Part shown: piece by piece, positions 1-12,249 of the stretch
Layout of the letters: every line of letters starts with the position of its first letter
How positions within the stretch are numbered: position 1 is the first letter of the stretch
Source of the DNA: a virus
Lineage: Duplodnaviria; Heunggongvirae; Uroviricota; Caudoviricetes
IMG/VR virus record: IMGVR_UViG_2737471839_000006
Location: 1-12,249 of that record
Direction: 5' to 3' (one strand)
Length of the DNA stretch: 12,249 nucleotides
Made by a program: the position numbers and the translations under genes
Notes under the pieces: model-generated
The model's database searches: none
The model's input: only the letters and a program-made list of their open reading frames with translations
What the model was told of the DNA's origin: nothing

Positions 1-109
1 CACCACCCCGTCAGTAGCTGAACAGGAGGGACAGCTGATAGAAACAGAAGCCACTGGAGCACCTCAAAAACACCATCATACACTAAATCAGTAAGTTGGC
101 AGCATCACC
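1..109 (-). mobile_element. IS1 terminal segment, including the terminal inverted repeat; the element continues beyond the window start and includes the first codons of insA on the minus strand
   Basis: Positions 1..109 are the exact reverse complement of the IS1 left end as I recall it (GGTGATGCTGCCAACTTACTGATTTAGTGTATGATGG...GACGGGGTGGTG). The terminal repeat ends at 109 (..CAGCATCACC), where the sequence turns abruptly AT-rich. Recognised from memory, not searched. Confidence 0.85.
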
Positions 110-337
110 CGGGGAACTATAACAATGTTTCTAGCTTGGTGCTGTATGAATTAGTGAATTAGTAGGGAATATATCCACACATTGATTAACACAAAAATAT
201 TTCAGATATTAAATGTAACTCAAAGGATGAGTAATAATGGTTGTGTAGCGTATAACAGGATGCTGAGGTAGTATTAAACAATGAATAAATCTGATTGACA
301 AGCACCAGATAATACTGCGGGTCAATCATTAGACATG

Positions 338-372
338 AACGCCACTAGTTACTGAGAGTAACTAATGGCGTT
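338..372. repeat. Near-perfect 16-bp inverted repeat (AACGCCACTAGTTACT-gag-AGTAACTAATGGCGTT, 15/16), a possible 3' stem-loop or protein-binding site downstream of the HD gene
   Basis: Read directly; one C/A mismatch. It sits 43-77 bp downstream of the minus-strand stop at 415..417. A second AT-rich hairpin (GATGTTTT-ttt-AAAACATC, 387..405) lies between the stop and this palindrome. Confidence 0.4.
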
Positions 373-414
373 GTGTTTATAGTTAAGATGTTTTTTTAAA
401 ACATCAGGGGGGCT

Positions 415-1962
415 CTACTTGTCTTTTTTAATATGTTCAATCTCATCATTAAGACATTTATCTATTTTTTTTATTAACACATTAATTTCTTCGGTGTTTT
501 GGAGTTGAGTTGTCTTAGAAACAAAAACTCGAATAAAGAATTTAACATAGTGATAGGGTTGAAGTACATCGTTATACTTACATAAATCATTTATTGTATA
601 CTTGCCGCCTGTTTCTTTTTTTATTATTTTAGCTTGACTTGTATCGATATCTTTAAAGTTATCTTCAATCTGAAAATCAAGAACCCATTCATCTCCTTTT
701 AAATTATCCTCAATGATTTTGTTGATTTTCTTAGATATATTTTGTTTATATTCTTTGTATCTGTTGTCGGAAATGTTAACATTAGAAAACGTGTGTTTTT
801 TTTCATATATTTTTTTCCAAACATTTCTATCAACAATATCTTGAATTATAGCTTGAGAATTTTTATCTAATGTGTTTTTAAGAGTGTTTTCTAAAAACGT
901 TTTGTCTGGGTTTTCACGATAAAAGTGTTTGATGGACTCAATGAGAGTGTTTTTAGATTTTAAAGAGACAACATCATCAGTTTTTTTTCTAGAACACGCT
1001 TTGTTAAGCATCGCAGATAGTGCACGATTGGTCTTATGAAAATAAACTTGACTATAAAGCCCACTTCTTGCATTGGCAAATTCTAGTATTGAATCCATAC
1101 CACTTTCTTTATATGCCAGGTAAACACTATTTTCAACTTTCACAGGAATAAATGACATTAATAATCGTCCATAATCATAAATCCCATATTTAACGCCGGA
1201 GAAGTAGCTATCTCTAAGTAGGTAGTCCATTCTGTCCGCATCTATAGGTGAAGATGATATGATTGAACCTAATAAAGGATATACATTTACTCCCTCAATG
1301 TTATTTTTAAAATCATATCTTTTATCAACAATTTTTATAATGCTTTCTGGATTAATAGCCGCTATGTTTTCTTTATAGACATCGTCGTCATTTGATTTAT
1401 CTTGGGCTTCATTTTTTAATTCTTCAATAATTTCTTTAATAAAAATACATGATACTTGTTCGTGGGTTAACTTGTCATTATCACTTAAAGATATAATCTT
1501 ATCGTATTGTTTATTTCCTTCAGTTTTGCATTTTTCTTTGAAATCTTTTACGGATATTGCAAAACTATCGAATTGGTGGGCAAGTGGGCCATGCCCAACA
1601 TCGTGTAACAATGCTGCAATACGTAACTCCTGTATAAGACTTGAAGGCATTTTTTTTATATCTAAATATAGATCAATGCCCATATTTTTTCGGTCATAAA
1701 TTAATGCATTCAAATTTATATTTTTCAAAATCTCATACGATAAATGCATTACACCGACAGAGTGTTCAAAGCGAGAGTGCATTGCAGAAGGAAATACTTT
1801 ATATAGAAACGTGTTCTGCCTGATATCTCGTAGTCGTTGGAATAAAGGATGGTCAATTATCTTTTTTTCTAGCTTAGTTATTCGAATCACTCCATGTATG
1901 GGATCTAAAAACTTCCCCAGAAGTAAGTCTTCAAAGTTCTCAAGTTTGTTTTTGTTTGTCAT
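415..1962 (-). CDS. SAMHD1-like HD-domain dNTP triphosphohydrolase (515 aa)
   Basis: Uninterrupted 515-aa ORF with ATG start at 1962..1960 preceded by AAGGAAAG. HD-superfamily motifs are all present: DPIHG (aa 21-24), RFEHS (aa 64-68), LLHDVGHGPLAH (aa 118-129), THEQ (aa 166-169), DADRMDYLLRD (aa 241-251). Spacing and flanking residues parallel human SAMHD1 as I recall it. Very AT-rich with K/N/I-rich codon usage, unlike the flanking prophage genes. Confidence 0.85.
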   Translation of the reverse strand: MTNKNKLENFEDLLLGKFLDPIHGVIRITKLEKKIIDHPLFQRLRDIRQNTFLYKVFPSAMHSRFEHSVGVMHLSYEILKNINLNALIYDRKNMGIDLYLDIKKMPSSLIQELRIAALLHDVGHGPLAHQFDSFAISVKDFKEKCKTEGNKQYDKIISLSDNDKLTHEQVSCIFIKEIIEELKNEAQDKSNDDDVYKENIAAINPESIIKIVDKRYDFKNNIEGVNVYPLLGSIISSSPIDADRMDYLLRDSYFSGVKYGIYDYGRLLMSFIPVKVENSVYLAYKESGMDSILEFANARSGLYSQVYFHKTNRALSAMLNKACSRKKTDDVVSLKSKNTLIESIKHFYRENPDKTFLENTLKNTLDKNSQAIIQDIVDRNVWKKIYEKKHTFSNVNISDNRYKEYKQNISKKINKIIEDNLKGDEWVLDFQIEDNFKDIDTSQAKIIKKETGGKYTINDLCKYNDVLQPYHYVKFFIRVFVSKTTQLQNTEEINVLIKKIDKCLNDEIEHIKKDK

Positions 1963-2023
1963 GAGGCTTTCCTTTTGCTGTAGTTATAATACGAAATTTA
2001 AATAGTAATGATGTTTATAGTTT

Positions 2024-2052
2024 CAATGTGTTATCTAATGGTTAACACATTG
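2024..2052. promoter_or_regulatory. Perfect 10-bp inverted repeat CAATGTGTTA-N9-TAACACATTG, a putative operator or promoter element 62-90 bp upstream of the HD gene start
   Basis: Read directly. On the minus strand the right arm ends in TTGAAA, which could serve as a -35 element. The 10-mer TTCAATGTGT (2022..2031) recurs at 3873..3882 upstream of the second island gene. Confidence 0.45.
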
Positions 2053-2321
2053 TGATGTAGCATATCAATATGGATTCATATGTTCAATTGGTCTGTGGAG
2101 TTTAGTTATGAATAAGATTGATTCTGGTAATACTTTGTAGTTTAAGCTAGAGGCGGGATTCGTGATGTTCAAATCAGTATGTAATGGAGGTTGTGCATTA
2201 GTACTTGCTGCTGGAAATTAAAAATAAAGTTGCAAGTAATCGACGTTTTCCGAGAGGAGGATGTAAGCATCGCTGACCAAAAAGTATCAACGATGCCTGT
2301 TTTGTTTTAACTACAAATTAA

Positions 2322-3824
2322 TTAAATTGCATCTGCAAACTCTGTGATTTTTCGCTCAAGTATGATTGATGAGTTGCTGTTGTCGATTTTTTTATTTTCA
2401 TGATTACGAATAGCCAATGACTCATTAAAGTCTTTTGCGACTGCTGTCTCAATAAATTCAATTTCTGAATCAGAGTGTTTTTTAACAGCTTCTTTGATCT
2501 CATCCAGAGTAACATAGAAAAACTCTTTTCTACGATTTACAAGATTGACTCTCTTTTTATCGAAGACATCATGTAGTTTTTTTTCTAATGATGGAGCGTC
2601 CTCCGAATAAATCATGGCATGCACATCAAAAATAAAAGGAACAGATGCATCACCAAGCTCATTTACACGGTCTTGTGGATCAAGACGTCGTGTCATGCCT
2701 ATTTTATAAACATTCTCCCCAAAAGAACCTATGTTCGAAATAATATAAACATGACCTTGTTTGGTTTGTTGTGCCATGGATAATGCTCTTTGATGCTTTG
2801 ATTCAGCCTGCGACAAACTCTGTTCTAGTTCGGCAATGCGATTTTCGAGGCGCTGCTTCATGTCACCAGTAACTTTTTCCATTTCCTTTCTTGCAGCTTC
2901 AATTGCTTTTTTATAACGGCGCTCTTCTGCCTCTGCGTCTTGCATGGCCTTTTCTATTTCTCGTTGTGCACGCTCCTCCTCTCTCATTTGTGCCCTTATT
3001 TCTGCCTGTTCTTCTTTTTCTTTCTGTTTTTGCTCACGATATTCATGGGTAAGCCACAACTCCTCAAGTTTTTTATTAAGGTATTTAGTATTTATATATA
3101 TGTGATTTTGCTCGTTTAGTTTATTTATGGCCTCAAATGCCTTTGTGATGCGTTCTTCCATTTTAGTGATATTTTTCCACGTGCAATTACTAATTGCAGC
3201 ATCACATTCATTATTAAATGCTCTAGTAGTTAGCCTAATATTTCTGTCTGTCATTTTTTTACCCTCTGCTCGAGAGCCTTCAACAGTCCATTGGGTTGTG
3301 CAATATACTGCACCAGAGTGGGTTTTATCCCGCAGCATTAATTTCTGTTCATCCCTGATGGATTTTATTTTGTTTTTAAATTGCTCTGAATCTTCAAAAT
3401 TAAAATGAGGTTCGTAAAATCCTAGTTCGGCTAGTTCAACATCTTCTGAATAAATAGAAATTTGCTTTACTAGCTTATCATATATTTCTTTCTTCTCTTT
3501 ATAAGTTCTTCTTAGTTCTTGGATTTGTTTATTGATACCATCCATTTTTTCAATGGTGTTTGTTAGTTCATTATTGGCATTTTCTTTTACTTTTTGGGAC
3601 TCTTCTTTTATAATGGAGCATTCTTGCTCTGTTTTCTCAATAAGCTTCTTACATTCCTCTTCCACATTAAAATAATCTGCAAAGCGAGATTTGTATTCTT
3701 CATTTTTTTGATTGCTATCACTTAATTCTAATTGTATTTTTTTGATGCGTTTGATTGCAGCTATATATAGAACAAGAACAACCAATAAAAATATGATTGC
3801 AAGTAATAGTGGAGTTTGAGTCAT
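2322..3824 (-). CDS. Membrane-anchored coiled-coil protein with C-terminal T5orf172/MUG113-type (GIY-YIG superfamily) domain; middle region resembles DUF4041 (500 aa)
   Basis: 500-aa ORF with ATG at 3824..3822 and GGAA upstream. N-terminal hydrophobic helix (LLLAIIFLLVVLVLYIAAI, aa 5-24). Long E/K/Q/R-rich heptad-like segments (aa ~30-130 and ~250-350). C-terminal block GHVYIISNIGSFGENVYKIGMTRR...PFIFDVHAMIYSEDAPSLEKKLHDVFDKKRV...RKEFFYV (aa ~357-440; nt ~2505..2756) matches the T5orf172 signature as I recall it. AT-rich like the HD gene. Confidence 0.85.
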   Translation of the reverse strand: MTQTPLLLAIIFLLVVLVLYIAAIKRIKKIQLELSDSNQKNEEYKSRFADYFNVEEECKKLIEKTEQECSIIKEESQKVKENANNELTNTIEKMDGINKQIQELRRTYKEKKEIYDKLVKQISIYSEDVELAELGFYEPHFNFEDSEQFKNKIKSIRDEQKLMLRDKTHSGAVYCTTQWTVEGSRAEGKKMTDRNIRLTTRAFNNECDAAISNCTWKNITKMEERITKAFEAINKLNEQNHIYINTKYLNKKLEELWLTHEYREQKQKEKEEQAEIRAQMREEERAQREIEKAMQDAEAEERRYKKAIEAARKEMEKVTGDMKQRLENRIAELEQSLSQAESKHQRALSMAQQTKQGHVYIISNIGSFGENVYKIGMTRRLDPQDRVNELGDASVPFIFDVHAMIYSEDAPSLEKKLHDVFDKKRVNLVNRRKEFFYVTLDEIKEAVKKHSDSEIEFIETAVAKDFNESLAIRNHENKKIDNSNSSIILERKITEFADAI

Positions 3825-3872
3825 TCGTGCTATTCCTTACGGACAATTTAAGACGTTTTGTATTAAATCCTG

Positions 3873-3882
3873 TTCAATGTGT
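3873..3882. promoter_or_regulatory. Second copy of the 10-mer TTCAATGTGT, 49-58 bp upstream of the start of the 500-aa gene
   Basis: Read directly; identical to 2022..2031. On the minus strand it reads ACACATTGAAC, again ending in a -35-like TTGAAC. Confidence 0.35.
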
Positions 3883-4152
3883 ATGCGGGTGATTGCTACC
3901 GCTTACAATCTTCATAATTATCAGTTAGATAGACTCGCTAGTAAATAATTTCATTTTTTGCAATATTCTTATTGAATATTTCAATTTATGAAATGAACTC
4001 TTTATCCTTTCAAGGCGAAAGGTTTCTTCTTCGGAAATATTTGCTCTCGTGTGACGTATAAAGGCCTTTGATTTTTAAAAAACAGTAGGGAATAATATAG
4101 TTACTGTCGGCCTGAACACCCGGCGGTGGGGTTGCGCTAAACGGGGACGTTT

Positions 4153-4254
4153 ATGCGCACATACAATCTAAACTCTCTTCTCCCTTCACAGATGCAGAAA
4201 TGCACCTGCGATTTTTTGCATCCAACGTTTGACCTCTGCGGAGGTGAAGCGTGA
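4153..4254 (+). CDS. ylcH: Small 33-aa ORF, YlcH-like, overlapping the ybcN start by 4 nt
   Basis: ATG at 4153 translates to [33 protein letters not shown] and stops within GTGA, which also supplies the ybcN start. Size and position match my recollection of ylcH in DLP12. Too short for the ORF track; hand-translated. Confidence 0.4.
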
Positions 4255-4706
4255 ACCTACCACAAGATGGCATCAAATTACATCGCGGCAACTTCACCGC
4301 TATCGGCCAGCAGATCCAGCCTTATCTGGAGGACGGAAAATGCTTTCGCATGGTGCTTAAACCGTGGCGTGAGAAACGCAGTCTTTCCCAGAATGCACTC
4401 AGCCACATGTGGTACAGCGAAATCAGTGAATACCTTATCAGCAGGGGGAAATCGTTCGCTACCGCAGCATGGGTAAAAGAAGCTCTCAAACACACATACC
4501 TCGGTTATGAAACCAAAGAACTGGTTGATGTCGTAACCGGTGAAATCACCACTATCCAGTCGTTACGCCATACCTCCGATCTTGATGCCGGAGAGATGTA
4601 TGTCTTCCTGTGTAAGGTTGAAGCCTGGGCGATGAATATTGGCTGCCACCTGACTATTCCGCAGAGCTGCGAGTTCCAGCTGCTGCGCGACAAGCAGGAG
4701 GCGTAA
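4251..4706 (+). CDS. ybcN: NinB-family protein (YbcN-like), 151 aa, GTG start
   Basis: ORF track 4251..4706. GGAGGTG sits 5 nt upstream of the GTG. The sequence [19 protein letters not shown]...[18 protein letters not shown] matches the DLP12 YbcN/NinB family as I recall it (lambda NinB has the analogous RSLDQN block). Confidence 0.9.
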
Positions 4707-4876
4707 TGGCTACACCGCTTATTCGTGTCATGAACGGACACATCTACAGAGTACCAAATCGTCGTAAGCGTAAACCTGAGCTGAAGCCATCCGAAATACC
4801 AACACTGCTCGGATATACCGCCAGCCTGGTTGATAAAAAATGGTTGCGACTGGCAGCAAGGAGGAATCATGGCTGA
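4706..4876 (+). CDS. ninE: NinE-family small protein (56 aa)
   Basis: ATG overlaps the ybcN stop (TAATG). Hand translation gives [56 protein letters not shown]. Below the ORF-track size cutoff. Confidence 0.7.
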   Translation: MATPLIRVMNGHIYRVPNRRKRKPELKPSEIPTLLGYTASLVDKKWLRLAARRNHG

Positions 4877-5159
4877 TTTGAGAAAAGCAGCGCGTGGTCG
4901 GGAATGCCAGGTAAGAATCCCTGGCGTATGTAATGGCAACCCTGAAACGTCTGTACTGGCACATATCCGGCTGACTGGATTGTGCGGCACCGGTACCAAA
5001 CCGCCAGACCTGATTGCCACCATTGCATGTTCTGCCTGCCACGACGAAATCGACCGCCGCACACATTTTGTCGATGCCGCATATGCAAAAGAATGCGCGC
5101 TGGAAGGTATGGCGAGAACGCAGGTTATCTGGCTGAAAGAGGGGGTAATCAAGGCGTGA
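4869..5159 (+). CDS. ybcO: YbcO-like putative nuclease (Cys-rich, 96 aa from ATG at 4869)
   Basis: Track ORF 4830..5159 begins at a TTG; the ATG at 4869 is preceded by AGGAGGAA and gives 96 aa ([23 protein letters not shown]...), the size I recall for DLP12 YbcO. Conserved Cys/His residues (C..C..C..H) are present. Confidence 0.75.
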
Positions 5160-5518
5160 ATACCTACAACATCACATTACCCTGGCCGCCTAGCAATAAC
5201 CGCTACTACCGGCATAATCGCGGGCGCACACACATCAGCGCAGAAGGGCAGGCATACCGCGATAACGTCGCCCGAATCATTAAAAACGCAATGCTGGATA
5301 TCGGCCTGGCTATTCCTGTAAAAATCCGCATTGAGTGCCACATGCCGGATCGCCGTCGCCGTGACCTGGATAATCTGCAAAAAGCCGCTTTTGACGCACT
5401 CACCAAAGCAGGTTTCTGGCTGGATGATGTTCAGGTCGTTGATTACCGTGTTGTGAAGATGCCCGTTACCAAAGGTGGGAAGCTGGAGTTGACCATCACC
5501 GAACTGGGGAATGAATGA
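5156..5518 (+). CDS. rusA: RusA Holliday-junction resolvase (120 aa, GTG start overlapping the ybcO stop)
   Basis: Track ORF 4982..5518 is a 5'-extended frame; GTG at 5156 (within GCGTGAAT) gives [23 protein letters not shown]...[25 protein letters not shown], which I recognise as RusA. Confidence 0.9.
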
Positions 5519-5655
5519 TGTTTGAGTCTTATATGGCAGAACGTCTTCGCCACCGCTGGATGCGCCTGCGCTTATATCGTTTCCCCGGTTCTGTTTTGAC
5601 CGATTACCGAATACTGAAGAGTTACGCCAAAACCCTGACAGGAGCAGGAGTATGA
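5515..5655 (+). CDS. ylcG: YlcG-like small protein (46 aa)
   Basis: ATGATG start overlaps the rusA stop (AATGAATGATG). Hand translation gives [46 protein letters not shown]. Below the track cutoff. Confidence 0.55.
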
Positions 5656-5740
5656 AGTCAGAGATAACAACCAACTAATACTGTTTTGTTGATTTTTGCT
5701 TGTAATTGGCGTTCTGGTCTGAGTTTTGTGGAGTAAGTTG

Positions 5741-6124
5741 ATGCGTGATATTCAGATGGTTCTTGAGCGTTGGGGAGCGTGGGCGGCTAATAATCATGAA
5801 GATGTGACCTGGTCGTCCATTGCCGCCGGTTTTAAGGGATTAATTACTTCAAAAGTAAAATCTCGCCCGCAATGTTGTGACGATGACGCGATGATCATTT
5901 GCGGGTGCATGGCCCGTCTGAAAAAGAACAACAGCGATTTGCACGATTTATTAGTAGATTATTATGTAGTCGGTATGACATTCATGTCACTGGCAGGTAA
6001 GCATTGCTGCTCTGATGGTTATATCGGGAAAAGGTTACAGAAGGCTGAGGGCATAATTGAAGGGATGTTAATGGCATTAGATATCCGGTTAGAGATGGAT
6101 ATCGTTGTTAATAACTCTAATTAA
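5741..6124 (+). CDS. quuD: Late-gene antiterminator Q (QuuD-like, 127 aa)
   Basis: Track ORF 5726..6124 starts at an upstream TTG; the ATG at 5741 gives 127 aa ([24 protein letters not shown]...) with Cys clusters ([18 protein letters not shown]) typical of Q-family antiterminators. Position after rusA/ylcG and before the lysis genes is as expected. Confidence 0.85.
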
Positions 6125-6157
6125 TATGCCAATTGTTTACTAAAAATTATTAAAAAT

Positions 6158-6175
6158 GGGGCGTTGAGACGCCCC
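6158..6175 (-). terminator. GC hairpin (GGGGCGT-tgag-ACGCCCC) followed on the minus strand by ATTTTTAATAATTTTT; candidate intrinsic terminator for minus-strand (nmpC) transcription
   Basis: Read directly. The T-rich tract is only on the minus-strand 3' side, 34 nt beyond the quuD stop. Confidence 0.4.
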
Positions 6176-6265
6176 CAAAAATAAAGGGTAATATATAACA
6201 GAAGGTTTATATAGTTAGAAGCAAGGTTGTGCTTCTAAAGGAAGTGGCTTGAGGGAGCCACTTAT

Positions 6266-6304
6266 ATGTTGGGGAGGCAACGCCTCCCGCAACATATCTT
6301 TTTC
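6266..6304 (+). terminator. tR'-like intrinsic terminator candidate (GGGAGGC-aac-GCCTCCC within an extended imperfect stem, then ATCTTTTTCG)
   Basis: Read directly. Lies about 140 nt downstream of quuD, where lambdoid phages place pR'/qut/tR'. Two further hairpins (6218..6237, 6244..6261) sit just upstream. Confidence 0.4.
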
Positions 6305-6313
6305 GTAATCAGA

Positions 6314-7411
6314 TTAGAACTGGTAAACCAGACCTACAGCAACGATGTCATCAGTGCTTACACCGAGTGCTTTAGTGAAGTCATTTTTGTCAAGCAGGTT
6401 GATTTTGTAATCAACGAAAGTAGACATATTTTTGTTGAAGTAATAGGTTGCACCTACATCAACATATTTGACTAAGTCCTGATCGCCCCATACTCCAAGA
6501 TCCTTACCTTTAGATTGCAGGTAAGCAACGGACGGACGCAGACCGAAATCGAACTGATATTGTGCAACAGCTTCGAAGTTTTGGGCTTTATTAGCAACGA
6601 AGTGATCAGCAAATACAGTCATATTCTGGGTTTCAGAATAGGTAGTGGCCAGGTAAATGTTGTTAGCATCATATTTCAGACCTGCGGCCCAAACTTCTGC
6701 ATTTTTACCGGAAGCAAATACTTCAGGAAGAACTTTCCCTGCATTAACTTGAGTGTCGGTACGATCAGATTTCGCATAAGTTGCACCGATACCGAATCCT
6801 TCGTATTCATAGGTAGCAGAGAAACCGAAGCCATCACCGTTACCTTCAGTGTAGTTATCGAAATCGCTACGATCGTTTTTGCCTTGGTACTGAGCAGCAA
6901 AGTTCAGACCATCAACCAGACCAAAGAAGTCGTTGTTACGATAGGTTGCAACACCAGTGGTGCGACCAGTCATGAACACATCTGTTTGGGTCCAGGTATC
7001 GCCACCGAATTCTGGCAGAACGTCAGTCCACGCACCGATGTCGTATGCTACACCGTAGTTACGGCCGTAATCGATTGAGCCGTAGTCACCGAATTTCAGG
7101 CCTGCAAATGCAAGACGGGTTTTGTCTTTGGAGGAACCTTGAGATTCAGCGCGGTTGCCTTTGAATTCATATTCCCACTGACCGAAACCAGTCAGTTGAT
7201 CGTTGATTTGGGTTTCACCTTTGAAGCCAAGACGGGCATAAGTAGTATCACCATCATCTGCATCATTAGAGGAGAAGTAGTGCTTAGCATTAACTTTCCC
7301 GTACAGATCCAGCTTGTTACTGTCTTTATTATAAATTTCAGCTGCCTGAGCAGACATCGCCATCAGTACTGATGCAGCTACAGCAGAAATTGCCACTGTT
7401 AATTTTTTCAT
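6314..7411 (-). CDS. nmpC: Outer-membrane general porin NmpC/OmpD-like, intact (365 aa with signal peptide)
   Basis: ORF track. N-terminal signal peptide [23 protein letters not shown] then AEIYNKD...; C-terminal ...AVGLVYQF, the typical porin terminal Phe. ATG is preceded by AAGGG. Recognised as the DLP12 porin gene, here without an IS interruption. Confidence 0.9.
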
Positions 7412-7840
7412 CGTGAGCCCTTTTTTTTGAACTATTATTAAAAAATGATGTCACTGCGCGATAAATATTCATCTAATCAATGTGATTATTTCAAGATGTA
7501 AGTTTTGGTTTCTCGTTTGATTTGTGAAGTAGATCTCTATTTTTATCTGAACTTTTTTCTATCGAATCCTATTCATAGCTCTTGGCTGAATAAAAATAAA
7601 TCTATTAGCCAATTTATATTAACGACTGTTATTTATAAGTGCTCTATAATTTGAAGGTTCAATTTAAATCGGCTAAAAATAACACTGGAAATTATTTGTT
7701 GGTTATTTGTTGAGGTTTTCTTATGTATTTGTGGTGGTGTTTTGAACACTCGGTAGCATTCTCGCAAATATCATTTAGTGGTTTACGTACGTAAAAAATT
7801 GGTTATGCTGTTAAGAGTGGTTACTTCGTCACACAGCTTA

Positions 7841-7873
7841 AACCCGCCGTCGAGCGGGTTTTTCCATTTTTTG
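7841..7873 (+). terminator. Intrinsic terminator candidate about 110 bp upstream of the holin gene (AACCCGC-cgtcga-GCGGGTT then TTTCCATTTTTTG)
   Basis: Read directly; the T-tract is on the plus strand only. Confidence 0.55.
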
Positions 7874-7984
7874 AGTCTCGATATTAGCTGATAACCCAAT
7901 ACCTGAGTTATTCACTGACTCCGAGTCTGTTACGTTTCGTAGTATTCCCTCAATTTACACCCGCTTTGTCTGCGAGGTGGGGTT

Positions 7985-8200
7985 ATGAAATCCATGGATA
8001 AGTTAACAACGGGTGTCGCCTATGGCACCTCAGCAGGTAGTGCCGGGTACTGGTTTTTACAGCTGCTAGATAAAGTCACGCCCTCACAGTGGGCGGCAAT
8101 TGGAGTGCTGGGTAGCCTGGTATTTGGCCTGCTGACGTACCTGACAAACCTTTATTTCAAGATTAAAGAAGACAAGCGTAAGGCTGCACGGGGAGAGTAA
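7985..8200 (+). CDS. essD: Class II pinholin, phage 21 S21-like (71 aa) with dual-start motif MKSM
   Basis: ORF track. [71 protein letters not shown] is near-identical to S21 as I recall it; two TM segments; Met1/Met4 dual start. Confidence 0.9.
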
Positions 8201-8204
8201 TTCA

Positions 8205-8549
8205 ATGACTCAAAACTATGAACTGATTGTGAAAGGGATCCGCAATTTTGAGAATAAAGTTACGGTAACTTTAGCGTTACGGGACAAAAAACGCTTTGAC
8301 GGTGAAATTTTTGACCTGGACATCTCGCTGGACCGTGTTGAAGGTGCCGCGCTGGAGTTTTATGAGGCAGCAGCCAGAAGGAGCATCAGACAGGTCTTCC
8401 TGGATGTTGCTGCCGGGTTATGTGAAGGGGATGAGCTGTCGCCGGAAAAGCGCCCCATAATTTTAGAGGCGCAGAATGTGTGGATAACCTACAAAGGAAA
8501 GCTACCGGGAAGAATTACTGGTTCTCTGAAGACTCCGCCGAAATGGTAA
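8205..8549 (+). CDS. Hypothetical protein (114 aa) inserted between holin and endolysin; no family recognised
   Basis: ORF track. ATG at 8205 lies 5 nt after the holin stop, with GGAGAG 7 nt upstream, so it is positioned for co-expression with late genes. No motif I can assign. Confidence 0.6.
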   Translation: MTQNYELIVKGIRNFENKVTVTLALRDKKRFDGEIFDLDISLDRVEGAALEFYEAAARRSIRQVFLDVAAGLCEGDELSPEKRPIILEAQNVWITYKGKLPGRITGSLKTPPKW

Positions 8550-8787
8550 TTTCACCAGCATATTTTTCTTCCAGTAATACCGCCAGCCACTTGAAAGAAT
8601 TTTGTTGTTGCTGGGACCATTTGGGGTTGAGTGATTCAAGCTGGAGCGATGCCAGTGTTGGTTGCATTTGTTCCTTGGGAATTGAGAATGCCAGATATGA
8701 AAATGCGACAGTAAGGGCATTTACATCATCCCGAAGCCTGGAAATGCAGTCGAGCAACTCCTGTAGAGAAATGGTGCTATTGTCCAT
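8515..8787 (-). CDS. Hypothetical protein (~90 aa), convergent with and overlapping the 3' end of the 8205..8549 gene
   Basis: Track ORF 8515..8793 starts at a TTG; the in-frame ATG at 8787 is preceded by GAGAGGA at 6-nt spacing on the minus strand. Ordinary Leu/Gln-rich composition; no recognisable family. Confidence 0.5.
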   Translation of the reverse strand: MDNSTISLQELLDCISRLRDDVNALTVAFSYLAFSIPKEQMQPTLASLQLESLNPKWSQQQQNSFKWLAVLLEEKYAGEITISAESSENQ

Positions 8788-8892
8788 AAACAATCCTCTC
8801 TATTGTATTTAACTATTCCTTGCCTGATTCAACAGGCCGGGACAGATAAACATATCCAGGGTTCAGAAACCGATAAATCCTGATAAATATCC

Positions 8893-9426
8893 ATGAACGC
8901 AAAAATCAGATACGGCCTGTCGGCTGCCGTTCTGGCACTGATTGCCGTCGGTGCGCCTGCGCCTGATATTCTCGACCAGTTTCTGGATGAAAAAGAAGGT
9001 AACCACACAACGGCATACCGCGATGGTTCCGGCATCTGGACCATCTGTCGGGGTGCCACGGTGGTGGATGGAAAACCCGTTTTTCCCGGTATGAAACTGT
9101 CGAAGGAAAAATGCGACCAGGTTAACGCCATTGAACGGGATAAGGCGCTGGCATGGGTGGAGCGCAATATTAAAGTGCCACTGACCGAACCACAGAAAGC
9201 GGGTATCGCGTCATTTTGTCCCTATAACATTGGCCCCGGTAAGTGTTTCCCGTCGACGTTTTATAAGCGGCTGAATGCCGGTGATCGTAAAGGTGCATGC
9301 GAGGCGATTCGCTGGTGGATAAAAGATGGTGGGCGCGATTGCCGCATACGTTCAAATAACTGCTATGGACAGGTTATTCGTCGTGACCAGGAAAGCGCAT
9401 TAGCCTGTTGGGGGATAGATCAGTGA
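8893..9426 (+). CDS. SAR endolysin (T4-lysozyme-like muramidase, 177 aa)
   Basis: ORF track. N-terminal weakly hydrophobic Gly/Ala-rich segment ([17 protein letters not shown]), typical of a signal-anchor-release domain. The following E-x8-D-x5-T triad ([16 protein letters not shown]) has T4-lysozyme spacing. Confidence 0.9.
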
Positions 9427-9881
9427 GCAGAGTCGCCGCGATTATTTATGCTCTGGTTATCTGCATCATCGTCTGCCTGTCATGGGCTGTTAATCATTAC
9501 CGTGATAACGCAATCGCCTACAAAGAGCAGCGCGATAACAAGGCCAGTGAACTGGAGAAGGCGAACGCCACCATCGCTGACATGCGGAAGCGTCAACGTG
9601 ATGTAGCAGAACTCGACGCAAGATACACAAAGGAGCTTGCTGATGCTAACGCGACTATCGAAAGTCTCCGTGCTGATGTTTCTGCTGGGCGTAAGCGCCT
9701 GCAAGTCGCCGCCACCTGTGCAAAGTCAACGACCGGAGCCAGCGGCATGGGCGATGGAGAAAGCCCAGGACTTACAGCAGATGCTGAACTCAATTATTAC
9801 CGTCTCCGAAGTGGAATCGACAAGATAACCGCGCAGGTTAACTACCTGCAGGAATACATCAGGACGCAATGCCTGAAATAA
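9423..9881 (+). CDS. Rz: i-spanin Rz (GTG start overlapping the endolysin stop)
   Basis: Track ORF 9408..9881; GTG at 9423 (within CAGTGAGC) gives (M)[33 protein letters not shown]..., closely resembling lambda Rz: N-terminal TM anchor, coiled-coil periplasmic domain. Confidence 0.85.
9637..9828 (+). CDS. Rz1: o-spanin Rz1 lipoprotein, embedded in the +1 frame of Rz
   Basis: Track ORF 9637..9828. Lipobox-like VSAC followed by a proline-rich stretch ([13 protein letters not shown]), entirely inside Rz in another frame as in lambda. Confidence 0.75.
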
Positions 9882-9912
9882 TTTTTTTGCAAATCACAAA
9901 GTCCATTTAATG

Positions 9913-9936
9913 AGCCTCGCGATGCGGGGCTTTTTG
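9913..9936 (+). terminator. Intrinsic terminator after the lysis cassette (AGCCTCGC-gat-GCGGGGCT with one G-U pair, then TTTTT)
   Basis: Read directly, about 30 nt downstream of the Rz stop. Confidence 0.5.
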
Positions 9937-9942
9937 CAATAA

Positions 9943-9967
9943 ATGCGTACCGCAACGCATGTTTTTT
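9943..9967 (+). terminator. Second tandem intrinsic terminator (ATGCGT-accgca-ACGCAT then GTTTTTT)
   Basis: Read directly, immediately after the first. Confidence 0.45.
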
Positions 9968-10082
9968 ACACCGAACCTGCCCCTTTGGAATGGGCCTTTG
10001 AGGATACCAGTTAGTGCTGGCGAGCCTCGGTGGGCTGGTTTCCTGTGCGGCAAAGGTTCATTTCAAAGAGTAGGTACACGCT

Positions 10083-10580
10083 ATGAAATCATTAACCCTC
10101 TTCAATCAACCAATTCGTATCGGTGAAGATGGCATGATCTGCCTCACTGACATGTGGAAAGCTAGTGGTAAAAGTGAATCTGAATCGCCGTACCACTATC
10201 TGCGAAACAAGCAGACCAAAGAGTTCTTAGCCGAGCTGGAGAAAAACCACGAATCTGTGGTTTTTACTGAGCGCGGTGTACACGGTGGAACATATGGCGG
10301 GAAGTTTGTTGCTTACGATTATGCGGCTTGGTTAAACCCCGGGTTCAAGTACGCGGCCTATAAAGTCCTCGATGACTACTTCACCGGAGAACTTCAGCAT
10401 CGCAACAGCTTAAGTGCGCAGCTCAACATGAAATGTCATGAGTTTGACCAGAAGAAAGACATGGCGAGCTTCTGCGGACAAGGGCTGGCAGCATGGCGCT
10501 ATACGAAGCCAGTGTTGGTCGCTGAGATTAACTCCCTGGCTAACCAGCTGCAGATTACGATCCCCGGGCTTCCGGGATGA
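10083..10580 (+). CDS. KilA-N domain protein (165 aa)
   Basis: ORF track. The N-terminal region (..FTERGVHGGTYGGKFVAYDYAAWLNPGFKYAAYKVLDDYF) has the aromatic/AxWLxPxF pattern I associate with KilA-N DNA-binding domains. Confidence 0.75.
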   Translation: MKSLTLFNQPIRIGEDGMICLTDMWKASGKSESESPYHYLRNKQTKEFLAELEKNHESVVFTERGVHGGTYGGKFVAYDYAAWLNPGFKYAAYKVLDDYFTGELQHRNSLSAQLNMKCHEFDQKKDMASFCGQGLAAWRYTKPVLVAEINSLANQLQITIPGLPG

Positions 10581-10852
10581 GTGATCGTGTCATTGAATGC
10601 GCCTCCAGAGCGGGGCGCGACTTCTCAGAGTTCATGAAAGGCGAGAAGGGCATGATGGAAGCATTGGCCTCGGTGGATGAGTTTGGCGAGCAGCTGCGCC
10701 TCAACGGCTGTGTCAATCATCACTTTGTTAGCTACATGATGCGGAACTCGATCATGCAGGCATTCATGGACATGGCAAAAGCCGAGAGGAAAGAAGAGCG
10801 CCGGCATAAGCGAGCGGAAGCAAAAGCAAAAGCAAAAGCAAAAGTGAAGTAG
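10577..10852 (+). CDS. Hypothetical protein (91 aa) with basic C-terminal (AK)n tail; start overlaps the KilA-N stop
   Basis: ORF track; ATGA overlap at 10577..10580 suggests translational coupling. Confidence 0.6.
   Translation: MSDRVIECASRAGRDFSEFMKGEKGMMEALASVDEFGEQLRLNGCVNHHFVSYMMRNSIMQAFMDMAKAERKEERRHKRAEAKAKAKAKVK
10820..10843 (+). repeat. (GCAAAA)x4 perfect tandem hexanucleotide repeat encoding AKAKAKAK
   Basis: Read directly, within the 3' end of the 10577..10852 ORF. Confidence 0.8.
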
Positions 10853-11334
10853 CCATTACAAAGCCCATTTACGGGTGGGCTTGATAATGAAACCGGAATT
10901 TATTCTGGGCCACCAGTTAACGGCAGTACCACGAAACAACCCAAGCCAGTAAGTGGGGAAATAACACTGGCAGCCACTGAAAGATGAAGCTCCTGCCTTA
11001 AGGCAAAAAAGATTCTTTGTGGTGGCGGACTGATGGAAAGACATCGGTTATTGCAGAGGCCATTCAATGAGTGGTCTCGACAATGGCTTATACCCTACAC
11101 GGGATAACTTAACTGATATCCCTTTTAACGGATAAAGGTATTCAAGCCTGACACATCATGCGCTGTATCGTCGCCGTATTCCCGCATTAACCATGACCGT
11201 AGCCCGACGGGGAATTCCTTCTGCGTGAGTGTGCGGGAATAATCAAAAACGATGCACACCGGGGTTACCGGGTACACATATTTCATCATGCCAGCGAGTC
11301 CGGTTCTGGCGCGGAAGAAACCGGACGTTATGAT

Positions 11335-11760
11335 TTAGTGCGGAAATATTTGTGTAGTGTTCTGAATGTTCTCAGTAAATAGTAATGAATTATCAAAGGT
11401 ATAGTAATACCTTTTGTTTTCGTGGATATTTGTAATCCATCTGAAAACCCCTGCTGTAGCAAGATTTTTCCTGTATTCGTAAAATGATAACTCTCCTGAT
11501 TTGAATCCTTTTAAGGTGGCTTCTATAAGGCATTTATTTTTTGAAAATCTTACATTTACAACCTTACCCTGTCCTTTTATTAAAACCGTATTATCGTTTT
11601 CAAGAACAAGATGAATATTCTCTGTGGCTAAATAGTAAATGTAATGTGAGACATTGTGACGTTTTAGTTCAGAATAAAACCAGTGATAGTTTAAATTATT
11701 TCGCACTTTATCGAATATTTGTTTAAAAATGGCAACCTGAGCCATTGTAGTACCTTCCAT
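11335..11760 (-). CDS. ybcV: YbcV-like protein (DUF1398 family); ATG at 11745 would give 136 aa
   Basis: ORF track; AT-rich. [43 protein letters not shown]... recalled as the DLP12 YbcV family. A GTCCGGTT..AACCGGAC hairpin lies just downstream (~11293..11321). Confidence 0.75.
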
Positions 11761-11802
11761 GTGATATGATGGGGCGTAGTCTGCACGATTATCTAAATTG
11801 CT

Positions 11803-12036
11803 TCAATCTGGTCTGACCTGTTTTCTGAGCAATTCAGTAATGTCACTCTTTTCTTTGTTTGCTTCAGGCGAAACTCTTTTTTCTGAGCACAGTCTCCGGC
11901 GGCAGGCTTCAATGACCCAGGCTGAGAAATTCCCAGACCCTTTTTGCTCAAGAGCGATGTTAATTTGTTCAATCATTTGGTTAGGAAAGCGGATGTTGCG
12001 GGTTGTTGTTCTGCGGGTTCTGTTCTTCGTTGACAT
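11803..12036 (-). CDS. Small basic protein, YlcI/DUF3950-like (77 aa as called; start uncertain)
   Basis: ORF track. MSTKNRTRRTTTRNIRFPNQMIEQINIALEQKGSGNFSAWVIEACRRRL... has an Arg-rich N-terminus and a ribbon-helix-helix-like core, and sits immediately upstream of cos as in DLP12/lambda. Confidence 0.6.
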   Translation of the reverse strand: MSTKNRTRRTTTRNIRFPNQMIEQINIALEQKGSGNFSAWVIEACRRRLCSEKRVSPEANKEKSDITELLRKQVRPD

Positions 12037-12149
12037 GAGGTTGTCCCGTATTCAGTGTCGCTGATTTGTATTGTCTGAAGTTGTTTTTACGTTAAGTTGA
12101 TGCAGATCAATTAATACGATACCTGCGTCATAATTGATTATTTGACGTG

Positions 12150-12249
12150 GTTTGATGGCCTCCACGCACGTTGTGATATGTAGATGATAATCATTATCAC
12201 TTTACGGGTCCTTTCCGGTTATCCGACAGGTTACGGGGCGGCGACCTCG
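12150..12249 (+). other. Lambda-type cos site: cosQ-like region and cosN, with the 12-nt cohesive-end sequence GGGCGGCGACCT at 12236..12247
   Basis: 12065..12235 matches the lambda right-end sequence as I recall it (...GACGTGGTTTGATGGCCTCCACGCACGTTGTGATATGTAGATGATAATCATTATCACTTTACGGGTCCTTTCCGG[T/G]ATCCGACAGGTTACG), followed by GGGCGGCGACCTCG. Confidence 0.8.

Follow-up and report, generated by a model that had tools for sequence, protein, structure and literature searches.

An insertion sequence that ends a prophage segment just where replication and immunity genes are expected raises the question of what it has done there: has it landed between two genes, or does it mark the joint of a larger rearrangement? 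We addressed this question for a 12,249-nt stretch of DNA (hereafter the window, meaning the whole stretch analysed), whose first 109 nt carry such an end and in which a preliminary description had seen a likely rearrangement of the prophage early region. The reading that we favour, with a probability of roughly 0.55, is a simple insertion of a 768-bp IS1 of the IS1A type, beyond which the early region would continue.

The IS1 end and its boundary

The features of the window, each with coordinates, strand and basis, are the following.

1–109, minus strand: left (IRL) end of IS1, element positions 1–109 (109/109 identity to the IS1A copy of E. coli TB354; InsA N-terminus; promoter-like site)
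About 87–109, minus strand: IRL within the IS1 end (match to the TB354 IRL)
54–1, minus strand: first 18 codons of insA (InsA N-terminus in the minus-strand frame)
110–118, no strand: nine bases, cggggaact, adjoining the IS1 tip (empty site in relatives; the expected target duplicate in the case of a simple insertion)
110–414, no strand: AT-rich spacer, 35% G+C, from the IS1 tip to the HD stop codon, with a strong hairpin (L002 and L003 gene tables; G+C by segment; folding)
415–1962, minus strand: HD-domain protein, 515 aa (Pfam HD, E = 8e-7; weak PADLOC dGTPase match; RefSeq 'HD domain-containing protein')
2322–3824, minus strand: SNIPE / PD-lambda-1 nuclease (DUF4041 + GIY-YIG/T5orf172), 500 aa (PADLOC PD-Lambda-1, E = 5e-198; Pfam)
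4251–12249, plus strand: lambdoid (DLP12-like) backbone with ybcN, ninE, ybcO, rusA, ylcG, Q (quuD type), porin (minus strand), holin, DUF1327, lysozyme, Rz, KilA-N, DUF1398, DUF3950 and cosN (Pfam; gene tables; identity to L003)
12236–12247: cosN, gggcggcgacct (read directly from the window sequence)

What lies at window 1–109 is the true left end of an ordinary IS1. The preliminary description had placed an IS1 terminus here, and the alignment bears it out: in blastn with the 768-bp copy of TB354 the identity is complete (E = 6e-59, far beyond chance), the tip of the element falls exactly on base 109, and relatives resume at base 110. The element is inverted, window 109 to 1 corresponding to its positions 1 to 109. 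The IS1 copies of L023 and L027 are also 100% identical to this stretch, and of the IS1 matches in E. coli genomes thousands bear the annotation IS1 family transposase. The minus-strand sequence of window 109–1 is GGTGATGCTGCCAACTTACTGATTTAGTG...GACGGGGTGGTG; it opens with the terminal GGTGATGCTGCC of the IRL (109–98), and the terminal inverted repeat of about 23 bp, starting GGTGATGCTGCCAACTTACTGAT, is exact at 109–87 and the same as the IRL of the TB354 copy, whose IRR is an imperfect inverted copy of it. The insA gene starts with GTG at 54–52 on the minus strand, and its first 18 codons, V-ASVSISCPSCSATDGVV, are followed by the start of the window, so that of the insA / insB' / −1 frameshift arrangement only these codons are in view. 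A promoter consensus scan returned a sigma-70-like site on the same strand (102 to 75), at the known location of the IS1 insA promoter. The window thus shares the IRL, the insA promoter region and the insA start with IS1 of the IS1A type of E. coli and Shigella, with zero differences over the 109 of 768 nt visible. The truncation at base 1 is owed to the window start, not to biology. No second IS1-like stretch was found by blastn with the TB354 element in the rest of the 12,249 nt, and an ORF scan of the window returned no ORF across the IS1/island junction.

Window 1–4300 is covered to at least 80% by 21 complete RefSeq E. coli genomes, and these were used to place the boundary. Eighteen of them align in one piece from exactly base 110 (the remaining three have IS1 elsewhere), and the 109/110 boundary is therefore real.

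The prophage segment, its relatives and the empty site

To judge from its gene content, the window is a segment of a DLP12-like lambdoid prophage: Pfam matches to NinB, NinE, RusA and antitermQ are present, and the nin region, Q, the holin-lysozyme-Rz block and a lambda-type cos stand in lambda order. Between this backbone and IS1 lies an island encoding the HD protein and SNIPE, with a G+C content of 30–39% as compared to 45–49% in the backbone. The SNIPE ORF is intact. Its PADLOC match spans residues 1–484 of the 500-aa protein, and Pfam finds DUF4041 together with T5orf172/MUG113, that is, the single-protein SNIPE architecture. SNIPE, the newer name of PD-lambda-1, denotes a nuclease that resides in the membrane and cleaves phage DNA as it is injected (PMC13190303). 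The 515-aa HD protein is always accompanied by SNIPE in the HD + SNIPE island; SNIPE also occurs without HD in some relatives, namely in genomes whose matches start at window 2263, and in L022. The dGTPase-like PADLOC match of the HD protein is weak (E = 9e-4), and its gene may serve defence on its own or in an accessory role.

An NCBI contig, JWZF01000014.1 (GCA_000819145.1; 12,180 nt; L017), was found by exact-protein look-up of a 91-aa ORF variant described below. Over window 577–12249 (11,673 nt) the two sequences are 100% identical, down to a shared last base. From its length, the contig is calculated to start at window 70 and would hence include 40 nt of IS1 as compared to 109 in the window, its leftmost 507 nt being unread. 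The contig is carried by three samples, and at least four similar places exist beyond those listed. It is almost certain that the window, too, is a complete short-read draft contig, from the same lineage, that broke at one end in a multi-copy repeat. Since the window ends inside IS1, the left flank and any target duplication fall outside the window. At the other end, the window stops 2 nt past the lambda-type cosN (gggcggcgacct|cg), and L017 (11660–11673) ends at the same base despite an IS1 end that is, by arithmetic, 69 nt shorter. This shared hard right end could be a repeat boundary common to another prophage, or could reflect an excess of ends from packaged linear phage DNA, in which case the prophage would be active. 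A sibling contig, L013, with one mismatch over 10.8 kb, extends past cos and includes a complete set of head and tail genes.

The preliminary description had proposed a comparison with related intact prophages. The nearest relative, L003 (CP057154.1), differs from window 110–11968 (11,859 nt) by one mismatch (7660) and one 6-bp indel (10818–10823), which amounts to 99.94% identity. It has no IS1, none being found within 10 kb to the left of the site, and a complete early region stands immediately to the left. All backbone ORFs of the window are intact as in L003. The indel is one GCAAAA repeat unit, and ORF 10577–10852 encodes 91 aa in the window and 89 aa in L003; the 91-aa form is common to several unrelated lambdoid and P22-like phages.

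The same arrangement is found more widely. In nine of the ten distinct contexts that carry an identical HD protein (L003 and L005–L012), and in TB354, the early region lies immediately to the left, in the leftward order ren-like, P, O, YdaT, YdaS/cro-like, S24 repressor, kil, gam, bet, exo; YdaT and YdaS occupy the cII/cro position. The expectation that replication and immunity genes belong at the position of IS1 was thus correct.

The remaining context, L004, differs, as does E. coli 2 HS-C (L001): both are remnants of the DLP12 type, located at argU, in which int, exo and a truncated bet are present. They share the nin-Q-porin-lysis backbone and the HD + SNIPE island of the window and are truly without an immunity and replication region. 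Comparison of the joint (L001 11730–11930 and L004 11942–12124, against L002 11653–11949) indicates that everything from gam through most of the ren-like gene has been lost, the truncated bet being fused to the last ~8 ren-like codons at 'tatatggg'. This joint is free of IS elements and lies about 76 nt to the left of the IS1 site; we considered whether the DLP12-type early-region loss and the IS1 could stem from the same event, and rejected this for these two reasons. The two remnants are 0.57% diverged from the window and, unlike it, have lost the late region past window 8049, where essD is fused in them to a tail-fibre fragment.

Other DLP12-type remnants hold IS1 copies without target duplication (L029 14206–14971; L023 13441–14206 and 8372–9138). 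At one of them, IS1 connects the porin region with an integrase fragment of 97 aa adjacent to fimZ, and in these strains it has clearly accompanied the deletion of the entire early and nin region. The L029 remnant (AP027424.1) has the same type of nin-Q-porin-lysis backbone as the window and shows that IS1 can form a deletion joint in prophages of this type.

In relatives that are free of IS1 the empty site reads ...tatatgggagattagttattacttgatttgatggttatctcgaaaacatccaatcaaatttaatggtttgctttgtg|cggggaact..., or, as also read, ...ggtttgctttgtg|cggggaact.... The stop codon of the ren-like gene (98 aa in TB354), which belongs to the rightward early operon, lies 51 nt to the left of the insertion site, and that of the HD gene 305 nt to the right; IS1 thus falls in the 356 nt that separate two convergent genes at their 3′ ends, leaving every ORF whole. 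The backbone homology of the island-less lambdoids L026 and L031 reaches 71 nt to the left of the site, and that of L022, with its SNIPE-only island, reaches 30 nt to the left. By these limits of homology, the AT-rich HD + SNIPE island begins 30–71 nt to the left of the IS1 site. The earlier statement that IS1 directly abuts the island was approximately right as to place, the true edge lying these few tens of nucleotides further to the left. IS1 prefers AT-rich targets, and its tip in the window is likewise within an AT-rich spacer.

The spacer contains a strong hairpin at 340–372, with a perfect stem of 15–16 bp (aacgccactagttac...gtaactaatggcgtt), 45 nt downstream of the HD stop codon. Its predicted stability on the two strands is −23.5 to −25.8 kcal/mol, with z scores of −5.7 and −6.9. 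On the HD strand it is not followed by a U-tract and is thus not a textbook intrinsic terminator; lying where the ren-like and HD genes converge, it may act as a bidirectional terminator or serve to stabilise RNA.

Simple insertion, rearrangement and lesser alternatives

According to the reading that we favour, a complete 768-bp IS1 would have moved into the 356 gene-free nucleotides that separate the ren-like gene from the HD gene, with duplication of 9 bp of target, and beyond it the genes for replication and immunity would follow; only 109 nt of the element would be visible as the short-read contig broke in a multi-copy repeat. The remainder of IS1 and the early region would then lie beyond the window start. 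Since L003 is only two differences away, free of IS1 and provided with a full early region, one insertion, with any IS1 copy as donor, is the shortest path to the window. Everything to the right of IS1 is intact, the sibling contig L013 carries full head and tail genes past cos, and simple IS1 insertions are known in the same type of prophage. In TB354 (NZ_AP038814.1), IS1 sits in the SNIPE gene with a 9-bp duplication, CTGTCTGTC, at the equivalent of window 3244–3252; the last 109 nt of that copy are the same as window 1–109, and it has entered the same island in the same orientation to it. It lies 3.1 kb further to the right and splits the SNIPE ORF, whereas the copy in the window interrupts none. 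In NMBU-W13E19, IS1 sits in the Q gene with an 8-bp duplication.

The main alternative, which we consider a serious possibility at clearly less than even odds, is an IS1-associated rearrangement, in which the far side of the element is something other than the prophage early region. It could have arisen by an adjacent deletion through intramolecular transposition, by deletion or inversion between two IS1 copies, or by a one-step attack from an IS1 already present on the left. IS1 promotes adjacent deletions. Several observations favour this alternative: related DLP12-type prophages hold IS1 copies without target duplication; the junction of porin region and integrase fragment at the IS1 of L029, found also in L023, is clearly deletion-associated; and other carriers of the island (L001 and L004) have lost the early region, though by way of an IS-free joint. 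Indeed, two independent complete IS1 copies with a target duplication stand against two without it (a small local sample from related prophages), and with two of four copies lacking the duplication the prior for a non-simple event is substantial; an IS1-rich source such as Shigella, if that were the origin, would raise it. On the other hand, a rearrangement requires two events or a pre-existing IS1 nearby, L003 has neither an IS1 near the site nor a damaged early region at a distance of 2 differences in 11.86 kb, the sequence to the right of IS1 is intact to cos, and positive evidence of deletion within the window is nil. The statement that a rearrangement of the early region is likely is accordingly unsupported: the window probably ends as a contig inside IS1, and its closest intact relative is free of the element. 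If a rearrangement had nevertheless taken place, the prophage would be without replication or immunity genes, or split, and cryptic.

The sequence collections were searched for the junction itself. Among 5,426 complete RefSeq E. coli genomes, no place covers at least 80% of a 141-nt query spanning it. The exact right junction is absent from the GTDB species representatives, the JGI metagenomes and IMG/VR, and the empty site from the GTDB representatives. For a simple insertion the predicted layout is a left flank ending ...gctttgtgcggggaact (also ...TTGCTTTGTGCGGGGAACT, ...AATGGTTTGCTTTGTGCGGGGAACT), the 768-bp IS1 and then cggggaact..., with the right end of IS1 at the left junction expected to read GGTAATGACTCC... 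/ GGTAATGACTCCAACTTATTG; this left junction, with a gap of 0–14 nt allowed, is absent from IMG/VR and the JGI metagenomes. No contig crossing IS1 and no partner contig was found among the 24 longest contigs of each exact-protein look-up (HD protein, 91-aa ORF and 54-aa ORF). The absence of the junction from all collections scanned, with the left flank outside the window, leaves room for a rearrangement; the breaking of contigs in the repeat likewise explains why the junction is missing from complete genomes.

Two further alternatives concern the 109 nt themselves. They might be a solitary, decayed fragment of IS1, as only this much is visible; with 100% identity to an active-type IS1A and zero decay, and with contigs of two assemblies that break off within IS1, one after 109 nt and the other, by arithmetic, after 40 nt, which is the behaviour of a multi-copy repeat, we hold this to be very unlikely. 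Least probable of all is an assembly chimera, with IS1 bases misjoined to the contig end and no IS1 at the site. Repeat contig ends are indeed where misjoins occur, but the independent contig L017 reaches 40 nt beyond window 110 by arithmetic (those 40 nt being unread), and the break at 109/110 coincides base for base with the IS1 tip, as in real transposition.

Neighbouring genes and IS traffic in the island

The HD gene lies on the minus strand and, as had been stated, is transcribed towards IS1. The accompanying suggestion that IS1 could influence its expression finds little ground: the element stands 305 nt past the HD stop codon and beyond the hairpin at 340–372, and the promoter side of the gene is 1.85 kb away. 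Given this distance and the intervening hairpin, HD expression should be unaffected, and judging from these positions an effect of IS1 on it is unlikely. Both HD and SNIPE would keep their own upstream regions, and the consequence to be expected is small. Read-through from HD would enter IS1 in the direction of insA. External read-through represses the activity of an IS1 end and leaves the neighbouring gene unaltered.

At most, a simple insertion could add some polarity to the early transcripts that run rightward into the nin genes and Q. Classical polar IS insertions occur in the early operons of phage lambda, where such polarity is expected to be relieved by phage antitermination, and there, too, the IS lies in the rightward early path between the replication genes and Q. 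The path predicted for the window differs from the classical case in that it already crosses the opposed island; in all relatives, early rightward transcription traverses 4 kb of oppositely transcribed DNA.

An outward-facing TTGGCA (96–101, within the IRL) is separated by 16 nt from a TATAAC in the flank (118–123) on the plus strand; the pair 96–123 is not among the sites listed by the promoter consensus scan. A weak hybrid promoter of IS1 and flank, antisense to HD, is a long shot. More generally, we regard as improbable a more than passive role of IS1, be it through such a promoter firing antisense into HD, or through the HD + SNIPE island being a recurrent, possibly selected IS target by which prophage defence is tuned or switched off.

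IS elements are found repeatedly in this neighbourhood (hits located in window 415–3824, L002 14428–16491, and L022 7792–10562 and 14747–15444). In Evo1 and CP137705, IS1 splits SNIPE at an apparently equivalent position to that in TB354, and NMBU-W13E19 has an IS5 between ren and a SNIPE-only island, besides the IS1 in Q. These repeated hits could reflect an AT-rich hot spot or selection against defence genes.

The IS1 event described here is of an ordinary, already known kind, with nothing new in kind. Should the early region have been deleted after all, the result would be a defective prophage carrying an intact HD + SNIPE island, a known pattern that can be compared with the DLP12-type remnants bearing the same island. 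Finding IS1 in the spacer of a lambdoid prophage is commonplace in E. coli and Shigella genomes, and matters little beyond book-keeping. The lesson of this locus is that an IS end at the edge of a window or contig can be, and usually is, a mere break in a repeat, and is no proof of a deletion beyond it.

Follow-up and report, generated by a model that had tools for sequence, protein, structure and literature searches.

The AT-rich block of the window (the whole stretch of 12,249 nucleotides analysed here) is made of two independently inherited single-gene cassettes and is not one unit. One of them carries the gene of SNIPE (PD-λ-1), an already characterised single-gene anti-phage membrane nuclease, and the other carries an HD gene, uncharacterised, for which we infer an anti-phage role. 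The explanation that we favour, and that we hold to be reasonably probable, is that both were horizontally acquired independently and came to lie stacked in a lambdoid prophage, at its ren-ninB cargo site, with the HD enzyme acting as a second defence layer. The features of the region are the following:

1..109, strand not assigned: terminal 109 bp of IS1; 9678 E. coli records have matching elements with an IS1/IS1A transposase annotation
110..414, minus strand: 3′ flank of the HD gene (blastn homology to other cassettes; RNAalifold hairpin)
415..1962, minus strand: HD gene, 515 aa, predicted SAMHD1-clade dNTP triphosphohydrolase (Pfam, phmmer, AlphaFold2/Foldseek)
1963..2259, minus strand: HD upstream region (11 aligned upstream regions; flank homology)
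2260..2321, minus strand: 3′ flank of SNIPE, where homology to the SNIPE-only prophages L002 and L003 starts (at 2260)
2322..3824, minus strand: SNIPE (PD-λ-1), 500 aa (PADLOC PD-Lambda-1, Pfam, published residues)
3825..4023, minus strand: AT-rich SNIPE upstream region, inherited together with SNIPE in prophages that have SNIPE alone; the foreign DNA ends here on the right
4024..4706, plus strand: lambdoid backbone bounding the island, with a phage-82 orf33-like region, a small ORF and ybcN (lambdoid phage matches; annotation of L001, L002 and L065)
4251-4706, plus strand: ybcN, NinB-like (Pfam NinB)

Positions 110-4100 have a GC content of 0.326, against 0.461 in the remainder of the window and 0.49 in the nin genes (4251-6124). 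In 400-bp windows the value was 0.28-0.35 across most of the island, rose to 0.40-0.42 at 2600-3200, within the SNIPE gene, and was about 0.5 from roughly 4000 onward. The two long minus-strand ORFs are antisense to the plus-strand genes ybcN, ybcO, rusA and quuD and are separated by a 359-bp spacer, with 426 bp upstream of the SNIPE gene. The island, bounded by the IS1 end on one side and by ybcN/ninB on the other, occupies a moron cargo site that lies, in this lambdoid (DLP12-site) prophage, between ren and ninB/ybcN. An earlier note on this DNA had described an island far below the GC of the backbone, in a prophage moron position, with two large genes antisense to the early genes, each with its own upstream region, and an IS1 terminus at 109; all of this was confirmed. 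The comparison with related prophages, proposed there as a way of finding the insertion boundaries, placed edges at 110, 2260 and about 4024. The lambdoid backbone restarts at the last of these, and generic lambdoid phages match only from there (4024-4141, in many phages), while the boundary between both modules at 2259/2260 comes from SNIPE-only prophages. On the left, the IS1 inverted-repeat end (...GGCAGCATCACC) finishes at 109, and the locus L001, free of IS1, is homologous from exactly 110 onward. This end lies downstream of HD, 305 bp from its stop codon, and 29 bp inside the E. coli HD module, the left edge of which falls at virtual position 81 (L066 coordinates), and it is outside the part of the cassette that is conserved across genera.

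The product of the gene at 2322-3824 matched the PADLOC PD-Lambda-1 model at 5e-198 over model positions 1-484 of 491, and Pfam DUF4041 (1e-19), MUG113 and T5orf172. A transmembrane helix lies at the N terminus (residues ~6-24); the protein further contains a coiled coil, DUF4041 (198-252) and a GIY-YIG/T5orf172 nuclease domain (357-449). All nine published wild-type residues (PMC13190303) are kept, catalytic E414 among them, and the protein is 98.8% identical in amino acids to the product of a gene annotated as "PD-lambda-1" in phage PhiR26_1, which occupies the same place on the lambdoid map, with ren and ybcN as neighbours on either side; the RefSeq match is named "SNIPE associated domain-containing protein". 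Apart from this ~1% divergence there is no substantive difference from the published system, except for the extra neighbour on its 3′ side, the HD gene, which that system lacks and does not need. SNIPE was found in the screen of Vassallo et al. 2022 and its mechanism was described by Saxton et al. (Nature 2026; PMC13190303). This one gene is enough for defence and, with its native promoter, works alone; the protein, located in the inner membrane, associates through its N-terminal region and DUF4041 with ManYZ and with the tape-measure protein of the phage, and the GIY-YIG domain cleaves siphovirus DNA during injection (PMC13190303). The mechanism is known from that literature on an essentially identical protein, and it is the identity with this protein that is established here. 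The earlier note was right in proposing a membrane-anchored nuclease, but not in finding no named system for it. The cassette has its own signals: a 13-bp stem-loop directly past the stop codon (~2265-2298; -22.7 kcal/mol, z = -3.0), with the junction to the HD module 5 nt beyond it, and a promoter-like site at 3945-3917 (TTTACT-17-GATAAT, promoter scan).

The HD cassette also has conserved flanks. Homology to cassettes of Serratia, Enterobacter, Klebsiella and metagenomes runs 110-175 bp beyond the HD stop (blastn), and the flank is conserved across genera to about 241. It contains a 13-bp stem-loop at 340-370, conserved across genera and with two compensatory pairs (RNAalifold), that is not followed by a T-run and is likely a transcript 3′ end or stabiliser. 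On the other side, when 11 upstream regions were aligned (E. coli, Serratia, Enterobacter, Klebsiella, Proteus and metagenomes), conservation was seen from 1963 to about 2210. The region includes a promoter-like element (TTGAAC at 2087-2082, 17-nt spacer, TGaTATGCT at 2067-2059), followed by a leader of ~90 nt, the RBS AAGGAAA and the start codon ATG (1962-1960); a generic promoter scan of this upstream region gave a score not above that of shuffled sequence. The cassette has a GC of 0.29-0.32 against 0.45-0.64 in the host flanks. It is a self-contained unit of ~2 kb, of which the window keeps 110-2259, with a cross-genus core at ~241-2210.

Among 5426 complete E. coli genomes, SNIPE was found in 131 and HD in 21, always directly downstream of SNIPE and on the same strand (21/21 loci). 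This constant adjacency, together with the lack of a canonical T-run terminator between the genes (terminator scan and folding), by which read-through co-transcription is possible, is what could suggest a single cooperative anti-phage system, in which, for example, the nuclease would cut incoming DNA and the dNTPase block repair or replication, or one protein would regulate the other. We consider this very unlikely. SNIPE works alone, as described above, and 110 of the 131 genomes have it without HD. The module boundary at 2260 separates cassettes with their own conserved flanks; actually, 168 bp of the SNIPE-only prophage L002 are replaced in L066, which has both genes, by an HD block of 2179 bp that ends at position 2259 of the window. 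Outside E. coli, HD relatives had no SNIPE-relative neighbour in any examined locus, and all 54 genome loci that carry an HD relative lacked a SNIPE relative within 10 kb. In viral contigs, 53 distant homologues of SNIPE were all without an HD neighbour, and of 22 contigs bearing HD, 16 lacked SNIPE. Furthermore, HD is intact in the four of 21 E. coli loci where IS1 or a split ORF interrupts SNIPE, and the HD allele has been exchanged (90% nucleotide identity) beside a 99.3% identical SNIPE. HD and SNIPE are not one system, although a lineage-specific functional interaction in E. coli is possible because there HD always adjoins SNIPE. The earlier idea of a paired anti-phage module holds for the anti-phage nature of the island, but the pairing does not stand, the two genes being routinely unlinked in other genomes, an outcome named beforehand as refuting it.

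The dNTP-hydrolase likeness that had been noticed in the HD protein was substantiated. The protein matched Pfam HD (8e-7) and human SAMHD1 (phmmer 4e-26 over residues 19-430; profile 4e-31) along the HD domain and the C-terminal lobe, and it aligns full-length with SAMHD1, E. faecalis EF1143 (2o6i) and Aquifex 2hek (4e-26 to 5e-30). The best Foldseek matches of its AlphaFold2 model (pLDDT 86) are SAMHD1 (~1e-18, TM 0.6-0.7). The H..HD..D metal site and the equivalents of H210, H215 and H233 are kept (metal and catalytic residues H67, H120, D121, H124, H129, D132, H167, E168 and D243), as are the guanine-specific allosteric site 1 (D137, Q142 and R145 equivalents) and most of site 2 (allosteric equivalents D37, Q42, R45, V56, F57, D263, R266, H309 and K310). 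Across 26 homologues the catalytic and metal residues are invariant and most allosteric ones kept. The differences from SAMHD1 are the absence of the SAM domain, a ~20-30-residue insertion between the HD and THEQ motifs, the site 2 changes K354 to S, N358 to S (as placed by the offset of the alignment) and N119 to L, and the transport of the gene by prophages as an AT-rich cassette. No transmembrane segment was predicted, and there was a full-length match to PHROG 35128. By alignment and model, this is a SAMHD1-type enzyme with an intact active site, probably a nucleotide-activated dNTP triphosphohydrolase.

No PADLOC defence model matched the HD protein beyond a marginal dGTPase hit, and a literature search gave no report of phage protection by its clade. 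It resembles the defensive dGTPases (Tal et al. 2022; PADLOC/DefenseFinder "dGTPase", e.g. Sp-dGTPase) in being a single-gene HD-superfamily enzyme in mobile or defence contexts, with depletion of a dNTP as the expected mode, but it belongs to another clade, and we rejected this assignment (TIGR01353, 23 bits against a cutoff of 152; PADLOC dGTPase, 9e-4 over ~90 residues). With Clover (CloA dGTPase plus CloB nucleotidyltransferase; Yamaguchi et al. 2025 preprint) it shares a dNTPase effector whose toxicity needs restraint, and nucleotide-controlled allostery is plausible here too. However, the cassette has no nucleotidyltransferase or any partner ORF, and CloA is Dgt-like and forms octamers while the HD protein is SAMHD1-like, so that membership in Clover was also discarded.

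The HD gene might instead serve the dNTP pool or the prophage without excluding other phages, tuning lysogen dNTP levels or mutation rate or damping the replication of its own prophage. Many bacteria carry enzymes of this SAMHD1 clade (EF1143, Aquifex 2hek) with no known defence role, distant dGTPase homologues may be housekeeping (Tal et al. 2022), and homologues of ~45% identity in Klebsiella pneumoniae and Aeromonas have stable, conserved chromosomal contexts and look like housekeeping genes; therefore the fold alone does not imply defence. We regard this role as unlikely for the E. coli clade, which is rare (0.4% of genomes), strongly AT-biased and found as a self-contained cassette in prophages, at three or more types of site. 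Two Yersinia species have it in P2-like prophages, as a moron that occupies the gpV/gpS site and runs antisense to the late genes, and relatives are found close to umuDC and AbiGi at the end of a prophage (metagenomic contig), adjoining CBASS in Proteus and adjoining HigBA toxin-antitoxin and T6SS orphan genes in Enterobacter, while some close-clade contexts (Serratia, P0017) had no defence neighbours. HD travels alone between prophages as a mobile unit, and such a distribution is typical of defence cargo, not of housekeeping. Since the gene is phage-borne and its superfamily has many signalling-nucleotide phosphohydrolases, it could also benefit the prophage by hydrolysing immune nucleotides, whether cyclic or linear, or molecules like (p)ppGpp instead of dNTPs, as counter-defence. 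This is highly improbable given the SAMHD1 match along the whole catalytic core, the retained dNTPase-specific residues and allosteric sites, and the antisense orientation to lytic operons, which suggests expression in the lysogen and not in lytic growth. Equally little weight goes to a decaying passenger in a defective, IS1-scarred prophage, even if the prophage is defective in this lineage (the bet-to-ren region is deleted in L001, and IS1 lies beside the cassette in the window). The ORF is intact in all 21 E. coli genomes, comparison of the two E. coli alleles gives a dN/dS of 0.27 overall, with 0.02-0.08 for the catalytic core, showing purifying selection, IS1 lies outside the conserved part of the cassette, and the same cassette is present in apparently complete prophages.

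In the favoured explanation, two stacked cassettes, HD adjoins SNIPE because both landed in the same hotspot and not by mutual need. Transcription of each would start in its own upstream region and run antisense to the early operon of the phage. SNIPE (2260 to ~4023) would form the first layer, cutting siphovirus DNA at injection. It is well established that HD dGTPases counter phages by depleting dNTPs (Tal et al. 2022), and we infer a dNTPase activity, together with an activation trigger and an anti-phage phenotype, for the HD enzyme. As a second layer it would act after entry, lowering dNTP pools during infection so that phage DNA replication stalls, and it may plausibly target the myoviruses and podoviruses that SNIPE leaves unrestricted.

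The block at 110-4100 has a GC content of 0.326, against 0.49 in the nin genes (4251-6124) and 0.461 in the remaining window, confirming the AT-rich island described in the earlier note. The features of the region are:

1-109: IS1 terminus, recognized by its match to the IS1 elements of thousands of E. coli records
340-370, minus strand: 13-bp hairpin 3' of the HD gene, conserved, with two compensatory pairs across genera
415-1962, minus strand: gene 1, the HD ORF, 515 aa
2087-2059, minus strand: promoter-like element of the HD gene, conserved in the upstream alignment as TTGAAy, 17 nt, TGnTATGCT
2322-3824, minus strand: gene 2, the SNIPE ORF, 500 aa
right-hand neighbours of the island, plus strand: ybcN (NinB-like), ninE, ybcO, rusA, ylcG and quuD

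Since the genes from ybcN to quuD lie on the plus strand, both island genes are antisense to the early-right operon of the prophage. The IS1 terminus falls outside the core of the HD cassette conserved across genera, and the IS1-free locus of strain 2 HS-C, otherwise 99.4% identical, aligns to the window from base 110 on. Comparison of the flanks, which the earlier note expected to define the insertion, located the breaks at 110 (IS1), at 2260 (the junction between modules) and at 4024, from which sequence common to generic lambdoid phages resumes. An 89-bp stretch just upstream of ybcN (4133-4221) is present in two copies in phage PhiR26_1 (L003, 7874-7962 and 9808-9896), where they bracket a 1.85-kb insertion with Rha and a hypothetical gene. 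This repeat looks like a recombination joint for the exchange of cargo at the hotspot. Elsewhere in the window, two other AT-rich patches are probably additional morons, one at 7400-7800 (GC 0.29), which separates the holin gene from an intact porin gene on the minus strand (6314-7411), and the other at 11335-11760 (GC ~0.33), a DUF1398 gene on the minus strand. A DUF1327 gene (8205-8549, plus strand) is located between the holin and lysozyme genes, and a 92-aa antisense ORF overlapping its end (8515-8793, minus strand) had no family match.

The earlier note had suggested that the two island genes are a paired anti-phage or superinfection-exclusion module, and their distribution contradicts this, as they are routinely unlinked. 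Of the 5426 complete genomes of E. coli, 21 had the HD gene and 131 had SNIPE, 110 of the latter without HD, and sensitive blastn detected no further or divergent HD copies elsewhere in E. coli. SNIPE also lacked HD at 73 of 79 loci in viral contigs, while 16 of the 22 viral contigs bearing HD had no SNIPE. In other species, 54 genome loci encoding HD relatives were examined and no SNIPE relative was found within 10 kb, and HD was never the neighbour of the distant SNIPE homologues of viral contigs (0/53). The structure of the locus points the same way. In prophages carrying only SNIPE (L002 and PhiR26_1) this gene is located between ren and ybcN and the homology with the window starts exactly at 2260. 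When L066, an intact prophage with both genes, is compared with L002, 168 bp are exchanged for a block of 2179 bp equivalent to (81)-2259 of the window. Furthermore, at four of the 21 E. coli HD loci SNIPE was broken by IS1 or split and HD was intact, and in one E. coli lineage an HD allele with 90% DNA identity, diverging in two intragenic blocks only, is found beside a 99.3% identical SNIPE. A cooperative system of HD and SNIPE could be invoked for the single E. coli locus lineage to which their combination is confined (21 complete genomes and six viral contigs), and we rejected it on the counts of co-occurrence and the position of the module junction, which leave it very unlikely. The island is very probably a composite of separate single-gene modules and, the SNIPE half being already explained, is no sign of a novel system of two genes.

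Gene 2 is almost certainly SNIPE (PD-λ-1). The PADLOC model PD-Lambda-1 (PDLC03976, 491 model positions) matched residues 1-484 of its protein, a full-length match, with E = 5e-198, and PHROG 1847 matched at 9e-196. The protein has an N-terminal single-pass transmembrane anchor at residues 6-24 (LLLAIIFLLVVLVLYIAAI, mean Kyte-Doolittle hydropathy 3.37), a DUF4041 domain (residues 198-252, 1.2e-19) and, at residues 357-449, the GIY-YIG superfamily domains MUG113 (7e-19) and T5orf172 (7e-17), including the catalytic E414. All nine wild-type SNIPE residues named by Saxton et al. (E223, N250, L253, W257, E264, K305, I308, T319 and E414) are identical and at the same positions. In RefSeq the orthologues now carry the name "SNIPE associated domain-containing protein", and the PhiR26_1 copy, 98.8% identical, is annotated as "PD-lambda-1". 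The membrane-anchored protein with a nuclease fold proposed in the earlier note was thus correctly recognized; the earlier note could not match it to a named system, and SNIPE is already known. SNIPE is an inner-membrane protein of 500 aa whose N-terminus is periplasmic; it associates with both ManYZ and the tape-measure protein of the phage, and it cuts λ DNA during injection through its GIY-YIG domain and catalytic E414; one gene under its native promoter is enough for activity, and siphoviruses are restricted whereas myoviruses and podoviruses are not (Saxton et al., Nature 2026, PMC13190303). Protection against λ and other siphoviruses by DNA cleavage at injection is published for the reference protein, and by identity would apply to the allele in the window. 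Inactivated orthologues were found in E. coli TB354, Evo1, CP137705, OZ392478 and 23AR0806, by IS1 in three, IS5 in one and a split ORF in one.

For gene 1, Pfam gives only a generic HD domain, and the PHROG that matches it full-length (35128) is of unknown function. Phmmer aligned its residues 19-430 directly to human SAMHD1 (E = 4e-26), and also to Aquifex 2hek and E. faecalis EF1143, and a family profile raised the SAMHD1 match to 4e-31, reaching into the C-terminal lobe. In a Foldseek search of the PDB with the AlphaFold2 model (pLDDT 86, pTM 0.88) each of the top 50 hits was a SAMHD1 chain, in one case from an entry for a Cullin4 complex (E ~1e-18, TM 0.56-0.71), and the model contains the whole-core fold of SAMHD1, HD domain and C-terminal lobe. 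PDB 9MR6, looked at and set aside, is a fungal SAMHD1. In native SAMHD1 numbering, the metal ligands H167, H206, D207 and D311 correspond in the phmmer alignment to H67, H120, D121 and D243, invariant in 26 of 26 homologues, and the catalytic R164, H210, H215, D218 and H233 to R64, H124, H129, D132 and H167, invariant or nearly so in the same 26. The pair H167/E168 was equated with SAMHD1 H233/E234 by the common THEQxS motif, as phmmer misaligns that insertion-bearing stretch. Allosteric site 1 (SAMHD1 D137, Q142, R145) is found as D37, Q42 and R45, although some homologues have N or G in place of D37. Site 2 (V156, F157, D330, R333, R352, K354, H376, K377) is mostly kept, as V56, F57, D263, R266, K285, H309 and K310, but K354 is replaced by S287 and N119 by L19. 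The dNTP-hydrolase type of gene suspected before is therefore supported by the alignment, the catalytic residues and the structural search, and we consider it quite likely that gene 1 belongs to the SAMHD1 clade of the dNTPase family, with a predicted activity that converts dNTPs into deoxynucleoside and triphosphate.

Gene 1 could not be assigned to the HD families already known in defence. The PADLOC dGTPase model PDLC02374 matched only ~90 residues (59-153, E = 9e-4) and TIGR01353 scored 23.4 bits, with a cutoff of 152, so that it is not one of the defensive dGTPases of Tal et al. (2022). These authors could not align their own dGTPases directly to SAMHD1 nor establish a direct link with it, in contrast to the direct alignment of the gene 1 protein. 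In Clover, CloA is Dgt-like and requires a nucleotidyltransferase partner (CloB), whereas gene 1 is SAMHD1-like and has no nucleotidyltransferase adjoining; 110-2259 contains no such partner, only three short antisense ORFs (60-75 aa) within or overlapping the HD gene. With the family models failing as well, membership in Clover was discarded. No partner gene recurs across the HD loci examined. ORFs of ~150-180 aa downstream of HD in several species, none of them present in the window, were rejected as a hidden partner because they are not mutually homologous, except for one pair from Enterobacter (L062, 9969-10424) and Klebsiella sp. Ap-873 (L076, 9811-10344). This common ORF, 34% identical and of unknown function, is convergent with the HD gene just downstream of it and absent from E. 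coli and the other contexts. A LEM-3-like GIY-YIG ORF adjoining umuDC at the end of a prophage immediately precedes an HD homologue with 75% identity (L167, 8528-9292), and is found shortened in L081 (5501-5882) and L082; it is a single element among 98 HD loci and was dismissed as a recurrent neighbour. The papers covered, an incomplete set with DefensePredictor, a domain-centric study (NAR 2026) and one on P2/P4 hotspots among them, do not list this HD clade among defence genes.

The HD gene and its flanks behave as a unit of their own. The noncoding flanks of the E. coli cassette are homologous to those in Serratia, Enterobacter, Klebsiella sp., Proteus and two metagenomic contigs, with 76-80% identity over up to ~250 bp on the upstream side and 110-175 bp on the downstream side, and the cassette has a GC content of 0.29-0.32 against 0.45-0.64 in the host flanks. 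A generic promoter and terminator scan gave counts not above those of shuffled sequence, so conservation across genera was used instead, and an Rfam search of the window matched no known RNA element. The promoter-like element is followed by a leader of ~90 nt and a conserved RBS (AAGGAAA), and the hairpin lies ~45 nt past the HD stop codon, without a T-run after it. In P2-like prophages of Yersinia enterocolitica and Y. ruckeri the gene occupies the gpV/gpS moron site, antisense to the late genes, and it has also been found at the end of a prophage, with umuDC and AbiGi nearby, in a Proteus mirabilis island with CBASS (L058, 1100-10000), adjoining HigBA and T6SS orphan genes in Enterobacter and adjoining an S-type pyocin in Klebsiella sp.; the contexts in Serratia and P0017 were uninformative. 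Apart from these two, the contexts are typical of accessory cargo, and the cassette is a self-contained mobile element of ~2 kb. The Proteus island contains CBASS (CD-NTase and Cap15), YaaC, mSLOG/DUF4326, DUF488 and DuOB genes, with interspersed fragments of an isocitrate/isopropylmalate dehydrogenase gene. Klebsiella "phage" records with HD were discounted as phage carriage, the gene lying in host flank outside the integrase, where its context is the same as on the K. pneumoniae chromosome; in one of them (L078, phage ST11-VIM1phi8.3, MK416019) positions 1-4900 are host chromosome (LysR, SDR, HD, DJ-1) outside the integrase gene, and its HD is thus not phage cargo.

Two E. coli HD alleles, that of the window and that of another E. 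coli locus (L065), show 15% protein divergence, located in two surface blocks (window 700-1000 and 1300-1500, HD residues ~135-225 and ~325-425). Identity is ~100% in the N-terminal catalytic part, as it is in the flanks and in SNIPE. Along the gene, dS between E. coli alleles ranges from 0.09 to 0.56, a variation that suggests recombination within the gene.

What the HD enzyme does for the lysogen can be read in several ways. SNIPE in the inner membrane would cut siphovirus DNA at entry, as described in the literature for the protein identified here. The HD protein, expressed in the lysogen from its own promoter, would act as a nucleotide-activated dNTP triphosphohydrolase, lowering dNTP pools when the phage raises them and stalling phage DNA synthesis after entry. 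Such depletion might complement SNIPE, because myoviruses and podoviruses escape the latter. We regard this composite reading as a whole, with an anti-phage role for HD, as moderately probable, and the anti-phage role by itself as marginally favoured. HD might instead be a housekeeping or prophage-serving dNTPase. The HD homologues of K. pneumoniae and Aeromonas (45% identical) are in fixed chromosomal neighbourhoods, so the wider family is not uniformly defence-associated; set beside the cargo contexts of the cassette itself, this alternative seems unlikely. A hydrolase of signalling nucleotides could share the HD domain, and next to the SAMHD1 catalytic residues and the mostly kept allosteric ones it appears most improbable. 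Equally improbable is a decaying passenger gene, as dN/dS between the two E. coli alleles is 0.27 for the entire gene and falls to 0.02-0.08 within its catalytic core, values typical of purifying selection.

We tentatively go one step beyond the antiviral dNTPase reading, to a possible stand-alone, self-regulating enzyme that would be the closest bacterial counterpart of human SAMHD1 so far in an immune context, on account of the direct alignment, the allosteric sites and the moron carriage by lambdoid, P2-like and other prophages. If so, HD would be switched on by nucleotides made in excess by phages and could act without a partner regulator, unlike Clover, and its presence beside SNIPE would widen the protection of the lysogen from siphoviruses to SNIPE-resistant phages. 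The locus shows cleanly, in a natural case, how defence cargo at the ren-ninB hotspot of lambdoid prophages is stacked in modules and has its alleles swapped. Judged from its sequence, the cassette is a candidate addition to the known nucleotide-depletion defences, set apart by its true SAMHD1 clade and by having no partner gene: a single gene in ~2 kb, preceded by a conserved promoter-like element of its own, moving among prophage cargo sites across Enterobacterales. If HD does restrict phages, it would provide a partner-free model for restraining a toxic activity, and it would bring into nucleotide-depletion immunity a second clade of HD enzymes, directly alignable to the human restriction factor.

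Follow-up and report, generated by a model that had tools for sequence, protein, structure and literature searches.

A conserved stem-loop at the 3' end of a mobile HD-domain gene in a lambdoid prophage, probably derived from a P2-type tail gene

INTRODUCTION

Why does a long, nearly perfect palindrome lie immediately 3' of an inverted HD-domain gene in a lambdoid prophage, and does it act as RNA, as DNA, or not at all? The stretch of DNA analyzed here, hereafter the window, comprises positions 1 to 12,249 (12,249 nucleotides) of the Caudoviricetes record IMGVR_UViG_2737471839_000006 from IMG/VR, and the palindrome lies close to its left end. A sequence-only reading of the window had described two inverted repeats just 3' of the HD stop codon, had remarked that neither was followed by a clean U-tract, and had offered three explanations: a transcript-stabilizing 3' structure, a site for a protein or recombinase, or a relic of the insertion junction of the adjacent IS1. 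It proposed RNA fold prediction and a comparison with homologs lacking the IS1 as checks. Here we combine both with analyses of the palindrome's distribution, origin, and pairing across bacterial genera.

RESULTS

Genomic context of the HD gene

The window is a lambdoid prophage, with ybcN/ninB, rusA, porin, lysozyme, and KilA-N genes identified by their Pfam domains. At homologous E. coli loci the genes follow the order cI-like repressor, O/P, ren, leftward HD and DUF4041/T5orf172 genes, and ybcN-ninE-ybcO-rusA-Q. The ren-ninB gap measures 73 nt in phage lambda versus ~4.1 kb of cargo in the window, and this cargo consists of two leftward genes, the HD gene and SNIPE/PD-lambda-1 (Table 1). 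The PD-Lambda-1 nuclease is the one now named SNIPE (PMC13190303). The annotation of HH45 splits the SNIPE gene into two overlapping pieces, pointing to a frameshift in that strain.

The HD protein is distantly dGTPase-like, scoring under the curated cut-offs (PADLOC dGTPase E 9e-4) and finding no good PADLOC model; it is possibly a dNTP hydrolase. The gene occurs as the lone cargo gene in the P2-like S/V hotspot and in several chromosomal islands (loci L046, L047, L051, and L078). It looks like an uncatalogued candidate defense gene, and neither Rousset 2022 nor Vassallo 2022 mentions it, or a terminator at this locus.

The left end of the window is an IS1 end, and the ren stop codon lies ~50 bp to the left of the IS1 insertion point. 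Three homologous loci (HH45, SCU-111, and 2018-11-3CC) are without the IS1, and in them the same sequence runs on to ren; contigs from IMG/VR likewise match the window from position 110 onward only. The palindrome is present in these IS1-free loci and is unchanged there, bar a G358A substitution in a 92%-identical group, which once more leaves a G.U wobble in the HD-sense reading and C.A on the opposite strand. The segment between the IS1 end and the shared cassette flank (window 110-240) is confined to the E. coli prophage lineage, and has neither a match in the phage collection nor an annotated gene.

Table 1. Coordinates and supporting evidence for features at the left end of the window
Feature	Position	Strand	Evidence
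IS1 end, inserted ~50 bp past ren	1..109	.	Matches of >=99% identity in >5000 plasmid records; IS1 transposase annotations
C-rich, G-poor stretch downstream of the hairpin, candidate Rho-loading region	200..303	- (HD-sense)	Composition only
3' flank common to HD cassettes of other genera, predicted 3' UTR of the mobile HD unit	241..414	-	blastn
Third inverted repeat, 13 nt, 85% complementary, 11-nt gap	292..328 (292-304 / 316-328)	.	Inverted-repeat search
Decayed fragment, C-terminal coding end of P2-type gene S (PF05069); ancestral sense +	319..375	+	tblastn, Smith-Waterman
Conserved hairpin, predicted 3' UTR of the HD cassette: 16-bp stem and 3-nt loop (CUC) in the HD-sense reading	338..372	-	Structure, energy, covariation, gpS homology
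AT-rich 8-bp hairpin, GAUGUUUU AAA AAAACAUC	387..405	-	Arms 387-394 / 398-405, 8/8 complementary (100%), 3-nt loop
HD-domain gene, 515 aa, whose transcript would bear the hairpin	415..1962	-	Pfam HD
DUF4041 protein, intact, 500 aa, directly upstream of the HD gene	2322..3824	-	PADLOC PD-Lambda-1, E 5e-198

A palindrome far above chance expectation

An inverted-repeat search of the window bore out the description of both repeats. The larger has arms of 16 nt (338-353 and 357-372) that are 15/16 complementary (94%) around a 3-nt loop, and begins 42 nt past the HD stop. It is far above chance expectation: a 16-nt arm has 2 matches in the window versus 0.07 expected, and 0 of 200 Markov-shuffled windows contained a perfect stem of at least 12 bp. 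No second copy of the palindrome was found within the window, and an Rfam scan of the whole window returned no family reaching the gathering threshold.

The sole mismatch in the stem is C.A on the + strand and G.U on the minus (HD-sense) strand, and HD-sense RNA would therefore form an unbroken 16-bp stem. Fold prediction gave this HD-sense hairpin -22.6 kcal/mol, versus -19.3 kcal/mol for the + strand, and the 121-nt region around it, folded as HD-sense RNA, had a z score of -4.98.

Perfect 8-bp hairpins are expected by chance ~1.7 times per window (0.7 times in the AT-rich 4 kb), so that the small hairpin at 387-405 is not, on its own, beyond chance. It is found in the E. coli lineage only and is missing from the Proteus, Serratia, Enterobacter, and Klebsiella versions, in which the interval still resembles the antisense of the C terminus of gpS (...LALGNVLQE), the product of the P2-type tail-completion gene S. 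This hairpin is probably a recent, lineage-specific by-product and incidental. Among E. coli homologs, window positions 395-412 hold a T7 or T6 run in the loop of the AT hairpin (A-run of 7 or 6), and the homopolymer at 407-412 beside the HD stop is G6 or G5. The third inverted repeat (292-328), degraded in the 92%-identical E. coli variant (SCU-111 group), was treated as incidental.

Small reading frames in the flank were also considered. A minus-strand ORF at 186..329 (47 aa) was treated as noncoding, having no Pfam family and being unannotated in RefSeq homologs, and a tiny ORF past the hairpin (MSND*) varies in length among homologs and is not conserved. Elsewhere in the window, two neighboring perfect 8-9-bp hairpins (6215-6263) lie directly 3' of the minus-strand porin gene (6314-7411) and are probably its terminator region.

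The hairpin accompanies the HD gene across genera

The flank that contains the palindrome (window 110-420) was recovered from 21/5426 complete E. coli genomes, each time beside the HD gene, whereas a blastn search of 50,697 phage records, lambda included, gave no match. Every match to the hairpin pattern in IMG/VR also adjoins an HD gene. REP, BIME, and ERIC elements were considered as an identity for the palindrome and rejected, as it occupies a median of 1 place per genome (maximum 2) in the E. coli genomes that carry it.

HD homologs with 74-77% identity were found in Proteus, Serratia, Enterobacter, Klebsiella, and metagenomes, in neighborhoods that differ from one another (proBA, T6SS/HigBA genes, purK, and others), and all of them have a homologous hairpin 41-56 nt past the stop codon. 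Downstream homology extends 110-175 nt beyond the HD stop in five loci (L040, L043, L049, L052, and L059; blastn versus L001), and on the other side the homology of the cassettes with the E. coli locus begins ~80-250 nt upstream of the HD start. At ~45% identity, HD homologs are followed by unrelated sequence with other predicted structures.

Probable descent from a P2-type tail-completion gene

The HD gene (64-68% identity) of Yersinia ruckeri, Y. enterocolitica, and a metagenomic P2-like prophage is situated between the tail genes V and S and is convergent with S across a gap of just 3-6 nt. The DNA past the HD stop in these prophages is the antisense of the last ~35 gpS codons, and the DNA of the Yersinia hairpin is the antisense of the codons for YERRQLLGxTDGD. 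The flanks align as ...ATCGCCGTCGGTTAGCCCTAGCAACTGGCGGCGTTCATATTTTACCGTTGGCCCG in Yersinia and ...AACGCCATTAGTTACTCTCAGTAACTAGTGGCGTTCATGTCTAATGATTGACCCG in the window, where the frame at 319..375 reads GSIIRHERH*LLRVTNGVV against GPTVKYERRQLLGLTDGDV in gpS (tblastn E 0.13).

Other genera provide the stronger matches. Searched with tblastn, gpS found the Enterobacter (E 5e-6) and Serratia (E 1e-5) flanks, with the aligned peptides GPTIKHEHR*LIGITNGD and GPTVKYERRQLLGLTDGD, respectively, and Smith-Waterman comparison with gpS antisense scored 57 for Klebsiella, 47 for L052, and 45 for Enterobacter (shuffle null 23 ± 2). The window alone scored 28 (null 22.6 ± 2.2), which is not significant, at the same coordinates as the intermediates; the gpS homology of the window therefore rests on those intermediates. 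For the Klebsiella flank, the best match in 2.3 Gb of phage DNA was to the same part of gpS, in Yersinia phage vB_YenM_42.18 (E 0.2). The gpS genes of P2 and SopEPhi share the C-terminal motif and are not palindromic there; the motif is thus ancestral coding sequence, and the direction of descent is from gpS to relic.

The S/V hotspot of vB_YenM_42.18 itself (L054, 2962-5441) holds fatty-acid desaturase and acyl-CoA oxidase genes and no HD gene. This cargo too is convergent with gpS, and with a desaturase-gpS gap of just 14 nt its transcripts must end inside gpS antisense.

To describe the intact gene, we sampled 49 IMG/VR loci of the gpS clade, representing 24 distinct versions of the gene segment; HD was present at 1/49 of these loci. 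A 10-bp repeat (CGCCGTCAGT / ACTGGCGGCG) occurs in 19/24 intact versions, and in 5/24 (those with TDSD or TDDD) it is lost without compensation, leaving a dG of -3 to -9 kcal/mol. The repeat in intact gpS thus looks like a by-product of the ERRQ and TDGD codons, and structural maintenance is specific to the noncoding cassette copies. A stop codon within the hairpin interrupts the frame in the cassettes, whose stems reach 16 bp in E. coli and 15 bp in Proteus, against 12-13 bp in most genera. That the palindrome is a carried-over gpS fragment, lengthened once coding ceased, is well supported by these comparisons. The suggestion of a junction relic fails for IS1 and is right in a different sense, since what the palindrome preserves is a more ancient junction, one with the 3' terminus of a P2-type gene S.

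Pairing is conserved while the arms change

Across 10 distinct cassette versions, 87.3% of alignment cells were paired, versus 16-53% when the partner column was slid. Both partners had changed at four pairs (one with the states G-C, A-U, and G.U, another with a change from G-C to A-U, and two near the stem ends), and the 11-bp core was ~99% paired. When intact gpS genes were included (14 versions), 82.9% of cells were paired, five pairs had changed on both sides, and the observed covariation score was matched by 0/500 shuffles, a statistic that overstates independence for hairpin versions related by descent. Three copies differ from the window at 5/24 core bases and keep 12/12 pairs (P ~0.015 each, by substitution simulation), although per sequence the simulated P values are modest, ranging from 0.015 to 0.35, and the tests are not independent. 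Taken over these alignments, structure is conserved rather than sequence.

Apparent compensation could also appear without selection, via templated mutation in quasi-palindromes. Quasi-palindrome correction is an established mutational process, and on this account the hairpin would be a nonfunctional fossil of the gpS fragment, perfected and lengthened by template switching and with no selection on an RNA. The account is consistent with the presence of the inverted repeat in intact gpS genes, where it is a by-product of coding, with a poor U-tract, and with the descent of all cassette copies from one ancestor, which means that covariation counts are not independent. Template switching gives perfect Watson-Crick pairs, yet the noncanonical cells retained in the core are mostly G.U and on one strand (13 G.U versus 4 A.C on the HD-sense strand). 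The hairpin is, moreover, kept in every cassette context, even where homology ends 8-16 nt beyond it, whereas the neighboring inverted repeats at 292-328 and 387-405 are not conserved. We consider a fossil of this kind unlikely.

Strand preference and the sequence that follows the stem

The HD-sense hairpin is the more stable in 12/14 versions, with a mean advantage of 3.4 kcal/mol. This stability bias and the G.U bias point to a single-stranded nucleic acid of HD-sense polarity, and HD mRNA would be the most economical candidate for the folded strand.

We scanned positions 1-2400 on both strands for the consensus of an intrinsic terminator, which includes a U-tract of five or more T in an 8-nt stretch whose start is 0-2 nt past the stem, and found no site; the tail after the stem reads CAUGUCUAAUGA. 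The earlier remark on the missing U-tract therefore stands. If two basal A-U pairs open, the HD-sense tail becomes UUCAUGUCUAAU. Among homologs, L052 alone passes the consensus (1/4 versions scanned), and the tail of the ancestral hairpin embedded in gpS, UUCAUAUUUUAC, is richer in U. The S-orf30 gap of P2 was folded as well, with an uninformative outcome. Farther along the HD-sense strand, the C/G ratio at 200-303 is ~3.2, above the 95th percentile of the window, a figure that describes composition only.

The palindrome sits in the ren-ninB gap of a lambdoid prophage, and it might instead act mainly on the + strand, or on both, as a terminator that stops rightward pR transcription from ren into the inverted cargo. 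RNA of that strand does fold (at -19.3 kcal/mol), and its tail, GUGUUUAUAGUU, contains more U than that of the minus strand. However, this strand carries one C.A mismatch (two in SCU-111) and gives the weaker fold in 12/14 versions, its tail is not conserved among homologs, the consensus scan did not call a site, and the hairpin is conserved in cassettes outside lambdoid phages. Lambda tR2, said to lie in the ren-ninB interval, would share the map position just right of ren; in contrast, the flank described here has no match in the phage collection, lambda included, and its fold favors the opposite strand. A role mainly on the + strand, or on both strands, appears distinctly improbable; a secondary role there, opposing rightward phage transcription, may exist and has less support than the HD-sense one.

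Cassette end-points and DNA-level alternatives

Beyond the hairpin, homology between cassettes ends after 8 nt in L062 and after ~16 nt in Proteus. A search for repeats flanking the cassette returned short, chance-level matches only, such as TGTTTATAGTT at 374 and 2012. In Proteus mirabilis (L058, ~4640-4671) a 16-nt tandem duplication (GTGACCATGTCTAATG twice) is placed exactly at the 3' edge of the hairpin, and Proteus penneri (L004) has a single copy of the same unit. Two further loci, L049 of Klebsiella (~4772-4793) and L061 (~4838-4900), have matches to both inverted repeats, left and right, that are annotated in the P2-EC58 Z region. These matches (22/22 nt and 22/24 nt) lie ~220-340 nt past the HD stop and are absent from the window; the one to the right repeat, a 22-nt match at ~220 nt in L049 and L061, emerged when the phage collection was searched with the Klebsiella flank. 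They may belong to a repeat element found at cassette borders.

A palindrome so long and nearly perfect, placed where a mobile cassette ends on its 3' side, could be a DNA site. It might be an operator whose symmetry suits a dimeric protein, or else a signal, recognized by its structure, through which recombination moves the cassette, and both the termination of homology within 8-16 nt of the hairpin in two lineages and the duplication in P. mirabilis fit such a role. The protein or recombinase site put forward in the sequence-only reading nevertheless finds no support. The arms drift while pairing is kept, so that it is the pairing and not the half-site sequence that is conserved; end-points differ between genomes (8, 16, and 110-175 nt); no recombinase or regulator accompanies the HD gene at the compared loci; and the palindrome derives from a coding fragment. 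We regard a DNA site as very improbable.

A variant of this proposal, to which we give scarcely any credence, is an attC-like single-stranded DNA signal that marks the 3' boundary of single-gene defense cassettes and aids their moves between the hotspots of unrelated phages, in this case out of the S/V hotspot of P2 and into the lambdoid ren/ninB one. Like an integron attC site, the hairpin is an imperfect palindrome that bounds a mobile cassette on its 3' side and has structure conserved over sequence, its strand asymmetry would fit a folded DNA strand too, and homology ends 8-16 nt past it in two lineages. Unlike in attC, the arm ends are CATGAAC ... GTTGTGT (+ strand) rather than RYYYAAC ... 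GTTRRRY, and the variable end-points, the lack of an accompanying recombinase, and the clear coding-fragment origin all argue against the signal. No integron integrase was found by Pfam among the nine largest ORFs of the window.

The remaining proposal, a relic of the IS1 junction, is refuted and receives next to no weight from us, since proximity is all that speaks for it (the IS1 ends at 109) and the palindrome is 228 bp away, has the same sequence at the same place in IS1-free homologs, and recurs as a hairpin in other genera.

DISCUSSION

A proposed 3' end for HD mRNA

We propose that the palindrome probably encodes an RNA stem-loop in the 3' UTR of the HD transcript, which runs leftward, with the stem-loop acting as a weak terminator or as an exonuclease barrier. 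Conserved pairing, compensatory changes, and wobbles that mostly fit HD-sense RNA favor this reading, and of the three first suggested for the palindrome, a transcript 3' structure is the best supported (by compensatory pairing in the 10 cassette copies and by the HD-sense wobbles); the stabilizing role attached to it is what we infer from that structure.

In HD mRNA the stem-loop would define and protect the 3' end. It might do so as a leaky intrinsic terminator, for which UUCAUGUCUAAU would serve as a degenerate U-tract, or it might block 3'-to-5' exonucleases after Rho-dependent termination in the downstream C-rich stretch. Either way, the stem-loop would stop transcription of the cassette from running antisense into ren, P, and O.

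Both options have counterparts in known systems. Morons are autonomous prophage cargo genes with their own promoter and terminator, described for lambdoid phages. Like a moron terminator, the hairpin closes a cargo gene that opposes the flow of phage transcription, and it moves with that gene and with ~80-250 nt of upstream sequence; unlike a moron terminator, it lacks a clean U-tract, its 16-bp stem is unusually long, and its raw material was part of a structural gene from another phage rather than intergenic DNA. As for the second option, 3'-end mapping studies in E. coli have found that stem-loops at 3' ends halt the exonuclease trimming of Rho-terminated transcripts. The HD locus resembles these cases in having a stable hairpin, no U-tract, and then a C-rich, G-poor stretch on the same strand, a likeness drawn here from sequence alone.

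A proposed path from coding sequence to structured 3' end

The history that we regard as well supported begins in a P2-like phage, where an ancestral HD gene occupied the S/V hotspot, convergent with S and 3-6 nt from its stop codon. On leaving that phage, the HD gene would have taken along ~100 nt of the antisense 3' end of S, a fragment that would already have contained the 10-bp inverted repeat contributed by the ERRQ and TDGD codons. As the reading frame decayed, pairing was kept via compensatory substitutions, and the stem grew loopward: 10 bp around a 13-nt loop became 12-16 bp around loops of 3-7 nt.

Defense genes outside P2 with short, intergenic pseudogene fragments of P2 core genes at their side have been described in bulk (PMC13586616). 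The HD cassette is like those cases in that a defense-type gene of a P2 hotspot is found in non-P2 islands together with a short, noncoding remnant of a P2 core gene. It is unlike them in that the remnant occurs in a lambdoid hotspot and in several chromosomal islands, and in that its inverted repeat is structurally conserved instead of plainly decaying. Our analysis thus adds the lambdoid hotspot as a recipient, and the maintenance and extension of the inverted repeat of such a remnant.

In function, the hairpin would be an ordinary element, a 3' stem-loop closing a cargo gene, and it is the origin that is unusual. For practical purposes it marks the true 3' boundary of the HD cassette, which is useful for cloning HD as a candidate defense gene. 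As a molecular fossil, it records the movement of a defense-type gene from a P2-like S/V hotspot to the lambdoid ren-ninB interval and to several enterobacterial chromosomal islands, with the HD gene carrying a piece of the donor's tail gene along. The hairpin would then be a clear, small case of exaptation, in which a coding fragment decayed while its antisense strand was retained, and extended, in the role of a structured 3' end.

Follow-up and report, generated by a model that had tools for sequence, protein, structure and literature searches.

Introduction

Nucleotide depletion is an established anti-phage strategy, one example being AvcID, which consists of a dCTP deaminase toxin and an sRNA antitoxin. 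Among HD-domain dNTP triphosphohydrolases, SAMHD1 (human, mouse, C. elegans and fungal) and EF1143 of Enterococcus faecalis represent the tetramer-type, allosterically activated enzymes. EF1143, the characterised bacterial member of this clade, is regarded as a dNTP-pool enzyme, and no report of an antiviral role for it was found. HD-domain dGTPases have been demonstrated to defend through depletion of dGTP (Tal et al., 2022), with Clover and Vdg as further precedents. Sp-dGTPase is placed in a Dgt-like clade by its authors' description (Tal et al., 2022), and CloA and Vdg are placed there by structure; the demonstrated defensive bacterial dNTPases that could be placed are Dgt-like and resemble human SAMHD1 only remotely. 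SNIPE is a single-gene defence that is sufficient alone, a nuclease that cleaves the DNA of phages as it is injected (PMC13190303).

The window analysed here, a stretch of 12,249 nucleotides from a Caudoviricetes record (IMGVR_UViG_2737471839_000006), carries a SNIPE gene and, beside it, a gene for an HD-domain protein (hereafter the HD gene and HD protein). The present data suggest, with a probability of roughly 55%, that the HD gene is a mobile single-gene anti-phage defence acting by dNTP depletion, and that it belongs to a clade outside the demonstrated defensive dNTPases. The literature search returned no paper on this family, on its WP accessions or on SAMHD1/EF1143-type defence, nor any biochemical or phage-challenge evidence for the HD protein or the members of its subfamily.

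Results

The HD protein resembles SAMHD1 and EF1143

By its AF2 model (pLDDT 89.8, pTM 0.90), the HD protein is a SAMHD1/EF1143-type HD-domain enzyme, a predicted dNTP triphosphohydrolase whose structure is closely related to that of SAMHD1, the antiviral enzyme of humans. The fold is full-length, C-terminal lobe included, and is more like that of the SAMHD1/EF1143 group than like those of Dgt-type or other HD enzymes; a structural membership test likewise set the protein outside the Dgt-type clade. With a profile built from 77 homologues, the only PDB matches at E<=1e-3 were chains of the SAMHD1 group, and the nearest structural matches include Aq_1910 and BT4208, to neither of which the PDB entry descriptions assign an activity. 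Pfam recognised an HD domain (E=8e-7), and PADLOC returned a single, marginal match to its dGTPase model PDLC02374 (E=8.9e-4, 16.7 bits, residues 59-153 only) and to no other model. The score against NCBIfam TIGR01353 was 23.4 bits, below the cut-off of 152.35, the PHROG match is one of unknown function, and RefSeq gives only the name 'HD domain-containing protein'. Relative to SAMHD1 and EF1143, the HD protein has no SAM domain (Pfam search), carries a variable insert at roughly residues 141-228, keeps allosteric site 2 only in part and has its gene on a mobile cassette that occurs in prophages and defence islands. Shortened variants of 333-461 aa are present in databases.

The initial annotation had read the gene as a SAMHD1-type enzyme in low-GC prophage cargo, and this reading stood: the structural prediction and its comparison with SAMHD1 and EF1143 place the protein in that group and not among other HD enzymes, and the dNTP-triphosphohydrolase motif set described there is borne out by catalytic residues that align with those of SAMHD1 and are invariant among the homologues. 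It had further proposed that the long C-terminal region was an extension with no SAMHD1 counterpart, perhaps regulatory; this part is rejected, as the region corresponds to the SAMHD1 C-lobe. Its interpretation as a candidate nucleotide-depletion defence is thus supported in part.

Catalytic and allosteric residues

In the HMMER alignment the metal ligands H67, H120, D121 and D243 of the HD protein correspond to SAMHD1 H167, H206, D207 and D311, and all four are invariant among the 77 homologues. Identical residues in the same alignment are SAMHD1 R164, H210 and H215 (R64, H124 and H129 in the HD protein), Y315, D319, R366 and Y374 (Y247, D251, R299 and Y307), as well as H376 and K377, while K312 is replaced by R244. 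H167 was equated with SAMHD1 H233 by eye from the common THEQxS motif, where the HMMER gaps are misplaced. The catalytic and substrate set of R64, H124, H129, H167, R244, Y247, D251, R299 and Y307 is again invariant among the 77 homologues, as are the residues aligned with SAMHD1 H376 and K377. Two positions of the substrate pocket are unlike SAMHD1, namely L150, which becomes N50, and Q375, which becomes F/Y308.

The residues predicted to form the guanine-nucleotide allosteric site 1 are intact, with D37, Q42, R45 and R379 equivalent to SAMHD1 D137, Q142, R145 and R451; Q42, R45 and R379 are invariant in the 77 homologues, and position 37 is occupied by D in 48 of them, by N in 21 and by G in 6. 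Allosteric site 2 is kept in part: D263 and R266 are retained (SAMHD1 D330 and R333), whereas N119, R352, K354 and N358 are changed to L19, K285, S287 and S291, so that a mammalian-SAMHD1-type site 2 was not found. The N-terminus of the HD protein lies 19 residues ahead of the equivalent of SAMHD1 residue 119. Site 2 is poorly conserved in non-mammalian SAMHD1s generally (PMC12042053) and is thus no defining feature of the wider clade. Its partial conservation nevertheless means that regulation of the HD protein may differ from that of SAMHD1.

A one-gene cassette in a prophage cargo slot

The HD gene is cargo of a lambdoid E. coli prophage, housed in its ren-ninB slot and read in the direction opposite to the replication and nin genes on either side (Table 1). 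The nin region forms the right side of this slot, according to the annotation of near-identical segments in complete genomes, and has a GC content of 49% as against 30-35% in the cargo. The cassette in the window is an insertion of ~2.2 kb (30-35% GC) with its own flanks, displacing 168 bp between ren and SNIPE; at SNIPE-only loci, homology picks up again at window position 2260. Approximately 250 nt of 5' non-coding sequence moves with the gene across genera, and BLAST aligned it at 70-76% identity, for 123-261 nt, with the regions upstream of homologues in Serratia, Enterobacter, Proteus and two metagenomic contigs. Besides the elements listed in Table 1, the 5' part contains an AT-rich promoter-like sequence and an ATCAAT...ATTGAT repeat. 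On the other side, 90-150 nt of downstream non-coding sequence accompanies the gene across genera, and the second hairpin past the stop codon is conserved in every cassette copy and, together with ~30 nt beyond it, in seven other loci. The HD gene is, as read from these flanks, a self-contained one-gene cassette with its own putative promoter region and terminator hairpin. Discrete mobile-element ends were not seen, and the common flanks stop at different points in each context. Integron attC-like ends were considered and rejected, as the 3' hairpin, judged by eye, misfits attC core sites.

Table 1. Coordinates of the cassette, its elements and its neighbours in the window.
Feature	Position	Strand	Description
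IS1 end	1..109	.	Taken to be the IS1 terminal inverted repeat (GGTGATGCTGCCAACTTACTGATTTAGTG...); outside the system; inserted into the HD cassette, ~30 bp from its left edge
Cassette 3' non-coding part	110..414	(-)	Segment absent at SNIPE-only loci
Hairpin 2 past stop codon	340-370		CGCCATTAGTTAC-TCTCA-GTAACTAGTGGCG
Hairpin 1 past stop codon	387-405		In cassette 3' part
HD-protein CDS	415..1962	(-)	515 aa; SAMHD1/EF1143-type, predicted dNTP triphosphohydrolase
Cassette 5' non-coding part	1963..2259	(-)	Absent at SNIPE-only loci
RBS	1967-1974		AAGGAAAG; within cassette 5' part
9-bp palindrome	2025-2051		AATGTGTTA-N9-TAACACATT; within cassette 5' part
SNIPE / PD-lambda-1	2322..3824	(-)	500 aa; membrane-anchored DUF4041 + GIY-YIG (T5orf172) nuclease
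Lambdoid nin region	4251..6124	(+)	ybcN/ninB-like, ninE, ybcO, rusA, Q antiterminator

Homologues in prophages, defence islands and chromosomes

Homologues at 64-77% identity occur in at least 10 other contexts, P2-like prophages included. Approximately 11 distinct contexts of homologues at least 64% identical were inspected, a small sample taken without a statistical background model. Four of these are prophage cargo slots, one lambdoid (that of the window) and three P2-like, and in four a defence gene, known or candidate, lies no more than a few kb away: SNIPE in the window, type I CBASS with PDC-M45 in the icd island of Proteus, an OLD/AriA/GajA-like ATPase with a weak NACHT match, and AbiGi in a prophage remnant that also carries UmuDC. 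Another homologue adjoins HigBA, and no recognisable defence neighbour was seen at the close homologues of Serratia and of the loci L064 and L066. Within this small sample, the subfamily is thus located near defence systems or on mobile elements. The HD gene is horizontally mobile as a single gene and resides in prophage cargo slots and defence islands, and no partner gene is common to the loci of its close homologues.

Relatives at ~44% identity are found at an apparently ordinary, fixed chromosomal site of Klebsiella pneumoniae, among metabolic genes, and form part of a protein cluster with 3,530 members; the wider family is therefore not dedicated to defence. These relatives, and the close homologues without defence neighbours, favour an alternative in which the HD protein is a real dNTPase for dNTP-pool upkeep or fitness, carried as a generic fitness moron and not for immunity; mutation-rate control, stationary-phase survival and nucleoside salvage are conceivable roles. 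EF1143, Dgt and a Caulobacter Dgt are tied to dNTP homeostasis and cell-cycle control (PMC11071499; discussion of Tal et al.). However, E. coli already possesses Dgt and carries the HD gene in just 21 of 5,426 complete genomes (0.4%). Further, the close subfamily lies at a differing site in nearly every host, repeatedly in prophage cargo slots, it adjoins CBASS, an OLD-like ATPase, AbiGi or SNIPE, and the GC content of the cassette is 28-32% in hosts whose flanks reach 59%. Scattered sites, defence neighbours and low GC are typical of defence or accessory cargo and not of a housekeeping gene, and a housekeeping role is considered unlikely; were it correct, the finding would be an ordinary one.

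A second alternative retains the SAMHD1 fold and proposes a different substrate or purpose, one that serves the prophage without bulk depletion of dNTPs. Modified or chain-terminating nucleotides, immune signalling nucleotides and nucleic-acid binding are candidates, with counter-defence or superinfection control as the possible benefit. SAMHD1 accepts analogues of nucleotides, and its allosteric sites bind oligonucleotides (PMC7854603). The two pocket differences and the near structural matches Aq_1910 and BT4208 point the same way, and residence in a prophage also fits a phage-serving function. However, every aligned triphosphohydrolase catalytic residue is invariant, and the gene is oriented against the flanking phage genes, as would be lysogen-expressed cargo. 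In addition, no homologue of at least 60% identity was present in 50,697 deposited phage records, unlike typical anti-defence genes, and a common phage replication or anti-defence gene is ruled out on the same grounds. The full-length matches in the phage collection are only ~43% identical; they are genes in four Klebsiella phage records, in two cases at the end of the record. Plasmids yielded no homologue above 44% identity. Taken together, a substrate other than the bulk dNTP pool appears quite improbable.

The HD gene and SNIPE are separate modules

The neighbouring gene was identified as SNIPE by PADLOC (PD-Lambda-1, E=5e-198) and by Pfam (DUF4041, MUG113 and T5orf172), and its RefSeq name is 'SNIPE associated domain-containing protein'. 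The HD gene and SNIPE are neighbours that share a strand and a low-GC island, and all 21 HD genes of complete E. coli genomes adjoin SNIPE, which might indicate a single two-gene system, for example one in which the dNTPase backs up or regulates the injection-site nuclease. However, SNIPE defends alone (PMC13190303), and 110 of the 131 SNIPE-bearing genomes among the 5,426 are without the HD gene, which was inserted separately and has 359 bp of upstream sequence of its own between it and SNIPE. SNIPE is also missing beside all of the 64-77% homologues in other genera, so that neither the E. coli counts nor the other genera support the HD gene as an obligatory or regularly co-inherited part of the SNIPE system. 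In five genomes, an HD allele of 90% identity stands next to a SNIPE of 99.3% identity, which indicates recombination between both genes, and some E. coli genomes have a SNIPE disrupted by IS1 or by a frameshift beside an undamaged HD gene. A two-gene system is thus largely refuted by the distribution, the cassette boundaries, the mosaic alleles and the decay of SNIPE, and is very unlikely; by their distribution, the HD gene and SNIPE are independent, separate modules and not partners. It is equally hard to credit that the HD gene is merely carried along, decaying or inactive and without present function, as the IS1 directly beside it in the window's prophage and the truncated database variants might suggest, given an ORF uninterrupted in 21 of 21 complete E. 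coli genomes, a dN/dS of 0.08-0.27, by which the gene is under purifying selection, invariant catalytic residues and conserved flanking regulatory sequence.

Discussion

Because the HD gene encodes a SAMHD1 relative by predicted structure, adjoins a proven anti-phage gene and moves as a one-gene cassette, it probably, though not demonstrably, represents a new phage-defence family that starves viruses of DNA building blocks. That the HD protein acts as a dNTPase, and with which specificity, is inferred, as are its oligomeric state, its trigger and any protection against phage. The proposed model is one in which the enzyme would be expressed from the prophage, its gene reading against the flanking replication and nin genes, and would be mostly inactive at resting dNTP levels. 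An infecting phage would raise the dNTP pool, and guanine nucleotides or dNTPs could then occupy the allosteric site, upon which the protein would form an active oligomer. This oligomer would convert dNTPs to deoxynucleosides and triphosphate, and phage DNA replication would be starved; the rise in dNTPs as the trigger is pure inference. More tentatively, the SAMHD1/EF1143 clade itself may have been recruited as a bacterial mobile single-gene anti-phage module with the guanine-nucleotide allosteric gate of SAMHD1 kept. An enzyme gated in this manner would sense the phage-driven rise in dNTPs directly, without a partner protein.

The defensive Dgt-like dGTPases (Sp-dGTPase, CloA and Vdg of Vibrio cholerae) belong to the same HD-domain dNTPase superfamily, and the HD gene is similarly standalone and near defence systems; its predicted action is likewise depletion of a DNA precursor during infection. 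However, the HD protein fails the family sequence models and falls outside the Dgt-type structural clade. Unlike Clover, in which the dNTPase CloA is accompanied by the nucleotidyltransferase CloB, the HD gene has no adjacent nucleotidyltransferase, as it lies between SNIPE and either IS1 or ren. With SNIPE it shares the prophage cargo slot, the strand, the low-GC island and an apparently single-gene form, although protein and mechanism are unrelated to those of the membrane-anchored GIY-YIG nuclease.

If the cassette defends, a second HD clade would join the defence repertoire, one that PADLOC, with its marginal match, and RefSeq naming overlook. It would also provide a bacterial model alignable to SAMHD1 residue by residue, GTP/dGTP allosteric site included, which may help in studying how substrate-gated dNTPases distinguish infection from normal growth. 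Further, the ren-ninB slot would be able to stack independent defence genes, here SNIPE and a dNTPase, into a small island. Should recruitment of the SAMHD1/EF1143 clade hold true, the module would be the closest prokaryotic counterpart yet of a residue-alignable animal restriction factor.

It is possible that the conserved upstream region of ~250 nt serves as a dedicated regulatory element and holds the enzyme in check as long as cells are uninfected. AvcID provides a parallel, as a predicted nucleotide-depleting enzyme is again encoded by a gene that moves with a conserved upstream non-coding region, although the likeness is a lead only. Unlike AvcID, the region upstream of the HD gene gave no sign of a structured or antitoxin RNA, and a riboswitch likewise found no support: Rfam had no match there, the single-sequence folding z-score was -1.4, and RNAalifold gave -10 kcal/mol with an unfavourable covariation term, from five sequences and hence at low power. 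No small ORF in this region is common to the loci compared. Downstream, a conserved second gene was rejected, as a related convergent ORF (151/177 aa, 34% identity) occurs only at the Enterobacter and Klebsiella sp. loci and not in the window. At its left end, the IS1 sequence of the window explains 9,645 matching E. coli records, and in cassette-bearing genomes without the IS1 insertion the match begins at window base 110.

Fold assignment and active-site conservation

The HD gene encodes a SAMHD1/EF1143-type HD-domain protein and carries a Shine-Dalgarno sequence (AAGGAAAG) five bases 5' of its start codon. The dNTPase motif set reported in the initial annotation was recovered in full, with DPIHG at residues 20-24, RFEHS at 64-68, HDVGHGPLAH at 120-129 and DADRMDYLLRD at 241-251, and THEQ lies at 166-169. 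From Pfam came no more than a generic HD domain match (E=8e-7) and an HD_assoc_2 match below threshold. A sequence search against PDB chains gave three match groups, namely Aquifex Aq_1910 (2hek, 5e-30), Enterococcus EF1143 (2o6i, 1e-26) and human SAMHD1 (4e-26); SAMHD1 119-502 aligns with residues 19-430 of the HD protein, and the mouse SAMHD1 alignment extends to residue 485. The AlphaFold2 model, for which an alignment of 77 homologues was the input, has a mean pLDDT of 89.8 and a pTM of 0.90, and was aligned by Foldseek to the SAMHD1 catalytic core over ~510-525 columns (TM 0.62-0.63). The structure prediction and SAMHD1/EF1143 alignment that had been proposed as a check thus place the protein closest to the SAMHD1 group. 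No alignment to a non-dNTPase HD family was found: from the PDB the profile of the 77 homologues retrieved SAMHD1-group chains and no others at E<=1e-3, and every score against other HD families, including PPX/GppA, cyclic-nucleotide phosphodiesterases and HD-GYP, was below 10. All testable features of the SAMHD1/EF1143 clade were found in the HD protein. EF1143 is a tetramer, as is SAMHD1, and hexameric Dgt-type enzymes are "often mistakenly referred to as SAMHD1-like" (PMC12042053). Residues 330-515, which are K/N-rich, had been regarded as an extension with no obvious SAMHD1 counterpart, a view that has to be abandoned: the region corresponds to the SAMHD1 C-lobe, confidently predicted as helices and beta-sheet, and contains ten residues invariant among the 77 homologues (Y348, D353, F356, R379, W382, E387, K437, D438, K449 and R478). 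Given this C-lobe alignment and these invariant residues, it is not an added extension.

Residue equivalences follow the HMMER alignment with SAMHD1, in which chain index + 18 gives SAMHD1 numbering. The metal ligands are H67 (SAMHD1 H167), H120 (H206), D121 (D207) and D243 (D311), and the catalytic and substrate-contacting positions are R64 (R164), H124 (H210), H129 (H215), D132 (D218), R244 (K312), Y247 (Y315), D251 (D319), R299 (R366), Y307 (Y374), H309 (H376) and K310 (K377). H167 corresponds to SAMHD1 H233 through the common motif THEQxS, an equivalence matched by eye from the two sequences because HMMER places gaps differently in this variable stretch. Among the 77 sequences, all of the listed catalytic residues are invariant except D132 (D in 71, E in 6). 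Allosteric site 1, which in SAMHD1 binds GTP or dGTP, is represented by D37 (D137), Q42 (Q142), R45 (R145) and R379 (R451), the last three invariant and position 37 being D in 48, N in 21 and G in 6. On this alignment, the SAMHD1-type catalytic centre is intact, as is allosteric site 1. Allosteric site 2 is only partly retained, with V56, F57, D263 and R266 kept and four positions changed (N119 to L19, R352 to K285, K354 to S287 and N358 to S291). Non-mammalian SAMHD1s likewise show little conservation of site 2, and are without the SAM domain (survey, PMC12042053).

Genomic location and mobility of the HD gene

Segment 110-3824, which holds the HD gene and the neighbouring SNIPE (PD-lambda-1) gene, has 30-35% GC vs ~49-53% in the adjoining nin region, in agreement with the low-GC island first described; across hosts, GC is 28-32% in the gene itself and up to 59% in the flanks. 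The claimed prophage location is borne out by complete E. coli genomes, in which both genes lie within lambdoid prophages, flanked to one side by replication gene P and a ren-like gene, to the other by ybcN-ninE-ybcO-rusA-Q, in the orientation opposite to the flanking phage genes. The adjoining SNIPE gene was absent from the initial annotation's finding. SNIPE is a published defence consisting of one gene, whose membrane-anchored nuclease product cuts phage DNA as it is being injected, and the main text of the paper describing SNIPE makes no mention of an HD-domain neighbour (PMC13190303).

Pairwise comparison revealed a replacement-type insertion, in which ~2.18 kb (window ~81-2259) stands where a SNIPE-only locus has 168 bp and extends 297 bp upstream and ~330 bp downstream of the coding sequence. 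In other contexts the gene is accompanied by non-coding DNA, ~250 nt on the upstream side and 90-150 nt on the downstream side, the 5' flank being conserved between genera and contexts (70-76% identity). The HD gene has moved horizontally on its own, taking along regulatory flanks that have no common end points across loci. The conserved 5' flank, in which no Rfam family, convincing RNA structure or small ORF common to the loci was found, may be an operator or promoter, and its palindrome, together with an ATCAAT...ATTGAT repeat, could represent operator sites. The downstream hairpin, probably a terminator, is without a clean U-tract; each of the eight cassette copies examined retains it together with ~30 nt beyond it. 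Window bases 1-109 we take to be the terminal part of an IS1 element; this element was inserted into the HD cassette (coding sequence plus flanks) ~30 bp in from the cassette's left edge, and the window begins within the IS1.

The family is large (7,861 matches at E<=1e-5). Its members with 64-77% identity come from Proteus, Serratia, Enterobacter, Klebsiella sp., Raoultella, Yersinia and Dickeya, in a different context each time. In P. mirabilis and P. penneri the site is the icd integration site. At the annotated P. mirabilis locus icd fragments recur, accompanied by type I CBASS (3e-142 for the cyclase, 1e-88 for the 2TM effector) and by PDC-M45, a candidate system. Partial icd (Iso_dh) fragments at the P. 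mirabilis icd locus L003 lie between cargo blocks, among which are the HD homologue, an mSLOG/DUF4326 gene, type I CBASS and candidate PDC-M45; as several such fragments separate the blocks, serial integrations are suggested there. In P2-like prophages of Y. enterocolitica and Y. ruckeri the homologue has the tail genes gpS and gpV on either side and is encoded on the strand opposite to them; in a third, on a metagenomic contig, it adjoins gpS at the contig end. Others lie beside an OLD/AriA/GajA-like ATPase and a protein that matches NACHT weakly, in a prophage remnant with UmuDC and AbiGi, beside HigBA and an Hcp-Tlde1 pair (Enterobacter), or next to the genes for an S-type bacteriocin and its immunity (Klebsiella sp.). 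Cargo slots of prophages and positions next to defence genes are thus recurrent locations of the gene. The last two genera also carry a convergent ORF just downstream, the two ORFs being 34% identical to each other, with no Pfam match and no equivalent in the window or the remaining contexts.

Features of the window and of compared loci (labelled L)
Feature	Locus	Position	Strand	Details
HD ORF	window	415-1962	-	515 aa, ATG start
SNIPE/PD-lambda-1	window	2322-3824	-	same strand as HD gene; PADLOC E=5e-198; Pfam DUF4041 + T5orf172/GIY-YIG
5' flank	window	1963-2259	-
5' flank	L045	8754-9000
5' flank	L057	6334-6593
5' flank	L054	6624-6880
Palindrome in 5' flank	window	2025-2051		AATGTGTTA-N9-TAACACATT
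Hairpin	window	340-370	-	CGCCATTAGTTAC-TCTCA-GTAACTAGTGGCG; 13-bp stem; 45 nt past HD stop codon
OmpC/NmpC-type porin gene	window	6314-7411	-	365 aa; between Q antiterminator and lysis genes, opposite strand
ORF	window	8205-8549	+	114 aa; between holin and lysozyme genes
ORF	window	11335-11760	-	141 aa; second low-GC patch (~35%), near right end
Convergent ORF	L048 (Enterobacter)	10969-11424	-	151 aa
Convergent ORF	L062 (Klebsiella sp.)	9811-10344	-	177 aa
icd locus	L003 (P. mirabilis)	1-10100

Proposed role and alternatives

The defence case for the HD protein is plausible, and a full anti-phage model, based on fold and genomic context, is given a probability of about 0.55; that the protein is an active dNTPase is itself likely. 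The model proposes that the HD protein would be a dNTP triphosphohydrolase expressed in the lysogen, that filling of its allosteric site by guanine nucleotides or dNTPs would render it active, possibly upon the dNTP surge that many lytic phages induce, and that the resulting dNTP depletion would stall phage DNA synthesis. Nucleotide depletion by an HD dNTPase is already known as a working principle. Among precedents, the proposed mechanism is nearest to those of SAMHD1 and of the Dgt-like defence enzymes, of which CloA is activated by dTTP. By sequence models and by structure alike, the HD protein falls outside the published family of defensive dGTPases. In the literature covered, which did not include Brenes & Laub 2025, no paper gives the SAMHD1/EF1143 clade a defence role in bacteria and none mentions this HD protein.

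A housekeeping or fitness dNTPase is the alternative that survives best, and is nonetheless unlikely. Three chromosomal sites of 64-77% homologues have no recognisable defence neighbour, and a more distant, 44%-identical K. pneumoniae homologue, from a protein cluster of 3,530 sequences, lies between metabolic genes and a T6SS locus in what looks like an ordinary chromosomal position. Against a housekeeping role stand the cargo-slot and defence-adjacent contexts of other close relatives; the split between close and distant relatives echoes that of Sp-dGTPase, where 53% of homologues at >=45% identity were defence-adjacent vs 10% of more distant ones (Tal et al.). Less probable still is a SAMHD1 fold with a different substrate or a phage-serving role, against which stand the SAMHD1-like active site and a search of deposited phages that gave no homologue above ~44% identity; deposited plasmids gave none either. 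Four Klebsiella phage records carry ~43%-identical genes, two at record ends. The protein matches a PHROG of unknown function, and its top matches in a viral structure library are giant-virus HD phosphohydrolases.

It is very improbable that the HD gene and SNIPE form a functional pair. SNIPE is adjacent in all 21 of the 5,426 complete E. coli genomes that carry the HD gene, and is itself present in 131; the SNIPE loci inspected occupy the same ren-ybcN region, one SNIPE-only locus reading ren, SNIPE, ybcN, and among the loci retrieved no SNIPE was found near the 64-77% homologues. In some genomes SNIPE is broken by IS1 or a frameshift while the HD ORF is intact. The two are independent modules. 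The window's own IS1 lies in the cassette; the copies that interrupt SNIPE elsewhere are separate IS1 or IS5 elements. Five genomes carry a second HD allele (90% DNA and 85% protein identity) beside a 99.3%-identical SNIPE; in L065 (3001-4548) its differences cluster at residues 121-240 and 301-420, residues 1-120 and the adjacent SNIPE being ~99-100% identical to the window, a pattern that could reflect a recombination mosaic or diversifying surface regions. A decaying passenger gene is just as improbable, as dN/dS values of 0.08-0.27 against homologues indicate purifying selection.

Other features of the prophage

Otherwise the window has the make-up usual for a lambdoid late region, including a porin gene, a lysozyme and a KilA-N protein. 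Porin genes are a known kind of lambdoid prophage cargo, and equivalents of this one in similar prophages are annotated as "porin OmpC" in RefSeq.

Follow-up and report, generated by a model that had tools for sequence, protein, structure and literature searches.

Background

The described elements that come nearest to the one considered here are operators close to transcription start sites and hairpins at the 5' ends of messengers. lacO1 is a start-site-proximal operator centred at +11, and the place directly after the -10 is a normal location for a repressor; operators of the NikR type are long-spaced dyads, GTATGA-N16-TCATAC, bound by tetrameric repressors. Hairpins of the ompA type, at the 5' end of the transcript, protect mRNA from 5'-end-dependent decay. 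It is also known that templated quasi-palindrome correction occurs in E. coli and that this process can perfect a dyad without selection.

The expression and control of prophage-borne defence genes are largely unstudied, and SNIPE is one such gene. PD-lambda-1, as SNIPE was formerly named, was described in Nature in 2026 and was expressed in that work from its 'native promoter' (PMC13190303). Prophages of the type that carries it here encode regulators that bind inverted repeats, namely CI, Cro and YdaT; the YdaT box is the inverted repeat TTGATT-N6-AATCAA (PMC9986795, PMC11879457).

We analysed a window of 12,249 nt (IMG/VR record IMGVR_UViG_2737471839_000006, positions 1 to 12,249), in which the regions upstream of SNIPE and of an HD-domain gene have a word in common. 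As in operators of the lacO1 and NikR types, a perfect dyad is found at the predicted +1 after the -10, its cores are two turns apart and single copies lie nearby; unlike in those systems, the dyad is the only one and has not been conserved among homologous cassettes. The likeness to ompA-type stem-loops is that the HD hairpin stands 0-2 nt from the predicted 5' end and is followed by an unstructured, AU-rich leader, but this hairpin belongs to the E. coli lineage only and the other copies of the motif are left unaccounted for. Each cassette brings its own upstream region (~240-300 nt, oriented against the phage early-right operon), as do prophage 'moron' or defence cassettes with promoters such as the native one of SNIPE (PMC13190303), whereas a word shared by two unrelated cassettes is not a known feature of these. 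As for the YdaT box and the CI/Cro operators, their sequences are unrelated to the motif.

Results and Discussion

The island and its two cassettes

A two-gene anti-phage island of an E. coli lambdoid prophage occupies positions 110 to ~4100 of the window, with a G+C content of ~32% against ~50% rightwards. Its flanks are ren on one side, replaced here by the end of an IS1, and ybcN on the other; in the closest relatives, ren and ybcN enclose the island in a lambdoid prophage that is integrated at icd. The features of the locus are collected in Table 1.

Table 1. Positions of genes, predicted signals and motif copies in the window
Feature	Position	Strand	Remarks
IS1 end, adjoining the island	1..109		100% match to IS1 in >5000 plasmids; relatives carry ren there
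Fourth copy of the 8-mer core, ACACATTG on +	177..184	+	3' of the HD gene, beyond the terminator hairpin
HD stem-loop, likely terminator	341..369	-	13-pair stem; GC/AU covariation, 6 lineages
HD-domain gene, 515 aa, dNTP-triphosphohydrolase-like	415..1962	-	Pfam HD 8e-7
10-mer, copy 1, TTCAATGTGT on + / ACACATTGAA on gene strand	2022..2031	-	overlaps the palindrome arm distal to the promoter
Perfect inverted repeat CAATGTGTTA-N9-TAACACATTG	2024..2052	-	arms 2024-2033 and 2043-2052
Predicted HD promoter: -35 TTGAAC (2087-2082), 17-nt spacer, extended -10 TGATATGCT (2067-2059)	2059..2087	-	conserved in six lineages
PD-lambda-1 / SNIPE gene, 500 aa	2322..3824	-	PADLOC PD-Lambda-1 5e-198, residues 1-484; Pfam DUF4041 + T5orf172
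Second dyad ATTTAAGAC-N5-GTATTAAAT	3846..3868		4 nt from the SNIPE 10-mer; read from sequence
10-mer, copy 2, TTCAATGTGT on + / ACACATTGAA on gene strand	3873..3882	-	upstream of SNIPE; unchanged in P276M
Best sigma-70-like SNIPE promoter candidate TTTACT-17-GATAAT	3917..3945	-	9/12; predicted +1 ~3910

Both genes are known or ordinary, one being SNIPE and the other an HD-domain moron, and the preliminary description, which had seen no regulator gene in the island, was right in this. Membership of the first in PD-lambda-1 / SNIPE follows from a full-length profile match with DUF4041 and the T5orf172/GIY-YIG nuclease domain. For the product of the other gene the HD domain is the sole secure assignment. 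Its likeness to dGTP triphosphohydrolases is weak, with 9e-4 against the PADLOC dGTPase model and 23.4 bits against TIGR01353 (cut-off 152), both far below the curated cut-offs for membership. Homologues of the HD gene have prophage or defence-type surroundings.

SNIPE with its flanks (window ~2263 to ~4066-4132) occurs alone in ~110 complete E. coli genomes and together with the HD gene in 21. Homologues of the HD cassette (~75% protein identity) are present without SNIPE in Proteus, Serratia, Enterobacter, Klebsiella, a P2-like prophage of Yersinia and two uncultured contigs. The island is therefore made of two independently mobile cassettes, and their independence means that the shared word was not inherited from one duplicated promoter. 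The cassette boundaries fall at ~110, ~2262 and ~4067-4133; no copy of the motif coincides with any of them, which rules out the copies as recombination scars. At the 3' side, the HD transcript is likely to end at the stem-loop of Table 1, before the copy at 177-184 is reached. No conserved open reading frame was found in the conserved 3' tail of the HD cassette when its coding potential was examined.

Placement of the motif with respect to the promoters

The 8-mer CAATGTGT is present in four copies, all within the non-coding DNA of the island, and the coordinates of the preliminary description (10-mers, inverted repeat and half-site at 177-184) are all correct. With start codons on the minus strand at 1962 (HD) and 3824 (SNIPE), the 10-mer lies upstream in both cases, 60-69 nt from the first and 49-58 nt from the second. 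The inverted repeat of the HD gene is the longest perfect one in the whole window, and the centres of its two 8-bp cores stand 21 bp from each other, or two helical turns, so that both cores lie on the same face of the DNA; at SNIPE and at 177-184 there are only single half-sites.

To place these copies we aligned the regions upstream of HD genes whose proteins are ~75% identical, from six lineages (E. coli, L090, Proteus, Serratia, Enterobacter and L387). Conservation is highest in CAATTGAAY-ATATGAATCCATATTGA-TATGCT (2059-2090), which corresponds to a -35 TTGAAY, a 17-nt spacer and an extended -10 TGnTATGCT. Identity to E. coli is 87.5% in this promoter block and 97.8% in the extended -10, against 62-68% in the palindrome arms and 70% in the 10-mer. 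The promoter scores 8/12 and was missed by the promoter scan because the threshold was 9/12. It predicts an HD start site at ~2052-2053, and the palindrome opens with base 2052, the seventh past the -10. On the gene strand the palindrome would thus span ~+1 to +29 of the transcript and ACACATTGAA ~+22 to +31, so the dyad symmetry adjoins the core promoter and the predicted start site, as in a repressor operator.

For SNIPE, TTTACT-17-GATAAT is the sole minus-strand candidate in the 240 nt between the gene and the cassette end. Its -10 is not retained in P276M, a pseudogene copy of SNIPE and the only informative relative for this upstream region, so that the candidate is tentative. If it is used, ACACATTGAA would lie at ~+29 to +38 of the transcript (8-mer core ~+29 to +36) in the same orientation as at the HD gene, and the distances of the two copies from their predicted start sites agree within 7 nt.

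In both genes, then, the motif probably lies in the leader just downstream of the promoter, and the suggestion of the preliminary description that it could be the promoter itself is not supported. It would require TTGAA(A/C) to serve as the -35 of each gene, with a variant for SNIPE of the sigma-E type, tGAACag-N16-TCTTA, which we take to resemble the rpoH P3 and degP promoters. TTGAAA and TTGAAC do match TTGACA at 4/6 positions, TTAAAT follows all three sites at 20-22 nt, and the block from TTGAAC to TCTTAAAT is nearly unchanged in P276M. We nevertheless consider this very unlikely. Hexamers with A2 and T6 stand 19-21 nt away (TAAATT being the nearest acceptable, at 20-21), there is no -10-like hexamer 16-18 nt from TTGAA(A/C) in either gene, and the promoter scan gives no hit at either motif. 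Other HD lineages have TCGAAA, AAAAAA or TCGCAA in place of the hexamer, and Enterobacter has lost 6 nt between it and the conserved TATTTAAAT. The C of the sigma-E -10 is missing at the HD site, and a far better conserved promoter, the one described above, lies 30-65 nt upstream.

The bipartite pattern ACACATTGAA-N19-22-TTAAAT has >120 matches in viral contigs; these are mostly environmental, of the chance type, and uninformative. An intrinsic terminator at the palindrome was rejected as well: it has no U-run, its A+T-rich stem is followed by AAACTATAAAC or TGATGTAG, and the terminator scan did not report it.

Conservation and origin of the dyad

Conservation across homologous HD cassettes, a check of the kind that the preliminary description had named for the motif, was not observed: the palindrome is restricted to E. 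coli and belongs to the least conserved stretches upstream of the HD gene. At its position the other HD lineages carry TAATATGTTG-ACTATTAAA-TAACATATCG, a 7-bp dyad that is perfect in Enterobacter, matches at 6/7 in L090 and 5/7 in Serratia, and is weak in Proteus and L387; where E. coli has the first copy of the 10-mer, they have ACATATCGAA or similar. The perfect dyad is found only in the E. coli lineage.

With the consensus of the other lineages taken as the probable ancestral state, E. coli differs in the dyad by 7 substitutions, all of them transitions. Three make new pairs and two constitute a double change from A:T to G:C. Together they lift the pairing from 7/10 to 10/10, something that random sets of 7 substitutions do with a frequency of ~6e-5. 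The dyad was thus perfected by a non-random process, either selection for symmetry or templated quasi-palindrome correction. The same substitutions changed ACATATCGAA to ACACATTGAA, the word of SNIPE. The copy at 177-184 is not conserved; in other HD lineages the gene strand has AAACGTGC there, the sequence from which the site arose.

A perfect dyad at the start of a transcript may also act at the RNA level. The HD transcript would then begin with a 10-bp hairpin that guards it against 5'-end-dependent decay, and the copies at SNIPE and 177-184 would be coincidental. The hairpin begins 0-1 nt from the predicted +1, has a folding energy of -10.1 kcal/mol (z = -5 for the first 42 nt) and is the sole stable structure in the 90-nt leader, and the double change from A:T to G:C strengthens its stem. 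We hold this explanation to be unlikely all the same. The other lineages have no comparable hairpin (z from -1.8 to +1.0), so the HD cassette has no conserved need of it, and among the HD lineages a conserved structured RNA leader was not found. The SNIPE leader is not significantly structured (z = -0.1), the two extra copies, each expected by chance at an estimated ~2-3%, stay unexplained, and the HD start site on which the argument depends is itself predicted. A search of window 1-4400 with the covariance models of Rfam 15 gave no match at E up to 1.

Comparison with chance expectation

The 8-mer itself occurs 4 times where 0.58 copies are expected, and 0/200 shuffles reach 4. The motif was found by eye, and for this reason we also evaluated it against dinucleotide-preserving shuffles of the non-coding DNA of the island (1,090 nt), correcting for the post hoc choice of the word. 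Any 8-mer that is not of low complexity occurs at least 4 times in 25/2000. A perfect inverted repeat of at least 10, with a spacer of up to 20, appears in 12/500. A common word of at least 10 nt anywhere between the two upstream regions arises in 198/1000 shuffles, which is not significant, and in 19/1000 when the distances to the ATG have to be within 20 nt of each other. The shared 10-mer is therefore unremarkable by itself, whereas the pattern as a whole is real and above chance at the ~1-2% level, though not overwhelming since it was picked by eye. The evidence for any function of the motif is only moderate.

These figures bear on the simplest alternative, in which the motif has no function. 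An ancestral quasi-palindrome (ATATGTT-N11-AACATAT) would have been perfected by a template-switch mutation, and the other matches would be chance in AT-rich DNA (~32% G+C), noticed by a reader who was looking for repeats. This agrees with the 20% of shuffles that share a 10-mer, with corrected tests that reach just ~1-2%, with the lineage-specific and poorly conserved character of the motif, and with the >120 chance occurrences of the bipartite pattern in viral contigs. Neither a regulator nor further sites were found in the prophage, at the hotspot, or among CI/Cro and YdaT sites, as reported in the next section, and this too is in its favour. We judge it somewhat unlikely, because roughly independent events, each improbable, would have to coincide on one 8-mer: the perfect inverted repeat, two further copies, the matched orientation and position with respect to promoters, and the confinement to non-coding DNA. 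Moreover both arms of the dyad have changed with respect to the consensus, so that a single template switch would not be enough.

Search for a cognate factor

Elsewhere in this prophage and its flanking DNA (~73 kb) the exact 8-mer has 0 copies, and it is absent at the ren-ybcN hotspot of ~75 other ybcN loci. The latter result rules out a general motif of the hotspot. The operators of the prophage's own CI/Cro were rejected as the source of the motif, their operator region being ATACGC-N2-GCGTAT-like and unrelated. The YdaT box gave 15 matches at up to 3 mismatches in the window against 14.65 expected, which is the level of chance; none of them falls at the dyad or at the SNIPE copy, and one match with 3 mismatches (182-199) overlaps the end of the copy at 177-184. 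No candidate binding protein emerged from the CI/Cro operators, the YdaT boxes or the rest of the prophage. To our knowledge the half-site matches no named operator, and we know of no cognate protein; in an informal comparison we know of no fit, in sequence and spacing, with the consensus of CRP, Zur, IHF, ArcA, KdgR, P22 C2 or the LysR type. Having failed as promoter, terminator, known RNA family, YdaT box and CI operator, the element is at most another cis element of a known kind.

Possible shared control of the two defence genes

Our best guess, which we hold tentatively and rank just ahead of no function, with the 5' hairpin third and the promoter last, is that the motif is a start-site-proximal operator. 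The HD gene would be transcribed from its conserved sigma-70 promoter, with the palindrome beginning at the predicted start site; a DNA-binding protein, of the host or encoded elsewhere in the lysogen, would bind this dyad and the single copies nearby, the extra copies being possible auxiliary sites, and its binding would hinder initiation or early elongation. In this way two independently acquired anti-phage genes would come under one control; binding and co-regulation, like the start sites, are inferred. The 'common operator' of the preliminary description is thus possible: the clustering at ~1%, the like-oriented placement just downstream of the best promoter candidates and the non-random way in which the dyad became perfect agree with it, but the motif is lineage-specific, SNIPE has a single half-site and no binding protein can be named.

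If the motif is an operator, it offers a handle on the factor that tunes two defence genes together and shows how stacked cassettes gain joint control. Should it prove otherwise, the analysis still yields useful products, namely the conserved HD promoter, the cassette boundaries and the assignment of the motif to the leader instead of the promoter; with the non-random perfecting of the dyad, these are the results that we regard as firm.

The operator may also have a history. Three sites of CAATGTGT belong to the HD cassette, namely the two promoter-proximal arms and the one 3' site. After this cassette had landed by SNIPE in an E. coli prophage, point substitutions might have produced the word at all three, matching the copy that already existed in the SNIPE leader and so wiring both genes to one regulator. 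We consider this quite unlikely; if true, shared control would here have evolved de novo within a stacked defence island. Even more speculative is the idea that the word might serve self-recognition in cis, with one or other defence protein reading it, by analogy with the aba element of BstA (PMC8585504).

Comparison within SNIPE itself was possible with P276M, since E. coli copies vary too little to inform on the motif and no relatives between 99% and ~60% identity were found for footprinting. The upstream DNA of P276M is 78% identical to that of the window, and the 11-mer GTTCAATGTGT and the adjacent 22 nt are exact there; the unchanged 11-mer speaks for the operator. These 22 nt, identical in both copies while both flanks have diverged, correspond to the region of the second dyad.

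Conserved DNA around the HD gene

About 200-330 nt of non-coding sequence 3' of the HD gene is kept across genera (in the window and in loci L090, L379, L381, L384 and L387), and it contains a stem-loop of 13 pairs with GC/AU covariation. Comparing this stretch across genera revealed no conserved ORF, and it has no match in Rfam; it may have a role beyond that of a terminator. Upstream of the predicted HD promoter, 200 nt are conserved at the DNA level, and a small ORF that may or may not be coding is located there, running in the opposite direction to the HD gene (divergent). L090 (MFKPVCNHGCTIVF...) and Serratia have reading frames for similar peptides, but the Proteus counterpart is interrupted by a stop codon. 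The HD coding sequence itself contains, at its 3' end, a near-match to an arm of the HD palindrome.

Additional features of the HD and SNIPE cassettes
Feature	Location	Strand	Remarks
HD 3' conserved stretch	205-414		non-coding
Stem-loop	341-369		within the stretch
L090 counterpart of the stretch	L090 3046-3400		
Near-match TAACACATTA	475-484	+	9/10 to palindrome arm
Small ORF MFKSVCNGGCALVLAAGN	2166-2222	+	
Hairpin GCATCGcTGA...TCAaCGATGC, then TGTTTTGTTTT	2267-2308	+	
Dyad ATTTAAGAC-N5-GTATTAAAT	3846-3868		23 bp; 4 nt from SNIPE 10-mer
Divergent SNIPE copy	L004 2480-3960		E. coli P276M, DLP12-like remnant

Elements flanking SNIPE

The hairpin lies directly downstream of the SNIPE stop codon, where the two cassettes meet, and it is also found in loci possessing only SNIPE; it is likely a terminator of rightward (phage early) transcription. 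On the other side of the gene, 22 nt of the dyad are identical in the P276M copy, whose upstream DNA is 78% identical elsewhere. Together with the SNIPE 10-mer, the dyad forms TTGAACag-N16-TCTTA, a candidate element that resembles sigma-E promoters. The P276M copy, frameshifted or truncated and annotated as 338 aa, is the sole relative of intermediate divergence found for the SNIPE upstream region.

Genomic context of the cassettes

Homologues of the HD cassette are found with P2-like prophage tail genes on either side and beside HigB/HTH and T6SS genes (L385 and L386 in Yersinia enterocolitica, L381 in Enterobacter), neighbours that make the cassette consistent with a mobile defence-type moron. 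A convergent gene of ~150-180 aa follows in several loci and is absent in E. coli.

In the 100%-identical prophage of strain 23AR0806, the annotation lists the antiterminator Q gene (L001 14542-15231) as a pseudogene interrupted by a stop codon, and therefore this prophage may be defective. Window positions 1-109, adjoining the island, correspond to an IS1 end, where relatives carry ren. IS1 also splits SNIPE, by insertion within the gene, in strains TB354 and Evo1.

Follow-up and report, generated by a model that had tools for sequence, protein, structure and literature searches.

The window (the whole stretch of DNA analysed here, 12,249 nucleotides in length) is an early-right/late-regulatory segment of a lambdoid prophage, in which a gene for SNIPE, first described as PD-lambda-1, and a gene for a solitary SAMHD1-like HD dNTPase stand on the same strand (Table 1). 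Both genes are low in GC (0.35 for SNIPE and 0.30 for the HD gene, versus 0.49 for the nin genes). SNIPE occupies the ren-nin cargo site, the same site as in Escherichia phage PhiR26_1 (PV340555.1), and the window can confidently be labelled a lambdoid prophage that carries SNIPE at this position. The gene is part of a mobile cassette common to prophages without the HD gene, as its sequence is 97.5% identical to positions 5001-6962 of one E. coli locus (L003, strain FDAARGOS_1290) and to positions 5998-7959 of another (L004), where it follows directly after P-ren.

Table 1. Genes, protein domains and putative signals of the window, in window coordinates
Feature	Position	Strand	Basis or remark
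IS1 end	1-110		
Solitary SAMHD1-like HD dNTPase gene, 515 aa	415..1962	minus	Pfam HD 8e-07; PDB phmmer
Mobile SNIPE cassette, common to HD-less prophages	2260..4221	no strand	homology starts at 2260
Stable 13-bp hairpin, no U tract	2265..2298	minus	24 nt past the SNIPE stop
SNIPE / PD-lambda-1 gene, 500 aa + stop	2322..3824	minus	ORF; PADLOC; phrog_1847; PhiR26_1 CDS
C-terminal T5orf172/MUG113 (GIY-YIG-type) nuclease domain, aa 356-482	2379..2759	minus	E414 codon at 2583-2585
Long alpha-helical linker between DUF4041 and nuclease, aa 246-355	2760..3089	minus	AF2 helices H246-317, H321-355
Pfam DUF4041 core, aa 198-252	3069-3233	minus	Pfam
Globular DUF4041 domain, aa 143-245	3090..3398	minus	Pfam PF13250; AF2 alpha/beta, pLDDT 90-96
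Membrane-proximal long cytoplasmic helix, aa 25-133	3426..3752	minus	AF2; contains L77Q and R120K
Single N-terminal TM helix, aa 6-24, preceded by 5 residues	3753..3809	minus	hydropathy; AF2 helix
Upstream region, equivalent of the 282 bp native promoter of the published clone	3825..4106	minus	clone coordinates (PMC9519451)
Promoter-like site TTTACT-17-GATAAT	3945-3917	minus	promoter scan; tentative
ybcN (NinB-like), ninE, ybcO, rusA, ylcG, Q	after SNIPE in window order	plus	
Porin	6314-7411	minus	
P21-type holin, DUF1327 gene, lysozyme, Rz	after the porin in window order		
KilA-N protein, DUF1398 protein	after Rz in window order		

The expression signals of the SNIPE gene are tentative, because promoter-like and terminator-like sites are no commoner in the window than chance would give: the promoter scan returned 18 sites against 18.6 expected from shuffled sequence, and the terminator scan 3 against 2.3. 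The size of its loop caused the terminator scan to miss the hairpin past the SNIPE stop. On the minus strand this hairpin has a folding energy of -19.8 kcal/mol (z -3.7), compared with -12.6 kcal/mol (z -0.8) on the plus strand, and it ends at the conserved boundary of the cassette; we regard it as a putative terminator or stabiliser. An Rfam search of the whole window gave no match.

In the open reading frame listing of the window, the SNIPE frame runs from ATG to stop over exactly the interval that the sequence-only reading had proposed, and it is a real gene on the minus strand, which that reading had not specified. A Pfam search of the protein identified DUF4041 (PF13250) at aa 198-252 (E 1.2e-19; 70.4 bits against a cutoff of 27), T5orf172 (PF10544) at aa 357-449 (E 6.9e-17) and MUG113 (PF13455) at aa 373-449 (E 7e-19), all far over the Pfam gathering scores, which upholds the earlier domain assignment. 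Because the combination of DUF4041 with T5orf172 is common to more than 8000 database proteins, the frame is not a product of chance. The single N-terminal transmembrane helix was likewise borne out. Residues 6-24 (LLLAIIFLLVVLVLYIAAI) form one strongly hydrophobic segment with a mean Kyte-Doolittle value of 3.4 and basic residues (K25, R26, K28 and K29) on its C-terminal side, and every other segment in the hydropathy scan of the protein lies at 1.1 or below. An equivalent hydrophobic helix begins 43 of the 44 aligned SNIPE homologues, and the window protein is predicted to be anchored by a single-pass N-terminal transmembrane helix.

An AlphaFold2 model built on the 44 sequences (mean pLDDT 77) places a helix that starts in the membrane segment and reaches aa 133, broken into H4-47, H49-52 and H54-133 and followed by a short disordered stretch; at the other end of the protein, an alpha/beta domain at aa 357-482 gives way to a disordered tail. 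This domain layout is that of the published SNIPE description. The coiled coil of about 300 aa that had been read from the sequence is correct as to the presence of long helices, but these form two stretches of about 110 aa each (aa 25-133 and 246-355) on either side of the globular DUF4041 domain, which spans about 100 aa.

The C-terminal domain has the alpha/beta fold of the GIY-YIG nucleases and keeps their catalytic motif, Tyr...Tyr...Arg...Glu...Asn. In the alignment of 44 sequences (50-57% identity to the query), the motif residues Y360, R379, R380, R386, E414, N427 and N430 are invariant, as are G357, H358, K374, G376 and E389, and position 373 is either Y or F. A sequence search of the PDB returned no solved SNIPE relative, its best hit (E 0.08) lying in low-complexity helices, and Foldseek with the full-length model gave no significant match.

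By every sequence-level criterion that we checked, the window gene is a near-identical copy of SNIPE. The protein matches the PADLOC model PD-Lambda-1 PDLC03976 with an E value of 5e-198 (aa 1-484 against model positions 1-484 of 491) and a second model, PDLC03977, with 1.8e-194, and it falls into PHROGs family phrog_1847 (E 9e-196). The frame has the length of the PD-lambda-1 ORF of strain ECOR26 (1503 bp), and its Pfam coordinates are those of the published HHpred table, which places domains at aa 197-252, 357-448 and 373-449 (PMC9519451). Identity to the reference protein, RCP76574.1, was set by means of the published primers, the annotated PhiR26_1 genome and the residue numbering. The CDS XSB42081.1 of PhiR26_1, annotated 'PD-lambda-1', encodes the same protein as the L003 allele. 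This allele has no mismatches to the published primers (25 footprints, 781 nt), compared with 20 for the window. Between the window and XSB42081.1, identity is 98.8% in amino acids and 98.1% in nucleotides. The exact window protein occurs on 210 contigs, and the cluster at 90% identity has 975 members.

The biology of this protein has been worked out in two publications, and the earlier statement that its function in bacteria is not established is therefore outdated. PD-lambda-1 was discovered among E. coli fosmids in a functional selection that used lambda-vir (Vassallo et al. 2022, PMC9519451). It came from strain ECOR26 (contig QOXL01000020, ORF 49060-50562), and a clone spanning 48998-50844, in which flanks of just 62 and 282 bp adjoin the ORF, was functional; the single ORF was sufficient against phage lambda, and adsorption was not affected (PMC9519451). 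The protein was later renamed SNIPE and its mechanism resolved (Saxton et al., Nature 2026, PMC13190303). Reference SNIPE is distributed uniformly in the inner membrane, and PhoA-LacZalpha fusions place its N terminus outside and its bulk in the cytoplasm (PMC13190303). Defence is abolished by E414A or by deletion of DUF4041, a domain that binds DNA, confers nucleoid binding and contacts the phage tape measure protein (PMC13190303). The amounts of adsorbed phage and of injected 32P-labelled DNA are the same with and without SNIPE, the injected DNA being cut to a smear in an E414-dependent manner, and ParB-marked lambda genomes do not appear in SNIPE cells (PMC13190303). TurboID-ManZ labels SNIPE with or without infection, as well as the tape measure protein of lambda during infection; the model in that paper assigns ManYZ association to SNIPE's N-terminal region (Fig. 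5g legend), and deletion of manYZ lowers the defence against generalist lambda (PMC13190303). Phage escape mutations lie in the tape measure protein, gain-of-function mutations of SNIPE lie in DUF4041 and the helix that follows it, and a crosslinker at N250 captures the tape measure protein (PMC13190303). Among the BASEL phages, SNIPE acts at least weakly, and without dependence on ManYZ, against most siphoviruses, but against no myoviruses or podoviruses (PMC13190303).

The guess of a membrane-tethered nuclease effector thus agrees with published experiments, and the toxicity, nuclease and phage-challenge assays that had been suggested have already been carried out on a protein 98.8% identical to that of the window (PMC13190303). 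The SNIPE finding is real but already known, and there is nothing new in the gene itself. Because its biology is already published, the result adds little further value for the SNIPE gene.

Each step of the mechanism has been shown for the reference protein, and we infer it for the window allele from their 98.8% identity. The N-terminal helix would anchor the protein within the inner membrane, its remainder lying in the cytoplasm, and this anchoring would hold the nuclease off the chromosome in an auto-inhibited state. SNIPE would associate with the mannose permease ManYZ, the genome-entry route of lambda-like phages. On injection, DUF4041 would bind both DNA and the phage tape measure protein, which would position the C-terminal GIY-YIG/T5orf172 nuclease, with its catalytic E414, to cut the entering phage DNA. 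The host cell would survive and siphoviruses would be excluded, most strongly those that depend on ManYZ, whereas a resident prophage would not be affected because its DNA is already inside.

We therefore consider it highly probable that the window SNIPE is a single-gene, direct and non-abortive defence carried as ren-nin cargo of a lambdoid prophage, and that the HD dNTPase is a separate cargo. Among the other explanations, an inactive or differently specific SNIPE, whether a decaying prophage gene or a retargeted version, is unlikely but survives best. Six of the 500 residues differ from XSB42081.1 (L77Q, R120K, S480I, P489L, T493I and P494T), two of them in the N-terminal helix, within the putative adapter region, and four in the C-terminal tail. 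Moreover, two PD-Lambda-1 homologues of S. thermophilus that are 98.5% identical to each other have completely different activity (PMC12322248), so that near-identity is no guarantee of activity or phage range, and in E. coli, IS1 or IS5 sometimes inactivates SNIPE genes. The window frame, however, is intact, and all six substitutions lie outside the transmembrane helix, DUF4041, the linker helices and the nuclease core. The nine residues singled out in the SNIPE paper, which include catalytic, DNA-binding-domain and tape-measure-interface positions (E414, E223, N250, L253, W257, E264, K305, I308 and T319), are all found at the same positions of the window protein; seven of them, from N250 to T319, which were mutated or replaced in that study (PMC13190303), fall in its linker. 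The codon differences from PhiR26_1 comprise 21 synonymous and 6 non-synonymous changes, which suggests continued constraint on the window gene, and the recurrence of the exact protein on many contigs also speaks against decay. An active SNIPE with the reference specificity thus remains our preferred reading of this allele, with the activity of the allele itself deduced from its near-identical relative.

The neighbouring HD protein raises the question of whether the two genes form a cooperating system, in which the dNTPase would respond to or complement DNA degradation. Calling the neighbour a dNTPase was reasonable, because in a phmmer search of the PDB its residues 19-430 match 2hek (5e-30), EF1143 (2o6i; 1e-26) and SAMHD1 (4e-26), and it is an HD protein of the SAMHD1/EF1143 type. 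The PADLOC dGTPase model matches it at 9e-4 only, and its PHROGs family, phrog_35128, is of unknown function. Between positions 110 and 2260, the window has no ORF of at least 60 aa outside the HD gene other than short opposite-strand ORFs that overlap it, and no nucleotidyltransferase partner ORF was found there.

Several observations are in favour of cooperation. The HD gene occurs in 21 of 5426 complete E. coli genomes, and in all 21 it stands immediately downstream of SNIPE, and only of this SNIPE allele; the pair is present in at least two lambdoid prophage backgrounds, and the two genes share their low GC and their strand. The HD gene exists as two alleles with 89.9% nucleotide identity, yet the 359 bp between the genes are identical in both and SNIPE differs at only 10 nt. 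In contrast, SNIPE is found in 131 of these genomes, 110 of which lack the HD gene. The linkage in E. coli is thus one-way: the HD gene is always with SNIPE, whereas SNIPE is mostly without the HD gene. PhiR26_1 has no HD gene, the reference clone functions with its short flanks, and a tblastn search with E values up to 1e-3 found an HD homologue within 8 kb of SNIPE at none of 80 diverse loci from many phyla. A homologue 43% identical to the HD protein lies in a Klebsiella phage record with no SNIPE nearby, and a strong hairpin sits in the interval that separates the two genes. The survey for recurrent HD linkage that had been proposed, here covering the complete E. coli genomes, the phage collection and the 80 loci centred on SNIPE, therefore came out negative across the diverse loci. 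As to the earlier alternative of a cooperating pair or two independent cargo genes, the clone flanks, PhiR26_1, the E. coli counts and the 80 loci point towards independent cargo, and the pair does not hold up.

We regard a cooperating two-gene system as quite improbable, and a functional tie in one direction, from the HD dNTPase to SNIPE, as slightly more doubtful still. In such a case, a SAMHD1-like enzyme might be switched on allosterically by the nucleotides freed as SNIPE shreds the entering DNA. If true, the HD protein would stand behind the entry nuclease as a further barrier to phages that evade the latter in part, and this would be a new coupling of an entry nuclease with nucleotide depletion.

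The 78 aa at which the two HD alleles differ are concentrated at aa 135-227 and aa 325-418, both of them non-catalytic regions. A crude Nei-Gojobori estimate gave a dN/dS of 0.01 for aa 228-324, compared with 0.34 and 0.59 for these variable regions, and dS is about 0.4-0.5 mid-gene. No segment reaches a dN/dS of 1 (range 0.01 to 0.59), and positive selection is not demonstrable for the HD gene. The pattern looks like that of a recombined, older divergent segment with relaxed or variable surfaces.

Two further explanations of the SNIPE gene can be set aside. An abortive-infection sensor-effector, which would sense infection, release or activate its nuclease and kill the host, draws on the fact that the untethered nuclease is lethal: reference SNIPE without its transmembrane helix is toxic, localises to the chromosome and breaks it (PMC13190303). 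However, infected cells with reference SNIPE survive and keep growing when the multiplicity of infection is high, in contrast to the abortive control, it is the injected labelled phage DNA that is degraded, and prophage induction is unaffected (PMC13190303). This explanation, already refuted for the reference allele, is very improbable here. Least credible of all is that the gene is a selfish T5orf172 gene of the homing-endonuclease-like or DNA-binding kind, or that it encodes an SMC-like 'chromosome segregation ATPase'. In favour, T5orf172 domains are reported to occur in phage homing-endonuclease-like genes (PMC10448857), some sources give homologues the ATPase name, and an SMC-related protein matches weakly in NCBIfam. 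Against this, a homing endonuclease is at odds with the membrane anchor, with DUF4041 and with the defence phenotype that has been published, the NCBIfam scan yielded spurious sub-threshold matches only (to MazE and to the SMC-related protein ASRP, the latter at 20.7 bits against a cutoff of 300), the ASRP match and that of PADLOC JetC (E 0.07) are confined to helical regions, and the Pfam search found no ATPase domain.

Of the known systems, the closest is ECOR26 SNIPE (XSB42081.1 of PhiR26_1; RCP76574.1). The window protein shares with it the length of 500 aa, the domain coordinates and all probed residues, and in both cases the gene stands in a lambdoid prophage between ren and the nin genes, on the strand opposite to theirs. 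In that phage, as in the majority of E. coli genomes, SNIPE directly follows P-ren, and in PhiR26_1 ren is its immediate downstream neighbour, whereas the window has the HD gene downstream, together with the IS1 end. The PD-Lambda-1 homologues of S. thermophilus belong to the same family by defence annotation and are likewise single-gene systems that protect against host siphoviruses, but their host is Gram-positive and their sequences are distant (PMC12322248). The HD neighbour resembles the defence dNTPases (the dGTPase of Tal et al. and CloA/CloB of Clover), which act by dNTP depletion (PMC12265719, PMC13519002), in being a SAMHD1-type HD-domain protein; it differs from them in its marginal match to the PADLOC dGTPase model and in having no Clover-type NTase partner ORF.

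SLX1 and other GIY-YIG nucleases share about 10% sequence identity with the window SNIPE, and SLX1 is a soluble, structure-specific endonuclease that acts with SLX4 and has neither a membrane anchor nor DUF4041. Zorya and Kiwa, membrane-associated defences whose site of action is where the phage genome is injected, are multi-protein systems (the ZorAB motor with ZorCD; KwaA/KwaB) that have no DUF4041 or T5orf172, the PADLOC ZorA model matches the window SNIPE at an E value of 0.08 only, and Kiwa binds DNA and does not cut it. What they have in common with SNIPE is that a membrane location, not sequence or modification, limits their action to entering phage DNA (PMC12904381), and SNIPE is of general interest for the same property, as it tells self from non-self by the site of DNA entry.

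In complete E. coli genomes, the gene for the SAMHD1-like HD dNTPase was found in 21 of 5,426, and SNIPE, the membrane-anchored anti-phage nuclease gene, adjoins it in every one. No nucleotidyltransferase partner gene was found beside the HD gene in the window; its product is barely recognized by the PADLOC dGTPase model (9e-4) and falls in a PHROG annotated as of unknown function. We regard the HD gene as a plausible candidate for a nucleotide-depletion defence gene.

Two alleles of this gene were compared, that of the window and that of locus L087 (5001-6548), which share 89.9% nucleotide identity. Their products differ at 78 amino acids, concentrated at residues 135-227 and 325-418, with the segment between them (residues 228-324) nearly invariant (dN/dS 0.01). 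In the flanks of the two alleles the intergenic DNA is identical and SNIPE nearly so (10 nt apart). The HD gene is a mosaic with two variable surface regions.

Features of the window discussed here
Feature	Position	Strand	Description
HD gene	415-1962	minus	SAMHD1/EF1143-like HD dNTPase, 515 aa, solitary
Hairpin	2265-2298	minus	stable (-19.8 kcal/mol, z -3.7), 13 bp, 24 nt 3' of the stop codon of SNIPE
Porin gene	6314-7411	minus	OmpC/NmpC type, between Q and holin
DUF1327 gene	8205-8549	plus	between holin and lysozyme

Window positions 1-110 match one end (110 bp) of an IS1 copy (L002, strain Evo1, 7692-7801) at 100% identity, and therefore the window starts inside an IS1 that inserted some 300 bp from the HD gene, on its downstream side; the IS1 end also accounts for the 92,635 matching places returned by the whole-window search of E. 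coli genomes. In E. coli strain Evo1 an IS1 copy divides SNIPE itself in two (L002 6212-8491), and a further genome (NZ_OZ392478.1, hit H23) carries an IS5 interruption of the gene, which indicates that the defence gene is sometimes inactivated by insertion sequences.

The porin and DUF1327 genes are additional prophage cargo at late-operon moron positions. The prophage of strain WP5-S17-ESBL-11 (L001), otherwise 96.6% identical to the window, differs in the lysis region (window 8201-9421), where DUF1327 is present in the window and the lysozyme is not the same; mosaic exchange has therefore occurred inside the lysis cassette.

The hairpin 3' of SNIPE lacks a U tract on the minus strand, and its plus-strand form is less stable because of G-U pairs. 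Its end falls at the boundary of the cassette common to the window and SNIPE-only prophages, those without the HD gene. Between SNIPE and ybcN, these prophages and PhiR26_1, the reference phage carrying the studied SNIPE allele, have an additional Rha/P22AR-C gene and a hypothetical gene, a pair bracketed by two copies of an 89-bp stretch (6874-6962 and 8808-8896 in L003, a SNIPE-only locus from FDAARGOS_1290). The same stretch is present as a single copy in the window (4133-4221), suggesting that the Rha/P22AR-C module is gained or lost by recombination at this repeat.

Follow-up and report, generated by a model that had tools for sequence, protein, structure and literature searches.

An intact NmpC/Lc porin cassette with an IpeX-type 3' region between the Q gene and the probable late promoter of a lambdoid prophage

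The ORF that lies antisense between the antiterminator gene Q and the lysis genes in the stretch of viral DNA analyzed here (12,249 nucleotides of IMG/VR record IMGVR_UViG_2737471839_000006, hereafter the window) represents, in its intact form, the NmpC/Lc porin cassette that has long been known from lambdoid prophages of the DLP12/PA-2 type. Taking the structural features of the locus together (Table 1), we consider with good confidence that an intact and autonomous NmpC/Lc and IpeX cassette has been inserted between Q and the promoter on which Q acts.

Table 1. Features of the porin cassette and of the neighboring Q, late promoter, and lysis genes (window positions).
Feature	Position	Strand	Evidence and remarks
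Late-gene antiterminator Q (quuD type, 127 aa)	5741..6124	+	Pfam Phage_antitermQ, E=3.5e-53
Structured 3' UTR of the porin mRNA, IpeX regulatory RNA region (~167 nt)	6147..6313	-	Identity to K-12 and PA-2; fold
Predicted intrinsic terminator of the porin/IpeX transcript	6148..6175	-	Stem 6158-6175 with T-run, GGGGCGTCTCAACGCCCC then ATTTTTAATA; terminator scan and fold
Hairpin, candidate terminator for rightward transcripts from Q	6264..6304	+	Stem 6264-6297, ATATGTTGGGGAGGC-AAC-GCCTCCCGCAACATAT then CTTTTT; adjoins the end of nmpC; putative function
nmpC/lc porin ORF	6314..7411	-	Intact; 365-aa precursor with 23-aa signal peptide
TTAG, target site of IS5B in K-12 nmpC	6372..6375		Single and unbroken in the window, after about codon 346; K-12 junctions compared
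Conserved 5' UTR and proximal regulatory region of the porin	7412..7560	-	92-98% invariant columns, 7 relatives
Sigma-E-like promoter motif (tGAACTa, 16 bases, TCACT)	7428..7455	+	Appears to match the published DLP12 lysis-operon promoter essDp, judging from amplicon coordinates
Late promoter pR', 933W/QuuD type	7782..7809	+	-35 TTTACG (7782-7787), 16-bp spacer, -10 TATGCT (7804-7809); predicted start near 7816
Near-invariant initially transcribed block, candidate Q-utilization and pause region	7810..7839	+	GTTAAGAGTGGTTACTTCGTCACACAGCTT; covers the 933W 'qut' feature; putative function
Leader terminator, tR' candidate	7840..7872	+	AAACCCGCCGTCGAGCGGGTTT then TTCCATTTTTT; stem 7840-7861 and T-run; terminator scan; homologous to the first terminator after 933W pR'
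Holin S (essD), first late/lysis gene	7985..8200	+	Pfam Phage_holin_2_1, E=2e-35; annotations of relatives

The porin gene and its relatives

The ORF list of the window gives an uninterrupted reading frame of 365 aa for the porin, on the strand opposite to both Q and S. In the profile search, Pfam Porin_1 spanned the protein over the full model (1-337/337, E=1e-156, 522 bits; cut-off, 23.7 bits), and the score for the OmpC subfamily model of NCBIfam, NF007841, was 526.5 bits, above its cut-off of 484 bits. The scores for the PhoE and OmpF equivalog models were below the cut-offs of those models. Among the PDB matches, the solved structures closest to the protein were those of OmpC and OmpK36, at E about 1e-135. 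The PA-2 lc record carries a sig_peptide annotation with which residues 1-23 agree exactly, and by this comparison they were assigned as the signal peptide; the C-terminus (...GLVYQF) carries the aromatic residue for outer-membrane assembly. A full-length 16-stranded domain, a signal peptide, and a C-terminal aromatic residue are the features of a general bacterial porin, and the preliminary description of nmpC as complete, with 365 aa and a signal peptide, was confirmed in each respect.

The near identity of the protein to Lc and NmpC, together with the antisense site between Q and the lysis genes, assigns it to the NmpC/Lc prophage porins. Lc of phage PA-2 (GenBank J02580; Blasband et al. 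1986) is identical at 363/365 residues (99%), has the same 23-aa signal peptide, and differs from the porin of the window at two residues (R99H and V154F, in Lc). The lc gene also has the same position and orientation beside the lysis genes, and the DNA identity to the PA-2 record is 97.6% over window positions 6087-8201 (97.9% over 6087-8187 by megablast). The differences are found in the leader just upstream of S, where there is a 16-17-bp indel and the identity over 7873-7984 is 84%, and in the prophage around the cassette.

The cryptic prophage DLP12 (qsr') of E. coli K-12 shares the Q (quuD)-nmpC-essD layout with the window, and the DNA identity is 96-98% over window positions 4067-8201. 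The Q protein (100% identical to QuuD), the IpeX region, and the pR' module (100% in pR' itself) are all identical in the two. To the left of 4067, the window contains a different AT-rich block with a PD-Lambda-1 defense gene, whereas K-12 has ybcK-ybcM. The first fragment of K-12 nmpC is 97.7% identical in DNA to the window gene. According to the K-12 annotation, nmpC of strain MG1655 contains IS5B, and the annotations of both K-12 and phage 434B read 'IS5 insertion after codon 346'. The preliminary description was thus correct in that an IS element interrupts nmpC in DLP12. The alignment to K-12 that it had proposed bears out the absence of the element here: the DLP12 gene is split after about codon 346 with a duplication of TTAG, whereas the window gene is full length and its TTAG is uninterrupted.

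The chromosomal porins OmpC, OmpD, and OmpK36 belong to the same fold family and contain a full-length Porin_1 domain; the porin of the window differs from them in its gene, which lies in the late region of a prophage and has a phage-specific 3' UTR. A count by DNA coverage, which is blind to frameshifts and may join IS-split copies, found 80% or more of the cassette in ~2500/5426 complete E. coli genomes, and this level was also reached in 36 phage records, with many inducible phages among the carriers. Nearly half of the complete E. coli genomes are carriers at this level of coverage. One more intact copy of NmpC/Lc is in itself nothing new; the cassette is already known and represents textbook lysogenic conversion.

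Flanking regions and expression of the porin

The spacer between Q and nmpC is identical at 189/189 bp to those of both K-12 DLP12 and PA-2. IpeX is a 167-nt RNA of DLP12 that is part of the porin transcript from the porin promoter and represses OmpC and OmpF (PMC12197685; PMC5069750). The sequence described as IpeX (Castillo-Keller et al. 2006) occupies the same place, between the stop codon of nmpC/lc and a Rho-independent terminator; it is common to DLP12 and PA-2, and the window sequence is identical to both. The span in Table 1, from the nmpC stop codon to the T-run of the terminator, was chosen to match the published 167 nt. An Rfam scan of the whole window gave no match, and the identification as IpeX therefore rests on the 100% sequence identity to K-12 and PA-2. 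This match of the spacer had been overlooked in an earlier reading of the sequence. The region is predicted to fold into four to five stem-loops (MFE -63.4 kcal/mol, z = -9.2), and the seven relatives differ at too few hairpin positions, mainly in loops, for covariation to be assessed. In the window, as in PA-2, IpeX would be the 3'-terminal part of an uninterrupted porin mRNA, whereas in K-12 IS5 parts IpeX from the porin promoter.

The terminator scan found three terminator-like matches, a number not above the 2.4 expected from shuffled sequences; despite this shuffle-level count, the sequence flanking the porin gene on its 3' side is very strongly structured, as indicated by the z-score above. 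Of the terminators that the preliminary description had placed on both flanks of the porin, the structured 3' end with its predicted terminator stands. On the 5' side, the hairpin at 7840-7861 is more reasonably regarded as a terminator of the late leader than as an insulator of the porin, because the pR' module lies to the right of the cassette.

The 573-bp spacer upstream of the porin (7412-7984) had been described as an AT-rich region of about 570 bp that probably carries the porin promoter. It is AT-rich in its left part only, where the GC content is 0.29-0.38 (sliding windows starting at 7351-7651); from about 7800 the value is 0.48, and the description does not hold for this right part. 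The proximal region is conserved among the relatives and is 99.3% identical in PA-2, including the CRP site annotated in the lc record J02580, which maps to window positions 7520-7540. Consensus scans for an nmpC promoter found no strong sigma-70 site, only weak candidates such as TTGAAA-19-AATATT.

An intact nmpC gene does not prove expression. The porin could be transcriptionally silent in its host, a quiescent relic silenced, for example, via the AT-rich upstream region and of no benefit to the lysogen under ordinary conditions. The low upstream GC content and the lack of a consensus promoter would be consistent with silencing, and Prilipov et al. 1998, in their title, apply the word 'quiescent' to the nmpC porin gene of E. 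coli B. However, functional phages and thousands of genomes conserve the ORF together with its proximal upstream region and 3' UTR, and clinical E. coli isolates yielded a proteome spot annotated as NmpC (PMC2947995). The coding region, in which 40-80% of the columns are invariant in the alignment of the seven relatives, varies mostly in discrete segments with the reading frame retained, a pattern that fits a functioning gene better than one in decay. In addition, Lc is reportedly made by PA-2 lysogens (Schnaitman and colleagues; Castillo-Keller et al. 2006). On balance, we regard a silent porin as rather unlikely.

The late promoter and the course of late transcription

The Q protein of the window is 78% identical to Q of phage 933W, and the homology of the window with the Q regions of 933W and Lambda_ev087 stops at about 6073-6100. 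The pR'-qut-terminator module annotated in 933W has its sole homologue in the window at 7782-7872, with the match covering 7781-7863, and this site lies on the right-hand side of the porin cassette. The promoter aligns with the annotated 933W pR', with which it shares the -35 element TTTACG, the 16-bp spacer, and a -10 element of the form TATNNT; downstream, the two phages also share the near-invariant leader TAAGAGTGGTTAC...CAC.CAG and the hairpin AACCCGCCG...CGCGGGTTTT. The initially transcribed block is conserved across the window, 933W, SfII, and PhiR40_1, and the whole pR' module, unlike the variable porin coding region, is invariant in the seven porin-bearing relatives. The promoter and terminator at 7782-7872 are thus homologous to those of a related Q. 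They do not directly follow Q: the 933W pR' overlaps the last codons of Q, whereas that of the window lies beyond the porin cassette, at a distance of 1.66 kb from the stop codon of Q. Since this Q family and the pR' module still co-occur, the module should work like the canonical cassette despite the spacing.

Downstream of the shared hairpin, a second terminator (+258) and then tRNA and stx genes are found in 933W, whereas in the window a leader of ~115 nt runs from the hairpin straight to S. A 258-nt PR' transcript has been reported for Stx phages (PMC7547250), in agreement with the 933W promoter annotation, in which the -10 element ends at 20693 and the second terminator at 20957. The Stx-phage homologue of the hairpin at 7840-7861 evidently passes RNA polymerase on to the second terminator at +258, and the efficiency of the candidate tR' in the window is uncertain. 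Q of the window is only weakly related to the structurally solved Q21 (E = 7e-7 over 80 residues), too weakly for the published details of the Q21 binding site to be transferred to it.

According to the preliminary description, Q-dependent late transcription towards S would have to traverse about 1.1 kb antisense to nmpC. This proposal is not supported by the present results. The only 933W-type module lies to the right of the cassette, a promoter scan of the plus strand at 6100-6320 found no promoter-like site, and the same stretch contains the plus-strand hairpin and T-run at 6264-6304. Close behind Q, the sequence GTTTAC...TAAAAATT (6136-6150) is similar to the -35 element and spacer of pR'; as a possible remnant of a late promoter it was rejected, being short, AT-rich, and devoid of a -10 element. 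The porin cassette most likely lies between Q and the late promoter, and late transcription need not cross nmpC because the 933W-type module and the putative +1 of essDp discussed below are both to the right of the gene.

Q may act on a promoter of the sigma-E type or of the 933W type, and both candidates are located to the right of nmpC. The Q-dependent lysis promoter might be the sigma-E-type motif at about 7428-7455, as for K-12 essDp, back to back with the nmpC start codon, and the module at 7782-7872 would then serve only as a terminator and Q-utilization region or as a second, sigma-70 promoter. The lysis operon of DLP12 has been described as being under the control of a Q-type antiterminator and RpoE, with the use of a reporter fragment given as '-121 to +650' (PMC7918800). 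The forward primer of this reporter maps to 7339, which sets the +1 near 7460 if the amplicon numbering is followed, and the GAACT-N17-TCACT motif at 7429-7455 is found in a stretch that is nearly invariant among the relatives. RpoE is also reported, in work by Rueggeberg et al. 2015, to transcribe essDp in vitro, with the -35 region being important for Q-dependent expression. However, the position of the +1 depends on the amplicon numbering, and the 933W-type sigma-70 promoter is kept with this Q family in contexts that lack the nmpC-proximal sequence (933W, SfII, PhiR40_1, and Stx1_499). Known Q proteins, moreover, are loaded on the sigma-70 holoenzyme while it pauses at a -10-like element (bioRxiv 10.1101/651190). 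We consider it improbable that the sigma-E-type motif is the target of Q; even if it is, nmpC would remain uncrossed, and the lysis promoter would overlap divergently with the 5' UTR and promoter region of the porin.

A late promoter directly after Q, as in the canonical lambdoid order, from which Q-modified RNA polymerase would read about 1.1 kb of antisense nmpC and the 570-bp spacer to reach S, is very unlikely: the textbook cassette indeed consists of the Q gene with PR', a pause element, and a terminator after it (bioRxiv 10.1101/651190), and the promoter-like and terminator-like stretch of Lambda_ev087, right after a related Q and before an antisense lipocalin gene, indicates that an antisense gene can sit downstream of a possible pR', but the Q-nmpC spacer of the window lacks a promoter-like site on the plus strand, carries a hairpin with a T-run on that strand, and is explained by the IpeX/terminator region, while the only cognate homologue of 933W pR' is the invariant module at 7782-7872 and antisense cargo lies between Q and the pR' module in five independent genomes, including the window. 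With the cassette placed upstream of the late promoter, late transcription is not bound by the layout to collide with the porin gene, and the lack of collision removes the sole possibly mechanistically interesting feature of the finding.

Cargo between Q and pR'

Morons, in the sense of Hendrix and colleagues, are autonomous cargo genes in phage genomes. The porin cassette resembles such a gene in that it separates elements that are otherwise adjacent: the pR' module directly follows Q in 933W and 1720a-02, and the two are 1.7 kb apart in the window. The cassette also has a predicted intrinsic terminator of its own on the minus strand (6148-6175). For its own promoter, the conserved proximal region and the CRP site annotated in PA-2 are present, without a consensus sigma-70 site.

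We infer promoter use, Q dependence, termination, and the expression of the porin and IpeX in this strain as follows. In the order of the minus strand, an AT-rich regulatory region (7412 to ~7560) would be followed by the porin gene (7411..6314), the IpeX-type 3' UTR (6313 to ~6147), and the terminator (6175..6148). In the lysogen, transcription of the cassette would start at a promoter of its own. The product, predicted to be a general porin of the OmpC/OmpD-like type with a signal peptide, would enter the outer membrane, and the IpeX part of the transcript would lower OmpC and OmpF, as in the PA-2/DLP12 literature. Q would act in trans on pR', and the late transcripts would begin downstream of nmpC and run away from it. 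The prophage would thereby give its host a new major porin and turn down OmpC and OmpF via IpeX, with a change in phage-receptor availability and permeability.

The gap between Q and pR' contains one to three antisense ORFs in SfII, PhiR40_1, phi467, and Stx1_499. The sequenced genome of phage 434B carries the Q-nmpC::IS5-S block of K-12, with about 2.9 kb from Q to the pR' module. The phages Lambda_ev087 and IdasGreatGrand present another arrangement, in which promoter-like and terminator-like sequence comes after a related Q, along with an antisense lipocalin gene; no 933W-type module was found there, including the stretch between Q and S of Lambda_ev087 (Q 85% identical). The cargos in the gap are unrelated to each other: the porin and IpeX in the window, a candidate defense pair (PDC-M53) in SfII, and unknown ORFs in PhiR40_1, phi467, and Stx1_499. 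We tentatively propose, as a possibility that we hold to be less probable than its opposite, that in lambdoid phages of the QuuD/Q933W type the gap from Q to the late promoter is a reusable and transcriptionally insulated slot for antisense cargo, a pattern that rests on five genomes and may already be implicit in the literature. The slot may be bounded on the right by pR' and on the left, at least in the window, by the candidate terminator for Q transcripts.

If this proposal is true, the lysogen would express cargo located upstream of pR', which late transcription would not over-run, and sense cargo downstream of pR', such as stx, would be Q-dependent. The position of a prophage cargo gene relative to pR' would then provide a rule predicting when the gene is expressed. 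The more modest general point is that the gap between Q and pR' is a recurrent site of antisense cargo in related phages.

The porin gene and its distribution

The window is a segment of a DLP12-like lambdoid prophage of E. coli, with the gene order ybcN, ninE, ybcO, rusA, ylcG and Q (late antiterminator), followed by the porin, holin, endolysin and spanin genes. As the preliminary description had stated, an uninterrupted porin gene lies antisense between Q and the holin gene S (essD) at the coordinates in the table. The Pfam domain Porin_1 is matched over its full length (1-337/337, E = 1e-156), the score exceeds the NCBIfam cut-off for the OmpC subfamily, and the nearest solved structures are OmpC and OmpK36. 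The protein is identical to Lc of the lambdoid phage PA-2 at 363 of 365 residues, and the DNA at 6087-8201 shows 97.6% identity to the PA-2 lc record J02580 of 1986 (97.9% over 6087-8187 by megablast). Both the intactness of the porin and its identity as Lc/NmpC are established.

Coordinates of the porin gene, its neighbours and the candidate late-promoter elements in the window
Feature	Position	Strand	Remarks
Q end	6124	+	
Porin ORF	6314..7411	-	365 aa, without interruption
SigmaE-like motif, tGAACTa, 16 bases, TCACT	7428-7455		Near the deduced +1; back to back with the nmpC start codon
pR' -35, TTTACG	7782-7787	+	933W alignment
pR' -10, TATGCT	7804-7809	+	After 16-bp spacer; 933W alignment
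Leader, GTTAAGAGTGGTTAC...CACACAGC	After -10	+	Near-invariant; 933W alignment
Hairpin AAACCCGCCGTCGAGCGGGTTT with T-run	7840-7872	+	933W alignment
Holin S start	7985	+	

The cryptic prophage DLP12 of K-12 MG1655 has the same layout, Q(quuD)-nmpC-essD, but its nmpC is split by IS5B, whereas that of the window is whole. The IS interruption of K-12 nmpC stated in the preliminary description was correct, and comparison of the junctions showed that the IS5 target TTAG is single in the window (6372-6375) and duplicated in K-12. By DNA coverage, a measure that is blind to frameshifts and may join IS-split copies, at least 80% of the cassette (the porin gene with its 3' UTR and upstream regulatory region) is present in 2500 of the 5426 complete E. 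coli genomes, and the complete Q-porin-S block in 36 phage records, including Perceval, D2, ev243, 2G7b and PhiR70_1. E. coli probably carries the cassette intact as a rule, the IS5 allele of K-12 being an exception that happened to be studied first. The feature corresponds to the Lc/NmpC porin cassette with IpeX, known from earlier work, as is the DLP12 lysis-operon regulatory region next to it; the finding of an intact porin is real but ordinary.

Among seven porin-bearing relatives aligned with the window, it is the porin coding sequence that varies (invariant columns make up 40-80% in 6350-6900); hardly any change is seen at the gene's 5' end, in the proximal upstream stretch or in the flanks. 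The variation falls into discrete segments (40-64% invariant columns in 6350-6399, 6450-6499, 6700-6749 and 6850-6899), a pattern that would fit diversification of surface loops. Some alleles encode 360 instead of 365 residues.

Flanking regions and expression of the porin

The 189 bp from the Q stop codon to the nmpC stop codon are 100% identical to K-12 and to PA-2. Castillo-Keller et al. 2006 reportedly placed ipeX in the interval from the nmpC stop codon to the Rho-independent terminator of that gene, with an identical copy downstream of PA-2 lc. On the minus strand the spacer is predicted to form four to five stem-loops (MFE -63.4 kcal/mol, z = -9.2 versus shuffles), the last being GGGGCGTCTCAACGCCCC followed by a T-run. 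The span from stop codon to T-run was chosen to fit the published 167 nt of IpeX, which has been assigned to this spacer region and represses OmpC and OmpF (PMC12197685; PMC5069750). Rfam contains no family matching the IpeX region. The plus-strand hairpin at 6264-6297, followed by CTTTTT, is a candidate terminator of transcription running out of Q; taken with the minus-strand T-run, it makes the convergent Q and porin units appear parted by terminators in both directions. The IpeX-identical 3' UTR, overlooked in the preliminary description, is established, as is the presence of predicted terminators.

The spacer at 7412-7984 had been described as AT-rich; this holds for its left two thirds (GC 0.29-0.38) and fails from about 7800, where GC is again 0.48. 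Within it, 7412-7560 is 92-98% invariant among the relatives, and a CRP site annotated in the PA-2 record maps to 7520-7540. A second annotated CRP site maps to 7816-7836; it falls within the conserved leader of pR' and more probably belongs to that element. Consensus scans of the minus strand gave no convincing sigma-70 promoter for the porin; activator-dependent promoters commonly lack a convincing consensus. Conservation, the PA-2 annotation and the literature point to a putative promoter of its own for the porin. The title of one paper terms nmpC quiescent in E. coli B, and a protein spot annotated as NmpC is present in published proteomes of clinical isolates.

A 933W-homologous late-promoter module downstream of the cassette

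The Q protein shares 78% identity with Q of the Stx phage 933W, whereas its relation to Q21, whose structure has been characterised, is only distant. A sensitive search with 7640-7990 as the query showed that 7781-7863 matches a stretch of 933W whose annotated features are the pR' promoter, qut and a terminator. In that annotation, the interval from the -10 end (20693) to the end of the second terminator (20957) agrees with the 258-nt PR' transcript of Stx phages (PMC7547250). When the window and 933W were compared by pairwise BLAST, only two blocks aligned, Q (5739-6073) and this module, which are 89 bp apart in 933W versus 1.7 kb in the window. The seven relatives show no variation at all in the module, and K-12 has an identical copy. 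Between its hairpin and S (7873-7984), a 16-17-bp indel polymorphism was observed: CTGCCTTTATTGCGATA is present in Perceval, D2, ev243, 2G7b and PA-2 and missing from the window, K-12 and PhiR70_1.

A second candidate promoter, essDp, appears to lie closer to the porin. The primary papers on DLP12 essDp reportedly describe RpoE-dependent transcription as well as Q dependence. The DLP12 lysis operon has been placed under a Q-type antiterminator and RpoE using a promoter fragment from -121 to +650 (PMC7918800). The forward primer of this fragment maps to 7339 and the reverse primer, which seems to contain two typing errors, into essD; these positions and the fragment numbering place +1 near 7460. 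Both candidate late promoters are located to the right of nmpC, and therefore late transcription need not cross the porin gene, whichever of them Q uses. The earlier placement of pR' directly after Q, with late transcription obligatorily antisense through nmpC, is not supported: the module lies at 7782-7872, and no promoter-like site was found on the plus strand at 6100-6320.

In the lysogen, leftward transcription of the cassette would begin in 7412-7560, probably aided by CRP, and end at about 6150; its products would be the porin and an RNA derived from the 3' UTR that would lower OmpC and OmpF. Upon induction, the early rightward transcript would supply Q, which would act in trans at pR', with a start near 7816, and take RNA polymerase past the hairpin into S.

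Cargo genes in the window and between Q and pR'

Homology to K-12 DLP12 starts only at 4067; positions 1-4066 form an AT-rich block (GC 0.26-0.39) in place of the K-12 ybcK-ybcM region. The block encodes a 500-aa protein (2322..3824, minus strand) with Pfam domains DUF4041 and T5orf172/MUG113 that matches the single-gene anti-phage defence PD-Lambda-1 over its full length (PADLOC PDLC03976, E = 5e-198). Beside it lies the gene of a 515-aa HD-domain protein (415..1962, minus strand; Pfam HD, E = 8e-7), which matches the PADLOC dGTPase marginally (E = 9e-4) and may be a further defence-type cargo gene. Holin and endolysin genes directly adjoin in K-12 DLP12, whereas in the window a YdfR/DUF1327 gene (8205..8549, plus strand, 114 aa) stands between them; its end is overlapped by a 92-aa ORF (8515..8793, minus strand), hypothetical in the annotation of strain J31, for which no family match was found. 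Downstream of the spanin genes are a KilA-N and ORF11CD3 domain protein (10083..10580, plus strand, 165 aa) and a lysine-rich ORF (10577..10852, plus strand, 91 aa). This site, occupied by borD in K-12, a GIY-YIG nuclease gene in strain J31 and the KilA-N/ORF11CD3 gene in the window, is another variable cargo site.

In Lambda_ev087 (L005 2919-3075, and L009), and likewise in IdasGreatGrand (L006), a Q protein with 85% identity to that of the window is directly followed by a promoter-like TTGCTG-17-TAATGT, a TAGAAT motif, a strong terminator and an antisense lipocalin (Blc) gene, and no 933W-type pR' module was found from Q to S.

In 933W and 1720a-02, the gap between Q and pR' holds no gene and Q abuts the module. 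The gap contains one minus-strand ORF in PhiR40_1, two in phi467, three in Stx1_499, and the porin with the IpeX region, also on the minus strand, in the window; no Pfam or PADLOC match was found for the antisense ORFs of PhiR40_1, phi467 and Stx1_499. The sequenced phage genome 434B carries the K-12 Q-nmpC::IS5-S block, with about 2.9 kb from Q to the module. In SfII, the slot of the porin cassette (L010 2582-4196) holds two minus-strand ORFs, SfII_49 and SfII_50, with matches to PDC-M53, a candidate defence pair in PADLOC (B, E = 2.8e-54; A, E = 2.1e-32). It is established that a 933W-homologous module lies downstream of the cassette and that antisense cargo recurs in the interval from Q to this module. 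The only new point, and a mildly new one, is that the Q-to-pR' gap recurs as an antisense cargo site, in five genomes.

Follow-up and report, generated by a model that had tools for sequence, protein, structure and literature searches.

The window, the 12,249-nt stretch of viral DNA analyzed here, matches an E. coli prophage in NZ_CP053787.1 at 100% identity, and both genes lying between the pinholin and endolysin genes are annotated there by PGAP. The relevant features are given below by position in the window.

7985–8200, plus strand: pinholin gene essD, a phage-21-type class II holin (Pfam PF04971 Phage_holin_2_1, E = 2e-35)
8205–8549, plus strand: ydfR-family gene (DUF1327), 114 aa (Pfam PF07041, E = 4.1e-42)
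8205–8411, plus strand: YdfR N-terminal domain, residues 1–69, shared with YdfR of the K-12 Qin prophage
8412–8549, plus strand: YdfR tail module, residues 70–114, predicted disordered or low-confidence
8444–8472, minus strand: candidate orf90 terminator, hairpin GCGCCUC-N9-GGGGCGC followed by UUUUCC (minimum free energy and centroid folds)
8480–8812, plus strand: mirror ORF opposite orf90, 110 aa, not a gene (stops in diverged copies)
8515–8787, minus strand: orf90, ATG start, 90 aa (PGAP and phrog_2411)
8794–8800, minus strand: Shine–Dalgarno sequence (SD) GAGAGGA for orf90, 6 nt 5′ of the ATG, read from the sequence
8822–8837, minus strand: hairpin GCCUG-UUGAAU-CAGGC in the 5′ region of orf90 (fold of 8780–8900, z = −2.3)
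8848–8896, minus strand: homolog of the 5′ third of the HK022 srb/ES18 gene-25 leader (nhmmer E = 1.8e-4)
8893–9426, plus strand: SAR endolysin gene, phage lysozyme (Pfam PF00959 Phage_lysozyme, E = 1.4e-24)

PGAP labels the flanking genes "phage lysis protein EssD" and "lysozyme". The gap from the holin stop (8200) to the endolysin start (8893) is 692 bp. ydfR begins 4 nt past the holin stop, with a GGAG SD at 8192–8195, 9 nt 5′ of its ATG, a position suited to coexpression with the holin, as a preliminary description of this DNA had proposed. ydfR and orf90 overlap by 35 nt at their 3′ ends (8515–8549), and the start of the endolysin gene R lies 343 nt past the end of ydfR. All coordinates in that description were correct, including the gap and the overlap, and so was its observation that the ~90-aa ORF reads from the opposite strand behind a strong ribosome-binding site. 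In phage 21, S21 and R21 are adjacent. Its S–R–Rz/Rz1 cassette has the same types of flanking genes, whereas the window places ydfR and orf90 between S and R, and the intervening DNA is indeed extra relative to cassettes in which S and R abut. The view that the arrangement is unusual did not hold, as PGAP annotates both genes and the segment comprising the ydfR tail and orf90 occurs, at a coverage of at least 80%, in 1130 of 5426 complete E. coli genomes. By these matches, ydfR and orf90 are real, common E. coli prophage genes, and neither sequence is new.

The preliminary description had also stated that neither ORF matches a family, which was mistaken for the first. The 114-aa product scores 142.8 bits against the Pfam DUF1327 profile (curated cutoff, 25 bits), with residues 1–112 aligned to positions 1–92 of 93; it matches phrog_406 (E = 1.5e-67), PGAP names it "YdfR family protein" (WP_001468348.1), and the family is also present in K-12 Qin. 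The dN/dS of ydfR is 0.41. Structure prediction, which had been suggested for both proteins, gave an AlphaFold2 model of YdfR with modest overall confidence (pLDDT 60). Its N-terminal domain has a β-β-β-α arrangement (strands 5–14, 18–27, and 34–43, helix 50–73; pLDDT 64–86 across the block), and residues 71–114 fall below a pLDDT of 50. This tail contains a near-invariant pattern in the family alignment (EKRP.ILEAQ..ITY.GKLPG.ITGSLKTPP) and is kept by most of the family, the O157 type among them. It is swapped in K-12, where residues 1–69 are ~88% identical to those of the window protein and homology stops near position 8410. The maximal 19-residue Kyte–Doolittle hydropathy of YdfR is 0.69, compared with 1.72 for the holin and 1.87 for the SAR endolysin, whose peak is its hydrophobic N-terminus. 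Judged from this profile, YdfR is a soluble protein with neither a transmembrane nor a signal segment.

Parts of ydfR are matched at 8618 places in 4349 of the 5426 complete E. coli genomes (~80%) and in 101 phage records. Many Stx phages carry the gene alongside an S21-type holin, and it remains beside the pinholin even where the endolysin type differs. The sole DUF1327 member with experimental data is YdfR of K-12 Qin, a cryptic prophage (b1555, P76160), which likewise directly follows an S21-type holin gene (essQ). The K-12 protein has 103 residues and an unrelated C-terminus, in contrast to the 114 residues of the window YdfR; essQ, ydfR, and rrrQ are contiguous in Qin, where the stop codon of ydfR lies within an overlap with the start of rrrQ and no antisense gene follows. 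In two-hybrid and pull-down experiments with the overproduced protein, K-12 YdfR bound the catalytic N-terminal half of RNase E, RNA co-purified, and the first 72 residues sufficed for binding, while overproduction barely altered the transcriptome (PMC13232886). For a gene so widespread, RNase E binding is the sole experimental lead. Because ydfR sits inside a lysis cassette, a late-infection role in RNA metabolism can be tested directly. Dip (gp37) of phage phiKZ, an inhibitor of the RNA degradosome, binds the scaffold region of RNase E, whereas the target of K-12 YdfR is the N-terminal half. The structural score between Dip and YdfR lies in the noise range for a small β-β-β-α unit; we treat the predicted resemblance as a lead and claim no relationship.

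The second gene has a different profile. The orf90 frame spans 8515–8793 on the minus strand when counted from a TTG; that TTG was rejected as the start codon because the SD is too near, and the ATG is the PGAP start. PGAP lists the product as a "hypothetical protein" (WP_000370550.1), which matches phrog_2411 over its full length (residues 1–90 of 90, E = 1.6e-59). Homologs form 64 clusters, mostly of exactly 90 aa and 68–97% identical, with conservative substitutions and a dN/dS of 0.32; frameshifted variants also occur. The frame is open in every diverged homolog, whereas the mirror frame on the plus strand acquires stop codons (in loci L085, L086, and L090). The mirror ORF was accordingly rejected as a gene; it has no family match in a Pfam scan, and its apparent dN/dS of 0.19 is low because its wobble positions are shared with orf90. 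A profile search retrieved full-length relatives in Klebsiella, Atlantibacter, and Sodalis with the common motifs AFSYLAFS and ALxFES; identity is ~57–60% in other contexts and ~26–36% in other genera, and the taxonomic range is narrow. Beside iha, orf90 is intact within a cassette in which the adjoining start of R and tail of ydfR are destroyed; we considered this copy as an independent insertion and concluded that it is a decayed lysis-cassette remnant. By these patterns of conservation, orf90 is a genuine protein-coding gene, in keeping with the earlier treatment of both ORFs as real.

The AlphaFold2 model of the orf90 product has helices at 8–34, 38–52, and 59–76 and a disordered tail at 81–90, with a mean pLDDT of 82. 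With a pI of 4.3 and a maximal 19-residue hydropathy of 0.88, the protein is predicted to be an acidic, soluble three-helix bundle. Pfam scans of orf90 and 11 family members returned chance-level matches only, NCBIfam scans of YdfR and orf90 gave no match, PADLOC-DB v2 gave no defense-protein match for either at E ≤ 0.1, and the orf90 profile found nothing among PDB sequences. No match that would assign a function to orf90 emerged from the family, structure, and defense libraries searched. It is therefore a clean case of a real, selected, narrow-range small protein without detectable relatives of known function.

Several candidate signals flank orf90. The candidate terminator hairpin lies 43 nt past its stop, within ydfR codons 81–90, and is kept in L086 and L089 with a compensatory change. 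A terminator scan made no call because the U-tract is short (four U). It has an analog in ES18, where a putative terminator for gene 25 is annotated within gene 24. The idea that the window hairpin is specific to antisense-bearing cassettes was discarded, as empty cassettes have it too. On the 5′ side, the leader-like stretch at 8848–8896 overlaps the endolysin start codon on the opposite strand and matches model positions 31–79 of an nhmmer profile built from 80 sequences. The canonical leader is ~150 nt long and has the hairpins CGUCAGUG/CACUGGCG and AGAGG-GAUGGCUGAUUA-CCUCU 5′ of the SD. The window has the 5′ third of this leader only, with the hairpin at 8822–8837 taking the place of both conserved hairpins; L090 has AGCCUG-UUGCCU-CAGGCU at the matching position. 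A sigma-70 consensus scan upstream of orf90 gave no promoter match, nor did the same scan of the canonical ES18 and HK022 leaders; the best candidate by eye is TTGAAT-19 nt-TACAAT. Scanning the window and five loci against Rfam gave no relevant family.

Comparison with related prophages, another proposal of the preliminary description, showed that orf90 is missing in K-12, O157, and L084, where ydfR stands alone at this site. In L084, 207 bp stand where the window has the 481-bp segment 8412–8892, and O157 has a 50-bp spacer at the site of orf90. In other strains, the slot is filled by one of two further antisense genes, orf86 (294 of the 5426 genomes) or orf79 (102), neither of which is related to orf90 by hhalign. 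Laboratory derivatives of E. coli B, such as NEBExpress, also have the orf90 module, in Rac and at 98% identity; as one complete E. coli genome in five has it too, the gene is easily tested. Distant relatives of orf90 reside elsewhere: in Atlantibacter on the antisense strand between tail genes M and L, in Klebsiella near terminase, at a site between dinI and bssS, and in the Sodalis chromosome, partnered by an ORF other than DUF1327 or solitary. From these alignments, orf90 is shown to be a discrete module, missing or replaced in otherwise homologous cassettes. The preliminary description had also weighed whether the insert is a common, conserved lysis accessory of known function; it is common and conserved, and a known function is the part that did not bear out.

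This modularity recalls morons, defined as DNA added between two genes that adjoin each other in related phages (Juhala et al. 2000, summarized in PMC3594210); a repressed prophage expresses them, and its lysogen benefits (PMC3594210). orf90 fits the definition as extra DNA because it is missing in L084, O157, and K-12. Morons also have a promoter that is active under repression and a terminator of their own; the candidates here are the by-eye TTGAAT-19 nt-TACAAT and the hairpin 43 nt past the orf90 stop. A base composition unlike the neighbors, another moron trait, was not found: the GC content of orf90 is 0.445, a modest difference from ydfR (0.46–0.50), the holin gene (0.495), and R (0.524). 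A close parallel is ES18 genes 24/25, termed "possible morons" by the depositors, in which a late-strand DUF1327 gene converges with a small antisense gene as in the window. In ES18, the two genes separate tail genes M and L and are not in the lysis cassette, gp24 is a short member of DUF1327 (annotated at 86 aa), and gp25 is unrelated to orf90 and has the full conserved leader. HK022 gp22/gp23 is likewise an annotated moron pair, convergent and overlapping. Its gp23, the "srb protein," a name whose meaning was not traceable in the literature, is encoded behind the conserved leader, antisense to the late genes, and is followed by a terminator-like hairpin. The HK022 pair differs in its location between tail genes I and J, in gp22 not being a DUF1327 protein, and in the cargo family of srb, which is other than that of orf90 and the largest in our sample. 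HK97 gp15 and lambda bor and lom are single-gene morons between conserved late genes, as orf90 would be; these characterized morons encode membrane or surface proteins whose phenotypes are known, whereas the orf90 product is predicted to be soluble, acidic, and helical.

On balance, the roughly 690 bp are probably two separate lambdoid-prophage accessory genes that form a convergent moron pair. In the likeliest reading, orf90 is a moron transcribed on its own, and YdfR is a soluble accessory protein made late; neither resembles a core lysis component or one half of a toxin–immunity pair. The Q-dependent late transcript would yield YdfR alongside the lysis proteins, and YdfR may act as a late accessory directed at RNA or RNase E, as opposed to a membrane component of lysis. 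orf90 would be transcribed alone from the region over the endolysin start, with its transcript ending at the hairpin inside ydfR, and a lysogen would express it as long as the late operon stays silent. After induction, head-on Q-antiterminated late transcription together with antisense RNA may silence it, and the importance that the preliminary description attached to convergent transcription is plausible. Judged by its kind, orf90 may belong to a large set of cargo genes that replace one another at such slots, and the most likely role of its protein is to bind a protein of the host or of a rival phage and modulate it, as in lysogenic conversion or exclusion. The insert itself thus reads as ordinary, widely annotated E. 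coli prophage DNA, with no new lysis regulator or defense pair, and the 3′ end of ydfR as one of several exchange sites for antisense small-gene cassettes.

A broader proposal, which we regard as possible but tentative, is that orf90, orf86, and orf79 are cargo of a hitherto undescribed cassette system that is widespread among temperate phages of enterobacteria. The structured leader precedes dozens of unrelated small genes, with at least 22 families in 125 copies from IMG/VR. All of these cassettes run antisense to late genes, and they usually converge with a small late-strand ORF that encodes either a ~51-aa coiled coil or DUF1327 (the latter in 6 of the 125 copies); of 120 leader-bearing cassettes, 116 have a convergent ORF as their neighbor. 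The slots are tail M|L, tail I|J, terminase-proximal, and ydfR|R. The full leader is present at the Atlantibacter orf90 homolog and at the slot-mates orf79 and, with a variant hairpin, orf86. orf90 shares the layout, being small, antisense to S–ydfR–R, and convergent with a late-strand ORF. Under such a system, the members would share post-transcriptional control through the leader, the face-to-face arrangement would be a switch that restricts cargo expression to lysogeny, and the hypervariable cargo would be weapons or counter-weapons in phage–phage or phage–host conflict; the window copy would be derived, with most of its leader lost. A literature search on DUF1327, HK022 srb, moron leaders, and the leader sequence gave nothing useful beyond PMC13232886 and PMC3594210. 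The conserved leader, common to so many unrelated cargo genes, may merit separate study.

Rather unlikely, in our assessment, is a lysis-timing module, in which YdfR would be an antiholin-like or release-control factor and antisense transcription from orf90 would tune endolysin expression. The location of ydfR between S and R and its coupling to S are what such a module would predict, as are the overlap of its stop with the R start in K-12, its company with S21-type holins in many Stx phages, and its persistence beside the pinholin when the endolysin type changes. R lies 343 nt downstream of ydfR, any orf90 transcript would be antisense to the late mRNA, and a genetic screen cited in PMC13232886 reportedly ties ydfR to envelope integrity. 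A direct role in lysis is nevertheless unlikely because both proteins are soluble and DUF1327 genes with an antisense partner also occur among tail genes, as in ES18. Neither protein has a signal segment or the transmembrane or SAR segment expected of an antiholin, and each is a separate ORF rather than the product of an alternative start in the holin gene. To our knowledge, the antiholins and lysis regulators of pinholin systems work in the membrane or periplasm. In addition, 6 of the 125 IMG/VR cassette copies have a DUF1327 partner, relatives of orf90 lie far from any lysis gene, and cassettes lacking orf90 are common.

The suggestion of a toxin–immunity, toxin–antitoxin, or anti-phage defense pair, with YdfR and orf90 mutually dependent, we consider improbable. 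The convergent, overlapping layout does recur in ES18 24/25, HK022 gp22/gp23, and nearly all leader-bearing cassettes, and the cargo is highly variable in the manner of conflict systems. The idea fails because ydfR and orf90 do not obligately co-occur: ydfR DNA is in almost four times as many genomes as orf90 and mostly stands without it, as in K-12, O157, and L084, and orf90 relatives do without a DUF1327 partner. Neither protein resembles a membrane-active type I toxin, and the defense-library search matched neither. Least probable of all is that orf90 is an annotation artifact or acts as an antisense RNA regulator of the late transcript, a reading to which the undetected promoter, the narrow range, the lack of functional annotation anywhere, the lower dN/dS of the mirror frame, and the frameshifted variants would be congenial, against a strong and correctly spaced SD, a confidently predicted fold with conservative substitutions, a 90-codon frame that stays open across genera while its mirror breaks, full-length relatives with shared motifs, and an orf90 preserved intact amid the decay of the cassette beside iha.

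Between the holin and the SAR endolysin of the lysis cassette lie two real genes. The first, ydfR (ORF1), is coupled to the holin, while the second, orf90, is separable and has its own ribosome-binding site; both encode soluble proteins. The cassette reads:

7985–8200, plus strand: S21-type holin (ORF list and sequence; Phage_holin_2_1, E = 2e-35)
8205–8549, plus strand: ORF1 (ydfR), 114 aa (ORF list and sequence)
8515–8787, minus strand: orf90, 90 aa from ATG, or 92 aa if from the TTG at 8793 (ORF list and sequence)
8893–9426, plus strand: phage lysozyme, the endolysin (Phage_lysozyme, E = 1.4e-24)

The two convergent ORFs of the preliminary description are borne out by the ORF list and sequence, with a holin–endolysin gap of 692 bp and a 35-nt overlap at the 3′ ends. 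ORF1 starts 4 nt past the holin stop and has a GGAG 9 nt ahead of its start, and GAGAGGA precedes the orf90 ATG at a spacing of 6 nt. Positions 7900–9000 are 100% identical to E. coli chromosome NZ_CP053787.1, in a lambdoid prophage encoding quuD, a porin (minus strand), essD, a “YdfR family protein”, a “hypothetical protein” (minus strand), lysozyme, and a lysis protein. Because the same genes carry PGAP annotation there (ORF1, WP_001468348.1; orf90, WP_000370550.1), both ORFs were already annotated. The window also holds an OmpC/NmpC-like porin gene (6314–7411, minus strand, 365 aa; PGAP “porin”), antisense and placed between the genes for the Q antiterminator and the holin, the classical position of a lysogenic-conversion gene. 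Downstream of Rz, a 165-aa ORF (10083–10580, plus strand) carries the PGAP name “GIY-YIG nuclease family protein” and matches KilA-N/Rha-like transcription-regulator families in PHROGs (phrog_129, E = 2.7e-61); a related prophage has a KilA-N protein at the equivalent position.

ORF1 had been described as lacking a recognizable family, a view overturned by its Pfam match to DUF1327 (E = 4.1e-42), which places it by sequence in the known, uncharacterized YdfR/DUF1327 family. In the K-12 Qin prophage the order is essQ-ydfR-rrrQ, the ydfR stop overlaps the rrrQ start, and there is no antisense gene. Homology between the window and K-12 reaches approximately YdfR residue 69 (window ~8410) and resumes at the endolysin start, with unrelated sequence in between. 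The YdfR tail of the window (residues 70–112, ...EKRPIILEAQNVWITYKGKLPGRITGSLKTPP) represents the common form and is almost invariant across 20 diverse members, the O157 type among them. Past “GSLKTPP”, family members end in KW* in the window, ESQP* in sites without an antisense gene, and LA* in O157, and forms of 176 and 183 aa continue with a 60–70-aa coiled-coil extension. The window protein has no hydrophobic segment. Experimental data for YdfR are limited to the K-12 protein, which binds the N-terminal half of RNase E by two-hybrid and co-purification, its first 72 residues being sufficient; RNA co-purifies with it, and its overproduction hardly alters the transcriptome (PMC13232886). K-12 ydfR is still listed as uncharacterized in PMC11551758.

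The preliminary description found no recognized family for orf90 either, which holds for Pfam, NCBIfam, and PADLOC, where it has no match, but not for PHROGs, where it matches the function-unknown family phrog_2411 (E = 1.6e-59). A search of 5.8 billion proteins returned 64 orf90 clusters, all from Escherichia/Shigella except one partial record labeled Pseudomonas; most have a length of exactly 90 aa and 68–97% identity, and a few are variants with frameshifts. Across 21 distinct full-length DNA copies, the three codon positions carry 19, 12, and 28 variable sites, respectively, and dN/dS over non-overlapping codons is 0.32. A mirror 110-aa ORF (8480–8812, plus strand) shares the orf90 wobble positions and gives a misleadingly low dN/dS of 0.19, as this ratio on its own cannot separate two strands with shared wobble positions. 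We rejected the mirror ORF as coding: stops interrupt it in three diverged copies (L085, L086, and L090), whereas the orf90 frame is open everywhere, and the coding strand is therefore the minus strand. The orf90 protein is acidic (pI 4.3), and AlphaFold2 models it as a three-helix bundle (helices 8–34, 38–52, and 59–76; mean pLDDT 82) with a disordered C-terminal tail (81–90), the part encoded by the ydfR overlap. Structure searches gave generic helical matches only. Only 20 orf90-type proteins were recovered by a profile search against 1.84 billion representatives; those with a source name are from Klebsiella, Atlantibacter, Sodalis, Brenneria, and E. coli and are all named “hypothetical”, and the motifs AFSYLAFS and ALxFES are common to these relatives.

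In homologous cassettes, the junction past “GSLKTPP” is followed by nothing, by orf90, or by one of two other antisense genes, orf86 (WP_001625288.1, 294 genomes) and orf79 (WP_001168526.1, 102 genomes). Compared with one another, the three antisense genes show no detectable similarity. Where the slot is empty, locus L084 has a 207-bp stretch in place of the 481-bp window segment 8412–8892, and O157 has a 50-bp spacer. Thus, orf90 forms a discrete module, in a slot whose content varies, and its relatives occur elsewhere:

Atlantibacter prophage, between tail genes M and L: antisense, with a 7-nt overlap with a 71-aa ORF on the late strand
Klebsiella prophages, near terminase: antisense
Enterobacterium: between dinI and bssS
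Sodalis ligni: chromosome
IncF plasmid (L085, 3971–4240): downstream of an autotransporter gene
E. coli PKF11 (L086, 3946–4218): adjoining iha

The plasmid and PKF11 copies, at ~57–60% amino acid identity, are surrounded by IS remnants in the neighborhood of virulence genes. The iha-linked copy is flanked by an endolysin start (ATG to ATA) and a ydfR tail that have both decayed, while its 90-codon ORF is intact; it is therefore the fossil of a lysis cassette, with orf90 alone preserved, which speaks for selection acting on orf90 independently of the lysis genes. In phiSTEC1575-Stx2k (L092, 1285–3303), pinholin-ydfR-orf90 is followed by two more holin genes and an M15 peptidase rather than a SAR lysozyme; this pinholin block may represent either a remnant or an additional holin system.

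Their position in the lysis cassette would suit ydfR and orf90 to a role in lysis timing, as the preliminary description proposed for a lysis regulator, but the idea fits poorly with two soluble proteins, with DUF1327 pairs that also occur among tail genes, and with orf90 relatives far from lysis genes. Its other proposal, a toxin–immunity or defense pair, is contradicted by the lack of consistent co-occurrence of ydfR and orf90 and of any PADLOC match. A non-coding orf90 is contradicted by a frame conserved across genera.

The arrangement matches that of known morons. ES18 gene 25 (“possible moron”) is convergent with gene 24, a DUF1327 protein, and in the depositors' annotation the terminator of gene 25 lies within gene 24 and that of gene 24 directly ahead of tail gene L; DUF1327 plus a convergent antisense small gene is therefore a recurring unit outside lysis cassettes. 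In HK022, gp23, annotated “srb protein; moron gene product”, is convergent and overlapping with the moron gp22. The window pair shares the layout of ES18 24/25 and HK022 22/23 but occupies another slot, and orf90, a member of the unnamed small family phrog_2411, behaves as moron cargo. Morons are expressed from repressed prophages (PMC3594210).

ES18 gene 25 and HK022 gp23 are also cargo of a conserved leader, and the cassette family it defines is a more interesting by-product than the ydfR/orf90 pair itself. The genes orf79 and orf86 and the orf90 relatives of Atlantibacter and Klebsiella are all preceded by a hairpin with covarying stems. The core motif of this hairpin is present in >120 IMG/VR contigs, within a ~150-nt conserved leader followed by very different small ORFs. 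The leader loci are:

L102–L221: IMG/VR contigs
L222, 1501–1642: HK022
L223, 1501–1633: ES18
L089, 1842–2012, minus strand: further locus
L096, 4843–5013: further locus

Four elements succeed one another 5′ to 3′ in the leader: a hairpin that resembles a terminator and faces the late strand; the helix CAGGGU/ACCCUG; the hairpin CGUCAGUG-GUGGGA-CACUGGCG; and, immediately ahead of the SD, the hairpin AGAGG-GAUGGCUGAUUA-CCUCU. The leader's four helices are 90.9% paired, versus 36–49% with partners slid, and contain 61 double-sided changes versus 15 expected, a value reached in 0/500 shuffles. They are rich in G-U pairs, mismatches on the opposite strand, and the structure therefore belongs to the cargo strand. 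The 125 copies carry 69 different cargo proteins (median 80 aa), which fall into at least 22 families unrelated to one another; recognizable domains are limited to DUF1883 and an aspartyl protease, and every PHROG match is to a family of unknown function. The cassettes always run antisense to late genes. Recognizable tail genes adjoin 45 of the 125, 34 of these lying between L and M; others occupy a slot near the terminase, and one, the orf79 locus, is at ydfR|R. The late-strand partner is a ~51-aa predicted coiled-coil ORF (MTLEQRVEELEAMVDSMKAQ...) in 93 of 120 cassettes and DUF1327 in 6; the former is convergent with the cargo ORF, overlapping it by 18–54 nt (e.g., L190; L197, 287–622 relative to the motif; L096, 5261–5476, minus strand). 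The 176- and 183-aa YdfR proteins (P0121 and P0106) resemble DUF1327 fused to such a segment, overlapping the orf86 3′ end. Leader matches occur in 24 phage records, among them HK022, HK633, mEp213, mEp043, ES18, and SPN3UB, and in 224 of 5426 E. coli genomes. Rfam scans gave no leader match, and a literature search returned no description of the leader or cassette family, although the HK022 and ES18 papers were beyond its reach and a prior description is possible. The window retains only the 5′ third (8896–8848, minus strand; nhmmer E = 1.8e-4), with a different hairpin, GCCUG-UUGAAU-CAGGC (8837–8822, minus strand), where the conserved ones would stand.

We propose that YdfR would be made late alongside the lysis proteins and act on RNA or RNase E rather than the envelope. 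Transcription of orf90 would begin in the region over the endolysin start, where no sigma-70 consensus promoter is recognizable upstream of orf90 (nor in the ES18 and HK022 leaders), and may end inside ydfR at a hairpin plus UUUU (8472–8444), a weak candidate terminator that also occurs in empty cassettes. The gene would be expressed in the lysogen, its product presumably binding some host or phage protein, until head-on late transcription after induction silences it.

Segment 8412–8892 (YdfR tail, orf90, and spacer) is present at ≥80% coverage in 1130 of 5426 complete E. coli genomes; ydfR matches in any part in 4349 and at ≥80% in 1906. YdfR homologues are encoded in 101 phage records, mainly Stx-converting phages, and orf90 in 3. 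E. coli B laboratory strains carry essD-ydfR-orf90-rrrQ-Rz at 98% identity (L101, from the derivative NEBExpress, 2577–4476), inside the Rac prophage beside sieB/ydaF and trkG.
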